A stretch of 50,590 nt of DNA from Candidatus Hydrothermarchaeales archaeon. Its GTDB lineage: Archaea > Hydrothermarchaeota > Hydrothermarchaeia > Hydrothermarchaeales > JAZGAD01. The notes under the pieces were generated by a model. The model did no database searches, was not told where the DNA came from, and saw only the letters and a program-made list of their open reading frames with translations. The stretch covers positions 1 through 50,590 of the forward strand of contig JAZGAD010000006.1 of the NCBI GenBank assembly GCA_036444275.1, read 5' to 3'. Every line of letters begins with the position of its first letter. The stretch's first letter is position 1. Below are positions 1 through 50,590 of the stretch, in pieces. Position numbers and translations under genes: made by a program.

Positions 1-1061
1 CCATGGGCACTAGAGCTGGAGCCGAGATGACCAGCTTCGAGATGCGTTTCTGTGCCATCAGGATAAAAGACATAAACGCCCCTATAGGCACGATAGCAGT
101 CGGCTTCAAGGCACCTGTGATCAATGCCAAGAATGAGAAATTCATGCAGACCAAATACGCCCATATTGGAGGAGAAGCAGCTCCAACGCCGCTGCGCGTC
201 CATGGGCCTATGGAAGAGGTGCGTGAGGGAAGAGGCCCCTGCTACATAGACACCCGTGGTATAAGCAAGGAGCAGGTGAGGGCGCTGAAAGAGGACTACC
301 TAGACGAGTATCCAACTTTGGCATTATACCTCGCCTCCAAGGATATAGACCTAGAGAAAGAACCCCTGGAGATATACGGCACAGACCCATACATCGTCGG
401 CGGGCACTGCAACTCCGGCTACTGGATCAACACTGATAGAAGCACAACGTTAAAAGGACTCTTCGCAGCTGGAGACGTGGCAGGCGGAGTAGGAAGCAAA
501 TTCGTCGGAGGATGCTTCGCCGAGGGAATGATAGCCGCCAATTCAGCATTGGAATACATCGCAAATCTCAATGTAAAAGTCAGAGAAGAGCAGGTGGAAG
601 CTGAAAAGAAGAGGATATTCGCACCTCTGGAAAGATGGAAGTCAGGAGAAGGTGGTGTAACGCCCAAAGAGATGGAGGCGCGGATGCAGAAGGTGATGGA
701 CGAATACGCTGGCGGAGTCCATTATTTTTACCAGTTAAGCGAGGACAAGCTGAGGATCGCATTGAAAGAGATAAATGGGCTGAAGGGACAGGCGAAGTAC
801 CTCATAGCAAAGGATACGCATGAGCTCATGCTGGCACACGAAGTCATAGACCGCCTGGATGTAGCCGAGGTGCTTTTACAGCACATGATATTCCGCAGGG
901 AGACGAGATGGCCGGGCTACCACACGCGCATAGACTACCCAGAGCGCGACGACGAGAAGTGGCTTGCCTTCGTAAACTCTAGAAAGAACCAAACTGGAGA
1001 GATAGAGGTATTCACCAGGCCGTATGAACAACTCGTGCCTGGAGACCGATACAAGCCGTGA
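1..1061 (+). CDS. aprA: Adenylylsulfate (APS/PAPS) reductase alpha subunit, 5'-truncated by the window edge
   Basis: Fumarate-reductase-family flavoprotein C-terminal half: GAEMTSFEMRF, GLFAAGDVAGG, RETRWPGY..R.DYP..DD..W..FVNS. Directly followed by aprB and sat. Confidence 0.9.
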   Translation, partial: MGTRAGAEMTSFEMRFCAIRIKDINAPIGTIAVGFKAPVINAKNEKFMQTKYAHIGGEAAPTPLRVHGPMEEVREGRGPCYIDTRGISKEQVRALKEDYLDEYPTLALYLASKDIDLEKEPLEIYGTDPYIVGGHCNSGYWINTDRSTTLKGLFAAGDVAGGVGSKFVGGCFAEGMIAANSALEYIANLNVKVREEQVEAEKKRIFAPLERWKSGEGGVTPKEMEARMQKVMDEYAGGVHYFYQLSEDKLRIALKEINGLKGQAKYLIAKDTHELMLAHEVIDRLDVAEVLLQHMIFRRETRWPGYHTRIDYPERDDEKWLAFVNSRKNQTGEIEVFTRPYEQLVPGDRYKP

Positions 1062-1068
1062 GGAAAAA

Positions 1069-1386
1069 ATGATTGTAGTAGATTTAGAAAAATGCACCGG
1101 GTGCAAGGGACGGAAAGAAGCTCTATGTGTAGAGATCTGCCCAGGTGATTTAATGGCAATAGATAAAGATACGAAGAAAGCTAGAATACGTGAGCCAGGC
1201 GACTGCTGGGACTGCATGGCCTGCGTCAAAGCGTGCCCCTTCAAGGCACTGGCGACGAGGCTGCCCTACCCATTGGGCTACTATGGAGCCAGCTTAGTAC
1301 CAACTAAAACTGGAGACAAGATCGTGTGGGAGCTCACAGATATCAAGGGCAACAAAGAGGTATTCGAGAGGAAGGTGAAGCTATGA
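1069..1386 (+). CDS. aprB: APS reductase beta subunit (short 2x[4Fe-4S] ferredoxin)
   Basis: CTGC...CVEICP and CWDCMACVKACP motifs. Start moved to the ATG at 1069 after GTGAGG. Confidence 0.88.
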   Translation: MIVVDLEKCTGCKGRKEALCVEICPGDLMAIDKDTKKARIREPGDCWDCMACVKACPFKALATRLPYPLGYYGASLVPTKTGDKIVWELTDIKGNKEVFERKVKL

Positions 1387-3260
1387 AACGTCAGACACCA
1401 GTCGGAGGAAAGCTAGTAGATAGGATGTTGAAGGGAAAGAAGAGCGAGAGCGCTGCAGATGAAGCACTGGAGATGTCCTCTATACACGTAGGCCAGGACT
1501 CTACTATAACCCTGGAGATGATTGCTACAGGCGTCCTCAGCCCATTAGAAGGATTTTTAAAAAGCGAGGACTATCGCAGCGTCCTCTATGAGAAGCGCTT
1601 GGCAGATGGTACGCCTTGGACCATACCCCAGACATTCGCACCTTTTGGAGACGGCAGGGAAGAGCTAGTCAAAAAAGTGAAGGAAGGCGAAGACATAGCG
1701 CTCGTGGACGATGACTCAAAGCCTGTTGCCATTCTGCACGTGGAAGAGAAGTTTACCTTTGATAGGGAGGAGCGAGCAACGCAGATATTCGGCACCACTG
1801 ATAAGGGGCATCCAGGCGTGGACCACATCTACAGGAGGATGAGCGACACAGCTTTGGCAGGGAAGATAGACATGCTCAGGCGCCCATTGTGGGGTCCGTT
1901 TGAGAAATATAGATTAGAACCCAAGGATACCTGGAGGATATTCTACGAGGAGAATGGATGGAACAGCATCGTAGGCTTCCAGACAGCAAATCCCCTGCAC
2001 AGGGGACATGAGTACCTCCAGAAATGTTCTTTAGAAATATTCGACGGCCTCTTCATAAATCCAATCGTGGAGACAACGAGGAAGGCCTACTTCAGAAACG
2101 AGTTCAGGATAAAGGCATACGAGGCGGCTCTCAATCTCTACTACCCAAAGGAGAGCGTTGTATTCGCACCTCTCAGGGTGATCATGCGCTACGCAGGTCC
2201 AAGAGAGGCGATAATGCATGCCTTGATAAGGAGGAACTACGGGTGTACGCACCTCATACTGGGGAGGGATCACGCAGGCTTCGCTAACTACTACCCGAAA
2301 TATGCAGCCCAGGAGATATTCGGCGAGTTCGAGAACGGCGAGCTAGGCATAACGCCGCTCTTCTTCAGAGAAGCGTTTTACTGCACGAGGTGTGCCTCGA
2401 TAGCTACTGAGAGGACATGCCCGCATTCAGGCGAGTACCACGTTACCATGAGCGCCTCCTCGACGCAGGAGATATTCAGGTACGGCTACGTGCCTCCTAA
2501 AGAAATTATGCGGCCGGAAGTGGCGCAGGTAGCGATGCAGGGTATACAGCCAAAGGGCGTGGACAAGAACGGCTGGGCGTTACAGCCGCCTGGTGATACG
2601 ATAAAGGGCTTGTTCCCCTTCTACTTAACCCACCAGAGGCTCGGGGGCTATCCCAGGCGCGAAGCCCTTGATCCTAAATCGTTGACTGTAGAAGACTTGA
2701 GGACTGCTCTTCTAGATGTCAGGAAGAATGCCGACAAAATATATGATGGAGTATATGAGGGAATAGCGCACTACTTCGACATCTCTAGAAGCATAGCGTC
2801 GAGGCAGAGAAGCGAGACCCAAGAGGAGGCGATTCTCAGGCAGAAAGACTTGATTTCTGCTCTGGAGGAAAAGGTGAAAGTAGCCTCTGAGAAGGTCCAT
2901 GATCCATTCATGTACCAGGATAAAGCAGAGGCAGAGAGAGAGCTGAGGGTAGCCAAGCTCATCCTGGGAGACCTGCAGAGGCCGGGCCCAGAAGAATTCA
3001 CATCCCGAATATGGAATCCCATGGAGTTCGAGGCCTACCGCCATACCTTAGACATCACCGGTGAGATCTGCCCTGATACGCTCGTCGAGACCCAGAAGAA
3101 GATTGACGAGATAGCAAACGGCGACGAGCTCGCTGTTATAACGGACTACAAGCTTGCTACCGAGACTATACCCAGGTGGGCGAAGAAGGAGGGATATGAC
3201 GTACAGGTAGAGAAAAAGGGGAATAGATGGGAGATCCTCATTAGAAAGGTGAAGAAATAG
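1383..3260 (+). CDS. sat: Sulfate adenylyltransferase with an extra internal helical region and a C-terminal TusA/SirA-like domain
   Basis: SPLEGF, FQTANPLHRGHE, MRYAGPREA..HA.IRRNYGCTH.I.GRDHAG, MRPEV. The C-terminus LDITGEICP...IRK is TusA-like. ATG at 1383 overlaps the aprB stop (ATGA). Confidence 0.9.
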   Translation: MKRQTPVGGKLVDRMLKGKKSESAADEALEMSSIHVGQDSTITLEMIATGVLSPLEGFLKSEDYRSVLYEKRLADGTPWTIPQTFAPFGDGREELVKKVKEGEDIALVDDDSKPVAILHVEEKFTFDREERATQIFGTTDKGHPGVDHIYRRMSDTALAGKIDMLRRPLWGPFEKYRLEPKDTWRIFYEENGWNSIVGFQTANPLHRGHEYLQKCSLEIFDGLFINPIVETTRKAYFRNEFRIKAYEAALNLYYPKESVVFAPLRVIMRYAGPREAIMHALIRRNYGCTHLILGRDHAGFANYYPKYAAQEIFGEFENGELGITPLFFREAFYCTRCASIATERTCPHSGEYHVTMSASSTQEIFRYGYVPPKEIMRPEVAQVAMQGIQPKGVDKNGWALQPPGDTIKGLFPFYLTHQRLGGYPRREALDPKSLTVEDLRTALLDVRKNADKIYDGVYEGIAHYFDISRSIASRQRSETQEEAILRQKDLISALEEKVKVASEKVHDPFMYQDKAEAERELRVAKLILGDLQRPGPEEFTSRIWNPMEFEAYRHTLDITGEICPDTLVETQKKIDEIANGDELAVITDYKLATETIPRWAKKEGYDVQVEKKGNRWEILIRKVKK

Positions 3261-4121
3261 ATGAAGAAGGGAGTAATATCCCAGAGGCAGGAGGGTTACG
3301 TCACTCTACGCCTGCCGAGCAGCGGCAGGATAAGTTCTGAACAGTTAAGAAAGCTTGCCGACGTAGCAGGCGAAGAAGGAAAGGGCTTTGCGCTTTTAAC
3401 AATGCGGAAGAGCGTGGAGCTGCCCTGGATAAAAAAGGAGTCGGCAGAGAGAGTTATCGACGAGCTCAATGAAGTAGGTTTGAAGCCGGGTTCCACGGCC
3501 AGAGAGATCAGGGAAGTGATGGCTTGCGCAGGCCAGGAGCGGTGCCCGTTTCTCCAGCTTGAAGTAGATAGTGTTGGGGACGAGATAAGAAAGAAGTGGT
3601 ACGGCAAGGAGATGCCGAGGAAGTTCACTATCACTTTGTGCGGCTGCCCGAACTACTGTTCCCATCCATATCTCAACGACTTCGGGATAGTGGGAAGAGC
3701 GCGTCCGAGGATAGTGATTGAGAAGTGCATTGGCTGCGGGCAGTGTGTGCGCCTATGCAGGGGCGATGCAGGCGGGGCGCTTACGCAAGAAGGTACTAAG
3801 ACACCTGAGATAGACTACGACCGCTGTATAGAATGCGGGTGGTGCATAACCAACTGCCCTACAGGCGCGATGGAGGCAGAGAAGTTCGGATGCACGATTA
3901 CAGCAGGCGGGAGAGGCGGTACCAAGCCGAGGATAGCCACTGAGATAATCAGGATTGCAAGCGAAGAGGAGATGTTCAAGATCCTGGAGCGGGCCATTCA
4001 ATATGTCAAAGAATACGCAGATGGTACTGAAAGGCTGGCTGACATCATGGAAAAAAGAGGCGTAGAACACTTCATGGAATATGCGCTCCCAAAAAGCAGG
4101 GAGGTGAACGAGGATGACTAA
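3261..4121 (+). CDS. Siroheme-[4Fe-4S] sulfite/nitrite reductase-like protein (Dsr-like/AsrC/Fsr-C type) with ferredoxin insert, paralogue 1
   Basis: CAGQERC (Cx5C) and GCPNYC (Cx3C), DFGIVG, two CxxCxxCxxxC motifs, GGRGG..P. Confidence 0.85.
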   Translation: MKKGVISQRQEGYVTLRLPSSGRISSEQLRKLADVAGEEGKGFALLTMRKSVELPWIKKESAERVIDELNEVGLKPGSTAREIREVMACAGQERCPFLQLEVDSVGDEIRKKWYGKEMPRKFTITLCGCPNYCSHPYLNDFGIVGRARPRIVIEKCIGCGQCVRLCRGDAGGALTQEGTKTPEIDYDRCIECGWCITNCPTGAMEAEKFGCTITAGGRGGTKPRIATEIIRIASEEEMFKILERAIQYVKEYADGTERLADIMEKRGVEHFMEYALPKSREVNEDD

Positions 4122-4992
4122 GCTCAGGGGAGGCATGGGGCTGCTTGCTCAGAGCCAGAAGGACTATGTTACAATACGCCTTCAAGTCACAAGAGGCAAA
4201 TTAAGCATTGAACAGCTCAATGGCATAGCTGACGTGCTGGATAACTATGGGAAGGGCTTCGCCATACCAACGATACGCAAGGGACTTGAGATTCCTTGGA
4301 TCAAATTTGAGGACTCGCCGAAAGTGCTAGAAGAATTCAAGAAGCTGGGATTGAAAGCAGGCTCCTGCGGCACCAAGATAAGAACCATCGTTGCATGCGC
4401 AGGCATGGACCACTGCCCACTCGGCCTAGTAGACATAGAAGGGGCATATGCAAAGCTTAAAGACGAATACTATGAGCGCGATACACCCACGAAATTCAAG
4501 ATCTCTATTTGTGGCTGCCCAATGGCATGCTCGCATCCCCACATAAACGACTTCGGAATAATAGGCAGGATACGCCCAAAGATAATAGCCGAAAAATGCG
4601 ACGGATGCGGCATCTGCGCCCGGGTATGCAAGGGTGAAGAGGCTGAAGCAAAGTATAAGGTGGAGCAGGATGCCATCGTCGAGGGAAATCCACCAAAGAT
4701 AGACTACGACCGATGTATCGGCTGCGGACTTTGCATGAGAAGCTGTCCTAGAGAAGCTATAGCGGCAGAGGAAGCTGGCTTTGCCTTATTCATAGGTGGA
4801 AAAGGCGGGAGGCACCCAAGGTTTGGAGAGGAAGTCGTCGGCTTGGTGAGCGAAGAGGAGATGTTCCGCATACTGGACAAGACTCTAAAGTACTTCAAGA
4901 AATTCGCCCAGGGCAAGGAGCGCATTGTCGAGGTGATTAATAGGAAGGGTATAGAGCATTTCAAGAACTATGTGCTGGAGGGAGGAGAATGA
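4114..4992 (+). CDS. Siroheme-[4Fe-4S] sulfite/nitrite reductase-like protein, paralogue 2
   Basis: CAGMDHC, PTKFKISICGCPMAC, two ferredoxin motifs, GGKGGRHP. Colinear with the upstream paralogue. Confidence 0.85.
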   Translation: MTKLRGGMGLLAQSQKDYVTIRLQVTRGKLSIEQLNGIADVLDNYGKGFAIPTIRKGLEIPWIKFEDSPKVLEEFKKLGLKAGSCGTKIRTIVACAGMDHCPLGLVDIEGAYAKLKDEYYERDTPTKFKISICGCPMACSHPHINDFGIIGRIRPKIIAEKCDGCGICARVCKGEEAEAKYKVEQDAIVEGNPPKIDYDRCIGCGLCMRSCPREAIAAEEAGFALFIGGKGGRHPRFGEEVVGLVSEEEMFRILDKTLKYFKKFAQGKERIVEVINRKGIEHFKNYVLEGGE

Positions 4993-6056
4993 GGTTCGAG
5001 GAGCTTAAAAAAGACATTATAGACCCTGGGTTCTGTATACACTGCGGCGCATGTACAGCTTTCTGTAACAGGCTCAAGTTGAACTTGAAGCCAGAGCTTG
5101 TAGAGGAGTGTGTCGCAACCTGTTCATCGCCCTACGGAGAGCACGGGCTATGCTATGAGCACTGCCCTATGGTGAGGGTAATAGAAGCGAGGCATATCTT
5201 TCCGCAAGGCGAGGGCGGCATACTAGGCAACTACAAGGGCATAAAGTCAGCTAGATCCAAAGAGGATGAAGTCTTAAAGAATGCGCAGGACGGTGGAGTA
5301 GCGACCTCTATACTTGCTGCCGCATTCAAAACAGGGAAGATAGACGCAGCGCTCATCGTGGGCAGAGACGAACTCTGGAAGAGTGCTCCAAGGCTTATAA
5401 CCTCGCTTGACGAGCTCAAGGGGAGCGGGGGATCCAAATACACTGAAACGCCAGCTGTGCACCTGCTCGGCAAAGCATCGAGAGACGGTGCGAAGAGTAT
5501 TGCAGTGGTTGCTGTGTCCTGTCAGATCCAGGCTTTAAGGAACTTGGAATACAGCCTCCTATACCCGGACGGCTTCTCCCCCTATTCTGATTTAAAAATA
5601 TACGTAATAGGCTTATTCTGCTCAGGCGCATTCAGCTATGAGCGACTCCTTCAAAAGCTGGATGTCGATCCCAAGGAGATAGAGAAGATGGATGTCGAGG
5701 AAGGGGATTTTACTCTACACTACAACGGCAAGGTCAAGAAGATACCTTTGAAGGAGCTGAAGGACGCGATGATGCCCAGCTGCCGCCTATGCAGGGATTA
5801 TACTGCTAAGCTGGCTGACATTTCACTCGGCTCTATAGGGACAAAACCGGGATGGACTACTGTGATAGAGAGAAACCTGAAGGGATGGGGATTGCTCCGG
5901 GATGCGCAAAACGAGGGCCTGGTCGAGGTCAAAGAGGATGTCGACAAGGAAAAACTTGAGAGGATTGTGAAGAAGAGGCTGGATAGAATCGAGAAGAGGA
6001 TAAAGAGGAGGCTGGAAGAAAAGCTGCCTTTGCCCCCGGTCACTTTCCAGGAATAA
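4989..6056 (+). CDS. F420H2 dehydrogenase / F420 hydrogenase beta-subunit family protein (FrhB/FpoF/Fsr-N-like)
   Basis: N-terminal ferredoxin CIHCGAC, AQDGGVATS, GSKY, CQIQALR, IGLFC, CRLCRD..A..ADISLGS.G...GWTTVI.R. Confidence 0.88.
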   Translation: MRFEELKKDIIDPGFCIHCGACTAFCNRLKLNLKPELVEECVATCSSPYGEHGLCYEHCPMVRVIEARHIFPQGEGGILGNYKGIKSARSKEDEVLKNAQDGGVATSILAAAFKTGKIDAALIVGRDELWKSAPRLITSLDELKGSGGSKYTETPAVHLLGKASRDGAKSIAVVAVSCQIQALRNLEYSLLYPDGFSPYSDLKIYVIGLFCSGAFSYERLLQKLDVDPKEIEKMDVEEGDFTLHYNGKVKKIPLKELKDAMMPSCRLCRDYTAKLADISLGSIGTKPGWTTVIERNLKGWGLLRDAQNEGLVEVKEDVDKEKLERIVKKRLDRIEKRIKRRLEEKLPLPPVTFQE

Positions 6057-6405
6057 AACAAGCGTCGCATCCCTCAGGTACAAGAGCATGTTGTTTATGG
6101 GGTCCGCAGAGCGTGCGATCAGCCTTCACCTGCCCGCAGATCCTGCATATATCTAGGATCATATTCCCCTCCTTGTTCTCCACTATCTTTTCAGCCAGCT
6201 CGCTTATGGCTTTCTTCACGCCTTTCTTTAGCGCTATCTTGCTTCCTCTCTTCTTCTTCATGTACTGGGAAACAGCTGCTTCGGTCATACCCAGGCGCTG
6301 GGAAACCTCCCTCTGGTTCAGGCCACGATCTACGAGTTCCTTCGCTAACTCGGACTTTATACTGGGCAGGACATACCAAACCACAAGCTCGCACGGTGAT
6401 TTCAT
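6040..6405 (-). CDS. Archaeal HTH transcriptional regulator with Cys/His-rich C-terminus
   Basis: PCE..VWYVLP.I...LA..L..GL.Q..V...LG.T.AAVSQY..KRG, then CxxC...C..H...CxxC. Confidence 0.8.
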   Translation of the reverse strand: MKSPCELVVWYVLPSIKSELAKELVDRGLNQREVSQRLGMTEAAVSQYMKKKRGSKIALKKGVKKAISELAEKIVENKEGNMILDICRICGQVKADRTLCGPHKQHALVPEGCDACFIPGK

Positions 6406-6453
6406 ATTACCTCAAGCCAGACTTAACACCTGTTAAGTTTCTTAGAACTTCAG

Positions 6454-7137
6454 CTAGATCTTTCTTAAAATGTCTATTGTTATGCGGTGGTACTCCCTCC
6501 TAGGAATGATCTCTATCTTGGCGCAGTTTATACCACCCATGCCCCAGATATCAGCTACCACGTCACCTACTACATGTGGTATAGTACGTTCATCCAGGCC
6601 ATCGAGATAAGGCGTTCTCGCTCTTACTACTTCCATGATCTTCTCCTCTTCGAAAGAAAATTCGTAGAGCAGTTTACCGTGTGATACGCAGACTTCGAAT
6701 TCATCGCTGGGCGAGACTTTGATGGTGCCGTAAGGAGAAGAGAATTCGGCTTCTCTAGCGATGCCTACTTTTGCCCTTTCTTTGTCTTCTACGGTTGCGT
6801 CTACTAATTTGTTGTATAGCTTTGTATCAAGGGTGCCATAGGGATTCCCTATAACAGAGGAGGGCGGCAGACCAAGCTTTAATGCGTCTTTGAAGCTCTG
6901 CCTGCTCAGGTCATATTTGGTTGCGGTGCCGTATACCTTAGCAGAGGTTACACCCGCTAGGAGGAGGCACCCGAGTACATGCTCCACCAAAAAAGCTGCT
7001 TTATCCCCAAGCATTAGGTCGACACGGTAGTCGTTTCTAGTGACATTTGCAAGCGTTGCAGGGATGTCATTTATCAAGAATCCTCTGCTATGGGGTAATA
7101 TCTTGAGGTAGTCGGTCTCTACGGTATCACTTAACAT
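6454..7137 (-). CDS. Hypothetical protein with LpxC-like zinc deacetylase motifs
   Basis: LVEHVLGCL, ARTP, HVVGDVVADI and a C-terminal H occur in the same order as the LpxC motifs VEH, ARTF, HKxLD.xGD and GH. Confidence 0.55.
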   Translation of the reverse strand: MLSDTVETDYLKILPHSRGFLINDIPATLANVTRNDYRVDLMLGDKAAFLVEHVLGCLLLAGVTSAKVYGTATKYDLSRQSFKDALKLGLPPSSVIGNPYGTLDTKLYNKLVDATVEDKERAKVGIAREAEFSSPYGTIKVSPSDEFEVCVSHGKLLYEFSFEEEKIMEVVRARTPYLDGLDERTIPHVVGDVVADIWGMGGINCAKIEIIPRREYHRITIDILRKI

Positions 7138-7738
7138 GTGATTTGACTATGATTACGCCGTCGCTGGAGTCCATATCGTCTGTCGTAATCGTCCTCTTCT
7201 CTTTTCCCCTGATAGCTAGGAAGTCTATTAACTCGCCCTTTTTGTCCACGGTAACCGACTCCACTTTACCCAAGTACTCCCCGAACTCATTGTAGACCTC
7301 CTTACTGATGAACTCATGGTGAACTCCGCCTATCCCCATCGGAGGCTTCTTTATTATCATTACATCGTCCACAGCAGTAAGTTGCTCCTTAGGCAGTACC
7401 TCCTTTTCGCCTTCTAGGTCAAACCTCTCCACCTCGCCTTCAGCAATTTCCACGCCCTTGAGCCTACCGATGTACTGTCCTGCCTCAGAGAACGCCTTGA
7501 GCTCCGGCACCTTCTCCAGTTTCGAGCTCAGGCTGATGAGTGCTATCCCGTTGGTGATCAGTACTATTGAGGGTAGGAAGAGGAAGATGGTAAGGGTCTT
7601 TATCGCACCTAGACTGAAAGGAGGGGACACTTCAGGGGTGAAAAGAGAAGTAGCGAAGGAATAAAATTTGAGAGGTAACCACAGGGCTATCACTCCCAGC
7701 AGAATATTGAGGATCCCTATACCTCGAATAGATCTCAT
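7127..7738 (-). CDS. Membrane protein with C-terminal PRC-barrel domains
   Basis: Two hydrophobic N-terminal segments, plus G.YIGRLKGV and EVYNEFGEYLGKVESV PRC-barrel signatures. Confidence 0.7.
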   Translation of the reverse strand: MRSIRGIGILNILLGVIALWLPLKFYSFATSLFTPEVSPPFSLGAIKTLTIFLFLPSIVLITNGIALISLSSKLEKVPELKAFSEAGQYIGRLKGVEIAEGEVERFDLEGEKEVLPKEQLTAVDDVMIIKKPPMGIGGVHHEFISKEVYNEFGEYLGKVESVTVDKKGELIDFLAIRGKEKRTITTDDMDSSDGVIIVKSHVK

Positions 7739-7816
7739 AGTGGCTCAATGAAGAATCGTCTTTCCTCTAATATAAATGTTTAGCTTTCGGACTGTCGGAC
7801 CTATGGACATGGACCC

Positions 7817-7843
7817 AGTAGATCACAATGTAGAACCGGTACC
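7817..7843 (+). repeat. Direct repeat copy 1 (27 bp)
   Basis: AGTAGATCACAATGTAGAACCGGTACC; 25/27 identical to 8860-8886. Confidence 0.85.
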
Positions 7844-7949
7844 AGACCCAGACTAGGAACATTAATTTTAGTTAATCGCTATATATTTAGGATACATAAA
7901 ATGGGGAGTTCTTCGCACCTGTATCTATACATGTATCTATAAAAGTTGA

Positions 7950-8040
7950 TGTAAATGTTGTTTTCCACAATGTAAATATATACTTACATAATGGAAAACT
8001 TTATATACTAGATGTCAAATATATTATCCATGATGGAAGT
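7950..8040 (+). promoter_or_regulatory. Promoter with phased palindromic operator array (21-bp period)
   Basis: TGTAA-N8-TTACA at 7971-7988, with related half-sites starting at 7950, 7992, 8013 and 8034. TATA-like TTTATATA near 8000-8007. Confidence 0.65.
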
Positions 8041-8145
8041 GGTGAATGCGAAACCGTATACCTCCACCCATAGGCAGGGATGGCCTCCTTCCACTTTTTC
8101 TCAAATCATCCCTGCCTCCACTTTCCATCTTAAGGGATTTTTATC

Positions 8146-8352
8146 ATGAAGAACAATCTTAGGGTCCAACGTGCCATTATAGAAATGACCCAAGGAGAGT
8201 TAGCAAAGAAGGTAGGCGTGACCAGACAAACGATAAATGCTATAGAGAAAAGGAAATACAATCCGTCTTTGGATTTAGCCTTTAAGCTAGCGCGGCTCTT
8301 CGACATGAAGATCGATGAGCTTTTTTTCTACAGGGGTGATGAAAATGAATAA
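8146..8352 (+). CDS. XRE-family HTH transcriptional regulator
   Basis: MTQGELAKKVGVTRQTINAIE...YNPSLDLAFKLA..F...IDELF. Confidence 0.92.
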   Translation: MKNNLRVQRAIIEMTQGELAKKVGVTRQTINAIEKRKYNPSLDLAFKLARLFDMKIDELFFYRGDENE

Positions 8353-8731
8353 ACTCATGAAGATAAAGTTTGTTGTTTTTTCGGGGATACTCATCATAGC
8401 CGCGATTTCGTACATTTTCCATCTATTGCCTTACAAGGCGATATGGCTCTGGTTCCCAATCCTCGTCTTCGTGGATTACTGGATGGACTGGTATGCAAAG
8501 AGAAAAGGGATGATACTCTCAGATGAGATGACAAGGCTGACGACCGGAAAATCTGCATGGGCGACCTTTCAAGTGACAATTGCCCTTATCTTGCTCACAA
8601 TAGTCTACTATGATTCCAATAGGATGTATATAGACCCCCGCTTTATACTGGCGTACATCGCAGGATTCATGGGCATCATCTTCCTTATCGCCAATACGTA
8701 CTACAAATTCAAACAGGGTGCATGGGAGTAA
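8345..8731 (+). CDS. Four-TM membrane protein (DUF2178-like)
   Basis: Hydrophobic helices and DE(M)T..TGKSAWATF motif. ATG at 8345 follows GGGGTGA and overlaps the XRE gene end. Confidence 0.7.
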   Translation: MNKLMKIKFVVFSGILIIAAISYIFHLLPYKAIWLWFPILVFVDYWMDWYAKRKGMILSDEMTRLTTGKSAWATFQVTIALILLTIVYYDSNRMYIDPRFILAYIAGFMGIIFLIANTYYKFKQGAWE

Positions 8732-8859
8732 GGGAATGGCGGTACCCGATGGAGAAAATGTGGGATGACTTTCGAGAAATCAATTTCAAAAAACAGTGGT
8801 GATCCAGTCGAGTTGGAAAAACTATTTAGAGAATACAGAAAAATTTTTTAGTCGATCCT

Positions 8860-8886
8860 AGTAGATCACAATATAGAACCGATACC
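8860..8886 (+). repeat. Direct repeat copy 2 (27 bp)
   Basis: AGTAGATCACAATATAGAACCGATACC. Confidence 0.85.
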
Positions 8887-9170
8887 GCACCAGGAGGGGG
8901 GTTAGTAATTTTTTATCAGGTATATATTATGCATCGTGAACTACTGAGACCTAAGAAAGCTTTATATACATACTGGATTTAGTTATCCATCCATCATTTT
9001 ACAAGCCGGAAAAAAGTATAAGATTTGAGTATCTCGTTAGGCTTGTGAGTATGTATGGGCCATGATGTAGTATAGGCGTTGGCCCCGAAGTTGTATTATA
9101 CAGATGATGACGGGCTAAATTTCCATATCATGGCATAGTATGGAGACTCAAGCTGAGCTTGAGTCCGACG

Positions 9171-9207
9171 TAAACTCGACAGTGGTGACATCTAGCTACG
9201 ATGCGGT
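9171..9207 (+). other. 5' strand of 16S pre-rRNA processing stem (bulge-helix-bulge)
   Basis: TAAACTCGACAGT...CTAGCTACGATGC is complementary to GCATCGTAGCTAG...ACTGTCGAGTTTA at about 10716-10749. Confidence 0.85.
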
Positions 9208-9232
9208 AGCTATTTTATGTGTGTATATACCA

Positions 9233-10707
<1,475 letters not shown>

Positions 10708-10757
10708 GAGCAACGGCATCGTAGCTAGGCACTATAACTGTCGAGTTTAGTCTGCGT

Positions 10758-10830
10758 GGGCCCGTAGCTCAGTTGGAAGAGTGTCCGCTTTGCAGGCGGA
10801 ATGCCCCGGGTTCAAGTCCCGGCGGGTCCA
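10758..10830 (+). tRNA. tRNA-Ala (UGC) in the rRNA spacer
   Basis: GGGCCCG acceptor stem, TCCGC-TTTGCAG-GCGGA anticodon arm, GGTTCAAGTCC T-arm. CCA is not fully encoded. Confidence 0.96.
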
Positions 10831-10994
10831 CCTTTTGAGCGGACAAGAATATAGAAAGAACAAGAATAAGAAAGAAGAGGCAGCCCGTGAGATATTTTGC
10901 GGGTGAAGAGGCAGAGTTTGGCTTTATGCTAAAACTGTGATGCCCTGCATAGTTTGGTCGAGCGCATTCCGATTTAGTGCTCCAGTAAGATAAG

Positions 10995-14010
<3,016 letters not shown>

Positions 14011-14166
14011 TCCGAAAAAGCATTGGATCGGGCGTTGATCGACCAGGCTATGCAGGGCACATATATCTTCTATTAATTAAGCTGTTAGTTGGATATATCT
14101 TAAGTTGAGCCTAGAAAGAAATTTAGGGTTTTTGCGTGCCCATACATAGAAAATTTGCCTTGAGAT

Positions 14167-14421
14167 TCAGCTTGTTTTGTAAATGCTCTTTCTATGTCCA
14201 ACTTTCAAAACAAGTACTCTGAGGACTTTTTTTTGAATGTCGATGATTACCCTGTAATCTCCAACTCGCAGCCTGAAATAAGGGGAGCCGACAATTTTTT
14301 TGACATTCCTATGTGGATTTTCCTCCAGCAATGAAACTTTTCGAAATATTTGTTTCGACACCGAACGATCAAGCTTTTTCAACTCTTTAACAGCGGATTC
14401 TGACCAGATGATCTCATACAT
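14167..14421 (-). CDS. relE: RelE/ParE-family toxin
   Basis: YEIIWSESA.KELKKL...FRLRVGDYRVI...VLKVGHRKSIY. Confidence 0.9.
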   Translation of the reverse strand: MYEIIWSESAVKELKKLDRSVSKQIFRKVSLLEENPHRNVKKIVGSPYFRLRVGDYRVIIDIQKKVLRVLVLKVGHRKSIYKTS

Positions 14422-14639
14422 CAGAGCCCCATTTCTTTTCCAACTTCTTCGTGCGTCTTGTATTCGCCCCTTTCGATTTCAGCTACAGAGCGTTCGATTT
14501 CCTTCTTTGTCTCCTCATTCAATTCTTGTAAATCTTCAAGAATCCTTTCTATAACGTCGTTATAAGTCTCTCTCTCGAAAAGCTTTATCTTATCGAGGTG
14601 TTCCTTGATGCTTCTCGTGATTTGGATGGTCGTAGGCAT
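14421..14639 (-). CDS. Antitoxin with RHH-like N-terminus
   Basis: TTIQI....K..L...ETYNDVIERIL, acidic C-terminus with I.RGEY..HEEV..E.GL. One-base overlap with relE. Confidence 0.8.
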   Translation of the reverse strand: MPTTIQITRSIKEHLDKIKLFERETYNDVIERILEDLQELNEETKKEIERSVAEIERGEYKTHEEVGKEMGL

Positions 14640-14675
14640 GCATAATATATTCTTTAAGCATATATTTAAAGATTA

Positions 14676-14701
14676 CTATAGCATGTTATAGTATGCTATA
14701 G
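14676..14701. promoter_or_regulatory. Inverted repeat, likely toxin-antitoxin operator
   Basis: CTATAGCAT-N8-ATGCTATAG upstream of the antitoxin gene. Confidence 0.55.
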
Positions 14702-14722
14702 CTCATAGAGAGTTAAGCTTAT

Positions 14723-15814
14723 TCAAATCCAGTCTTTGCTATCGAGTTTCTGAGGTATGTAAACATCTGTCATGAATGTTATGCCGTGCCTGGCGAGGGC
14801 CTGGAGCTCTGCCTTTTCCTTGCGCTCGACCATGAGTTGCAACTCGGACCGCCATTTTCTATTGTTCTTTATCCAGGGGTATTCCAGCATGTTCTCTGCC
14901 TTCTTGATGTCCCAGTCAGTCATTTTAAGGCGTGCGGCCTTTGACACATCGAACTTGTCTAAATCGCTGGGTAGCAGGCCGAGGAGATGTGCCTTTGGCA
15001 CCGCGAGATAGGGGCTTTCAAAACTTAGTGAGATACTACCCCTCTTATAACTGGAGCATATCTGCATACCGTAGCTGTCGCTGTCGGTGAGGACGTATAC
15101 CGGAAGCTTCTCTTCCTTATGGAGCCTGCGGATGAGCCGTCTCGTAGCTATATCCGGTTGCCCCTTACCGGTGATAAGTAGGCAGTGGTTTCTCTTGTGA
15201 AAGTTCTCCTCAATGAGCCGAATTAAGGCAGCGTCCTTCTCCACCACAAGTATGTATTCAGCGCCGCAATCAATGATCTCCACCTCGTCTATAAAGGGAC
15301 TGATTGACCAGCCACCTCTCCCCAGAGAGTTGCAATTAAAGGTGTCATCTCCTTCCCGAAGGGTGAGGTCGCCTACGCATACCCCTTTGGCTGTTGCAAC
15401 TACCCTTATGCAGGGCCTGGTCACTCTCATGCTGACTGCTATATCCTCTATTATATTGTCGCTAGCATTCTGATCGCCGTTGAAGAGTTCTGGATCTTGA
15501 TAATAGACCTCCCTCTTGGTAAGATGCTTGTCCTTCTCGGCGACCTCCTTCAGGACGCTCATTACAAAGAGCATCTGGGTAAAGGAGGTAGTAGTACCTG
15601 TATTATGGAATGTGCGCTTTGACTTCTTGCTGCCCATGTATATGATGTCCTTCTTCTCATTGTAGACGAAATTCTTGGCACTTCTACTTGGCACGTCGAA
15701 GCCTGGATTTTTTTGCTCTTTGATATCTTCTAATATCTCTTCAGCATTCGATTCCAGCTCTTCAAGGAGCTCTCGAGCATTCATCTCCTCCTGTATTATC
15801 CTACGCTTGGGCAT
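14723..15814 (-). CDS. top6A: DNA topoisomerase VI subunit A
   Basis: TKREVYY (catalytic Tyr), VVEKDA, ITGKGQPD..TR, DSD.YG..I (TOPRIM), KAELQAL. Confidence 0.93.
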   Translation of the reverse strand: MPKRRIIQEEMNARELLEELESNAEEILEDIKEQKNPGFDVPSRSAKNFVYNEKKDIIYMGSKKSKRTFHNTGTTTSFTQMLFVMSVLKEVAEKDKHLTKREVYYQDPELFNGDQNASDNIIEDIAVSMRVTRPCIRVVATAKGVCVGDLTLREGDDTFNCNSLGRGGWSISPFIDEVEIIDCGAEYILVVEKDAALIRLIEENFHKRNHCLLITGKGQPDIATRRLIRRLHKEEKLPVYVLTDSDSYGMQICSSYKRGSISLSFESPYLAVPKAHLLGLLPSDLDKFDVSKAARLKMTDWDIKKAENMLEYPWIKNNRKWRSELQLMVERKEKAELQALARHGITFMTDVYIPQKLDSKDWI

Positions 15815-17714
15815 CTTCTTCCTTTCCTAGTCTTTGTTGCATCACCGGTCGCCTCCTCCGGATCTCCTGCACAAGTAGTGTGCTTATCTCCTGCTTCTTC
15901 ACTGGCAGCAACTTGGATAGGGATTCAGCTACAACCTCTGCATGCTTTTCTAAGAATTCCCTAGTTTTTCCTGCTCTCTTGTTCTTCTCTAACCTGTTCA
16001 CGTGCTGCTTCAGCCTCCTGCTTACAGCCTGCAGTGCTAGGCGGATCTCGCTGGCAATGACATCATCTGCCCCAATGGCCTGCTTTGCCACACCCAGATA
16101 TTTGAGCTGTGGCGATGTAACGTGGACCACGAAGATGACAGGTGCTAGAGGCAGATTTCCCTTTCTACCCAGCTTGTAAAGGGACCAGTCTACCTCCTTG
16201 GCTGTCTGAGTTATTATGTCGCTTCCAAACTCGTAGATTAGAGGCGTGCAGTTGGCTATCCGTATGAGCTTTTCCTGGTCCTTTAAATCAGCGGGCACCT
16301 TGCCTCCGTACATCGCGAGAACTTGAACTTGGACAGGTCTACCCTGCGTACTAGTGGGTTTTCTCTCCAGATAGGAGTATTTCTCTGGGTTATAGATGGA
16401 TGTAAAGCCCTCTATGAGGGTCTCTTTGGGAATTGGCATGAGCGAATCCATAGGCGGCGAGGGAAACGACATGCTCCTCAGCCCTTCTGCTAGGAGCCGC
16501 ACCTTGTTCTCGTCGCTGAGCATCATATTCACTGTAGTCTTTTGAGTGAACAACGGCTTTGGCAACTCTGAATTAGCGATGCCGTTTAATCCGAAGAAAC
16601 CTTTGAGTTCTTCATTGCTTAATGCGCGAATATTGCTGCCTGAATTTAGCTTTCTCTTTAGCACCAATTTCGTTGCATAGCTATAATCAATCTCAACATC
16701 TCGAACCAGGCTCTTGAGGTATACACAGATCTTGTCCTCATCGCCTTTCAGCTCTTTGAGCTTGTTGCTCTGTGCGACCCTCTTGACTATGTCGCCGGCA
16801 AAGAATCCCAGTTCATCGAAGTACTGAAGGAGGACAATCCTATCCAGTAGGTAGAAGATGCTTTTATCCCCTATTCTACAGAAATTCCGCTTCAGAAATC
16901 CGGCTAGACTTATACTCCTAATCCGGGATTGATAGCTCAATAGATCCTTAAGCTGGCCTATATCAACACTATTAGGATGTGGCGGCACAGGTTTTGGTAT
17001 GGGTATGCCGGTACTATTCCTTTTTAAATATTCCAATACATTGCCATTTTCCCGCAGGCTGAAAGTGATATAGGGGTGAATAGAAGCAATACGCTGTATG
17101 AACTCTAGTATAGTGCCTCTAGCCCGAGAGTAATTGCCAATTAATGTGATATTCATCTGTGTCCCGTGCTCTGGAAATTCTCCCGCGTATGACTCCTCTA
17201 GGATCTTCTTTACTGTTCCTTTTCCGTAGTCGTATACATGGCGGTGGGCCTGCTTTTCAGAGAAGGTCTTGCTTATTATTTCAGCAGGTTTTCCTGTGCT
17301 CTGATTAGCGTAGATGGCAGCTGCCTTCCATCCTATGCCTTGTTGTGATCTGCTTGCGCGATACTCTATGGTGCCAGTGCCACCTGCTCTGACTATGATC
17401 TTTACTTTTCCTCTAGGTATGCCTATACCGTTATCCTGGATGGAGAGTTCTAGTTCTCCACGGGATTTATCAACGACGTTTATCATAATACCGATTCTAG
17501 CATCATAGTCGTCTTCGTCCCTTGACTTGAGGAGAGCCTCCCTAGCTTTGTCGATGGCGTCTGCGGCATTCTGCACTCCTTCTGCTATAGCTTGGAAGGG
17601 TGCCCTTGACTTCTGCCCAAAGCCGGTATCGACACGTTTTAAGAGCTCTTCAGCGCTCTGGAGCCTGATGTGCTTGTGAATCTGTTCATCTGCCATCCTA
17701 CGGGATATGCTCAA
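15801..17714 (-). CDS. top6B: DNA topoisomerase VI subunit B, divergent, with insertion
   Basis: GHKL motifs EGVQNAADA, DNGIGIP, SRSQQGIG, HGT, plus PHP, RIANCTPL and AKQAI. TTG start follows GGAGG; alternative ATG at 17696. Confidence 0.85.
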   Translation of the reverse strand: MSISRRMADEQIHKHIRLQSAEELLKRVDTGFGQKSRAPFQAIAEGVQNAADAIDKAREALLKSRDEDDYDARIGIMINVVDKSRGELELSIQDNGIGIPRGKVKIIVRAGGTGTIEYRASRSQQGIGWKAAAIYANQSTGKPAEIISKTFSEKQAHRHVYDYGKGTVKKILEESYAGEFPEHGTQMNITLIGNYSRARGTILEFIQRIASIHPYITFSLRENGNVLEYLKRNSTGIPIPKPVPPHPNSVDIGQLKDLLSYQSRIRSISLAGFLKRNFCRIGDKSIFYLLDRIVLLQYFDELGFFAGDIVKRVAQSNKLKELKGDEDKICVYLKSLVRDVEIDYSYATKLVLKRKLNSGSNIRALSNEELKGFFGLNGIANSELPKPLFTQKTTVNMMLSDENKVRLLAEGLRSMSFPSPPMDSLMPIPKETLIEGFTSIYNPEKYSYLERKPTSTQGRPVQVQVLAMYGGKVPADLKDQEKLIRIANCTPLIYEFGSDIITQTAKEVDWSLYKLGRKGNLPLAPVIFVVHVTSPQLKYLGVAKQAIGADDVIASEIRLALQAVSRRLKQHVNRLEKNKRAGKTREFLEKHAEVVAESLSKLLPVKKQEISTLLVQEIRRRRPVMQQRLGKEEDAQA

Positions 17715-17854
17715 TGTTCTATGCCTCCCTTCATCTTTAGATAAAGGTTAATGAGGCGGTTGATGAGATCGTCATAGGTCTCCTTCTTCATCCCTACTTC
17801 CAACAGCCTATCCCTTGTAGATTTCTTAAGTTGTATAGTTGTTATATCTTGCAT
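17711..17854 (-). CDS. Small RHH-like DNA-binding protein (47 aa; not in the ORF track)
   Basis: Translates to MQDITTIQLKKSTRDRLLEVGMKKETYDDLINRLINLYLKMKGGIEH. Its stop overlaps the top6B TTG start, and it resembles the N-terminus of 14421-14639. Confidence 0.8.
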   Translation of the reverse strand: MQDITTIQLKKSTRDRLLEVGMKKETYDDLINRLINLYLKMKGGIEH

Positions 17855-18312
17855 ATAGACGACAATAGTAGTGTATAAGTATATATAGTTTTTGACTAAC
17901 TGCCATGTAGGTGGGGGCTGGTATATGTTGTGTCCTATGTATGTGAAAATTATTATAAATGGTAAATTATATATACTACAACTATATTACTTATTTTCTA
18001 ATTAGTCAGAGGAGGTAAGAGTGAAGGCGGGGGAATGGTTGGTTCCCCGTGGATAAGGAAGGACTTCAGTTAGCTTGGTGTAGTGCTGTTTCAATGACTT
18101 CTCTAGTGTCTCGGCTGTGATAGAAACTAAAGGTCCCTCCCCTCAAGTAAGAAGGTAGTGGAGGTAAGTGAGAATTGGAGAATTCGATAAGAAATAAGAA
18201 GGCTTTTTTTGGGACCAACTCTACCCTTCGAGATCTTCATGGGTTAGCGGCTAGGTTGATTTTCTGGCTGTCTTCCTTTCTTCAAATGTTGAAATTGAAG
18301 GAGGTAGAGCTA

Positions 18313-21300
18313 GTGAGGCGTGTAAAAACACCTCATCTTCATATTCTGCGTGACTCCGGCGTGGCAGCCATACTCACATTCGCTTTCATTTTTATATTGA
18401 TCACTTCCGATGTATTTGCAGTAGCCCCAGTGATTCTCTCTGTCGATGTAACACCCGACAGCGCCAATACAACTGATGTCTTAAGCTGTACAGTGCAAGC
18501 AACACACCCGCTAAATAGTACTTTTGTGATAAATATAACATGGTATAATGGAACAACACAGTTCACGGAAGCAGATTATAACAATGGCAGTTACGTAAAC
18601 GACTCAACCTGGACAGTTCCTGTTAGTGTTGGAGCTGGAAATACAAGTAAAGGTGAGATATGGAATTGCAGCGCTACATTTTGGGACGCAGATCAAGTTG
18701 ACTTGGTTAATGCGAATGGAACTGAAACAATTGCTAATGCTCCTCCGAATGTTACTTCTGTAGCTATCGCGCCTGATCCTGCGAATACCACTGATACTTT
18801 GACTGGCTCTGGTACGTATGCTGATGCTGATGGTGATAGTGAGAGTGGTAGTACGTATAAGTGGTATAGAAATGGCTCGGTGATGGCTGGTGAGACTGGT
18901 ACGAGTTTGGTTGCTGGCAAGTTTCTGAAGGACGATAATATCACGTTCGAGTATACACCCAATGATGGTGCTAGTGCTGGTGCTGCGGTGAATTCCAGTG
19001 TCTTGACGATTAGTAATGCTCCTCCGAATGTTACTTCTGTTTCAGCAAATGTCACTAATGCTAAAAATGGAGATTGGATTAGATTTACCTCAAGCGGAGC
19101 ATCAGATCCAGACAACGATAATTTAAGATTGGAATGTGGTTCTGCTTCTGGTTTGTCAGATTATGTTAATGGTTCTTACGGAGCACCAGAAAGAACCGCT
19201 GATTGGGCAAACACATGGACTGATAACGCTGTGCACACCATTTATTGCAGAGTAAATGATGGCTTTGTAACTTCATCGGATGTTAGTACTACAGTCATTG
19301 CAGATAAGACGGCACCAACCATCGATTTCACCTCCCCAACTCCACCAGACAATGCTAATCTCTCCGTAACCTCTGTGACGATCAACATCTCCCACGATGA
19401 AACCTATCCAGACACGTTGATCTTGAACTGGAACGGCAGCAATCAGACTCAAACCTATTCCGGGTTGTATACAAATATTTCCAAGTCTGTGTCGGATGGA
19501 GTATATACCTATTATGCTTGGGTGAACGATACAGCTGGAAATGCAAACCAAACACCCACAAGAACCTTAACTGTGGATAACTCGGCTCCTGCTGTTGGGC
19601 CGGTGATTTTGAATGCCACTATCGTGCAACCAGGTGTGCATGTCCTCATAAACGCGACAATAAATGATGGAACTGGCGTAGGCGTTAATAGTAGCACCGT
19701 CAGGATCCTGGTCAACGGTAGTGCCCAAACAGTTACCCCAAACCCACCGTATTATACGGCTGTGTACGTCAACGATACTGTAGGGGTATACTCGGTCAAC
19801 GTCACGGCTTACGACAACTTGAATAACTTCGCCTTTAATGATACGAGGAGTATAACCGTGAAAACCACAGCTCCAAGCGTGGTGATAGTTAGTCCTACGA
19901 ACACAACCACTAATGATAACACACCCCTCTTGAATGCGACCTTCGGGGAGCTGGTAGATACAGCTTGGATAAGTATAAATGGTGGTGCTGGTCAGAATTA
20001 TACGACTGGCGTGTCCAACCTCACGTTTGAACTCGGCCCGCTATCCGACGGACCTTACAATGTTAGGGTTTTCGCCAATGACAGCGCGGGCAACGTGAAC
20101 AGCTCCGAGAGTGTCTATTTCACTGTGGACACAGCTAAGCCCACCATCTTCTTGGCAGTGCCAGCTGATGGTCAGACCATATTCAACTCCAGCGTGGTGT
20201 TTAATTTCACCCCTGTGGACAACCTAGCAAGCATAGTAAACTTCAATCTGACTATTGATGGTTCTGTAAATACAAATGGGACTGCCCCAAGCGGTGGCTA
20301 TTGGACGGTGTTTACAGACAGTCATGCTGACGGTGTGCACTATTGGAATGTCACGGTCTGGGATGATGCTGGTAACACCAATGCAAGTGAGACGAGGAAC
20401 TTCACCGTCTTGACTCAGTGGCCTGTTCCACCTATTACTGTTCCATCTATCCCAAGCACTACAGTCAGCTCAGGCCTTATTGACCTCGCTTCCTTAGGGG
20501 TTCCGCAGGTGATGATTGAGGGAATGGGAGTTACGGGCTACGAGTACATTGTAACCACTAACGGTTCGACTCCGGTTGTCAACCTCACAGTAAATGTCTC
20601 CCTAGAGCCTCTTGGGGTGACTGATATCGGTAGTGAATCTGGTGCGATACCTGGCTTCTATTTCAAGATCAACGTGAACGACTCCTCGTGGTTCGATCAT
20701 GTGACGGTGATCCAGCTCAGGATATACTACAACATAACGAACATCGCCCTGCCCCATAACGTCCCCGAGAGCACTTTGAAGGCGATGAGATACACTAATG
20801 GCTCATGGGTGAGGCTTGACTGCAATGAGCTTGGCGGTTGCACGGTGGCGCTGGAAGATGGAACCAAGCTATATGCTGCTGGCATCGTAACTTCGTCGGT
20901 TAACGCTACGTATCCCTATGTTTGGGCCAATCTCTCGAATTTCAGCGTCTACGGCGTAGGCGGCACCGCTGGTGCTACGGACACCGATGGCGATGGAGTC
21001 ATAGACAGCGCGGATGTCTGCCCAGATACGGTAGGCACTGATGTGGATTCCTATGGCTGCCCTATAGGGCTTATACCCGATACCGCTAACATTAGTGGAA
21101 ATGTTACCCTATCTCCGGATGCGAATATATCAGGCTCTGTGACGATCGGGGGTTCTGCTAATATCTCTGGCTATGCTACTATTAGTGGAGGTGCGGTTGT
21201 TGATGGTAATGCGGGTGTCTTGGATTTCGCGATTATCACCGGGAATGCTAGCGTAGGTGGAAATGCGGTTGTTGAGGATTCCGCGATTGTTATGGGTTTC

Positions 21301-22965
21301 GCTAGTATCTCTGGCTATGCTACTATTAGTGGAGGTGCGGTTGTTGATGGTAATGCGGGTGTCTTGGATTTCGCGATTATCACCGGGAATGCCACTATCA
21401 ATGATACAGCGGTTATCTCCGGAACCTCTATCGTAAACGGAACCTCAATTGTAGCCGGAGTATCGACGGTGTATGATTCGAATGTAACCGATTCAGTCGT
21501 AATCGACTCAGATCTAACCAGCAGCGTGGTTTCAGACACACCCATCACGCACATATCTGCCTCTGGCGTCAGCATAGTTAGTTGGGCTATCTCGAGTCTG
21601 CCAGGGGAGACTGGCTCTATCTCGATAGCGGAGGAAGGCGTGAGAATTAACTTTACCAACGTTTACACAAGTGTTTCCAACATTACTAATCTAATTCTTG
21701 ACACCAACAGCTCCACGGTTGCCACGGGGGCGGGTATGGTGGTGGCTTCACAAGACGCGGACGAGGGCGACTTCCAGATATATATCTATGCAAATGATAC
21801 CATTTTAGCAGCGCTCCTTGAGGTAGCAGAGACCAGTATTAATCCTGAGGGTACGGCTCTCTCGGACATAATCACCAACTACCTGTATGTAAATGCATCG
21901 CCCAATATCAACGGAAGCAATGTCCAAACTATAACTATTAAACTGGAGATTCCCTCCGGCTACACAGATATTACGATATATAGATATAACGGCACGAGTT
22001 GGAATGCACTGTCGACTACAACAAGCGGTAGCTATGCCTATGCAAACACCTCAGGATTCAGCGTTTTCGCTGTAAGCGCTTCTGTAGTTTCCCCTCCTTC
22101 TGCGCCCAGTACTGGAGGCATCAGCCCAGGTGCTAGAACTCAAAAAGAGGGTGAAACATTGATAACCACTGGTCCCATTTTGGCTGGGAAGATAAAGGTT
22201 TTCTCGATACCGCCGGCATCCAACGTGTTCCTCACAGAACTGGAGATCCAGACTAAGAAATGGTTATCTGGCTTTATATCAGTAAAGACCCTCTCCGCGA
22301 AGCCGGCGGGGGTGGCGACCGCTCCAGATAAGGTCTTCAAATATATCGATGTTTCCCTGCGCCTGATAAACTCGGAGGACATCACAAGTGTGAAGCTCTT
22401 CTTCAAGGTAGAGAAATCTTGGCTTGAAAAAGAAGGCGTATACCCAGACACGGTCACCTTTTATAGGTTCACCACTAAATGGGACAAGCTCGAGACCACA
22501 AAAGTAGAGGAAGATTCTACTTTTGTATACTACTCGGCGGTGTCCTCCGGGCTATCATACTTTGTGATATCAGGGAAGACGGAGGCGCCGAAGCAGTTGG
22601 TTCTCCTAGCGAACAGCATAGACCTAAATCTTTCCTCCAATTTCATGTCAGTGCTGAGGAGCGAGGGCATTGAGATAACATACACGACTCCATCCGACTT
22701 CTCGGAGCATAACACCAGCAAGTTCATCGTGATCCTGGGCGGGCCAGATGCCTACGAGGGCGTGGGAGAAATAGTGAAGCAACTGCTCAGTGAGAGCGAG
22801 CAGGAATACCTACGAGTCAAGAGTAACCGCAGGATGTATGTGAAGACCAACGTCTGGGCTCGGGGTCAGGTGGTGATGGTGGTCGCTGGTTCGGGCAGGG
22901 ATCAGACTAGGATGGAGGCTGATGCGAACAAGATTGAGGTAAGAAAGAAGGTGAAGGGTAGCTAG
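18313..22965 (+). CDS. Large secreted surface glycoprotein (Ig-like repeats, TSP3-like Ca motif, beta-helix repeats, PGF-pre-PGF-like domain)
   Basis: GTG at 18313 after GGAGGT gives a signal peptide ending VFA. Many N-x-S/T sequons, repeated ND.AGN and D.T.P, DTDGDGV.D..D.CP, GLSYFVI. Confidence 0.8.
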   Translation: MRRVKTPHLHILRDSGVAAILTFAFIFILITSDVFAVAPVILSVDVTPDSANTTDVLSCTVQATHPLNSTFVINITWYNGTTQFTEADYNNGSYVNDSTWTVPVSVGAGNTSKGEIWNCSATFWDADQVDLVNANGTETIANAPPNVTSVAIAPDPANTTDTLTGSGTYADADGDSESGSTYKWYRNGSVMAGETGTSLVAGKFLKDDNITFEYTPNDGASAGAAVNSSVLTISNAPPNVTSVSANVTNAKNGDWIRFTSSGASDPDNDNLRLECGSASGLSDYVNGSYGAPERTADWANTWTDNAVHTIYCRVNDGFVTSSDVSTTVIADKTAPTIDFTSPTPPDNANLSVTSVTINISHDETYPDTLILNWNGSNQTQTYSGLYTNISKSVSDGVYTYYAWVNDTAGNANQTPTRTLTVDNSAPAVGPVILNATIVQPGVHVLINATINDGTGVGVNSSTVRILVNGSAQTVTPNPPYYTAVYVNDTVGVYSVNVTAYDNLNNFAFNDTRSITVKTTAPSVVIVSPTNTTTNDNTPLLNATFGELVDTAWISINGGAGQNYTTGVSNLTFELGPLSDGPYNVRVFANDSAGNVNSSESVYFTVDTAKPTIFLAVPADGQTIFNSSVVFNFTPVDNLASIVNFNLTIDGSVNTNGTAPSGGYWTVFTDSHADGVHYWNVTVWDDAGNTNASETRNFTVLTQWPVPPITVPSIPSTTVSSGLIDLASLGVPQVMIEGMGVTGYEYIVTTNGSTPVVNLTVNVSLEPLGVTDIGSESGAIPGFYFKINVNDSSWFDHVTVIQLRIYYNITNIALPHNVPESTLKAMRYTNGSWVRLDCNELGGCTVALEDGTKLYAAGIVTSSVNATYPYVWANLSNFSVYGVGGTAGATDTDGDGVIDSADVCPDTVGTDVDSYGCPIGLIPDTANISGNVTLSPDANISGSVTIGGSANISGYATISGGAVVDGNAGVLDFAIITGNASVGGNAVVEDSAIVMGFASISGYATISGGAVVDGNAGVLDFAIITGNATINDTAVISGTSIVNGTSIVAGVSTVYDSNVTDSVVIDSDLTSSVVSDTPITHISASGVSIVSWAISSLPGETGSISIAEEGVRINFTNVYTSVSNITNLILDTNSSTVATGAGMVVASQDADEGDFQIYIYANDTILAALLEVAETSINPEGTALSDIITNYLYVNASPNINGSNVQTITIKLEIPSGYTDITIYRYNGTSWNALSTTTSGSYAYANTSGFSVFAVSASVVSPPSAPSTGGISPGARTQKEGETLITTGPILAGKIKVFSIPPASNVFLTELEIQTKKWLSGFISVKTLSAKPAGVATAPDKVFKYIDVSLRLINSEDITSVKLFFKVEKSWLEKEGVYPDTVTFYRFTTKWDKLETTKVEEDSTFVYYSAVSSGLSYFVISGKTEAPKQLVLLANSIDLNLSSNFMSVLRSEGIEITYTTPSDFSEHNTSKFIVILGGPDAYEGVGEIVKQLLSESEQEYLRVKSNRRMYVKTNVWARGQVVMVVAGSGRDQTRMEADANKIEVRKKVKGS
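18735..19040 (+). repeat. Exact 27-bp repeat (18735-18761 and 19014-19040) bounding one Ig-like module
   Basis: TAATGCTCCTCCGAATGTTACTTCTGT occurs twice, 279 bp apart. Confidence 0.9.
21162..21392 (+). repeat. Exact 87-bp duplication (21162-21248 and 21306-21392)
   Basis: Encodes ISGYATISGGAVVDGNAGVLDFAIITGNA twice, offset by 144 bp. Confidence 0.9.
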
Positions 22966-23328
22966 AACTGTATAGTATTTCGATGGCAAGCCCTAGTTCA
23001 TTTTTAGCATGTTTGTAAACACTCACCCTCCTGGTTTCGTTTGGGAGAGTTTAATGAAGGCATTACTAGGCTTCTACGTGTCCTGTCCACAGATAATATG
23101 GAAAACTGGTTTTAACTAAATCAACAGCATCTGCCAAGAATTCAGTCCCGTTATAATCAGTGTCCCGGTGCTTTGACTTTTTCTTAGAAGAAAACAGTGC
23201 CGGCTAGCAGATATAAACGTGCCATAGAACACGACAATTGGAGGCATCCTCGTGCACTGGAACCCAATAGCTATCATAACACATTACCGAGGGACCCTGG
23301 GACGCCTCATGCTCATTTATACCTTAAA

Positions 23329-23895
23329 TTAATATCCGCATATCTCTAGAAAATTCTTAAAGATGTCAGGACCTCTCGGAGTATGCTCAACCTCTGGATG
23401 GAACTGCACTCCATAGAGAGGAAGATTTCTATGGGCCATAGCCTCAATCTCGCAGGTAGAGGAGTGTGCAAGTTTAACAAAATCCTTCGGCAACTTTGAT
23501 ACTTCATCCTTATGGGATACCCATGCCTTAAAGCTTGGCGGCAAACCCTTCAGGATCGCGTCTTCCTCGTCTACTATTATCTCGCTCTCTGCGTATTCCC
23601 CTATATCAGCGGTCTTCACTCCTCCCCCAAAGAGTTTCGCCATAAGTTGGTGACCCAAGCATATCCCGAGTATAGGTAATTCTCTTTGGTACTCCCTTAT
23701 TATTTGACCCGAGTTTCCACTTGCTTCTAGGTACTGTCCACCTCCAATGACTATCCCTTTAGGGCTTTCTTTTGCTATTTCCTCCAGGGTTATGGTGTTC
23801 TGAACCAGCTTCGCCTGGACACCTAAATACTTGAGGCTGCGGTAGATTCTATGGTTGTACTGACCCATGTTGGCGACAACTAGAATGTCTGTCAT
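23329..23895 (-). CDS. guaAA: GMP synthase glutamine amidotransferase subunit A
   Basis: GQYNHRI, PILGICLGHQ, SH.DEV, GVQFHPEV.HT. Confidence 0.92.
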   Translation of the reverse strand: MTDILVVANMGQYNHRIYRSLKYLGVQAKLVQNTITLEEIAKESPKGIVIGGGQYLEASGNSGQIIREYQRELPILGICLGHQLMAKLFGGGVKTADIGEYAESEIIVDEEDAILKGLPPSFKAWVSHKDEVSKLPKDFVKLAHSSTCEIEAMAHRNLPLYGVQFHPEVEHTPRGPDIFKNFLEICGY

Positions 23896-24005
23896 CTCAT
23901 CTAACTAGCTCTAGCAAAATAAAAAACTTATTCACGTTAAAGAGTAATCCAAGGATGAAGTCAAGGATTCTATCCAGTACACCTTCCCAGCTAGCTTCCT
24001 CTCTT

Positions 24006-25289
24006 CTATTCCTCGTCTATCACTTCTATTTTCACTTCCGCTCCCTCGCCCTCTTCTTCCGTTTTCTTTTTGAGCCTGTTTAGTATCGCCTTTCTCTTAA
24101 CTATAAGAACCACTATAATTGCAAAAGGTGCTATTATTACCAGAACCAAGGCTACCAGGGGTAAAATCGGTCTCTCTGGTTCCTTAATGGGCTCTATGGG
24201 CGCGAGTGTTACTGGAGGTTGTACTTGGATTGGCTCGGGTGGAGGGCCTAACACCGTTCCAGAAACGCCGTAAACTGAGCCAGATACCCCATATACGCTG
24301 CCGCCTATACCATAAACTGATAGATGGGAGGTCTTGACCCAGACAACATTGTTCTCCTTATCTATCCTAATAGAGTTTACCCAGGAAGGATTGCCATCTA
24401 TAAGTGTTACCCATTCTCCATAGGTCTCTGAGTCTGGGTCGTCGTCGTACCACTTCATATAAAGCGAGTCTTCGGTAAGCCCCCTCTCTCCCAGCTCTTT
24501 TTCTGAATATTTTATAATTATCGTGGTCCAGTCTACTTCTGTTGCTGGAGCTTCGAGGTTTACGAAGGTCCCGAGGGAAACCTCTCCCTCAGCCACTTCC
24601 CACTTCTTGAGGCCCATAGGGGCTTTACCCTCCTTGAGAGCCGCGTATTCTATGATTTTAACTCCTTCCCCCCCTACATCTTTTCCTTCCTTGGATTTGA
24701 TCTCAATATGGCTTCTTCTTAGATTGGAAGTTGCCGGATTTATCACGTAACTGCCCTCTACGGGGCTTATTCCAACAGCCTTGATGTCGCCTGAAACCCT
24801 CTCCCTTGTCTCCTTTGGCGGGCTTATAATATTTGCAACTTTGAGTAAATAGGACGTAGCTGCCCCTTTCAAAATATTAGCAGCGCCGTAGTCCTTCTTC
24901 CTCAGTTCACCTGTATTCAACCCAGCGACTATCAAACCACGGGGGTCACCAGAGGTAGACACATCCATAATGAAGTCTTTTGTCGTCCATATTTCAGTAG
25001 TAGGATTATCGATTCCTCCTTTTACCACATCGGTTATCCTACCGTTTTGTATAATTATGCCTACTTTCTCGCTATCCACATTGAGGTTGATCCTTGCCGA
25101 TGCAAACATTCCCAAGCCAGGGGGTATCCCCTCTTCGCCTACGAATCTGTTGACCTCTTCTTTATAATTGTTGATGATCTCATACACCGATTTATCTAGC
25201 TCGCTCCTAGGAGTTTCAGCTGAGAGTGCTTGAGCCGTAAAGAGAAGTAAAATAAGAATGATAAAGATCTTGTTCATACTTTTATTCAT
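24006..25289 (-). CDS. Secreted, C-terminally membrane-anchored surface protein
   Basis: Signal peptide after the ATG at 25289 (or 25277), Pro-rich linker, TM helix, KRK and an acidic tail. Confidence 0.7.
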   Translation of the reverse strand: MNKSMNKIFIILILLLFTAQALSAETPRSELDKSVYEIINNYKEEVNRFVGEEGIPPGLGMFASARINLNVDSEKVGIIIQNGRITDVVKGGIDNPTTEIWTTKDFIMDVSTSGDPRGLIVAGLNTGELRKKDYGAANILKGAATSYLLKVANIISPPKETRERVSGDIKAVGISPVEGSYVINPATSNLRRSHIEIKSKEGKDVGGEGVKIIEYAALKEGKAPMGLKKWEVAEGEVSLGTFVNLEAPATEVDWTTIIIKYSEKELGERGLTEDSLYMKWYDDDPDSETYGEWVTLIDGNPSWVNSIRIDKENNVVWVKTSHLSVYGIGGSVYGVSGSVYGVSGTVLGPPPEPIQVQPPVTLAPIEPIKEPERPILPLVALVLVIIAPFAIIVVLIVKRKAILNRLKKKTEEEGEGAEVKIEVIDEE

Positions 25290-25341
25290 TGTAGCTGATA
25301 TCTCCTTTATATTATAAATAATTAACGAGAAGACGATCCCT

Positions 25342-26001
25342 CTATCCCTCATAGGATACTTTCGCACCTTGTTTAATCAGGTAGTTTATCAGCTTCTCAG
25401 CCCAAAGAAGCTTCTTTCTCTTTATTTCGCTGTCCGCAGAGAAGGAATATCTGCCTGTCTTTCCGTGGAAATCCATGCCATAGAGGTGTACCTCCTTAGC
25501 TTTGAAGTGCTCAGCCATGAAGACTGCTCTGTCGCCGTCTGTGAAGCCACCGAAATTATAGAGCTTACCAACTGGCCTTACCTGGGCAGTGCCTACAACG
25601 TTCTTGAATTTAGGTGCATGCCTCTTGATGGCTTCTATATTGCCACCGTGTGCATGAACCACAATGATGCTTCCCCTATCGTTAGCGTGGATTAAATCCT
25701 CTAGCCTGCCATCTAGGTCGGTAACTATAACTTCTGGAATAATCTTTTTTTCCAATAGAAAACTCGTGGAACCATCAGCTGTTATATTCACCCCCGTAGG
25801 AAAATTCTTCATGCTTTCTAACGATGGGCCTGCGCCATAAACATTAACCCTTCTATTTCGTATCCTCTCCTCCAATAATCCCTGGGACGTGTCCTTTAGA
25901 ATCTCGTCAAGTACAACAGCGGCCTTTACGTCATCTTCCTCAGAAAAGCCAAATTCAGCCAGAATCTCCAGATAGAATCTTTCCCATTCCCCGTATCTCA
26001 T
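25342..26001 (-). CDS. mptE: 6-hydroxymethyl-7,8-dihydropterin pyrophosphokinase (archaeal)
   Basis: GAGPSL, ADG, VTDLDG, VHAHG.N, NFGGFTDGDRA, GMDF. Confidence 0.88.
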   Translation of the reverse strand: MRYGEWERFYLEILAEFGFSEEDDVKAAVVLDEILKDTSQGLLEERIRNRRVNVYGAGPSLESMKNFPTGVNITADGSTSFLLEKKIIPEVIVTDLDGRLEDLIHANDRGSIIVVHAHGGNIEAIKRHAPKFKNVVGTAQVRPVGKLYNFGGFTDGDRAVFMAEHFKAKEVHLYGMDFHGKTGRYSFSADSEIKRKKLLWAEKLINYLIKQGAKVSYEG

Positions 26002-26012
26002 GGTTCCCTAAC

Positions 26013-26729
26013 CTATAGCTGGAGTTGATCTATCACGTTAGAAGCAAACTTTTTTATGGCTACTGACGCTGGAGCATCTGGATGTGTTAATACTATGGGC
26101 TTGCCAAGCATAGCGGAGCGCCTGAACCCTCGGTCTTCAGGGATCACTGCTAATATCTTTGCACCGATAGTTGCCTCAATTTCTTCCAGTCCGATCTCCT
26201 GCACGTCATCAGAACTCCTATTAAGAGCAGTCCCCAGTATCCTGGAGCCTAGATCCTTAGCCACAATTTTGGTCTTAATAGCATCTGATATGGAGACTAT
26301 ATCTGGATTTACTACTGGGATTACATTCCCTGAGGCAAGAGCTGGAGTAGCGCTAATTCCCAAGCCGGCTGGAGCATCTAAGATGACTATATCTGCGCTA
26401 TCCCGTAGCTCTTTCACCACATCTATAAGCCTATCTGGTTCCGCCCTCCTCAAGCCTTCAAGGGTCAGACCAGCAGGGATAACTTTTACTCCTCCAGGGC
26501 CCTCAAAGATAGCATCATGAACGTCAACAGTCCCTGCAAGAACCTCGTGGAGGCAGGGTGTAAGATCTTCCATACCGAGGTGGAGTACGAGGTTCCCCAT
26601 TTCTATATCAGCGTCTAAAAGGATTACATCTTTTCCCTGTTGAACCAGAGATACTCCAAGGTTGACCGTCAGGGTCGTCTTACCCACGCCGCCTTTTCCA
26701 GAGGCAATAGTTAGAGCCTCCAATGCCAC
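26013..26729 (-). CDS. minD: MinD/ParA-family ATPase
   Basis: ASGKGGVGKTT deviant Walker A, DAD..M.NL, LDAPAG. Confidence 0.88.
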   Translation of the reverse strand: MALEALTIASGKGGVGKTTLTVNLGVSLVQQGKDVILLDADIEMGNLVLHLGMEDLTPCLHEVLAGTVDVHDAIFEGPGGVKVIPAGLTLEGLRRAEPDRLIDVVKELRDSADIVILDAPAGLGISATPALASGNVIPVVNPDIVSISDAIKTKIVAKDLGSRILGTALNRSSDDVQEIGLEEIEATIGAKILAVIPEDRGFRRSAMLGKPIVLTHPDAPASVAIKKFASNVIDQLQL

Positions 26730-26819
26730 AACCTCACATTATCACCTTAACACAAACGCAGTACCGTATGTTATATTATGTAGAGTGCTCCTGTTAGTAG
26801 AGATTCCTCAGATAGGCTG

Positions 26820-29750
26820 TTAAGCTTTTCCATTTATTTCTTTTAAGGATATAACAAAGGTATCCTTTTCTATAGGCCACTCTTTAGTATACCCCTCTCG
26901 TTCAATCTGTTGCGATATCTCCAGCGACTTAGCCCTTGTCTCACCGCAGATATAGCCCTTTTTTGCCTCTAATAACTCAGCTATCTTGGAGTCCTCTATC
27001 TGTATGCTCGCCTTTATATCCGCCTCCACATCTAGATCCAGCTCCTTCCGCATCTCCTGAATACGGCGCACCAGCTCTCTGGCATAGCCTAGGGATAATA
27101 CATCTGGCGTCCTTGTGAGGTCCAAGAAGACCATGCCAAATTCAAATTCCTCGGAAACAAGGGCCTCGCTAAGTTCCTCCTCAGGTTCTAGGATCTTTAC
27201 CTCAAGGGCATTGCACTGCATCTTCACTAGGTCGAGAAGCCCCTCTATCGCTTCTTTAGCTTCTTCAGTGCTCGGGCGATATACAATTCTCGAGATAGGC
27301 CACCTCCGCTTTATTCCCTTCTTTCCCCTTGCTGAAGACACTGCGTCTGAGAATCTCCTTGCTATCTCCATCATACCTTCAAGCTTCCTATCGATGACCT
27401 TTGCATCGAAGTCAGACCAAGCTTCAAGGTGCACACTCTCCATTCTCCCATCCAAGTTGCCATAGATTTCCTCTGTAATATGAGGTGCGATGGGCGCCAT
27501 CACGACACAGAGCTTTGTCAGCACTTTGTAAAGGGCTGCATAGGCCGCTAGCTTCTCTGGATCGTTCTTCTCTATCCAAGTCCTCGGTCTTATCAGAGTG
27601 ATATACCACCTGCTCAAATCCTCAAGGACGAATTCCTTAATTGCTCTCGTTGCCTTATAGACGTGCATGGCCTCGAAGGAAGAAGTGACCTCCTTTGTGA
27701 GGGAATTCAACCTGGAGAGGATCCACCTATCCTCTACTCTATATCTCTCCCTTCCAAGATTATTAGGATCAAAGTCATCGATGCCCATGTAGGTGGTAGC
27801 GAACACATAGACATTCCAGAGGACGTTAAACATCTTATAGACAACCCTTACTTCATCCCAGTTGAAGCGTAGATCTTCCCAGGGTTTGTTAGCCCAGAGG
27901 ACATAGAAGCGGAGGACTTCTACACCATATTTATCTATAACCTCCTCAGGCTGCACAACATTGCCCAAGGATTTACTCATCTTTTCCCCTTTTTCGTCTA
28001 AAGTGAAGCCGTGCATGAGCACCCTTCGGTATGGAACTTCGTCGAGGGCTAAGAGTCCACAGCCCAGCATAGAGTAAAACCATCCCCGAGTCTGGTCATG
28101 ACCTTCAGTAATGAAGTCAACGGGATACCATTTCTCAAATTCCGGCTTCGTCGAGGGATAGCCCAAAGAAGCCCAGGTAGCTACGCCTGAGTCGAACCAT
28201 ACATCAAGAACATCAGGAACGCGAATTTTTGAACCTCCGCATTCACACGGCAGCACTACCCCGTCGACGAAGGGCTTATGGAGTTCCTTTACGGTGATGT
28301 CTGCTCTCTCCTCCAGTTCCTTCTTAGAGTCGATGACCTCTATGCTTCCGCATTTTTCGCAGATCCAGATGGGTATGGGTATGCCCCAGTAGCGCTGCCT
28401 GGAGATGGTCCAGTCTCTAGCATTCATCACCCAGTCCTTGAATCTAGCGGATCCAGCCCACTCGGGGATCCATTCTACTTTCTCTATCTCCTCAAGCATC
28501 TTATCCTTGAGCTTGGTGATTTGGATGAACCACTGCTTTGTAGCACGGTATATGATAGGGGTCTTGCAACGCCAGCAGTGCCCGTAGCGATGGACTAGGG
28601 TTTCGGAGCCCAATAGAGCACCTCTTTCCTTTAAGTCCTGCGTTATCAGGTTGTCATGCCTCTTCACGATCTTCCCGGCGTATCTCCCGGCGTCCTCAGT
28701 GAAGGCGCCCCTCTCATCGACAGGACAAATAGGTGCTATGCCATATTCTGCGCCCACCTCGAAATCTTCGGGTCCATGTCCAGGAGCGCAGTGCACGCAG
28801 CCGGTACCCTCCTCCAGGGTTACGAAATCTGCCGTTAGGATGACAAAATATGCCTTCTCGGGTGGTTTGGCAAGGGCATTTAGGGGATTCGTGTATCTCA
28901 TACCCTCCAGCTCCGACCCTTTATGAGTGCTCAGAATTTTATAATCTAAGCCGAATTTCTCCTTCAATAGGGGTGCCAGTTCCTTCGCCAATATGAGCAC
29001 GCCCTCTTTGGTTTTAGCCCGCACATACTCGAACTCTGGATGCACCATCACAGCAAGGTTTCCAATCAGGGTCCAGGGCGTCGTGGTCCAAATGAAGATG
29101 TATTCTCCCTCTTTGTCAACTATCGGAAACTTCACGTAGATGCTCGGGTCCTCCCGATCCTTGTATTCGATCTCGGCTTCAGCTAATGCTGTTTCGCACC
29201 TGGGGCACCATGTTACAACACGCAGATCCCTTGTTATAAGGCCCTTCTCGTAGGCGCGCTTCATAGTCCACCAGGCTGCTTCAATGTATTCGTCCCGCAT
29301 GGTGGTGTAGGGCTTATCCCAATCCATCCATACGCCGAGGCGCTTAAATTGGGCGGTCATTACAACTATGTGCTCTGTCGCCCAGTTCTTGCATTCTTGG
29401 ACAAATTTTTCTATGCCCAACTCCTCAATCTCCTTCTTGTTTTTGATGCCTAGTTTCTCCTCCACCTTTACTTCTATAGGCAGGCCGTGGCAGTCCCACC
29501 CTGGCTGCCGCCTGACATTCAAACCCTTAGCCGCCAGGTACCTGGTTATGGAGTCTTTCAGGATCTTGTTCCATGCTGTGCCGAGGTGTATTGCTCCACT
29601 AGCGTAGGGTGGGCCATCTAAGAAGTAGTACTTCGGTTTATCGGCAAGTTGAGCCTTGCTCTTCTCATAGATCTTTTCGTTGCTCCAGAAGTCTTGAATC
29701 CTTTCTTCTAGGTCTACGAGGTTTAACCTTCTCTCTGCCTTTTTTATCAT
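26820..29750 (-). CDS. ileS: Isoleucyl-tRNA synthetase
   Basis: DGPPYASG.IHLGT, GWDCHGLP, WTTTPWT, DW.ISRQRYWG, EG.DQTRGWF, KMSKS. Start set at ATG 29750. Confidence 0.96.
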   Translation of the reverse strand: MIKKAERRLNLVDLEERIQDFWSNEKIYEKSKAQLADKPKYYFLDGPPYASGAIHLGTAWNKILKDSITRYLAAKGLNVRRQPGWDCHGLPIEVKVEEKLGIKNKKEIEELGIEKFVQECKNWATEHIVVMTAQFKRLGVWMDWDKPYTTMRDEYIEAAWWTMKRAYEKGLITRDLRVVTWCPRCETALAEAEIEYKDREDPSIYVKFPIVDKEGEYIFIWTTTPWTLIGNLAVMVHPEFEYVRAKTKEGVLILAKELAPLLKEKFGLDYKILSTHKGSELEGMRYTNPLNALAKPPEKAYFVILTADFVTLEEGTGCVHCAPGHGPEDFEVGAEYGIAPICPVDERGAFTEDAGRYAGKIVKRHDNLITQDLKERGALLGSETLVHRYGHCWRCKTPIIYRATKQWFIQITKLKDKMLEEIEKVEWIPEWAGSARFKDWVMNARDWTISRQRYWGIPIPIWICEKCGSIEVIDSKKELEERADITVKELHKPFVDGVVLPCECGGSKIRVPDVLDVWFDSGVATWASLGYPSTKPEFEKWYPVDFITEGHDQTRGWFYSMLGCGLLALDEVPYRRVLMHGFTLDEKGEKMSKSLGNVVQPEEVIDKYGVEVLRFYVLWANKPWEDLRFNWDEVRVVYKMFNVLWNVYVFATTYMGIDDFDPNNLGRERYRVEDRWILSRLNSLTKEVTSSFEAMHVYKATRAIKEFVLEDLSRWYITLIRPRTWIEKNDPEKLAAYAALYKVLTKLCVVMAPIAPHITEEIYGNLDGRMESVHLEAWSDFDAKVIDRKLEGMMEIARRFSDAVSSARGKKGIKRRWPISRIVYRPSTEEAKEAIEGLLDLVKMQCNALEVKILEPEEELSEALVSEEFEFGMVFLDLTRTPDVLSLGYARELVRRIQEMRKELDLDVEADIKASIQIEDSKIAELLEAKKGYICGETRAKSLEISQQIEREGYTKEWPIEKDTFVISLKEINGKA

Positions 29751-29824
29751 GATTCCACCGGGCGAATAGGAAAAGGATACAACAGCTTTTAAAAGTTTTG
29801 ATAATGAGATGATAATAGAAAAAA

Positions 29825-30190
29825 ATGGACGATCCACGTGTGACCAGAGCCCTCCAGCTCCTTAGAGGGGTGAAGGCAAAGGAGCTCTCTGTGAAAGAGG
29901 CAGTAGCGCTAATAGAGATGGTGACGGGTGTACCTGAACTCGTAAGAGCTGTGCTAGAGGAAGCTGAAAAGCAGGGCTTAATAAGGAGGGTGAAGGGAAA
30001 GATCATCCTGAAGTTCGGTGCCAAAGTATCTGGCCCAGACTTCTATTATCCACGATTAAAGAGGGTTCGATGCCTGGACAAGTGCAAGAAATGTGGTAGG
30101 GAAATAACTAACTGCTATTTCATCCTCCTAGAAGAACTCGAACTGGGGCCCTTTGGTAGCAAGTGCATTAAGAAGATGAAGCTGGCATAA
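29825..30190 (+). CDS. Conserved archaeal hypothetical protein with C-terminal Cys motif (DUF5830-like)
   Basis: ELS..EAV..IE.VT..P...R.VL..AE..G.I.R, C..CGR.I, GPFGS.CI.K. Confidence 0.65.
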   Translation: MDDPRVTRALQLLRGVKAKELSVKEAVALIEMVTGVPELVRAVLEEAEKQGLIRRVKGKIILKFGAKVSGPDFYYPRLKRVRCLDKCKKCGREITNCYFILLEELELGPFGSKCIKKMKLA

Positions 30191-30267
30191 TTGATTTGTT
30201 TTACACCGGTACTTCGATAGTTATATATTTGCTGAAAAAGCACTTCAGCTAAGGAAAGGGAAAGATA

Positions 30268-31932
30268 ATGGTGAGAGCGATGAGGAGCGACGCAGTTAAG
30301 AAAGGGGTTGAGAAGACGCCCCAGAGGAGTCTCTTTAAGGCTATGGGCTATACCGATGAGGAGCTTGAGAAGCCTTTCGTCGGAGTAGTCAACACCTTCA
30401 ACGAGCTCTGCCCCGGGCACATACATCTGCGAGGCATCTCAGAGGCCGTTAAGGCAGGGGTTAGGATGCAGGGCGGCACTCCATTCGAATTTGGTACTAT
30501 AGGAATATGTGATGGTATAGCCATGGGGCACGAGGGCATGAAATATTCTCTACCATCTAGGGAGATAATAGCCGACTCCATAGAGGCCATGGTCGAGGCA
30601 CATCGCATGGATGCATTCGTTGCTGTAGCTTCCTGTGACAAGATAGTGCCAGGAGCATTGATGGCGGCAGCCAGGATAAATATACCCACCATCGTGGTAA
30701 CCGGAGGCCCAATGTTGCCAGGGATCTATAAAGGCGAACACATAGACTTGGTCAGCGGAACCTTCGAGGGTGTAGGGAAACTGCAGGCTGGAGAGATAAC
30801 ACGGGAGGAGCTCAAGGAAATCGAAGACAGCGCTTGTCCTGGCTGCGGGTCCTGCGCAGGTATGTTCACCGCCAACACTATGGCATGTGTAACAGAGGCT
30901 ATGGGTATGTCCCTTCCCTACTGCGCGACTTCTCACGCAGTTGATGCCAAGAAGCTCAGGATAGCGAAATACTCGGGAATGGCGGTGGTAGACCTAATCG
31001 AGAAGGACCTGAAGGCTAGGGATATTATGAGTGATGAAGCCTTTGAGAATGCTGTGAGGATTGACCTCGCCTTAGGAGGCTCAACCAATACCGCGCTACA
31101 TCTCCCCGCAATAGCTCATGAGGCGGGGCTGCAGCTAGATCTAGAGTTCTTTGACAAGCTGAGCAGGGATACTCCACATATATCCAACCTAAAACCTGGT
31201 GGTCCATACAGTTTGCTTGACCTAGAGAGAGCAGGCGGTCTACCGGGTGTGATGAAGCGCCTTGAGGGTAAACTGAACAACTGCATAACAGTCACTGGCA
31301 AAAAGGTGAATGAGAACATCTCTGGAGCTAGAGTCTTGGACCAAGAGGTCATAAGGCCTTTAGATAATCCATTCCACAAGGAAGGGGGTATAGCGGTGCT
31401 CAAGGGCACACTAGCGCCAAAAGGCTCTGTAGTTAAGCAGACGGCAGTAGGCGAGGGCATGATGCATCATATTGGAAAAGCTAGACCCTTTAATTCCGAA
31501 GAAGACGCGGTTGATGCGATAGTAAAGGGAGCTATAGAAGACGGCGACGTTATCGTGATAAGATACGAGGGCCCAAAAGGCGGCCCCGGGATGCGGGAGA
31601 TGCTTTACCCTACCTCGATGCTAGCTGGGATGCACCTTGAGGAGAGCGTCGCTTTGATAACTGATGGTAGGTTCTCTGGAGGTACCAGAGGCCCGTGTAT
31701 AGGCCATGTCTCTCCAGAGGCCGCTGAGGGAGGCCCTATAGCTCTGGTCCGAGAAGGAGATGAGATAGAGATAGATATACCAAAGCGGAGACTCGACCTG
31801 CTGATAAGTGAAGATGAATTGGAGGAAAGAAGAACGAAATGGAAGGCGCCAGAAAAGAAAGCAAAAGGCTATCTCCGCATCTACCAGAGGCTCGTTAGCT
31901 CAGCCAGCGAGGGGGCTAGATTGCTTCTCTAA
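30268..31932 (+). CDS. ilvD: Dihydroxy-acid dehydratase
   Basis: [54 protein letters not shown]. Confidence 0.97.
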
Positions 31933-31942
31933 CTTATTTTCA

Positions 31943-32191
31943 CTAATCTTCCTCGTAGGCCTCGGTTCCATATAGATCTGCGAGATATTTCCTCTTCTCG
32001 TCAGAAATTTTCGTTTTTTCCCCTTCGACCACCAATATGTCCCAGTGCTTGTGCTTCATGTCTTTAGTTAGCTTATAATCCCTAATCCTAAATTTCTTGA
32101 TAGTTCGTCCACAGCTGGAGCAAGTCAGCACTGTCTTACTCCCCTCGTTTCGTGGGAGCATGAAACTCTTGCACGATGGGCAAAACCTCAA
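31943..32191 (-). CDS. TFS/RpoM-like protein with only the N-terminal zinc ribbon
   Basis: MRFCPSC.S.M.P......L.CSSCG. No C-terminal Zn ribbon or acidic DE hairpin. Confidence 0.7.
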   Translation of the reverse strand: MRFCPSCKSFMLPRNEGSKTVLTCSSCGRTIKKFRIRDYKLTKDMKHKHWDILVVEGEKTKISDEKRKYLADLYGTEAYEED

Positions 32192-32250
32192 GTACGTTCC
32201 CCCGACTTTTTGGTTATATCTAATTTAACTTGTAACGATGATAATTCTTT

Positions 32251-32634
32251 TTAGAAACTAAAATTAGAAAGATAGAAGCAGGTTCCTTTATAATTCACGA
32301 GCTTTCCTCTGCATACAGGGTCCGTAGACAAGGGCTTTATAATCAGGTCCGCGCCAACGCTGCGGGCGATATCCTCTATAAAAACATAGAGTTCTGGCGG
32401 AGGTCTAAGGGCGTAGATGAGACCTGCTCCCTCGTAGATACGCATATCCGGCTTGGTGACATCGTCTCTCACTGCCCCTTTTCTGGGTTCGATGTCAGTA
32501 GCTATAGCTCTCATACCCTTCATTTCGAGTTCTTGGAAGACCCTTGAATCACTACCCATTCCTATTTCTACTATCTTAGTCCCCTTGTACTTCTTGATTA
32601 TATACCCTGCGAAGTCTTTAAAATCCTCAGCCAC
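32251..32634 (-). CDS. UPF0146 family protein
   Basis: KIVEIG.G, ATDI, DDV..P...IY.GA.LIY..RPPPEL, ADLIIKPL. GTG start after AGGTGA. Confidence 0.8.
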   Translation of the reverse strand: MAEDFKDFAGYIIKKYKGTKIVEIGMGSDSRVFQELEMKGMRAIATDIEPRKGAVRDDVTKPDMRIYEGAGLIYALRPPPELYVFIEDIARSVGADLIIKPLSTDPVCRGKLVNYKGTCFYLSNFSF

Positions 32635-32644
32635 GTAATCACCT

Positions 32645-33166
32645 ATGATGATAGAGCTGGTTACCTTCAGTGAGATAGAGGATAAGCTTATAGACGATTT
32701 ATGCGGGGGAATAAAAAATATTTTCGGTTCCTGCAGTGTTTTGGAATGCAAACTCGATGTACCAGAAGATGCCTATGACAAACTGCGAAAGCAATACGAA
32801 TCAGGCCCCTTTCTAGTTGCTCTTATGAAATATTCAGAGCCCCAGAGAGACAAGATACTGGGAGTAACAAGGGAAGACATATTCACACATGGGATGAACT
32901 TCATCTTCGGCCATGCCTACGTTGGGGGAGAAGTTTGCATTTTATCCGTTCATAGGCTTGATCCACGCTTTTATGGGCAGGAGGATTACCCGCTGTTCTT
33001 AGAGCGATGTATAAAGGAGGCTGTCCATGAGCTGGGGCATTGTTTCGGCCTAGGGCACTGCGACGAAAGTTGTGCGATGGCTTTCTCAAATAATATTCGG
33101 GCTGTGGATAAGAAGCATCTAGATTTTTGTAAAGATTGCGGGAATAGTATACGGAGGCAGGGATGA
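32645..33166 (+). CDS. amzA: Archaemetzincin (peptidase M54)
   Basis: HELGHCFGLGHC...CAM.FS......D.K...FC..C. Confidence 0.9.
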   Translation: MMIELVTFSEIEDKLIDDLCGGIKNIFGSCSVLECKLDVPEDAYDKLRKQYESGPFLVALMKYSEPQRDKILGVTREDIFTHGMNFIFGHAYVGGEVCILSVHRLDPRFYGQEDYPLFLERCIKEAVHELGHCFGLGHCDESCAMAFSNNIRAVDKKHLDFCKDCGNSIRRQG

Positions 33167-33615
33167 TAGTTATTAGAAACTTTAGGCCAGCTGATCTTGG
33201 CAGAATTTATGGCATTGAGCAGAAGTCCTTCAAGGATCCATATCATGTCGTATTCCTCATGAATCTCTACGAGTTATACCCTGAGGGCTTCTTTGTGGCT
33301 GAGAAGAACAGCTTAGTGGCGGGCTACGTGATATCCCGAAAGGTTGGTGCGAGTGGACACATTTTAGCCATAGCTGTGGCGCAAGAGCACAGGAGGGGGG
33401 GTATAGGCAGAGCGTTAATGGAGCAGGTTATAAGGCATTTTCTAAGCCTAGGGATAAAGGACATATGGTTAGAAGTCCGGGTATCCAATGAAGTGGCAAT
33501 AAGATTCTACAATGAGTTGGGCTTCAATATACAAAAGAGAGCGAAGGCATATTACTCAGATGGAGAGGATGCAGTTGTCCTGGAGAGGAAGTTCGCAGGA
33601 GAAAATCTAGTTTAA
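33163..33615 (+). CDS. rimI: RimI/Ard1-family GNAT N-acetyltransferase
   Basis: GHILAIAV...R.GGIG, LEVRVSN..AI.FY, YYSDGEDA. Confidence 0.88.
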   Translation: MIVIRNFRPADLGRIYGIEQKSFKDPYHVVFLMNLYELYPEGFFVAEKNSLVAGYVISRKVGASGHILAIAVAQEHRRGGIGRALMEQVIRHFLSLGIKDIWLEVRVSNEVAIRFYNELGFNIQKRAKAYYSDGEDAVVLERKFAGENLV

Positions 33616-33735
33616 TCAAGTATACAGCACAGCATACACTACATTAATTATTGCTAAGGGTACTTGCGAACCCATTGGCTTCTTTCTTGCATATAAGAAA
33701 AGCGGGAGGGATCGAATGAGGGGAAAGGAAGGTCC

Positions 33736-35025
33736 TTATCCCTCGACACCTAGATCCCGCGGGGTAAGGAGTTTTAGGTTCCTAGGAATCTTGGATATCG
33801 TGCCTACCTTTGCACCAACCAAGTACTCGATGCCTTTCGTTCCTGCTATCTCCACCAGCCTTTGGGTTACCACGCCGTCGAAGATGACAGCGGATACCTG
33901 TTTGTCGGAATTCTTTAAGGCTGCAGCAAGATCCCTGACTGCCACTTCTTTGAGGATCTCGTTCTTCTGGTCAAGCAGATATGCCTTTAATGTTCCGGCG
34001 AGAGGCGCGAACAGCTCCTTGTATCTCTCCCTATGCGGAATAGGGATCTTACTTTTCACTTCTACTTCTACCTTCTTTTCTCTTAGCACTTCTACCTTCT
34101 TTTCTCTTAGCACTTCTACCTTCTTTTCACTCCGCACATCTTCTTTTACCAGTGCCTTACTCGTTACTCTTCCCCCTACGCCTGCCGTAGGAGTGGCTAA
34201 ACTGCCAAAGACCTGCTCGGCTGGTATCTTATTCCTCAGGGATTTGAAGATCTCTTTTTTGGAGAGCTCTTCTACTTCCTTGTCATTTGGAGCTCTAGCT
34301 ACGAAGTCCACTTCAGCAACCTGGAGGAGCTCCCTAAGGATGAGTTCTCCCCCTCGGTCCCCATCGGTGAACACCGTAACAGTCTTTTCCCTACTCAGGT
34401 CTACTACGCTTTTTGGAATGTTTGTGCCCTCGACAGCGATGGCATTTTTTATCCCATATCTCAACAGCTTGAGGACGTCAGCTCTTCCCTCCACAACTAT
34501 CACGGCGTCAGATTCATTTATATTCGGTCCAGCTGGCAACTGATCCTTCCCGTATTTCCTTATCTCATGTTGCCTTATGGACTCGGTGACTTCCTCTGTT
34601 ATCTCTAGGGTGTCTGGCGTTATCTCCTCTATCATTGTTGCTAGGATATCTTTGGCTCTCTCGACGACTTTTCTCCTCTTGGATATTCGGACGTCTTCAA
34701 TGCCCTCCACTCCTATGTTTGCCTCGCAGGGGCCGACCCTGTCTATTGTTTCAAGAGCCGACGCTAAAATTGCTGTCTCCACCTTGTCTAGACTGGAGGG
34801 AATATTTATGATCCCTTTAGATTTCCCTCCCTTTGATTCTATCTGTACCTCTATTCTCCCTATTCTCCCGGTCTTCTGGAGCTCCCTCAGATCCAAACCG
34901 TTGCCTAAAAGCCCCTCAGTTTGTCCGAAGACCGCTCCAACTACATCGGGCTTCTCCACTATGCCGTTAGCCTCGATCTTGGTGTGGATAACGTATTTAG
35001 TGGTACCCATATCAATTTTACCCAT
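33736..35025 (-). CDS. dnaG: Archaeal DnaG-type primase / exosome-associated protein
   Basis: DVVGAVFGQTEGLLG..LDLRELQKTGRIGRI, VVEGRADV, DGDRGG, DG.VTQRL. Confidence 0.95.
   Translation of the reverse strand: MGKIDMGTTKYVIHTKIEANGIVEKPDVVGAVFGQTEGLLGNGLDLRELQKTGRIGRIEVQIESKGGKSKGIINIPSSLDKVETAILASALETIDRVGPCEANIGVEGIEDVRISKRRKVVERAKDILATMIEEITPDTLEITEEVTESIRQHEIRKYGKDQLPAGPNINESDAVIVVEGRADVLKLLRYGIKNAIAVEGTNIPKSVVDLSREKTVTVFTDGDRGGELILRELLQVAEVDFVARAPNDKEVEELSKKEIFKSLRNKIPAEQVFGSLATPTAGVGGRVTSKALVKEDVRSEKKVEVLREKKVEVLREKKVEVEVKSKIPIPHRERYKELFAPLAGTLKAYLLDQKNEILKEVAVRDLAAALKNSDKQVSAVIFDGVVTQRLVEIAGTKGIEYLVGAKVGTISKIPRNLKLLTPRDLGVEG
34064..34128. repeat. 24-bp in-frame tandem repeat (about 2.7 copies) in the dnaG linker
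   Basis: ACTTCTACCTTCTTTTCTCTTAGC repeated; encodes (EKKVEVLR)n. Confidence 0.9.
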
Positions 35026-35289
35026 AGTATTAACCCCCTTATCATTTTTTCATTCTCCATTTTTAACTGCAGTAAAATCCCCCCTTAAAATAGACAAATT
35101 CATTAATCGATGAATGAATGTAAGGATTTACCGCAGTGATGCTTATTATGTGGATGTGCCTATTTTACTCTCACAGTATTTAAATCTTTATCTAACTTCT
35201 CGACTTCCAATGGACTCGATAAGAATTTTTTCTGGCTATGTTTTGGTGAAGATGTATTCCGATGGTATAAGGAGGCTTTCATACCCCTA

Positions 35290-37020
35290 TCAATTAACGA
35301 ACTTATTCCAAACTACCCGCAGAGCCATGCCTATGCCTCTGACGCTCAAGGGATAATTGATGACGTAAAGATTATTAGACCTCTTGGATTCCAGGATCCA
35401 GTAATCCTTATCCAGCTCGGCGTATAGCGGTTTTGCCTGAGTGACGAAGGATACCTCCTCTTTGTGCCCGTCTACGAGTATCCTCTTGGTGCGGCTTCCA
35501 TCTTCTGTGTACAAAGTTATATCCACAGGCATCTTGGAGAGATCGCCCTCTTGACTGATTTTAATCTTGGTAATATACTCATATCCGCTAGAACTCTTTC
35601 CCACAAGCACCTCCTCCAATGCATAATCAGGCAGCGTTGTCCCCCTGATCCATTCGTCGAAGAACCAAGTCATATCCTCTCCCTGTACTCCATTAACGAT
35701 ACCTTCAAAATCCTCAATACTCGCGCTTTTACCCTTATACTCCTGCAAGTAGGTTTCAATTACCTGGTAGAAGGCGTCATCTCCCATGGCAGAGCGGAGC
35801 ATATGCAATACGAAGGCCCCCTTGCCGTATATAGTGGCGTGATAAAGCCCCGTAGTATAGTCCTCCTCCACCGTAGAGATTGTTGTTCCAGCACCTACCT
35901 TGAGGTATTCCTGCCGCTTCTCTTTAAGGGAGCGTATCATTGTATCTCTACCGTGCTCCTGCTCCAAGTAGAGGAGACTTGAATAAGTAGCAAGTCCCTC
36001 ATGTAGCCAGAGATCATTTGCGTCTCCCGCTTCTACCCCCTGGAGAGGGATTCTTAAAGGCTGCAGGTTATAACCCTTGTTGACCGAGACCATGGCACCC
36101 CACCAAGTATGAGCTATCTCATGGGCCAAAAGCTCTTCTGATCCATCTCTCAGAACGCTGGGGTGAAGCATGATCAGGCCCATTGCTCCATGCCCCCCAA
36201 AGAAGAATTCAGGCATCTCTATTACAGTAAACCTAGCATATGGGTAGCCGCCGAAGCGTGGGGAATAAAAATCTAGAACACGTTCAACGCCAGAGACGCA
36301 GTTCTCAGCTAGATACGTCTCTCTTGGATTGAGGTAGCAGGAGACCTCGATTAATCGGATACCTCCCCGTTCCGCCACCCATGCGTGAGGACCATCATAC
36401 GACCTTGCAGTGTCAGAGATGAAGACCACGCTCGACCTTTCCTCATACTCTCCAGCTGCGAAAGATACCCCCTGCACAGTGTCTTCGATTCTCCAGAGGA
36501 ATTCTGTAAACTCTCCTTTGTCTGTTACCTCTACTAATTCCCCTACGGTTATCGCTTTGTAGGCATTCGGTACCGCAATGGATACACTGGCTGTAGCTCT
36601 ATCACCGAAGAGTATGGGGTACCAGGCAGCACGATAGATCATGTAGCTCACTTCTCCTGGTTCGCCGATATAACCCACGACTAGACCCCCAAACCTGATC
36701 AAGGGCTTGGAATTAGTGTACTTGACCTCTACTTCCACCTCACCAGTCTGATGCATTGGAAAAACAAGGATATTGCCCTCATGTTTAAAGGAAACGTATT
36801 TTCCTCCGACTGTAATCTCATCCACCGACATCTCCTTATTTAATATTAGCTCCACATCCGTGATTGCATCTACCTCAATAAGCAAAGAGGCTACGGCCCC
36901 CATACTCTGTCCCGCGGGTACTAGCTTGACTTGTAGATCATAGTGCAGTATATCCACTCCTCCCCCGGCATAGACTAAAGGCAAAGTTAACAGGACCACG
37001 AGCAGTGCCAAGGACTTCAT
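35290..37020 (-). CDS. Secreted M1-family zinc aminopeptidase-like protein
   Basis: Signal peptide, HEIAHTWWG, WLHEGLATY, Y.KGA.VLHMLR..MGD..F. Confidence 0.85.
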   Translation of the reverse strand: MKSLALLVVLLTLPLVYAGGGVDILHYDLQVKLVPAGQSMGAVASLLIEVDAITDVELILNKEMSVDEITVGGKYVSFKHEGNILVFPMHQTGEVEVEVKYTNSKPLIRFGGLVVGYIGEPGEVSYMIYRAAWYPILFGDRATASVSIAVPNAYKAITVGELVEVTDKGEFTEFLWRIEDTVQGVSFAAGEYEERSSVVFISDTARSYDGPHAWVAERGGIRLIEVSCYLNPRETYLAENCVSGVERVLDFYSPRFGGYPYARFTVIEMPEFFFGGHGAMGLIMLHPSVLRDGSEELLAHEIAHTWWGAMVSVNKGYNLQPLRIPLQGVEAGDANDLWLHEGLATYSSLLYLEQEHGRDTMIRSLKEKRQEYLKVGAGTTISTVEEDYTTGLYHATIYGKGAFVLHMLRSAMGDDAFYQVIETYLQEYKGKSASIEDFEGIVNGVQGEDMTWFFDEWIRGTTLPDYALEEVLVGKSSSGYEYITKIKISQEGDLSKMPVDITLYTEDGSRTKRILVDGHKEEVSFVTQAKPLYAELDKDYWILESKRSNNLYVINYPLSVRGIGMALRVVWNKFVN

Positions 37021-37147
37021 GATTCACCTTTAGGGTTCTACTCTTATTCCTTCCCTTCCTTTGATTATACTTAAGACTTATAGTTAGTACTATCTATTTT
37101 GTCTATTCCAAATATTTAAACAATAGGCCAGTTACATTAAGTTCAAC

Positions 37148-37819
37148 TTGGAAACGATAGGAGTGATAATCCTGAGGCCGAGAGTTATTCTTAACGCCGG
37201 TATGACCCTGGATGGCAAGATAGCCACGAAATCTGGGAACTCTGAGATATCAAGCAAAGAAGACCTAGAGAGGGTGCACCTCATCAGGAAGGAGGTCGAC
37301 GCAGTAATGGTAGGTGCGAATACCATCCTAGTAGATGATCCTCGTTTGACAGTGCATAAAGTGCCTGGCGAAGGCAAAAATCCGACACGCATCGTCGTAG
37401 ACAGCCGGGCTAGGATACCCTTGAGCGCTAGGGTCTTCAGCAGCGATGCTAAGACGATAATAGCTGTCTCCAAGAGGGCTGACCAGGAGAGATTGGAGGA
37501 GATAAAGAAGAAAGCGGGGATAGTAGTATGCGGAAAAGAGCTTGTGGACCTGCAGTGCTTGATGGAAGAGCTATGGAAAAAAGGGATAAGGACACTTTTA
37601 CTGGAGGGTGGAGGCACCTTGAACTGGAGCATGCTCAAGGCAGGCTTGGTGGACGAGGTCAGAGTTGCTATTGCCCCGAGGCTGGTAGGAGGCAAGGAAG
37701 CCGTTACTTTGGTTGATGGTGAAGGCTTCGATTTGGTGAAAGAAGGAGTAAAATTGAAGATAACTAGACACTACCCATTGGGGGAGGATTTCATCCTGGA
37801 ATATGAAGTGATTCACTGA
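37148..37819 (+). CDS. arfC: 2,5-diamino-6-ribosylamino-4(3H)-pyrimidinone 5'-phosphate reductase (start uncertain, possibly CTG at 37172)
   Basis: M.LDGKIAT, DAVMVG..T...DDP.LT, NP.RIVVDS, LLEGGGTLNW. Confidence 0.88.
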   Translation: METIGVIILRPRVILNAGMTLDGKIATKSGNSEISSKEDLERVHLIRKEVDAVMVGANTILVDDPRLTVHKVPGEGKNPTRIVVDSRARIPLSARVFSSDAKTIIAVSKRADQERLEEIKKKAGIVVCGKELVDLQCLMEELWKKGIRTLLLEGGGTLNWSMLKAGLVDEVRVAIAPRLVGGKEAVTLVDGEGFDLVKEGVKLKITRHYPLGEDFILEYEVIH

Positions 37820-37882
37820 CGGTACTAACATTACTAGACTAGGGCTTAAAGTACTTATATTCACTTTAGCAGAGTAAGTATT

Positions 37883-39010
37883 ATGATCACAGTCATAGGC
37901 ACCGCTCATATCTCCCAAGACAGTATAGACGAAGTGAGGGAGAAGATCCTGGAATTAAAGCCAGATATCGTAGCGGTGGAGCTCTGCGAACAGCGATACA
38001 GGGCACTAGTAGAGCATCGAGATGTACCTATATTAGAGCTCGTCAAGGGCAAGAACTCTTTCTTACTCTTATCTAATATACTTTTATCGTTCCTCCAGCG
38101 CAAGCTCGGAGAAGAAGTAGGAGTCAAGCCGGGGGAAGAGATGCTTACTGCGGTAGAGGCAGCGAGAGAAGTAGGAGCCAGCTATGCCTTGATAGACAGG
38201 GACATCAGGATCACACTTGGTAGAGCAACAGCCAAGACAGGCGTCATAGAGAAGCTGCGCGTGCTCAAGGAGATGTTCTCTGCATTCGCGTTTTCCAAAG
38301 GCGATATAGAAGAGGAGATAGAAGAATTAAAAAAAGAAGGTAATGTGGCCGAGATACTAGAGAGCTTCCGGGAGACCGCCCCAAATCTCTACAAGGTGCT
38401 GGTTGGTGAGAGGGATGCATATATGGCGAAACGTATCCTAAGCTTGGATTCCGAGAACGTTGTAGTCGTAGTAGGAGCCGGGCATAAAACTGGTGTGGAA
38501 AACTATATTCAGAATCCAGACACAATCCCTGATACAACTGAGCTTCTAGAAGTGCCCAAGGGACTCAGCGTCTTCAAAGTCCTTAAATACGCCCTTCCAG
38601 CCCTCATAGTCGCTATTTTCCTTTTGGCTTTCCAGAAGGGGGTGCCACTCAAAGGCCCGCTTGGGCTCTGGATATTGAATCATGCCTTGCCAACATTCCT
38701 AGCTGTTCTACTAGCTAGAGGTAGCTTGGCGGCAGCTGGAGTGGGAATGCTTGCTTCCCCACTAACATCCTTGAACCCCCTCCTCGCTGCAGGCTGGTTC
38801 GCTGGTTTGACAGAGATGAAGGTTAAACGCGTAACCGTCGGAGATGTCTCAGAGATGTTCGATGCTACTGGCTTCAGAGAGCTCTACAGGAACCGCGCCT
38901 TCACGGTGTTACTCGTTACAGCCTTTGCGAATTTGGGAAGTTTAATAGGCACTTTCATATCTTTTCCAACAATAATATTACCCATGTTAAGAAGCGTATT
39001 CGGAGGATAA
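37883..39010 (+). CDS. TraB/PrgY family protein
   Basis: GTAHIS..S, VAVELC..R, PG.EM..A, DR.I..TL, ERD.YMA, VVGAGH, C-terminal TM helices. Confidence 0.88.
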   Translation: MITVIGTAHISQDSIDEVREKILELKPDIVAVELCEQRYRALVEHRDVPILELVKGKNSFLLLSNILLSFLQRKLGEEVGVKPGEEMLTAVEAAREVGASYALIDRDIRITLGRATAKTGVIEKLRVLKEMFSAFAFSKGDIEEEIEELKKEGNVAEILESFRETAPNLYKVLVGERDAYMAKRILSLDSENVVVVVGAGHKTGVENYIQNPDTIPDTTELLEVPKGLSVFKVLKYALPALIVAIFLLAFQKGVPLKGPLGLWILNHALPTFLAVLLARGSLAAAGVGMLASPLTSLNPLLAAGWFAGLTEMKVKRVTVGDVSEMFDATGFRELYRNRAFTVLLVTAFANLGSLIGTFISFPTIILPMLRSVFGG

Positions 39011-39011
39011 T

Positions 39012-39398
39012 ATGAGGTTCATTAGTTTCATAAAGTTCTATGTGATGATGGTAGCATTCCTCTTCATCTTATACTCCCTCTACGATTTGGGGCTGAAGAG
39101 GGAAATATTCCTGTTCCTGGCGCTATCTCTTCTCTCACCAACCCTGTTCAAGGGGGCGATTAAAGCGAGGGGTATCAAGAGAGGCGACATGGTCCTGATA
39201 TCAATGACACGGGAGGATGCATTCGGCTCATATGTCCAGAAGATTCCTGCCAGAGCCCTTACTAATGGGAGGCTCGGTGATGTGATCGAACTCGAGTATG
39301 GGGATAAAAAGGCTAGCGGGGAGATAACAAGCTATGGTGGGTTCATTTTCCCGCCAGATGTAAATCTCCTGTACTATGAGAAGATAGTCAATATATGA
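39012..39398 (+). CDS. Hypothetical membrane protein
   Basis: Two N-terminal hydrophobic segments; in an operon between the TraB and M50 protease genes. Confidence 0.65.
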   Translation: MRFISFIKFYVMMVAFLFILYSLYDLGLKREIFLFLALSLLSPTLFKGAIKARGIKRGDMVLISMTREDAFGSYVQKIPARALTNGRLGDVIELEYGDKKASGEITSYGGFIFPPDVNLLYYEKIVNI

Positions 39399-39417
39399 AA
39401 TGATGAGGTAAGAAAAG

Positions 39418-39987
39418 ATGCAATTTTCAGAGACGGAAGTAAAGGAGCTAGTAATTTCAGCTGTGGTGATAGGCTTCAGCTTCGCCTGGATAATGCGGGG
39501 CAGCTTCGGAAATTTTTTAGCTGTTTTTGTAGTAATGCTCCTCTCTGTCGGGGCTGCCTTCATCTGCCATGAGCTGGCCCATAAATTCACAGCTCAGCAC
39601 TATGGTTGTTGGGCAGAGTATCGAATGTGGGAGACAGGCTTGATACTTGCTTTCTTCCTCGCGGTTAGCGTTGGCATTGTATTCGCAGCCCCTGGAGCGG
39701 TATACATTACCACTGATTTTTATGGTATATCCAAGGAGAAGAACGGTATAATCTCGGCTTCTGGACCTGTAACGAATCTGATATTAGCGTTGCTTTTCTT
39801 CCCTCTGACGCGTTATACCGGACTCCTAGGAATGCTTGGACACTTCGGTTTTCTAATAAACACGTGGCTGGCATTGTTCAACATGATTCCCTTTCCACCA
39901 CTTGACGGCTCTAAGGTACGCGCGTGGGACTCTCGGGTATGGATAGCAATTACACTTACGTCCTTTATCCTTCTCAGAATCGCTTAA
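39418..39987 (+). CDS. Site-2 protease family (M50) intramembrane metalloprotease
   Basis: HELAH, AAPGAV, GP.TN, FNMIPFPPLDG. Confidence 0.9.
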   Translation: MQFSETEVKELVISAVVIGFSFAWIMRGSFGNFLAVFVVMLLSVGAAFICHELAHKFTAQHYGCWAEYRMWETGLILAFFLAVSVGIVFAAPGAVYITTDFYGISKEKNGIISASGPVTNLILALLFFPLTRYTGLLGMLGHFGFLINTWLALFNMIPFPPLDGSKVRAWDSRVWIAITLTSFILLRIA

Positions 39988-40098
39988 GCTGAGTTTAGCA
40001 GTGAGACTATTTCCCGAGTTTTCTGCGAGATTTTTATTTGTTGGTGAAGTGAAGTAGCTCCTCTAATTGGGATTCCAAATATCTTTAAAGTGGTTAAG

Positions 40099-40112
40099 TT
40101 ATAACGTTATAA
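40099..40112. promoter_or_regulatory. Perfect palindrome, likely vapBC operator
   Basis: TTATAACGTTATAA between the TATA-like TTTAAA and the antitoxin start. Confidence 0.55.
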
Positions 40113-40125
40113 GGATGGTGTAGTT

Positions 40126-40344
40126 ATGTCAGAGGTATTTGAAGCAAAGGTACGTAAGATAGGCAACGCTAGGGGCGTGATAATCCCAAATAATGTCTTA
40201 GAGAAAATTCATGCCATAGAGGGGGATGTGATACAGTTGATGATTCCCATTACAAGGACCAGAAGGTTGAAAGCCCTCAGGAAGGTAGCAGGACGGTACA
40301 CGGGGGCAAAACCCTTCAAGAGGGAGTATGAGGATCGATACTGA
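40126..40344 (+). CDS. vapB: AbrB/MazE-type antitoxin (VapB)
   Basis: KVRKIGN..GVIIP......I...EGD.I. Confidence 0.85.
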   Translation: MSEVFEAKVRKIGNARGVIIPNNVLEKIHAIEGDVIQLMIPITRTRRLKALRKVAGRYTGAKPFKREYEDRY

Positions 40345-40721
40345 TGTTCCTAGACACCACCGTTCTCGTTGAGATCCTTAAGGGCAATGGGGCGGTCGTC
40401 AGCTACGTAGAAAATGTCGCTGAAAGGGAGCCTTTAGTGTTTTCAATTGTGCAAGTTGGGGAGCTTGCTGATTGGTGCTATTCTAATAACTTCGATCCCT
40501 CGAAAATCTTGGATGAAGTAAAGAGCATGGCCACTGTCGCGGGCATCACAGAGAGGATATGTCTCGAAGGCTCGAGGATAAAACATGAGCAGAGGAAGGC
40601 CGGGAAAAGCAATTTTAGCCTTATCGACGGGTTCATCGCCGCCTCTGCAATGGGCTTTGAGCAGAAGCTTCTGACAAATGATGGGGACTTCGAGGGTCTT
40701 GAAAACGCGATTATCCTTTGA
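40344..40721 (+). CDS. vapC: PIN-domain toxin (VapC)
   Basis: FLDT..L, E, SLIDG.IAA.A, LLT.D.DF. Confidence 0.88.
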   Translation: MFLDTTVLVEILKGNGAVVSYVENVAEREPLVFSIVQVGELADWCYSNNFDPSKILDEVKSMATVAGITERICLEGSRIKHEQRKAGKSNFSLIDGFIAASAMGFEQKLLTNDGDFEGLENAIIL

Positions 40722-40935
40722 GAGCCACTTGGCATGAATAGAAAATATCTTTCCAGAGCTCCTTCAGTTAAATGGACAAACAGAGGAAGAAGGAGATCCA
40801 TGCGAAGAGCTTGGAGAGTTCTATCAGATAGCCATGGAAGACATAAGCACCAACTGGAGGGGGTATCTCAGGGAATATAAGGAGATAACGAAGCAGTGGT
40901 TTCGGAATGTTGTAGAAGAAGTTTCTAAGGTAAAG

Positions 40936-41421
40936 TTATTGTTGCTCTCTAAAGGGTTTGATTCCTTCTCTCAGAACCCAAGGCATTACAGGATTGATGA
41001 CCTCCGCATACCCAAAGTGCTCGTGCCGGAAATGATCGTCTGCCGAATAAATCCTCTCCACGATATTTCTCAAGGGATACGCAACGAGGTAATCGTATAC
41101 ATGAATATCTGACTTCGCGGCATCTGTCAAAGCGTCTCTTACTATATCAAACGTTAAGTCTTTAACAAAAAATTTTCCTGTGCCAAAGTCTCTGATTAGC
41201 CCGGCTCTTGTTTTCATGTTGACTCCAGATCTCCTGAGAACCTCTATTATTTCCCCCGCTTGATAGGCGCTCATGCCAATTCGAACTTCTCTATCAGAGA
41301 GGAGTTCTTGGAGCACGTCCTTTGCCACCCCATGTATCTCCGCAAATTCGTCTTCTCTGGGTTTGACAAATGCGAAGTGCCATATATTCGTGTCGATGAG
41401 TATGTGGCTAGGCATCCTCAA
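40936..41421 (-). CDS. vapC: PIN-domain toxin (VapC-like)
   Basis: LIDTNIW, EI.EVL, YD.LVA, IYSADDHF. Confidence 0.82.
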   Translation of the reverse strand: MRMPSHILIDTNIWHFAFVKPREDEFAEIHGVAKDVLQELLSDREVRIGMSAYQAGEIIEVLRRSGVNMKTRAGLIRDFGTGKFFVKDLTFDIVRDALTDAAKSDIHVYDYLVAYPLRNIVERIYSADDHFRHEHFGYAEVINPVMPWVLREGIKPFREQQ

Positions 41422-41632
41422 CTGCCTCTGCTTTCATCATCTTTTCTATGCTCACCTCTGGCCTCGGTTTCTTGAGGGCTCGTAGAGCGCTAAGGCTCTC
41501 TGGTTGCGCTGGTTGAATCCTGATTTCATCGCCAACCACCACTGCCTCGTATTCGCTTCCTTCTAGGAGGTTTACCTTCTCTCTGACCTCTTTGGGTATG
41601 TAGACCTTTCCGGCAATTACTTTGACTTTCAT
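41408..41632 (-). CDS. vapB: AbrB-type antitoxin
   Basis: GKVYIPKEVREKVNL.EG.......GDEI.I.P; overlaps the PIN gene. Confidence 0.82.
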   Translation of the reverse strand: MKVKVIAGKVYIPKEVREKVNLLEGSEYEAVVVGDEIRIQPAQPESLSALRALKKPRPEVSIEKMMKAEAVEDA

Positions 41633-41736
41633 TTTACCATCAATCTTACCAGAAATTTTACCATTATCAAAGATTACTTAACAGATTAAGTTAGTTTAGT
41701 TAAGGTTGGGTAAAGCGCCAGCTATCAGATTAAACT

Positions 41737-42726
41737 TCAGAATTCATCCATTACGTAGTCTTCCCATCCCCTTTCCTCTAACAAGATTTCCAGCTCCATG
41801 GGCGTGAGCATAGGCTGCTTATATCTCTGGGCATCCTCTATTACTATCCTGGGGCAGGCAGTATTCACTAGCGCATCTAGTTTCCTAAAGGACATGAGAT
41901 TGTCAGGTGTGATCTCGTTGAGATAGAGGAGATAGGCCTTCTTTCCTTTCTCTTCAAGCTTCCTCTTTATCTCTAAAGCCAACTTCTTTCGCCGTTGTCC
42001 CCTCTTACTCCCCACTATGATTCCAAATGTTTCAGCTTGAGTAGCTTTAGCGATTCTGGCATACCTCTGTTTCAATATCTTCTCTTTGAGTTTACTTATA
42101 TCCCTCACTTCCCGCAGTAGAACATCGAAGGCAAGGGTCTTCTTCCCGGTGGCAAGGGCAACGCCTAAAGGATGGAAATCTCCGCTACCCAAGTATAGAA
42201 AGGCATCCACCTGGTCTGCTATGCTCTTAGCAGCGATGAAGGAGCATCCCAGTACTTGTCCATCGTACTTAGTCCTCCCACGTCCTATCCCTATATGCAC
42301 CTGGTAGCCGTTGTCCTCCAGATATTTCTTCACCTTCTCGAGGAAATGCACATGCTGAACAGTGGTGACCAGACCAATCTTCTTAGGCAGCTTCGCAAGG
42401 TTCTTGGATACCAAGGGGATAGGATCTATGTTAATCCTGACTTCGATATAGAATACGGGTATGGCAGTCTTGGATAATATCTCTGCATGCCCAAAATGGA
42501 AGAGAGCATCAACCCCGAGTTCATGCATCTCTTCATCGGCTAGATCGCAGGCGCCGTAGCATGGATCAGAGGATATAATTACTTCGCATCCAGCTTTCGA
42601 TACCTCGTCAGCTATCCCCGCCGCATAGTCTTTTAGCCCCTCTGGAAACTGGAGGCCGATAACACTGTATTTTTTATCCTTTACTATTTTGATTATTCTG
42701 TCAAGTTCAAAGTCGTACGTATCCAT
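41737..42726 (-). CDS. dph2: Diphthamide biosynthesis enzyme Dph2
   Basis: LQFPEGL, CYGACD, HFGH, GQVLGC, G.FH, ACPRI..ED. Confidence 0.94.
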   Translation of the reverse strand: MDTYDFELDRIIKIVKDKKYSVIGLQFPEGLKDYAAGIADEVSKAGCEVIISSDPCYGACDLADEEMHELGVDALFHFGHAEILSKTAIPVFYIEVRINIDPIPLVSKNLAKLPKKIGLVTTVQHVHFLEKVKKYLEDNGYQVHIGIGRGRTKYDGQVLGCSFIAAKSIADQVDAFLYLGSGDFHPLGVALATGKKTLAFDVLLREVRDISKLKEKILKQRYARIAKATQAETFGIIVGSKRGQRRKKLALEIKRKLEEKGKKAYLLYLNEITPDNLMSFRKLDALVNTACPRIVIEDAQRYKQPMLTPMELEILLEERGWEDYVMDEF

Positions 42727-42740
42727 TTAATGCCTCGCAT

Positions 42741-43880
42741 CTATATTCCTAAAATCTCCCTTAAGTCCTTAAGCAAAGCAGCTACATTCTCCTCTCTTAC
42801 ATGGGGCATTATCACCAGTCTTATCTCTCCTTTTTTAGTCCTCGAAATCATCCATCCTTTCTTGAGAAGCTCGTCAGCTATAGCATCCTGCCTTTCATGG
42901 GCGAAGACAACGATGTTCATCTTGGGCTCGAAGACATTTAGCTCCATATTTCGTAGCCCATTATACAGCTTCAGGGTTAGGAGCATACAGTGCTCTACGT
43001 TTCTCTTGTAGCCTTCCCGCCCCATGAGTCTCAGAACAGCATAGGTTGCGGCTGCCGAGGCACCGCTCCTGGTACCGAGAAGAGTGTAATGTTTTTTCTC
43101 CACTAGATATGGGGAAGAGGTCTCTATGTGTTTTAGCAGTTCAGCATCCCTAAGTAGGAGCCCACCGCTCGGCACTGGTGCTAGGCCCATCTTGTGGGGG
43201 TCTATGGTGATAGAGTTTACGCCCTCAATTGAGAAATCAAACTTCTTTATAGGGTAGCCGAGTTCCTTTAGAAAAGGCAGAACAAAGCCCCCGAAGGCAG
43301 CATCGACGTGCAGGTAAAGTTTTTTTTCTAGTGCTATCTCGGAGAGCAGTTCGATATCGTCTACAGCGCCGTATTCGGTATTCCCGGCTATCCCGACCAA
43401 TGCTATCGTATTCCTGCTGATTTTTTTTCTCACATCATCGATGTTTACCGAATGGTCTTCATTGGACGACGCCGTGATCATTTTTAATTTAAGGATGTTG
43501 CATGCTTTTTCAAAAGAGAAGTGTGCTGCCTCAGGTACAACGATTTCCGGTTCTGCTTTTCCATACATGTTTCTGGCGAGCCACAAAGCAGTTATATTGG
43601 CCTCTGTGCCGCCAGAGAGTATGAAGCCGCAGGGATTTGTGTTGTTTAGAAGCGAGCCCAGCATTCTTACGGCTTCGTTTTCCAACTCTTTTGTACCTTT
43701 AAATAGGCCGGAGTCGCCTAAATTGGAATCAACGAAAAGTTCGATAACCTTCTTGGCGAATGGATAAGGCGAGGTGCACATCGAGCTGAAGATCTTGCCA
43801 TCGGCATATCTATAATCCTTCTCCTGGGCCTTCCTCAAGTTCTCTAAAATTTCCTTCTCTGTCACGCCTTCTTTATCCAT
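42741..43880 (-). CDS. mfnA: L-tyrosine/L-aspartate decarboxylase (PLP-dependent)
   Basis: SSMCT.P, NLGD.GLF.GT, SGGTEAN, HVDAAFGGF, IDPHKMG, GTRSG. Confidence 0.92.
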   Translation of the reverse strand: MDKEGVTEKEILENLRKAQEKDYRYADGKIFSSMCTSPYPFAKKVIELFVDSNLGDSGLFKGTKELENEAVRMLGSLLNNTNPCGFILSGGTEANITALWLARNMYGKAEPEIVVPEAAHFSFEKACNILKLKMITASSNEDHSVNIDDVRKKISRNTIALVGIAGNTEYGAVDDIELLSEIALEKKLYLHVDAAFGGFVLPFLKELGYPIKKFDFSIEGVNSITIDPHKMGLAPVPSGGLLLRDAELLKHIETSSPYLVEKKHYTLLGTRSGASAAATYAVLRLMGREGYKRNVEHCMLLTLKLYNGLRNMELNVFEPKMNIVVFAHERQDAIADELLKKGWMISRTKKGEIRLVIMPHVREENVAALLKDLREILGI

Positions 43881-43981
43881 TTCCGTGTCTAACGGAGTTC
43901 ATTGAGATAAATACATTTTTTGGTTTTGCTGAGAAAGGAGTTGGTGCTGAAGATGGTTGATGAAAATTCGGTGATGATAAT

Positions 43982-44740
43982 ATGTATTTCTTGAAGTTGA
44001 AAGATGAAAATCCTTTAATAATAGTAATTGCGTTAATTTTAGCTATGTGTGGTTCTTTGTATGTGTACTTCTTTGAAGATGCAATTCCATACCAAATCAT
44101 TGAATTCGGAGTAGTCATCCTTATAGGTGTGATCACATTCTGGGGGGCTTACAAAGGAGCATTCACATGGATTAAGCGGAGGAGAGCTGACATACAGGTA
44201 TGGTTAGTAGAAGAGCCGATGGTAGTTGAATCCGATGTGAAAGTAGAGGCTTGGGTAGAAGAAACTTCGTTGCCACCCAATAGCCTAGAATTGGTTTACT
44301 TTAATATCCGTAATACGTCTGAAATTCGTCTGAAAAATTGTAGGATATGGATTAAGTTCCCACCAGAATTTCATATTATACATAATCTAGACAGTGAACT
44401 TGAAAAAAGAAACATATCTACTAAATCGAAATTTCCTTTAGGTTCGCTTCATAGAACACGAAATCCTATTCTAAACAAAGACAAGATACCCAATTACAAT
44501 AATATGGAACATAATAAAGAATTCGCAGTACGCCTTGGTTGCCATGCTTTCTTCGATCCAATGAAGTACAAACTCACATTCAACGTTTTTGAAACAGATG
44601 ATGATTCAGGATATTTTCCTCTGTGGATTGAGACACCTAGAAAAGAGGGTAAGTATTCTGTTCAAATTGTTGTTAGCCCAGAGAATATTGAAAAGGAATT
44701 TAGAGTGGATTTGCAAATAATTGTTGAATCTGCTAATTAA
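43982..44740 (+). CDS. Hypothetical membrane protein in an AT-rich segment
   Basis: Two N-terminal TM segments; visibly AT-rich codons. Confidence 0.6.
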   Translation: MYFLKLKDENPLIIVIALILAMCGSLYVYFFEDAIPYQIIEFGVVILIGVITFWGAYKGAFTWIKRRRADIQVWLVEEPMVVESDVKVEAWVEETSLPPNSLELVYFNIRNTSEIRLKNCRIWIKFPPEFHIIHNLDSELEKRNISTKSKFPLGSLHRTRNPILNKDKIPNYNNMEHNKEFAVRLGCHAFFDPMKYKLTFNVFETDDDSGYFPLWIETPRKEGKYSVQIVVSPENIEKEFRVDLQIIVESAN

Positions 44741-44784
44741 ATCACAAAGTACGTGAACAAAAATAGCTTGATTAAAATAATTTT

Positions 44785-45300
44785 TTATGTCCCAAGTAGT
44801 CCGTACAATAATTTTAGAACTCCGTCAAGTTGTTCTCTCTCCCGTTGCCTATATGCATTCCCTTCAATTATCTTCATTCCCCTTTCGATTACTCTTGCCA
44901 TAGTTTCTATATTGTTTTGCCATAGTGCATCATTCTCATCCATTTCCTTTTTCCGTTCAAAGGTGTCTACACCATTATTTTTCAATTCTTGTTCATTCTC
45001 AGCTATAAATTCCCTATAGCTATTTTGATAGTTTCTTGCGATTTTATATTCTTTGGCGTATTTCTCAGCAATCTCCACCATTATCATTCCTTCCTCCGGA
45101 GTAAGAACACCGTCGGCCGCAGCTGTTGATTCAACCGAATTCCATTCTTTAATTATAGAATGCATTTTAATCCATTCCTCTCTATTGAGATCAGAATGTT
45201 TGACAAACTCTTTTGCGATAGTAAGACCCCGACTTTCGGTTAAGCAGCCACTAAGTAATATCAGGAGAAAGATTACAGAAATAACAAATACTTGTTTCAT
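44785..45300 (-). CDS. Hypothetical lipoprotein
   Basis: MKQ, hydrophobic stretch and LSGC lipobox, followed by a helical body. Confidence 0.65.
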   Translation of the reverse strand: MKQVFVISVIFLLILLSGCLTESRGLTIAKEFVKHSDLNREEWIKMHSIIKEWNSVESTAAADGVLTPEEGMIMVEIAEKYAKEYKIARNYQNSYREFIAENEQELKNNGVDTFERKKEMDENDALWQNNIETMARVIERGMKIIEGNAYRQREREQLDGVLKLLYGLLGT

Positions 45301-45416
45301 CTCGGCTCTCTCAGTTCAGATTCTATAATCCCCCCTTATATAGATTTCGTTACAGGTGCTTTACACATATTGGAAAATGGTTTTGTATCGTTATATGTGA
45401 TTTATCGGTGGTAACA

Positions 45417-45572
45417 ATGGCTCGAAAGGAATATGTCTCAATATCCATTCCAAAGGAACTCGCCAACAGAGTTGACGAAATCCTTGCGGGGAGATGGGGT
45501 TTTAGGACAAGGGCAGAGATAGTCAACGAGGCTTTAAGAGATTTTATCTTACGATTAAAAACAACTGATTAA
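45417..45572 (+). CDS. Ribbon-helix-helix (CopG/Arc-like) protein (51 aa; not in the ORF track)
   Basis: Translates to MARKEYVSISIPKELANRVDEILAGRWGFRTRAEIVNEALRDFILRLKTTD; GGTGG upstream. Confidence 0.82.
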   Translation: MARKEYVSISIPKELANRVDEILAGRWGFRTRAEIVNEALRDFILRLKTTD

Positions 45573-45684
45573 TAATTAGAATTAGAGATAGGAGTCTAAG
45601 CCCCTATTCTCCAACAAACGCTTAGCCAACTGCTCCTTATCCTTGTTCTTCGCCCTGATACTCTACCTTACCTAGTTCGCTATT

Positions 45685-47964
45685 TTATCTAAGTTTGTCC
45701 AGTATAAGCCTCTTTTCTGTCCTGGCAACCATCTCTCTGATTGTCTGCACTGCATCGGGGTTAGCTGACACACTAGTAATGCCGTATTCCACCAGTTTCG
45801 CCACGACCTCGGGGTCAGAGCCCGCCTGCCCGCATATAGATGTATCTACGCCTGCTTTCTTGCACTTCTTTATCACCATCTCCAATAGCTTCTGAACCGC
45901 TGGGTGCTTCTCGGTGTAGAGCTTGGCGACACGCTCATTGTTTCTATCCAGAGCCAACGTGTACTGCGTGAGGTCGTTGGTGCCAAAGCTTATGAAGTCC
46001 AATCCCTCTGCTATGAAGTCCTCGATGATCAAAGCCGAGGCAGGAGTCTCCACCATTATGCCGAACTTCAAGTCTTTATGAGGCCTTAGTCCGACTTCCA
46101 GAGCGATGCGCTTGGCCTCCCGCAATTCCTCAGGATGCTGTACCAGTGGGATCATTACACCTATGTTGGTGAAGCCCTCATCCACAAGCTTCTTTATAGC
46201 CTTGAACTCTGCTGCCAATAACTCGGGTTGATCTATGCCTCTCCGTATACCTCGCCAACCCAGCATTGGATTAGGCTCAAGCGGCTCTTCGTCACCGCCT
46301 TCCAAAGTCCTGAATTCATCGGTCGGAGCGTCTAGGCTGCGGTACCAAACAGGCTTTGGGAAGAACGCGTCTGCCACCTGCCTGACGCCGTCAGCGATCT
46401 TATTTATAAGTTCCTCCTCCTGACCGTCCCTAATGAACTTAATGGGGTGCTTGCCTATGCCGAGGATCATATGCTCCACTCTAAGCAATCCAACGCCATC
46501 TGCTAGGGGTGCCACTCTCTGGGCTATCTCAGGTATGCTGATGTTGGCTTTGATCTCAGTGGCTGTAATGATTTTCGCATGTGCTACGACTTCCCCCTTA
46601 GGTTGCTCTACCTTTTTGGTCAGACCCTTATACACAACACCCTTAGAGCCATCGACTGTAATCTCCATGTCCTCTGATAAGACCTTACTGCCCTTGCTGG
46701 TTCCAACTATACATGGTATACCCAGCTCCCTAGACACTATTGCGGCATGGCATGTTATTCCACCTTCGTCAGTAACTATGGAGCTTGCTCGCTTCATCGC
46801 CGGCACCATATCTGGATTGGTCATAGTCGCCACGAGGACGTCTCCATCCTTTATCTTATCCAATTCATCCACGCTGGCGAGGATCTTGACCTTTCCGCTT
46901 CCAACGCCAGGAGATGCCCCAAGTCCCTTAAGCAGGATGTCTCTAGCCTCTGCCTTTTCCTCCTTCTCTTCCTCCTCGTAGAACACTGTTATAGGCCTAG
47001 ACTGGAGCAGGTACATCTTCTCACCCTCTACAGCCCATTCGATGTCTTGGGGAAACGCATAGTGATCTTCAACTTTGATTCCGAGGTCCGTCAGCTCTCG
47101 GAGCTCCGCTTCTGTCAGAGTCTGTGCAGTTGCCTTCTCTTCCGGCACCTTCTTCTTAAGGGTCTTGCCGGTCTTCTCGTCCCTGATGAACATGATCTCT
47201 TTCCTGGTTATTTCCTTGTTCAGGAGTTCCTTGGTATCCTTGTCTATCACATAATGATCAGGGGTAACCGTTCCAGATACCACGCCCTCACCTAGCCCCC
47301 ATGCGCCCTCCACGATGAGCTGGTTTTTAGCTCCTGTAGCTGGGTGCACCGTGAACATTACCCCTGCCTTGTCAGCGTTAACCATCTTCTGCACTACAAC
47401 CGCTATCTCTACTTTCGAGTGCTCGAAGCCCTTCTTCTCGCGGTAGAATATCGCTCTAGGAGTGAAAAGGGAACTCCAGCACCGCTGAACCGCCTCAGCA
47501 ACTTCTTCCTCAGAGACGTTTAAGAAAGTCTCCTGCTGCCCGGCGAAACTGGCTCCAGGTAGGTCCTCTGCGGTCGCCGAACTTCGAACAGCTGCCAAGC
47601 TCTTTCCGCCAGTGAGTTGCTTATAGCTATTAATTATCTCCATTTCTATGTTCTTTGGCATTTCAGCCTCATTAATGAGCTTTCTAATACTCTTGGATGC
47701 ATTCTGTAGCTCCCGGTTATCATCTACGTCTGTCTCCCCTAGTATGGACATGATCTTTTCTCCAAGACCACTCTCCTTTATGAAGTGTGCATATGCCTCT
47801 GCCGTTACAACGAAGGCATTAGGTATCGGCAACTGCGCTTTGACCAACTCCCCCAGGTTCGCTCCTTTCCCACCAGCTATCCTTACGTCGTCCTTATCTA
47901 AGTCTTTTAACCACGCTATCGCGCTCTTCAATTCTATCATCTTCTTCTCCTCTATCATCCTCAC
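45685..47964 (-). CDS. ppsA: Phosphoenolpyruvate synthase (start uncertain by a few codons)
   Basis: GGKGANLGEL, AVRSSATAEDL..ASFAGQQ, GGITCHAAIVSRELG, SFGTNDLTQ, SICGQA. Confidence 0.96.
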   Translation of the reverse strand: MRMIEEKKMIELKSAIAWLKDLDKDDVRIAGGKGANLGELVKAQLPIPNAFVVTAEAYAHFIKESGLGEKIMSILGETDVDDNRELQNASKSIRKLINEAEMPKNIEMEIINSYKQLTGGKSLAAVRSSATAEDLPGASFAGQQETFLNVSEEEVAEAVQRCWSSLFTPRAIFYREKKGFEHSKVEIAVVVQKMVNADKAGVMFTVHPATGAKNQLIVEGAWGLGEGVVSGTVTPDHYVIDKDTKELLNKEITRKEIMFIRDEKTGKTLKKKVPEEKATAQTLTEAELRELTDLGIKVEDHYAFPQDIEWAVEGEKMYLLQSRPITVFYEEEEKEEKAEARDILLKGLGASPGVGSGKVKILASVDELDKIKDGDVLVATMTNPDMVPAMKRASSIVTDEGGITCHAAIVSRELGIPCIVGTSKGSKVLSEDMEITVDGSKGVVYKGLTKKVEQPKGEVVAHAKIITATEIKANISIPEIAQRVAPLADGVGLLRVEHMILGIGKHPIKFIRDGQEEELINKIADGVRQVADAFFPKPVWYRSLDAPTDEFRTLEGGDEEPLEPNPMLGWRGIRRGIDQPELLAAEFKAIKKLVDEGFTNIGVMIPLVQHPEELREAKRIALEVGLRPHKDLKFGIMVETPASALIIEDFIAEGLDFISFGTNDLTQYTLALDRNNERVAKLYTEKHPAVQKLLEMVIKKCKKAGVDTSICGQAGSDPEVVAKLVEYGITSVSANPDAVQTIREMVARTEKRLILDKLR

Positions 47965-48395
47965 ACCACCTCTCTCATCTCTTTTATGATCTTAGCCCTT
48001 GATTTTTGATATCCCCTAATCCCTATCTCAGAAATCATCTTAAAGTCCGGCATAGGGACATTGAAATAGGATCTCAAAAAAGTAGGCTCCACAACGAAAC
48101 TTCGACCATCCAGCACTGAAACTTCTTCTAGAGCATGGAGATCCCGAATGATCTTAGCCACCGCTATAGTCTTGGCAAATTTCTTCACGAACTTAAAGGT
48201 CGGCTTTATAATACCATTCTCTATCCTCGAAATGGTCTCCCTCCGCAGGTTTAAAAGCCTGCCAAGCTCCGCTTGGGTTACTCCTGCAGCCACCCTAGTT
48301 TTTCGTATATCCTTACTGGGTTCCTCAGAGGAAACTAATATTCCACCAATTTCCTGGACATACCTATTGTACTCTTCTTCAAGATTGTACACCAT
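47961..48395 (-). CDS. XRE-family HTH regulator, coupled to ppsA
   Basis: IRKTR...GVTQAELG.LLNLRRETISRIENG...P. Confidence 0.8.
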   Translation of the reverse strand: MVYNLEEEYNRYVQEIGGILVSSEEPSKDIRKTRVAAGVTQAELGRLLNLRRETISRIENGIIKPTFKFVKKFAKTIAVAKIIRDLHALEEVSVLDGRSFVVEPTFLRSYFNVPMPDFKMISEIGIRGYQKSRAKIIKEMREVV

Positions 48396-48430
48396 ATCTC
48401 AAAGTAATTCACAGGACTATAAATAGTTTT

Positions 48431-48449
48431 TGTTACGTGGGACGTAACA
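48431..48449. promoter_or_regulatory. Inverted repeat in the divergent promoter
   Basis: TGTTACGT-GGG-ACGTAACA, with perfect 8-bp arms. Confidence 0.6.
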
Positions 48450-48509
48450 TCGATAAAAACATCAATGAAATAGCAAACCTAAAATAGCTGAACATAGAAA
48501 TCAGGAGCA

Positions 48510-49979
48510 ATGATAAGAGAAGGAAGGCTTGGAAAAAGCGTTGATAAAGAGGTTTTAGAGTACATATCTTCGCTGAAATTCGATCGCAACATCCTTACTT
48601 ATGACCTCATTGAGGATATGGCGCATGTCGTCATGCTGGCTGAGACTAGCATAGTCGGTGCGGAGGACGCATCTAAGATCCTACGCGGATTAATGGAGAT
48701 ATATGGGCGCTCAGGGGGAGTATTGAAGCCAAGCTACGAGGATGTGCATCTCGCAGTAGAGGGGGAGCTGACGAAGCGTATAGGCGCTGCCGCAGGTAAG
48801 ATGCATACAGCCCGCTCACGGAATGATCAGATTGCCTGTGATCTCAGGCTGTGGCTGAGGGACGAAGTCAATCAAATCTCGTCTTCTATCACTACGCTAA
48901 TCACCGCTCTGCTGGATAAGGCGTCTGAAAACACGGAAACCATCATGCCTGGATATACGCATCTGCAGAGGGGGCAGCCTACTACTCTGGGACACCACTT
49001 ACTGGCACACTGTGATGCATTTTTACGGGATATAGAACGCCTAGACGACGCGTATAAGAGGACAAATCTCAGTCCCCTTGGAGCATGTGCCCTAGCGACT
49101 ACCAGCTTCCCAATAGATAGGAACAGGACCGTAGAGCTCTTAGGCTTTGATGGACTGGTGGAGAACTCTATGGATGCCGTGTCGTCAAGGGACTTCCTGC
49201 TCGAAGTGCACTCTGTCTTATCCATTCTCATGCTTCATGTAAGCAGGTTAGCCGGGGAACTAATCCTATGGTCGAGCTCTGAATTCGGCTTCGTCGAGTT
49301 GAGCAATGATCTCGCGTCCACCTCCAGTATAATGCCCCAGAAGAAGAATCCAGATATCCTAGAAATAATGAGGGCCCGCTCATCTAAGGTGCAAGGAAAC
49401 CTGTTTTCATGCCTTAGTATATCCAATCTCCCCATGGCTTATAACCGGGACCTCCAGGAACTCAATCCTATTATACTTGATTCACTTATGATGGCCAGAG
49501 AGGCATTACCCTTATTGGGCAAAGTCATCGCTGGATTGAAAGTAAACGCTGAGAATATGCTTGAAGCGTGCAGCAATTTCATAGTTGCTACAGAACTTGC
49601 TGACCTCATCGTGAGAGAGAAGAACATACCTTTCAGGCAGGCTCACAAGCTGGTAGGTGCTGTAGTGGCAAAGGCAGTTAAGGAAGGAGTATTACCAGGA
49701 GAGATAGATGCGAAATTCCTAGACGAAGTATCCAAGAATACTTTGGGTAAACCTCTACGCCTTGAGAATAAGCATATAGAAGCAGCTCTGTCACCCAAAA
49801 AGGCAGTTGAGGCTAAAGTTGCTGTCGGCGGGCCTTCTTCTAAAGAGGTAACGAGGATGATAAGTGCTAGGAGGGGAGTGCTCAAGGAGAATGAAAGGAG
49901 TCTAAAGGGAAGAATTCAGAGGATAGAGAAATCGAGGGAGCAACTCCTTTCAACCGCGAAAAAGCTGGCGGGCAGGTAA
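48510..49979 (+). CDS. argH: Argininosuccinate lyase
   Basis: HTARSRNDQ, MPGYTHLQ.GQP, SPLGA.ALA, SSIMPQKKNPD, YNRDLQE. Confidence 0.96.
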   Translation: MIREGRLGKSVDKEVLEYISSLKFDRNILTYDLIEDMAHVVMLAETSIVGAEDASKILRGLMEIYGRSGGVLKPSYEDVHLAVEGELTKRIGAAAGKMHTARSRNDQIACDLRLWLRDEVNQISSSITTLITALLDKASENTETIMPGYTHLQRGQPTTLGHHLLAHCDAFLRDIERLDDAYKRTNLSPLGACALATTSFPIDRNRTVELLGFDGLVENSMDAVSSRDFLLEVHSVLSILMLHVSRLAGELILWSSSEFGFVELSNDLASTSSIMPQKKNPDILEIMRARSSKVQGNLFSCLSISNLPMAYNRDLQELNPIILDSLMMAREALPLLGKVIAGLKVNAENMLEACSNFIVATELADLIVREKNIPFRQAHKLVGAVVAKAVKEGVLPGEIDAKFLDEVSKNTLGKPLRLENKHIEAALSPKKAVEAKVAVGGPSSKEVTRMISARRGVLKENERSLKGRIQRIEKSREQLLSTAKKLAGR

Positions 49980-49992
49980 GGCAGGGAGCGAG

Positions 49993-50199
49993 ATGTACAG
50001 GGGAAAGGCGGAGGCAGCTCTAGGAGACATTAAACTCGGGGAGAGGATAAAGATAGAGAAGGGTGACAGGTATTTCGAGGGCGTGCTGATGCCTCGGACA
50101 GAGTTGGGGGATGAGGATCACATCGTGCTCAAGTTTGATAACGGCTATAATATCGGCATAGAGGTCAGTGAAATAAGGATTTCGAGGGCGAGTAAATGA
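49993..50199 (+). CDS. gatD: GatD N-terminal domain as a separate ORF
   Basis: [23 protein letters not shown] is the GatD N-terminal domain signature. Confidence 0.85.
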
Positions 50200-50590
50200 A
50201 GCGGGTGACCATCCTTGGGACCGGGGGCACTATAGCATCGAAGATAGATTATAAGACCGGCGCTGTGCATCCTGCTCTCTCTGCAGAGGAATTATTGAAT
50301 GCTATTCCAGAGCTTGGTGAGATAGCTGAGCTTGAAACAAGGGTCCTGTTCAATATCCTCAGCGAGAACATGACGCCTAAGCACTGGCGGGAGATAGCAA
50401 CTGCTGTGGCAAAGGAACTTAATTCAGGGGCAGATGGCGTGGTAGTTGCCCACGGCACTGATACCATGGCCTACACCTCTGCGGCTCTGAGCTTCATGTT
50501 GAAGAATTTACAGGGTCCCGTTGTCCTAGTTGGCTCCCAGCGCTCCTCTGACCGTCCGTCTTCTGATGCGTCGCAAAACCTGGTGTGCGC
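50196..50590 (+). CDS. gatD: GatD asparaginase-like domain, 3'-truncated by the window edge (not in the ORF track)
   Basis: Translates to [63 protein letters not shown] at 50196 overlaps the upstream TGA. Confidence 0.9.

Follow-up and report, generated by a model that had tools for sequence, protein, structure and literature searches.

A putative split F420-dependent sulfite reductase encoded with ATP sulfurylase and AprAB-like genes in a Hydrothermarchaeota archaeon

Gene content and organization

The window analyzed here (50,590 nucleotides of contig JAZGAD010000006.1) comes from an uncultured deep-sea archaeon of the Hydrothermarchaeota, and its start coincides with a contig end. Six open reading frames occupy positions 3–6056 of the plus strand in the order aprA-like, aprB-like, sat (with a TusA domain), sirA, sirB, and frhB-like. 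A sequence-only reading had described them as abutting or overlapping genes, an arrangement confirmed by ORF calls, domain matches (Pfam and NCBIfam) and junction sequences. The genes are translationally coupled, and a GGAGG-like motif lies upstream of each start. The aprA-like gene (3..1061; 352 codons) is cut at the contig start and has lost about 220 codons of its 5′ end; it matches NF005331 (393 bits) over model positions 221–550, and the missing N-terminal part was found nowhere else in the assembly. Two starts were shifted after reading of the junctions: the aprB-like gene (1069..1386) most likely begins at ATG 1069, 8 nt past the aprA stop, and sat (1383..3260) begins at ATG 1383, sharing an ATGA with the aprB stop. 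The start of sirA (3261..4121) abuts the sat stop, sirB (4114..4992) overlaps sirA by 8 nt, and the frhB-like gene (4989..6056) overlaps sirB in a second ATGA, giving overlaps of 4–8 nt at the last two junctions.

No gene for Qmo, DsrC, DsrMK, or APS kinase was identified in the window, which extends to its full length what had been noted for the first part. No match to DsrC, DsrAB, a membrane partner, or any siroheme protein besides SirA and SirB was obtained in the whole assembly, which is 81% complete, so that such absences are weak evidence. Two weak P-loop matches were rejected as APS kinase, being AAA_33 and AAA_18 proteins; no real APS kinase was found in the host assembly or in three of five relatives, leaving a true APS kinase in only two of the six genomes checked. 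The host genome carries the F420 biosynthesis genes CofD and CofE and five FrhB-family genes besides the operon copy, making F420 a plausible cofactor. MCR was not found in the assembly, which points to a non-methanogen host.

ATP sulfurylase and the AprAB-like reductase

The closest structurally characterized relatives of the first three products are enzymes of Methanothermococcus thermolithotrophicus (Mt). Against the PDB, the truncated AprA-like protein scores 339 bits with the FAD-containing chain of the PAPS reductase MtPAPSR (8a8o_A) and 209 bits with Archaeoglobus fulgidus AprA, and a full-length AprA orthologue scores 626.7 bits with MtPAPSR; the product is therefore classed, from sequence comparison, as the FAD subunit of an MtPAPSR-type APS/PAPS reductase. 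The AprB-like protein, with two [4Fe-4S] clusters predicted (TIGR02060, 87.8 bits), has 8a8o_C as its best PDB match (74.7 bits). At 105 aa it is short like the MtPAPSR beta subunit (104 aa), without the C-terminal tail of dissimilatory AprB (chains of 150–166 aa). The loop K120-R121-S122 that sets PAPS specificity in MtPAPSR (PMC10322725) reads R-W-G/N in the AprA-like protein and Q-W-Q in A. fulgidus.

Sat scores 442 bits with NF003166 (cut-off 387) and matches Mt ATPS best in the PDB (8a8d_A, 324.6 bits). In one frame it comprises PUA_2 (3.4e-44) and ATP-sulfurylase (9.8e-78) domains, a conserved extension of ~165 aa with no assigned fold, and a C-terminal TusA domain (8.5e-21; about nt 3042–3257) with its conserved Cys in a C-P-[DT]-[TP] context. 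Extension and TusA are both kept in loci L012 and L060; Sat of L008 has the extension without TusA, and Sat of L009 and L010 has neither.

SirA, SirB and the FrhB-like protein

SirA and SirB are 44% identical, and each consists of NIR_SIR and NIR_SIR_ferr domains (3.9e-23 and 3.6e-16 in SirA, with Fer4) carrying an inserted 2×[4Fe-4S] ferredoxin with eight Cys per insert, together with the siroheme motif CX5C…CX3C. They are nearest to Fsr-C, the reductase half of F420-dependent sulfite reductase (Fsr), both in the PDB and in the tree: SirB best matches residues 353–609 of Fsr (7np8_A; E 1.9e-42) and is 36% identical to residues 418–649 of an Fsr-type fusion. SirA and SirB are thus best classified as small siroheme-[4Fe-4S] reductases of the Fsr-C/Dsr-LP type. 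They differ from DsrAB in that the NCBIfam dsrA and dsrB models give 78–100 bits, far below the cut-offs of 341–393. In the tree, SirB branches below 10 relatives of 226–233 aa in which the ferredoxin insert has been lost.

SirB retains all four sulfite-binding residues (R-R-K-K), matching group I Fsr; SirA reads R-R-K-T, one Lys being changed to Thr. This altered residue, and the report that group II Fsr of ANME archaea is an F420-dependent nitrite reductase (PMC9295563), could suggest that the Sir/FrhB-like module reduces nitrite or another oxyanion and lies near sat and apr without functional meaning. Such a role is highly improbable given that R-R-K-K is present in SirB and in all single-copy Sir orthologues, whereas the group II-like fusion P0130 has its two Arg replaced by K and a gap, and that the linkage to sat and aprAB is kept in seven of nine genomes.

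The FrhB-like protein (FrhB_FdhB_N 8e-20, FrhB_FdhB_C 2.3e-37) has an N-terminal domain with eight conserved Cys (2×[4Fe-4S]) followed by a flavin core with four invariant Cys, and the QDGG/GSKY columns are present in its alignment. Its best PDB match is 8riu_B (183 bits, residues 6–316), followed by FrhB 3zfs_C (175) and Fsr 7np8_A (163, residues 6–329), and it aligns end to end with the N-terminal half of the Fsr-type fusion (residues 9–367, 30% identity). No other electron-input module is encoded in the operon, and we propose this protein as the F420H2-oxidizing subunit. In the tree, the protein groups (90/98) with stand-alone FrhB-like modules, including a host paralogue inside an HdrA-MvhD-FrhB-HdrBC cluster, and not with FdhB. 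The best maximum-likelihood tree does not place this clade as sister to Fsr-N, but the AU test does not reject such a placement (p-AU 0.58). Because the tree unites stand-alone FrhB-like proteins, the subunit may have been recruited independently rather than being a relative of Fsr. The earlier suggestion that the unfused state is ancestral gains no positive support from this topology or from the order sir then frhB, the reverse of the Fsr domain order.

Conservation of the sir-frhB link

An frhB-like gene lies in the sir cluster of nine of the ten Hydrothermarchaeota genomes with a Sir orthologue; in the tenth, the contig ends at sir. Synteny in relatives, whose absence would have counted against the sequence-only reading, is therefore preserved. 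Its view that the Sir and FrhB-like modules are encoded separately, within an operon that also holds sat and AprAB-like genes, is borne out. Four layouts occur among the nine: aprAB-sat-sirA-sirB-frhB (n = 2), aprAB-sat-sir-frhB (n = 3), frhB-aprAB-sat-sir (n = 2), and sirA-sirB-frhB alone (n = 2). The two genomes of the last kind (57 and 96% complete) gave no ATP sulfurylase match and have no apr adjoining the cluster; frhB thus tracks sir, not apr or sat. The conserved unit is the Sir plus FrhB-like pair, that is, a predicted unfused Fsr-type enzyme.

For MtPAPSR, a partner that oxidizes F420H2 or NAD(P)H has been discussed as the missing electron donor (PMC10322725). The FrhB-like protein, as the sole electron-input module, might instead be such a partner and serve mainly the AprAB-like reductase, or both reductases, with Sir then fed by ferredoxin. 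The two genomes L012 and L060, where frhB lies directly upstream of aprA and does not adjoin sir, fit this view and count against the split-Fsr reading. We consider it improbable, since sir-sir-frhB clusters occur where no Sat was found in the genome and no apr adjoins them, and since frhB directly follows sir in seven of nine genomes and follows it in four of five metagenome loci, the contig of the fifth ending at sir.

Proposed enzyme and pathway

SirA/SirB and the separate FrhB-like subunit probably form a split Fsr that, with Sat and the AprAB-like reductase, would provide a cytoplasmic route from sulfate to sulfide, most likely assimilatory. SirA and SirB would pair as a dimeric siroheme sulfite reductase of the Fsr-C/Dsr-LP type to which the FrhB-like protein would bind, so that what is a single polypeptide in Fsr would be divided among two or three. 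Each component of the Fsr electron relay (described in bioRxiv 10.1101/2022.04.07.487323) has a counterpart here: the N-terminal eight Cys, the four core Cys, the eight Cys of the Sir inserts, the siroheme motif, and R-R-K-K. [quoted passage not shown] ATP sulfurylase and the soluble AprAB-like reductase, co-translated with this module, would convert sulfate to APS (PAPS is less likely) and then sulfite, possibly with electrons from the FrhB-like protein to AprB; the TusA domain of Sat is a possible sulfur-handling partner. The genes for sulfate-to-sulfide reduction would thus be packed into one operon, with the last enzyme in pieces that methanogens carry fused. The ambiguous substrate of the AprAB-like enzyme, as reflected in its R-W-G/N loop and the finding of APS kinase in two of six genomes, weighs against this reading. 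With both the substrate and the electron donor of that enzyme ambiguous, the earlier description of the operon as self-contained is not supported.

An assimilatory purpose is favored because Sat, AprA, and AprB match the Mt enzymes best, AprB lacks the long tail, and no match to DsrC, DsrAB, or a membrane partner was obtained; this agrees with the cytoplasmic, probably assimilatory role first suggested. Alternatively, the same enzymes could reduce sulfate for respiration or as an electron sink, with no Qmo, DsrC, or DsrMK involved; F420H2 generated from CO, H2, or ferredoxin by other complexes would be re-oxidized by the soluble reductases acting on APS and sulfite, with energy conserved upstream of F420. 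Sat-Apr-Asr was speculated to reduce sulfate (Kato et al. 2019, PMC6759336), the phylum has been described as carboxydotrophic with sulfate as acceptor (PMC6775978), and Sir proteins are the only siroheme reductases found in most carriers. The JdFR-18 genome has two DsrAB pairs, and its operon Sat is the only one found, so there Sat and the AprAB-like reductase may feed dissimilatory reduction, which counts against "assimilatory". A dissimilatory role is nevertheless rather unlikely: no membrane or bifurcating partner lies in or adjoining any cluster, Sat, AprA, and AprB are closer to assimilatory methanogen enzymes, SirB has an active site of the group I Fsr type, and sulfate activation costs ATP while a soluble F420H2 route would offer no obvious coupling site.

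Comparison with known systems

The predicted split enzyme shares with group I Fsr of Methanococcales (PDB 7NP8, 7NPA) its domains (N-terminal 2×[4Fe-4S] ferredoxin, FrhB-type flavin core with one cluster, Sir with 2×[4Fe-4S] insert, and siroheme Cys motif) and its cofactor-binding residues, including R-R-K-K. Fsr, however, is a single polypeptide that forms a homotetramer in methanogens and is encoded apart from the other sulfate-assimilation genes in M. thermolithotrophicus (PMC10322725); here its counterpart takes two or three genes, the reductase being duplicated as SirA and SirB, and is linked to sat and aprAB in a host without detected MCR. The Mt assimilatory pathway (ATPS 8A8D, PAPSR 8A8O, APSK, PAPP, Fsr) likewise ends in an Fsr-type reductase, but it differs in having APS kinase and the K-R-S triplet, in a Sat without the extension and TusA, and in not being gathered in one operon.

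The cluster is the Sat-AprAB-AsrC/Fsr-C cluster of MBGE-D Hydrothermarchaeota, in which Kato et al. (2019, PMC6759336) described sat, aprAB, and asrC lying side by side, along with the siroheme Cys motif; one of their genomes, BMS3Abin16, corresponds to locus L011. Without its FrhB gene, the cluster had thus already been published. The main text of that paper, as far as available, ties no FrhB gene to the cluster and does not describe the MtPAPSR link, the sat-less sir-sir-frhB clusters, or the divergence of SirA and SirB, and the terms "frhB" and "F420 hydrogenase" do not occur in its supplementary text (PMC6759336). No published description of the FrhB partner or of a division of roles between SirA and SirB was found.

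[quoted passage not shown] The stand-alone F420-reductase subunit in 8RIU has the same architecture as the FrhB-like protein, including the N-terminal ferredoxin domain. Such subunits are reported for the F420-coupled CO dehydrogenase and formylmethanofuran dehydrogenase of ethane-oxidizing archaea (PDB 8RIU, 8RJA; PMC11493965), a precedent for this family as a plug-in F420 module, though there the partner enzymes are different and electrons flow towards F420, not from it.

DsrAB is a heterodimer of paralogous siroheme subunits, of which only one site is thought to be catalytic. SirA and SirB, with one intact and one altered substrate site, look like an independent version of such a heterodimer; unlike DsrAB they are ~100 aa shorter per subunit, and no DsrC was found in the assembly.

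Convergent to the operon lies a small minus-strand gene (6040..6405) for a protein of 121 aa, with weak helix-turn-helix matches followed by a Cys-rich C-terminus. Homologues of 62–66% identity take the corresponding position after frhB in the closest relatives (L008 and L007), not in L009–L011, and the gene could possibly encode a regulator.

Genomic Setting of the Sulfur Operon

The host assembly of this Candidatus Hydrothermarchaeales archaeon comprises 1.49 Mb in 61 contigs and is 81% complete with 0.1% contamination. The window corresponds to bases 1–50,590 of its contig C6. An initial reading had six adjoining or overlapping sulfur genes at the start of the window, and this observation is confirmed: six plus-strand open reading frames, assigned with Pfam and NCBIfam profiles, occupy positions 3–6056. 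The first, aprA-like, is truncated by the contig start and codes for only the last 352 residues of an APS-reductase alpha subunit; the missing 5′ part is absent from the remainder of the assembly. It is followed by aprB-like, encoding a small two-cluster protein (most likely start 1069), and by sat (most likely start 1383), whose product combines PUA_2, catalytic and C-terminal TusA domains; junction sequences were also used in defining these two genes. The two small siroheme reductases, SirA (3261–4121; 286 aa) and SirB (4114–4992; 292 aa), each have NIR_SIR_ferr and NIR_SIR domains with an inserted two-cluster ferredoxin, and the last gene (4989–6056) encodes a 355-aa FrhB-like protein with FrhB_N/FrhB_C domains and a Cys-rich N-terminal domain. 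The sat/sirA/sirB/frhB junctions abut or overlap by 4–8 nt, with a GGAGG-like motif 5′ of each gene. When the C-terminal extension of Sat was modelled together with TusA from a 4-row alignment (mean pLDDT 56.3), only the TusA part was predicted with confidence, and this region had no usable match in a protein atlas. A 763-aa metagenome protein (P0255) with NIR_SIR and TusA domains provides a second tie of TusA to a siroheme reductase pathway.

Elsewhere in the window are archaeal housekeeping genes and one complete 16S-tRNA-23S operon (9233–14013), so the sulfur cluster lies on a bona fide piece of archaeal chromosome. The rRNA operon (16S rRNA, 9233–10707; tRNA, 10758–10830; 23S rRNA, 10989–14013) has the same strand as the sulfur operon and lies about 3 kb downstream of it. 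Close homologues of the FrhB-like protein (57–65% identity) are labelled Candidatus Hydrothermarchaeota, and related loci include those of Ca. Hydrothermarchaeum profundi JdFR-18 and BMS3Abin16. Adjacent CofD and CofE genes are present on another contig (C27) of the host assembly, which has six FrhB-family genes in all; CofD and CofE would fit a predicted F420H2-dependent sulfite reduction. Searches of this 81%-complete assembly gave no match to MCR alpha or DsrC, no siroheme protein besides SirA and SirB, no second Sat or AprA, and no true APS kinase; two weak APS kinase candidates proved to be AAA_33/KTI12-like and AAA_18-type P-loop proteins. A PAPS_reduct-family protein on contig C53 was set aside, as it scored far under every CysH or APS reductase cut-off.

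Conservation of the frhB-sir Linkage

All 38 genomes of the phylum were surveyed with SirB, and orthologues (E ≤ 1e-79; 43–51% identity) were found in 10, including the host; other matches were to a more distant small Sir pair in one family and to DsrAB-like proteins. The only other genome of the host's own family (80% complete) gave no SirB match. The placement of the FrhB-like gene with the reductase genes, on which the sequence-only reading depended, is shared by relatives: frhB is in the cluster in nine of the ten genomes, and the contig of the tenth stops at sir. Among Hydrothermarchaeota-type genome loci the cluster is present in five of six, the sixth being a 3.2 kb contig that begins just before frhB, and at metagenome loci it directly follows sir in four of five, the fifth contig stopping at sir. 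Sir and FrhB-like modules are separate polypeptides, as had been proposed, encoded by reading frames with their own starts and stops in the window and in all relatives examined, unlike Fsr (the F420-dependent sulfite reductase of methanogens), which is a single fused polypeptide.

Four gene orders were seen: aprA-aprB-sat-sirA-sirB-frhB (layout A; host genome and JdFR-18), aprA-aprB-sat-sir-frhB (layout B; three genomes), frhB-aprA-aprB-sat::TusA-sir (layout C; two genomes) and sirA-sirB-frhB with no apr or sat nearby (layout D; two genomes). The two layout-D genomes (57% and 96% complete) gave no match to ATP sulfurylase, which indicates that frhB tracks sir and not the sulfate-activating genes; the sir/frhB unit is able to stand alone, like fsr in methanogens. 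Neither Qmo, DsrC, DsrMK nor any membrane complex occurs among the flanks of the loci compared, which otherwise vary, in agreement with the earlier statement that no qmo, dsrC, or dsrMK appears in the visible part of the sequence.

Several features of these loci and genomes were recorded in passing. At one sir-sir-frhB locus without sat (L057:5703-7814, genome G025), the cluster is followed by genes for an ATP-dependent sulfur transferase of the LarE type (TIGR00268, 317 bits) and for threonine synthase (TIGR00260, 311 bits). At two layout-B loci (L010:7918-8328 and L011:3951-4361, the latter from BMS3Abin16), a JAB/MPN-domain protein (Prok-JAB, 3.8e-15) is encoded convergently to frhB, vs. 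an HTH/Cys-rich protein in the window. The operon Sat is the only Sat found in the host genome and JdFR-18. A second ATP sulfurylase is encoded away from the operon in five genomes (G002, G003, G005, G034, and G035; open frames of 422–553 aa, 224–229 bits), and G003 encodes yet another (395 aa, 293.5 bits) as its third. The distant small Sir-like pair (26–38% identity) occurs at seven loci of one Hydrothermarchaeota family (L061–L067, in genomes G006–G008, G012, and G014–G016) with no FrhB-like gene adjoining; in the only pair aligned, that of L063, the last sulfite-binding position is occupied by Thr in each copy, and two small reading frames without a Pfam match follow.

Cofactor Sites and Identity of the FrhB-like Protein

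The FrhB-like protein matches the Pfam families FrhB_FdhB_N and FrhB_FdhB_C and has the features of the N-terminal half of Fsr (Fsr-N): an N-terminal 2x[4Fe-4S] ferredoxin domain and a flavin core of the FrhB type that carries a further [4Fe-4S] cluster. Across 26 FrhB-like sequences, C16, C19, C22, C26, C41, C55, and C59 of the N-terminal domain are invariant and C45 nearly so, C178, C211, C265, and C268 of the core are invariant, and little or no variation occurs in the QDGG and GSKY columns. The highest-scoring PDB chains, with similar scores, are a 370-aa F420-module chain (8riu_B, 183 bits), FrhB (175 bits), a 613-aa FrhB-domain protein (170 bits) and the N-terminal half of Fsr (163 bits). 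Identity with FdhB was rejected on the low scores of FdhB chains (45–71 bits vs. 163–183 bits for the Fsr, FrhB, and 8riu chains), and identity with true FrhB on a score of 201.8 against the frhB equivalog cut-off of 331.5.

Other FrhB-like genes of the host genome were also recorded. At C44:2346-8110 (locus L068), the nearest paralogue of the operon FrhB-like protein is flanked on one side by the gene for an HdrBC-like protein (Fer4 + CCG) and on the other by that for a double HdrA-like protein of 996 aa, after which comes MvhD; the cluster looks like an F420-linked Hdr-type complex. On C58 (9754-13254), an FrhB-like module ends a single open frame of 1166 codons, the first ~900 residues of which appear by eye to be membrane-spanning; it may represent either a fusion or two genes that share a frame. 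Circularly permuted FrhB-like proteins, in which the C-terminal profile half precedes the ferredoxin and the N-terminal half, are encoded on C33 (46092-47231) and were found among the collected proteins (P0100, P0153, P0183, P0188, and P0190).

Classification and Predicted Roles of SirA and SirB

The sulfite-binding residues of Fsr are Arg355, Arg423, Lys460, and Lys462 (bioRxiv 10.1101/2022.04.07.487323). All Sir proteins aligned keep the CX5C...CX3C siroheme-[4Fe-4S] motif; SirB has this motif, the inserted 2x[4Fe-4S] ferredoxin and R-R-K-K, whereas SirA has the motif cysteines and the ferredoxin insert but R-R-K-T. R-R-K-K is also found in all single-copy Sir proteins and in all 10 of the closest SirB relatives (P0205–P0221 series; L008:7306-8016), which are 226–233 aa in length, are 64–75% identical to SirB over the shared parts and lack the whole 2x[4Fe-4S] ferredoxin insert. 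SirB of the window retains the insert and branches below these ferredoxin-less relatives (support 99, Sir tree). Within the SirA lineage, the last sulfite-binding position is T in the window, N in JdFR-18 and R in one metagenome protein; layout-D SirA retains the last Lys, with the second Arg replaced by K. In most relatives SirB is without the ferredoxin insert, and SirA is without one substrate Lys. We propose that SirB kept the catalytic role following the duplication and that SirA turned mainly into an electron conduit, in parallel with DsrAB; SirA/SirB would then be a second, independent duplication of a siroheme reductase into unequal subunits, which bears on the origin of DsrAB.

The best PDB match of SirB is Fsr's C-terminal half (Fsr-C; 7np8 residues 353–609, E 1.9e-42), far above DsrB (3e-15). 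Motif and residues are those that define group III of the Dsr-LPs, namely a small Dsr-like protein with the siroheme motif, the Arg/Lys residues, and [4Fe-4S] clusters of both the peripheral and the additional kind; in the available part of the source, Dsr-LPs are described, among archaea, from methanogens only (PMC3448663). Two other assignments were rejected. For AsrC, TIGR02912 scores of 140 and 128.8 bits fell short of the 324.1 cut-off, and AsrC-like proteins, unlike the operon Sir, have His in place of the first substrate Lys in 10 of 10 rows. For DsrAB, dsrA/dsrB scores were 78–100 bits against cut-offs of 341.5 and 392.85, and DsrC was not found in the host assembly at 81% completeness.

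Relationship to Fsr

Among sulfite reductases, Fsr is regarded as a prototype. A search for longer, fused SirB relatives gave three matches, none of them an Fsr; Fsr-type fusions were retrieved instead by a search of representative proteins. The FrhB profile search returned 5,416 relatives, with only five clusters above 350 bits and the next at 283, and among the 203 FrhB relatives collected a strong Sir half is present in two, P0106 (group I-like) and P0130 (group II-like), and a weaker one in P0124. The FrhB-like protein is collinear with residues 9–367 of P0106, linker included (30% identity), and SirB matches residues 418–649 (36% identity); the gene order of the operon reverses the domain order of Fsr.

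The proposed kinship with Fsr was examined in trees of both modules. Among the 41 rows of the Sir tree, 27 form the operon Sir clade (SH-aLRT 93), whose sister group contains two Fsr-type fusion C-halves and the distant Hydrothermarchaeota Sir pair, and a long branch (length 1.48, support 100) parts all of these from AsrC-like proteins. The operon FrhB-like clade did not group with Fsr-N. It formed one group apart from the fusions in a FastTree analysis of 202 of 208 rows (the six left out were mostly circularly permuted), and a careful maximum-likelihood tree of 55 hand-picked rows (11 operon clade, 15 neighbors, the 3 fusions, 4 paralogues from the host genome, and 22 further rows spread by rank) placed it (96/74) within a 16-row group (90/98) of stand-alone FrhB-like proteins that includes the C44 paralogue, with the three fusions as their own clade (100/99). 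Forcing the operon and fusion sequences together was not rejected (p-AU 0.581, quick tree). Nothing marks the operon system as an ancestor of Fsr or as its split descendant.

Complex prediction with alignments for SirA, SirB, and the FrhB-like protein scored 0.83, 0.83, and 0.80; controls with a partner replaced scored 0.00 and 0.00, but 0.64 with SirB replaced, so that the prediction speaks neither for nor against binding. The operon system has the architecture of Fsr and probably works like Fsr. Conserved gene linkage and the residue evidence lend good support to the interpretation that a putative Fsr-type reductase in unfused form shares an operon with Sat and AprAB-like genes.

The idea that Fsr-N and Fsr-C could form a complex as separate subunits was put forward in 2012 without an example, and a putative two-subunit aFsr with aSir was described, in the portion of that paper available (PMC3448663); the operon family provides natural candidates for such a complex in an archaeal phylum that is not methanogenic. 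In the sections of PMC6759336 at hand, MBGE-D genomes are reported to carry sat, aprAB, and asrC/Fsr-C next to one another, and the term "frhB" is absent from the one supplementary file of that paper searched. Literature searches for a Hydrothermarchaeota sulfite reductase with FrhB found none, and those for a gene cluster of F420-dependent sulfite reductase, APS reductase and FrhB found only PMC11237513, which in its available part names a siroheme-FrhB fusion, without details, among fusion/fission families retained only if the split parts lie near each other in some genome. The sat-aprAB-asrC/Fsr-C cluster and the postulate of a split Fsr are thus known already, and the FrhB partner was not found in print.

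Sulfate Activation and the Substrate of the AprAB-like Protein

The closest PDB relatives of the sulfate-activating proteins are enzymes of Methanothermococcus thermolithotrophicus. The AprA fragment matches the alpha subunit of its PAPS reductase (MtPAPSR) with 339 bits and Archaeoglobus fulgidus AprA with 209, and a full-length AprA orthologue does so with 626.7 and 407 bits, respectively. The best match of the AprB-like protein is the M. thermolithotrophicus beta subunit, by a small margin (74.7 vs. 71.9 and 69.6 bits); at 105 aa it is short like that subunit, whereas dissimilatory AprB chains have 150 and 166 aa. Sat is closest to the ATP sulfurylase of the same methanogen (324.6 bits). 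On the basis of these nearest relatives, the whole operon resembles the assimilatory pathway of M. thermolithotrophicus as outlined in the available part of PMC10322725, from which it differs in that Fsr is in pieces in the operon and APS kinase was not found in the host genome.

In the same source as far as available, Lys120, Arg121, and Ser122 confer PAPS specificity on MtPAPSR, and Gln145 of the A. fulgidus alpha subunit clashes with the 3′-phosphate (PMC10322725). The triplet positions read R-W-G or R-W-N in five of five full-length orthologues, the window copy of aprA being without this region. This is a mixed signature: the first residue retains the charge, the second is the Trp of APS reductases, and a small residue stands third. 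A dissimilatory AprAB identity was rejected on the Gly/Asn at the Gln145 position in five of five orthologues, the short AprB and the higher scores of the MtPAPSR alpha subunit. A true APS kinase was detected in two of six genomes checked, both with layout B (193–195 bits). We consider APS more likely than PAPS as the substrate of the AprAB-like protein. The operon places the gene for an F420-type oxidase beside an MtPAPSR-like reductase, a type of enzyme whose electron donor is an open question in the text available from PMC10322725.

Assimilation and Sulfate Respiration

Assimilation is the role of the operon favored by similarity to the M. thermolithotrophicus enzymes, a short AprB, an active site of the Fsr type and the lack of coupling partners; sat and aprAB in metagenomes are then not necessarily a marker of dissimilatory sulfate reduction in these archaea. 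Against assimilation stands JdFR-18, which has two DsrAB pairs and the operon Sat as its sole ATP sulfurylase, and the cluster was read as a possible sulfate-reducing system by Kato et al., in the passages available (PMC6759336). A more elaborate scheme, which we regard as unlikely, is a soluble assembly that would reduce sulfate to sulfide with F420H2, in which all eight electrons would come from one FrhB-like oxidase and pass along a common iron-sulfur chain to both the AprAB-like protein and a SirA/SirB heterodimer, split into a conduit (SirA) and a catalytic subunit (SirB) as an independent repeat of DsrA/DsrB. If such an assembly exists, the operon complex would represent the unfused Fsr-N/Fsr-C step before Fsr that was postulated in 2012, and it might be the sole sulfate-reducing machinery in lineages without Dsr, with a role beyond assimilation. 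Operation in reverse, with sulfide oxidized to sulfate and F420 as the acceptor, was rejected, because sulfite/sulfide is a much more positive couple than F420.
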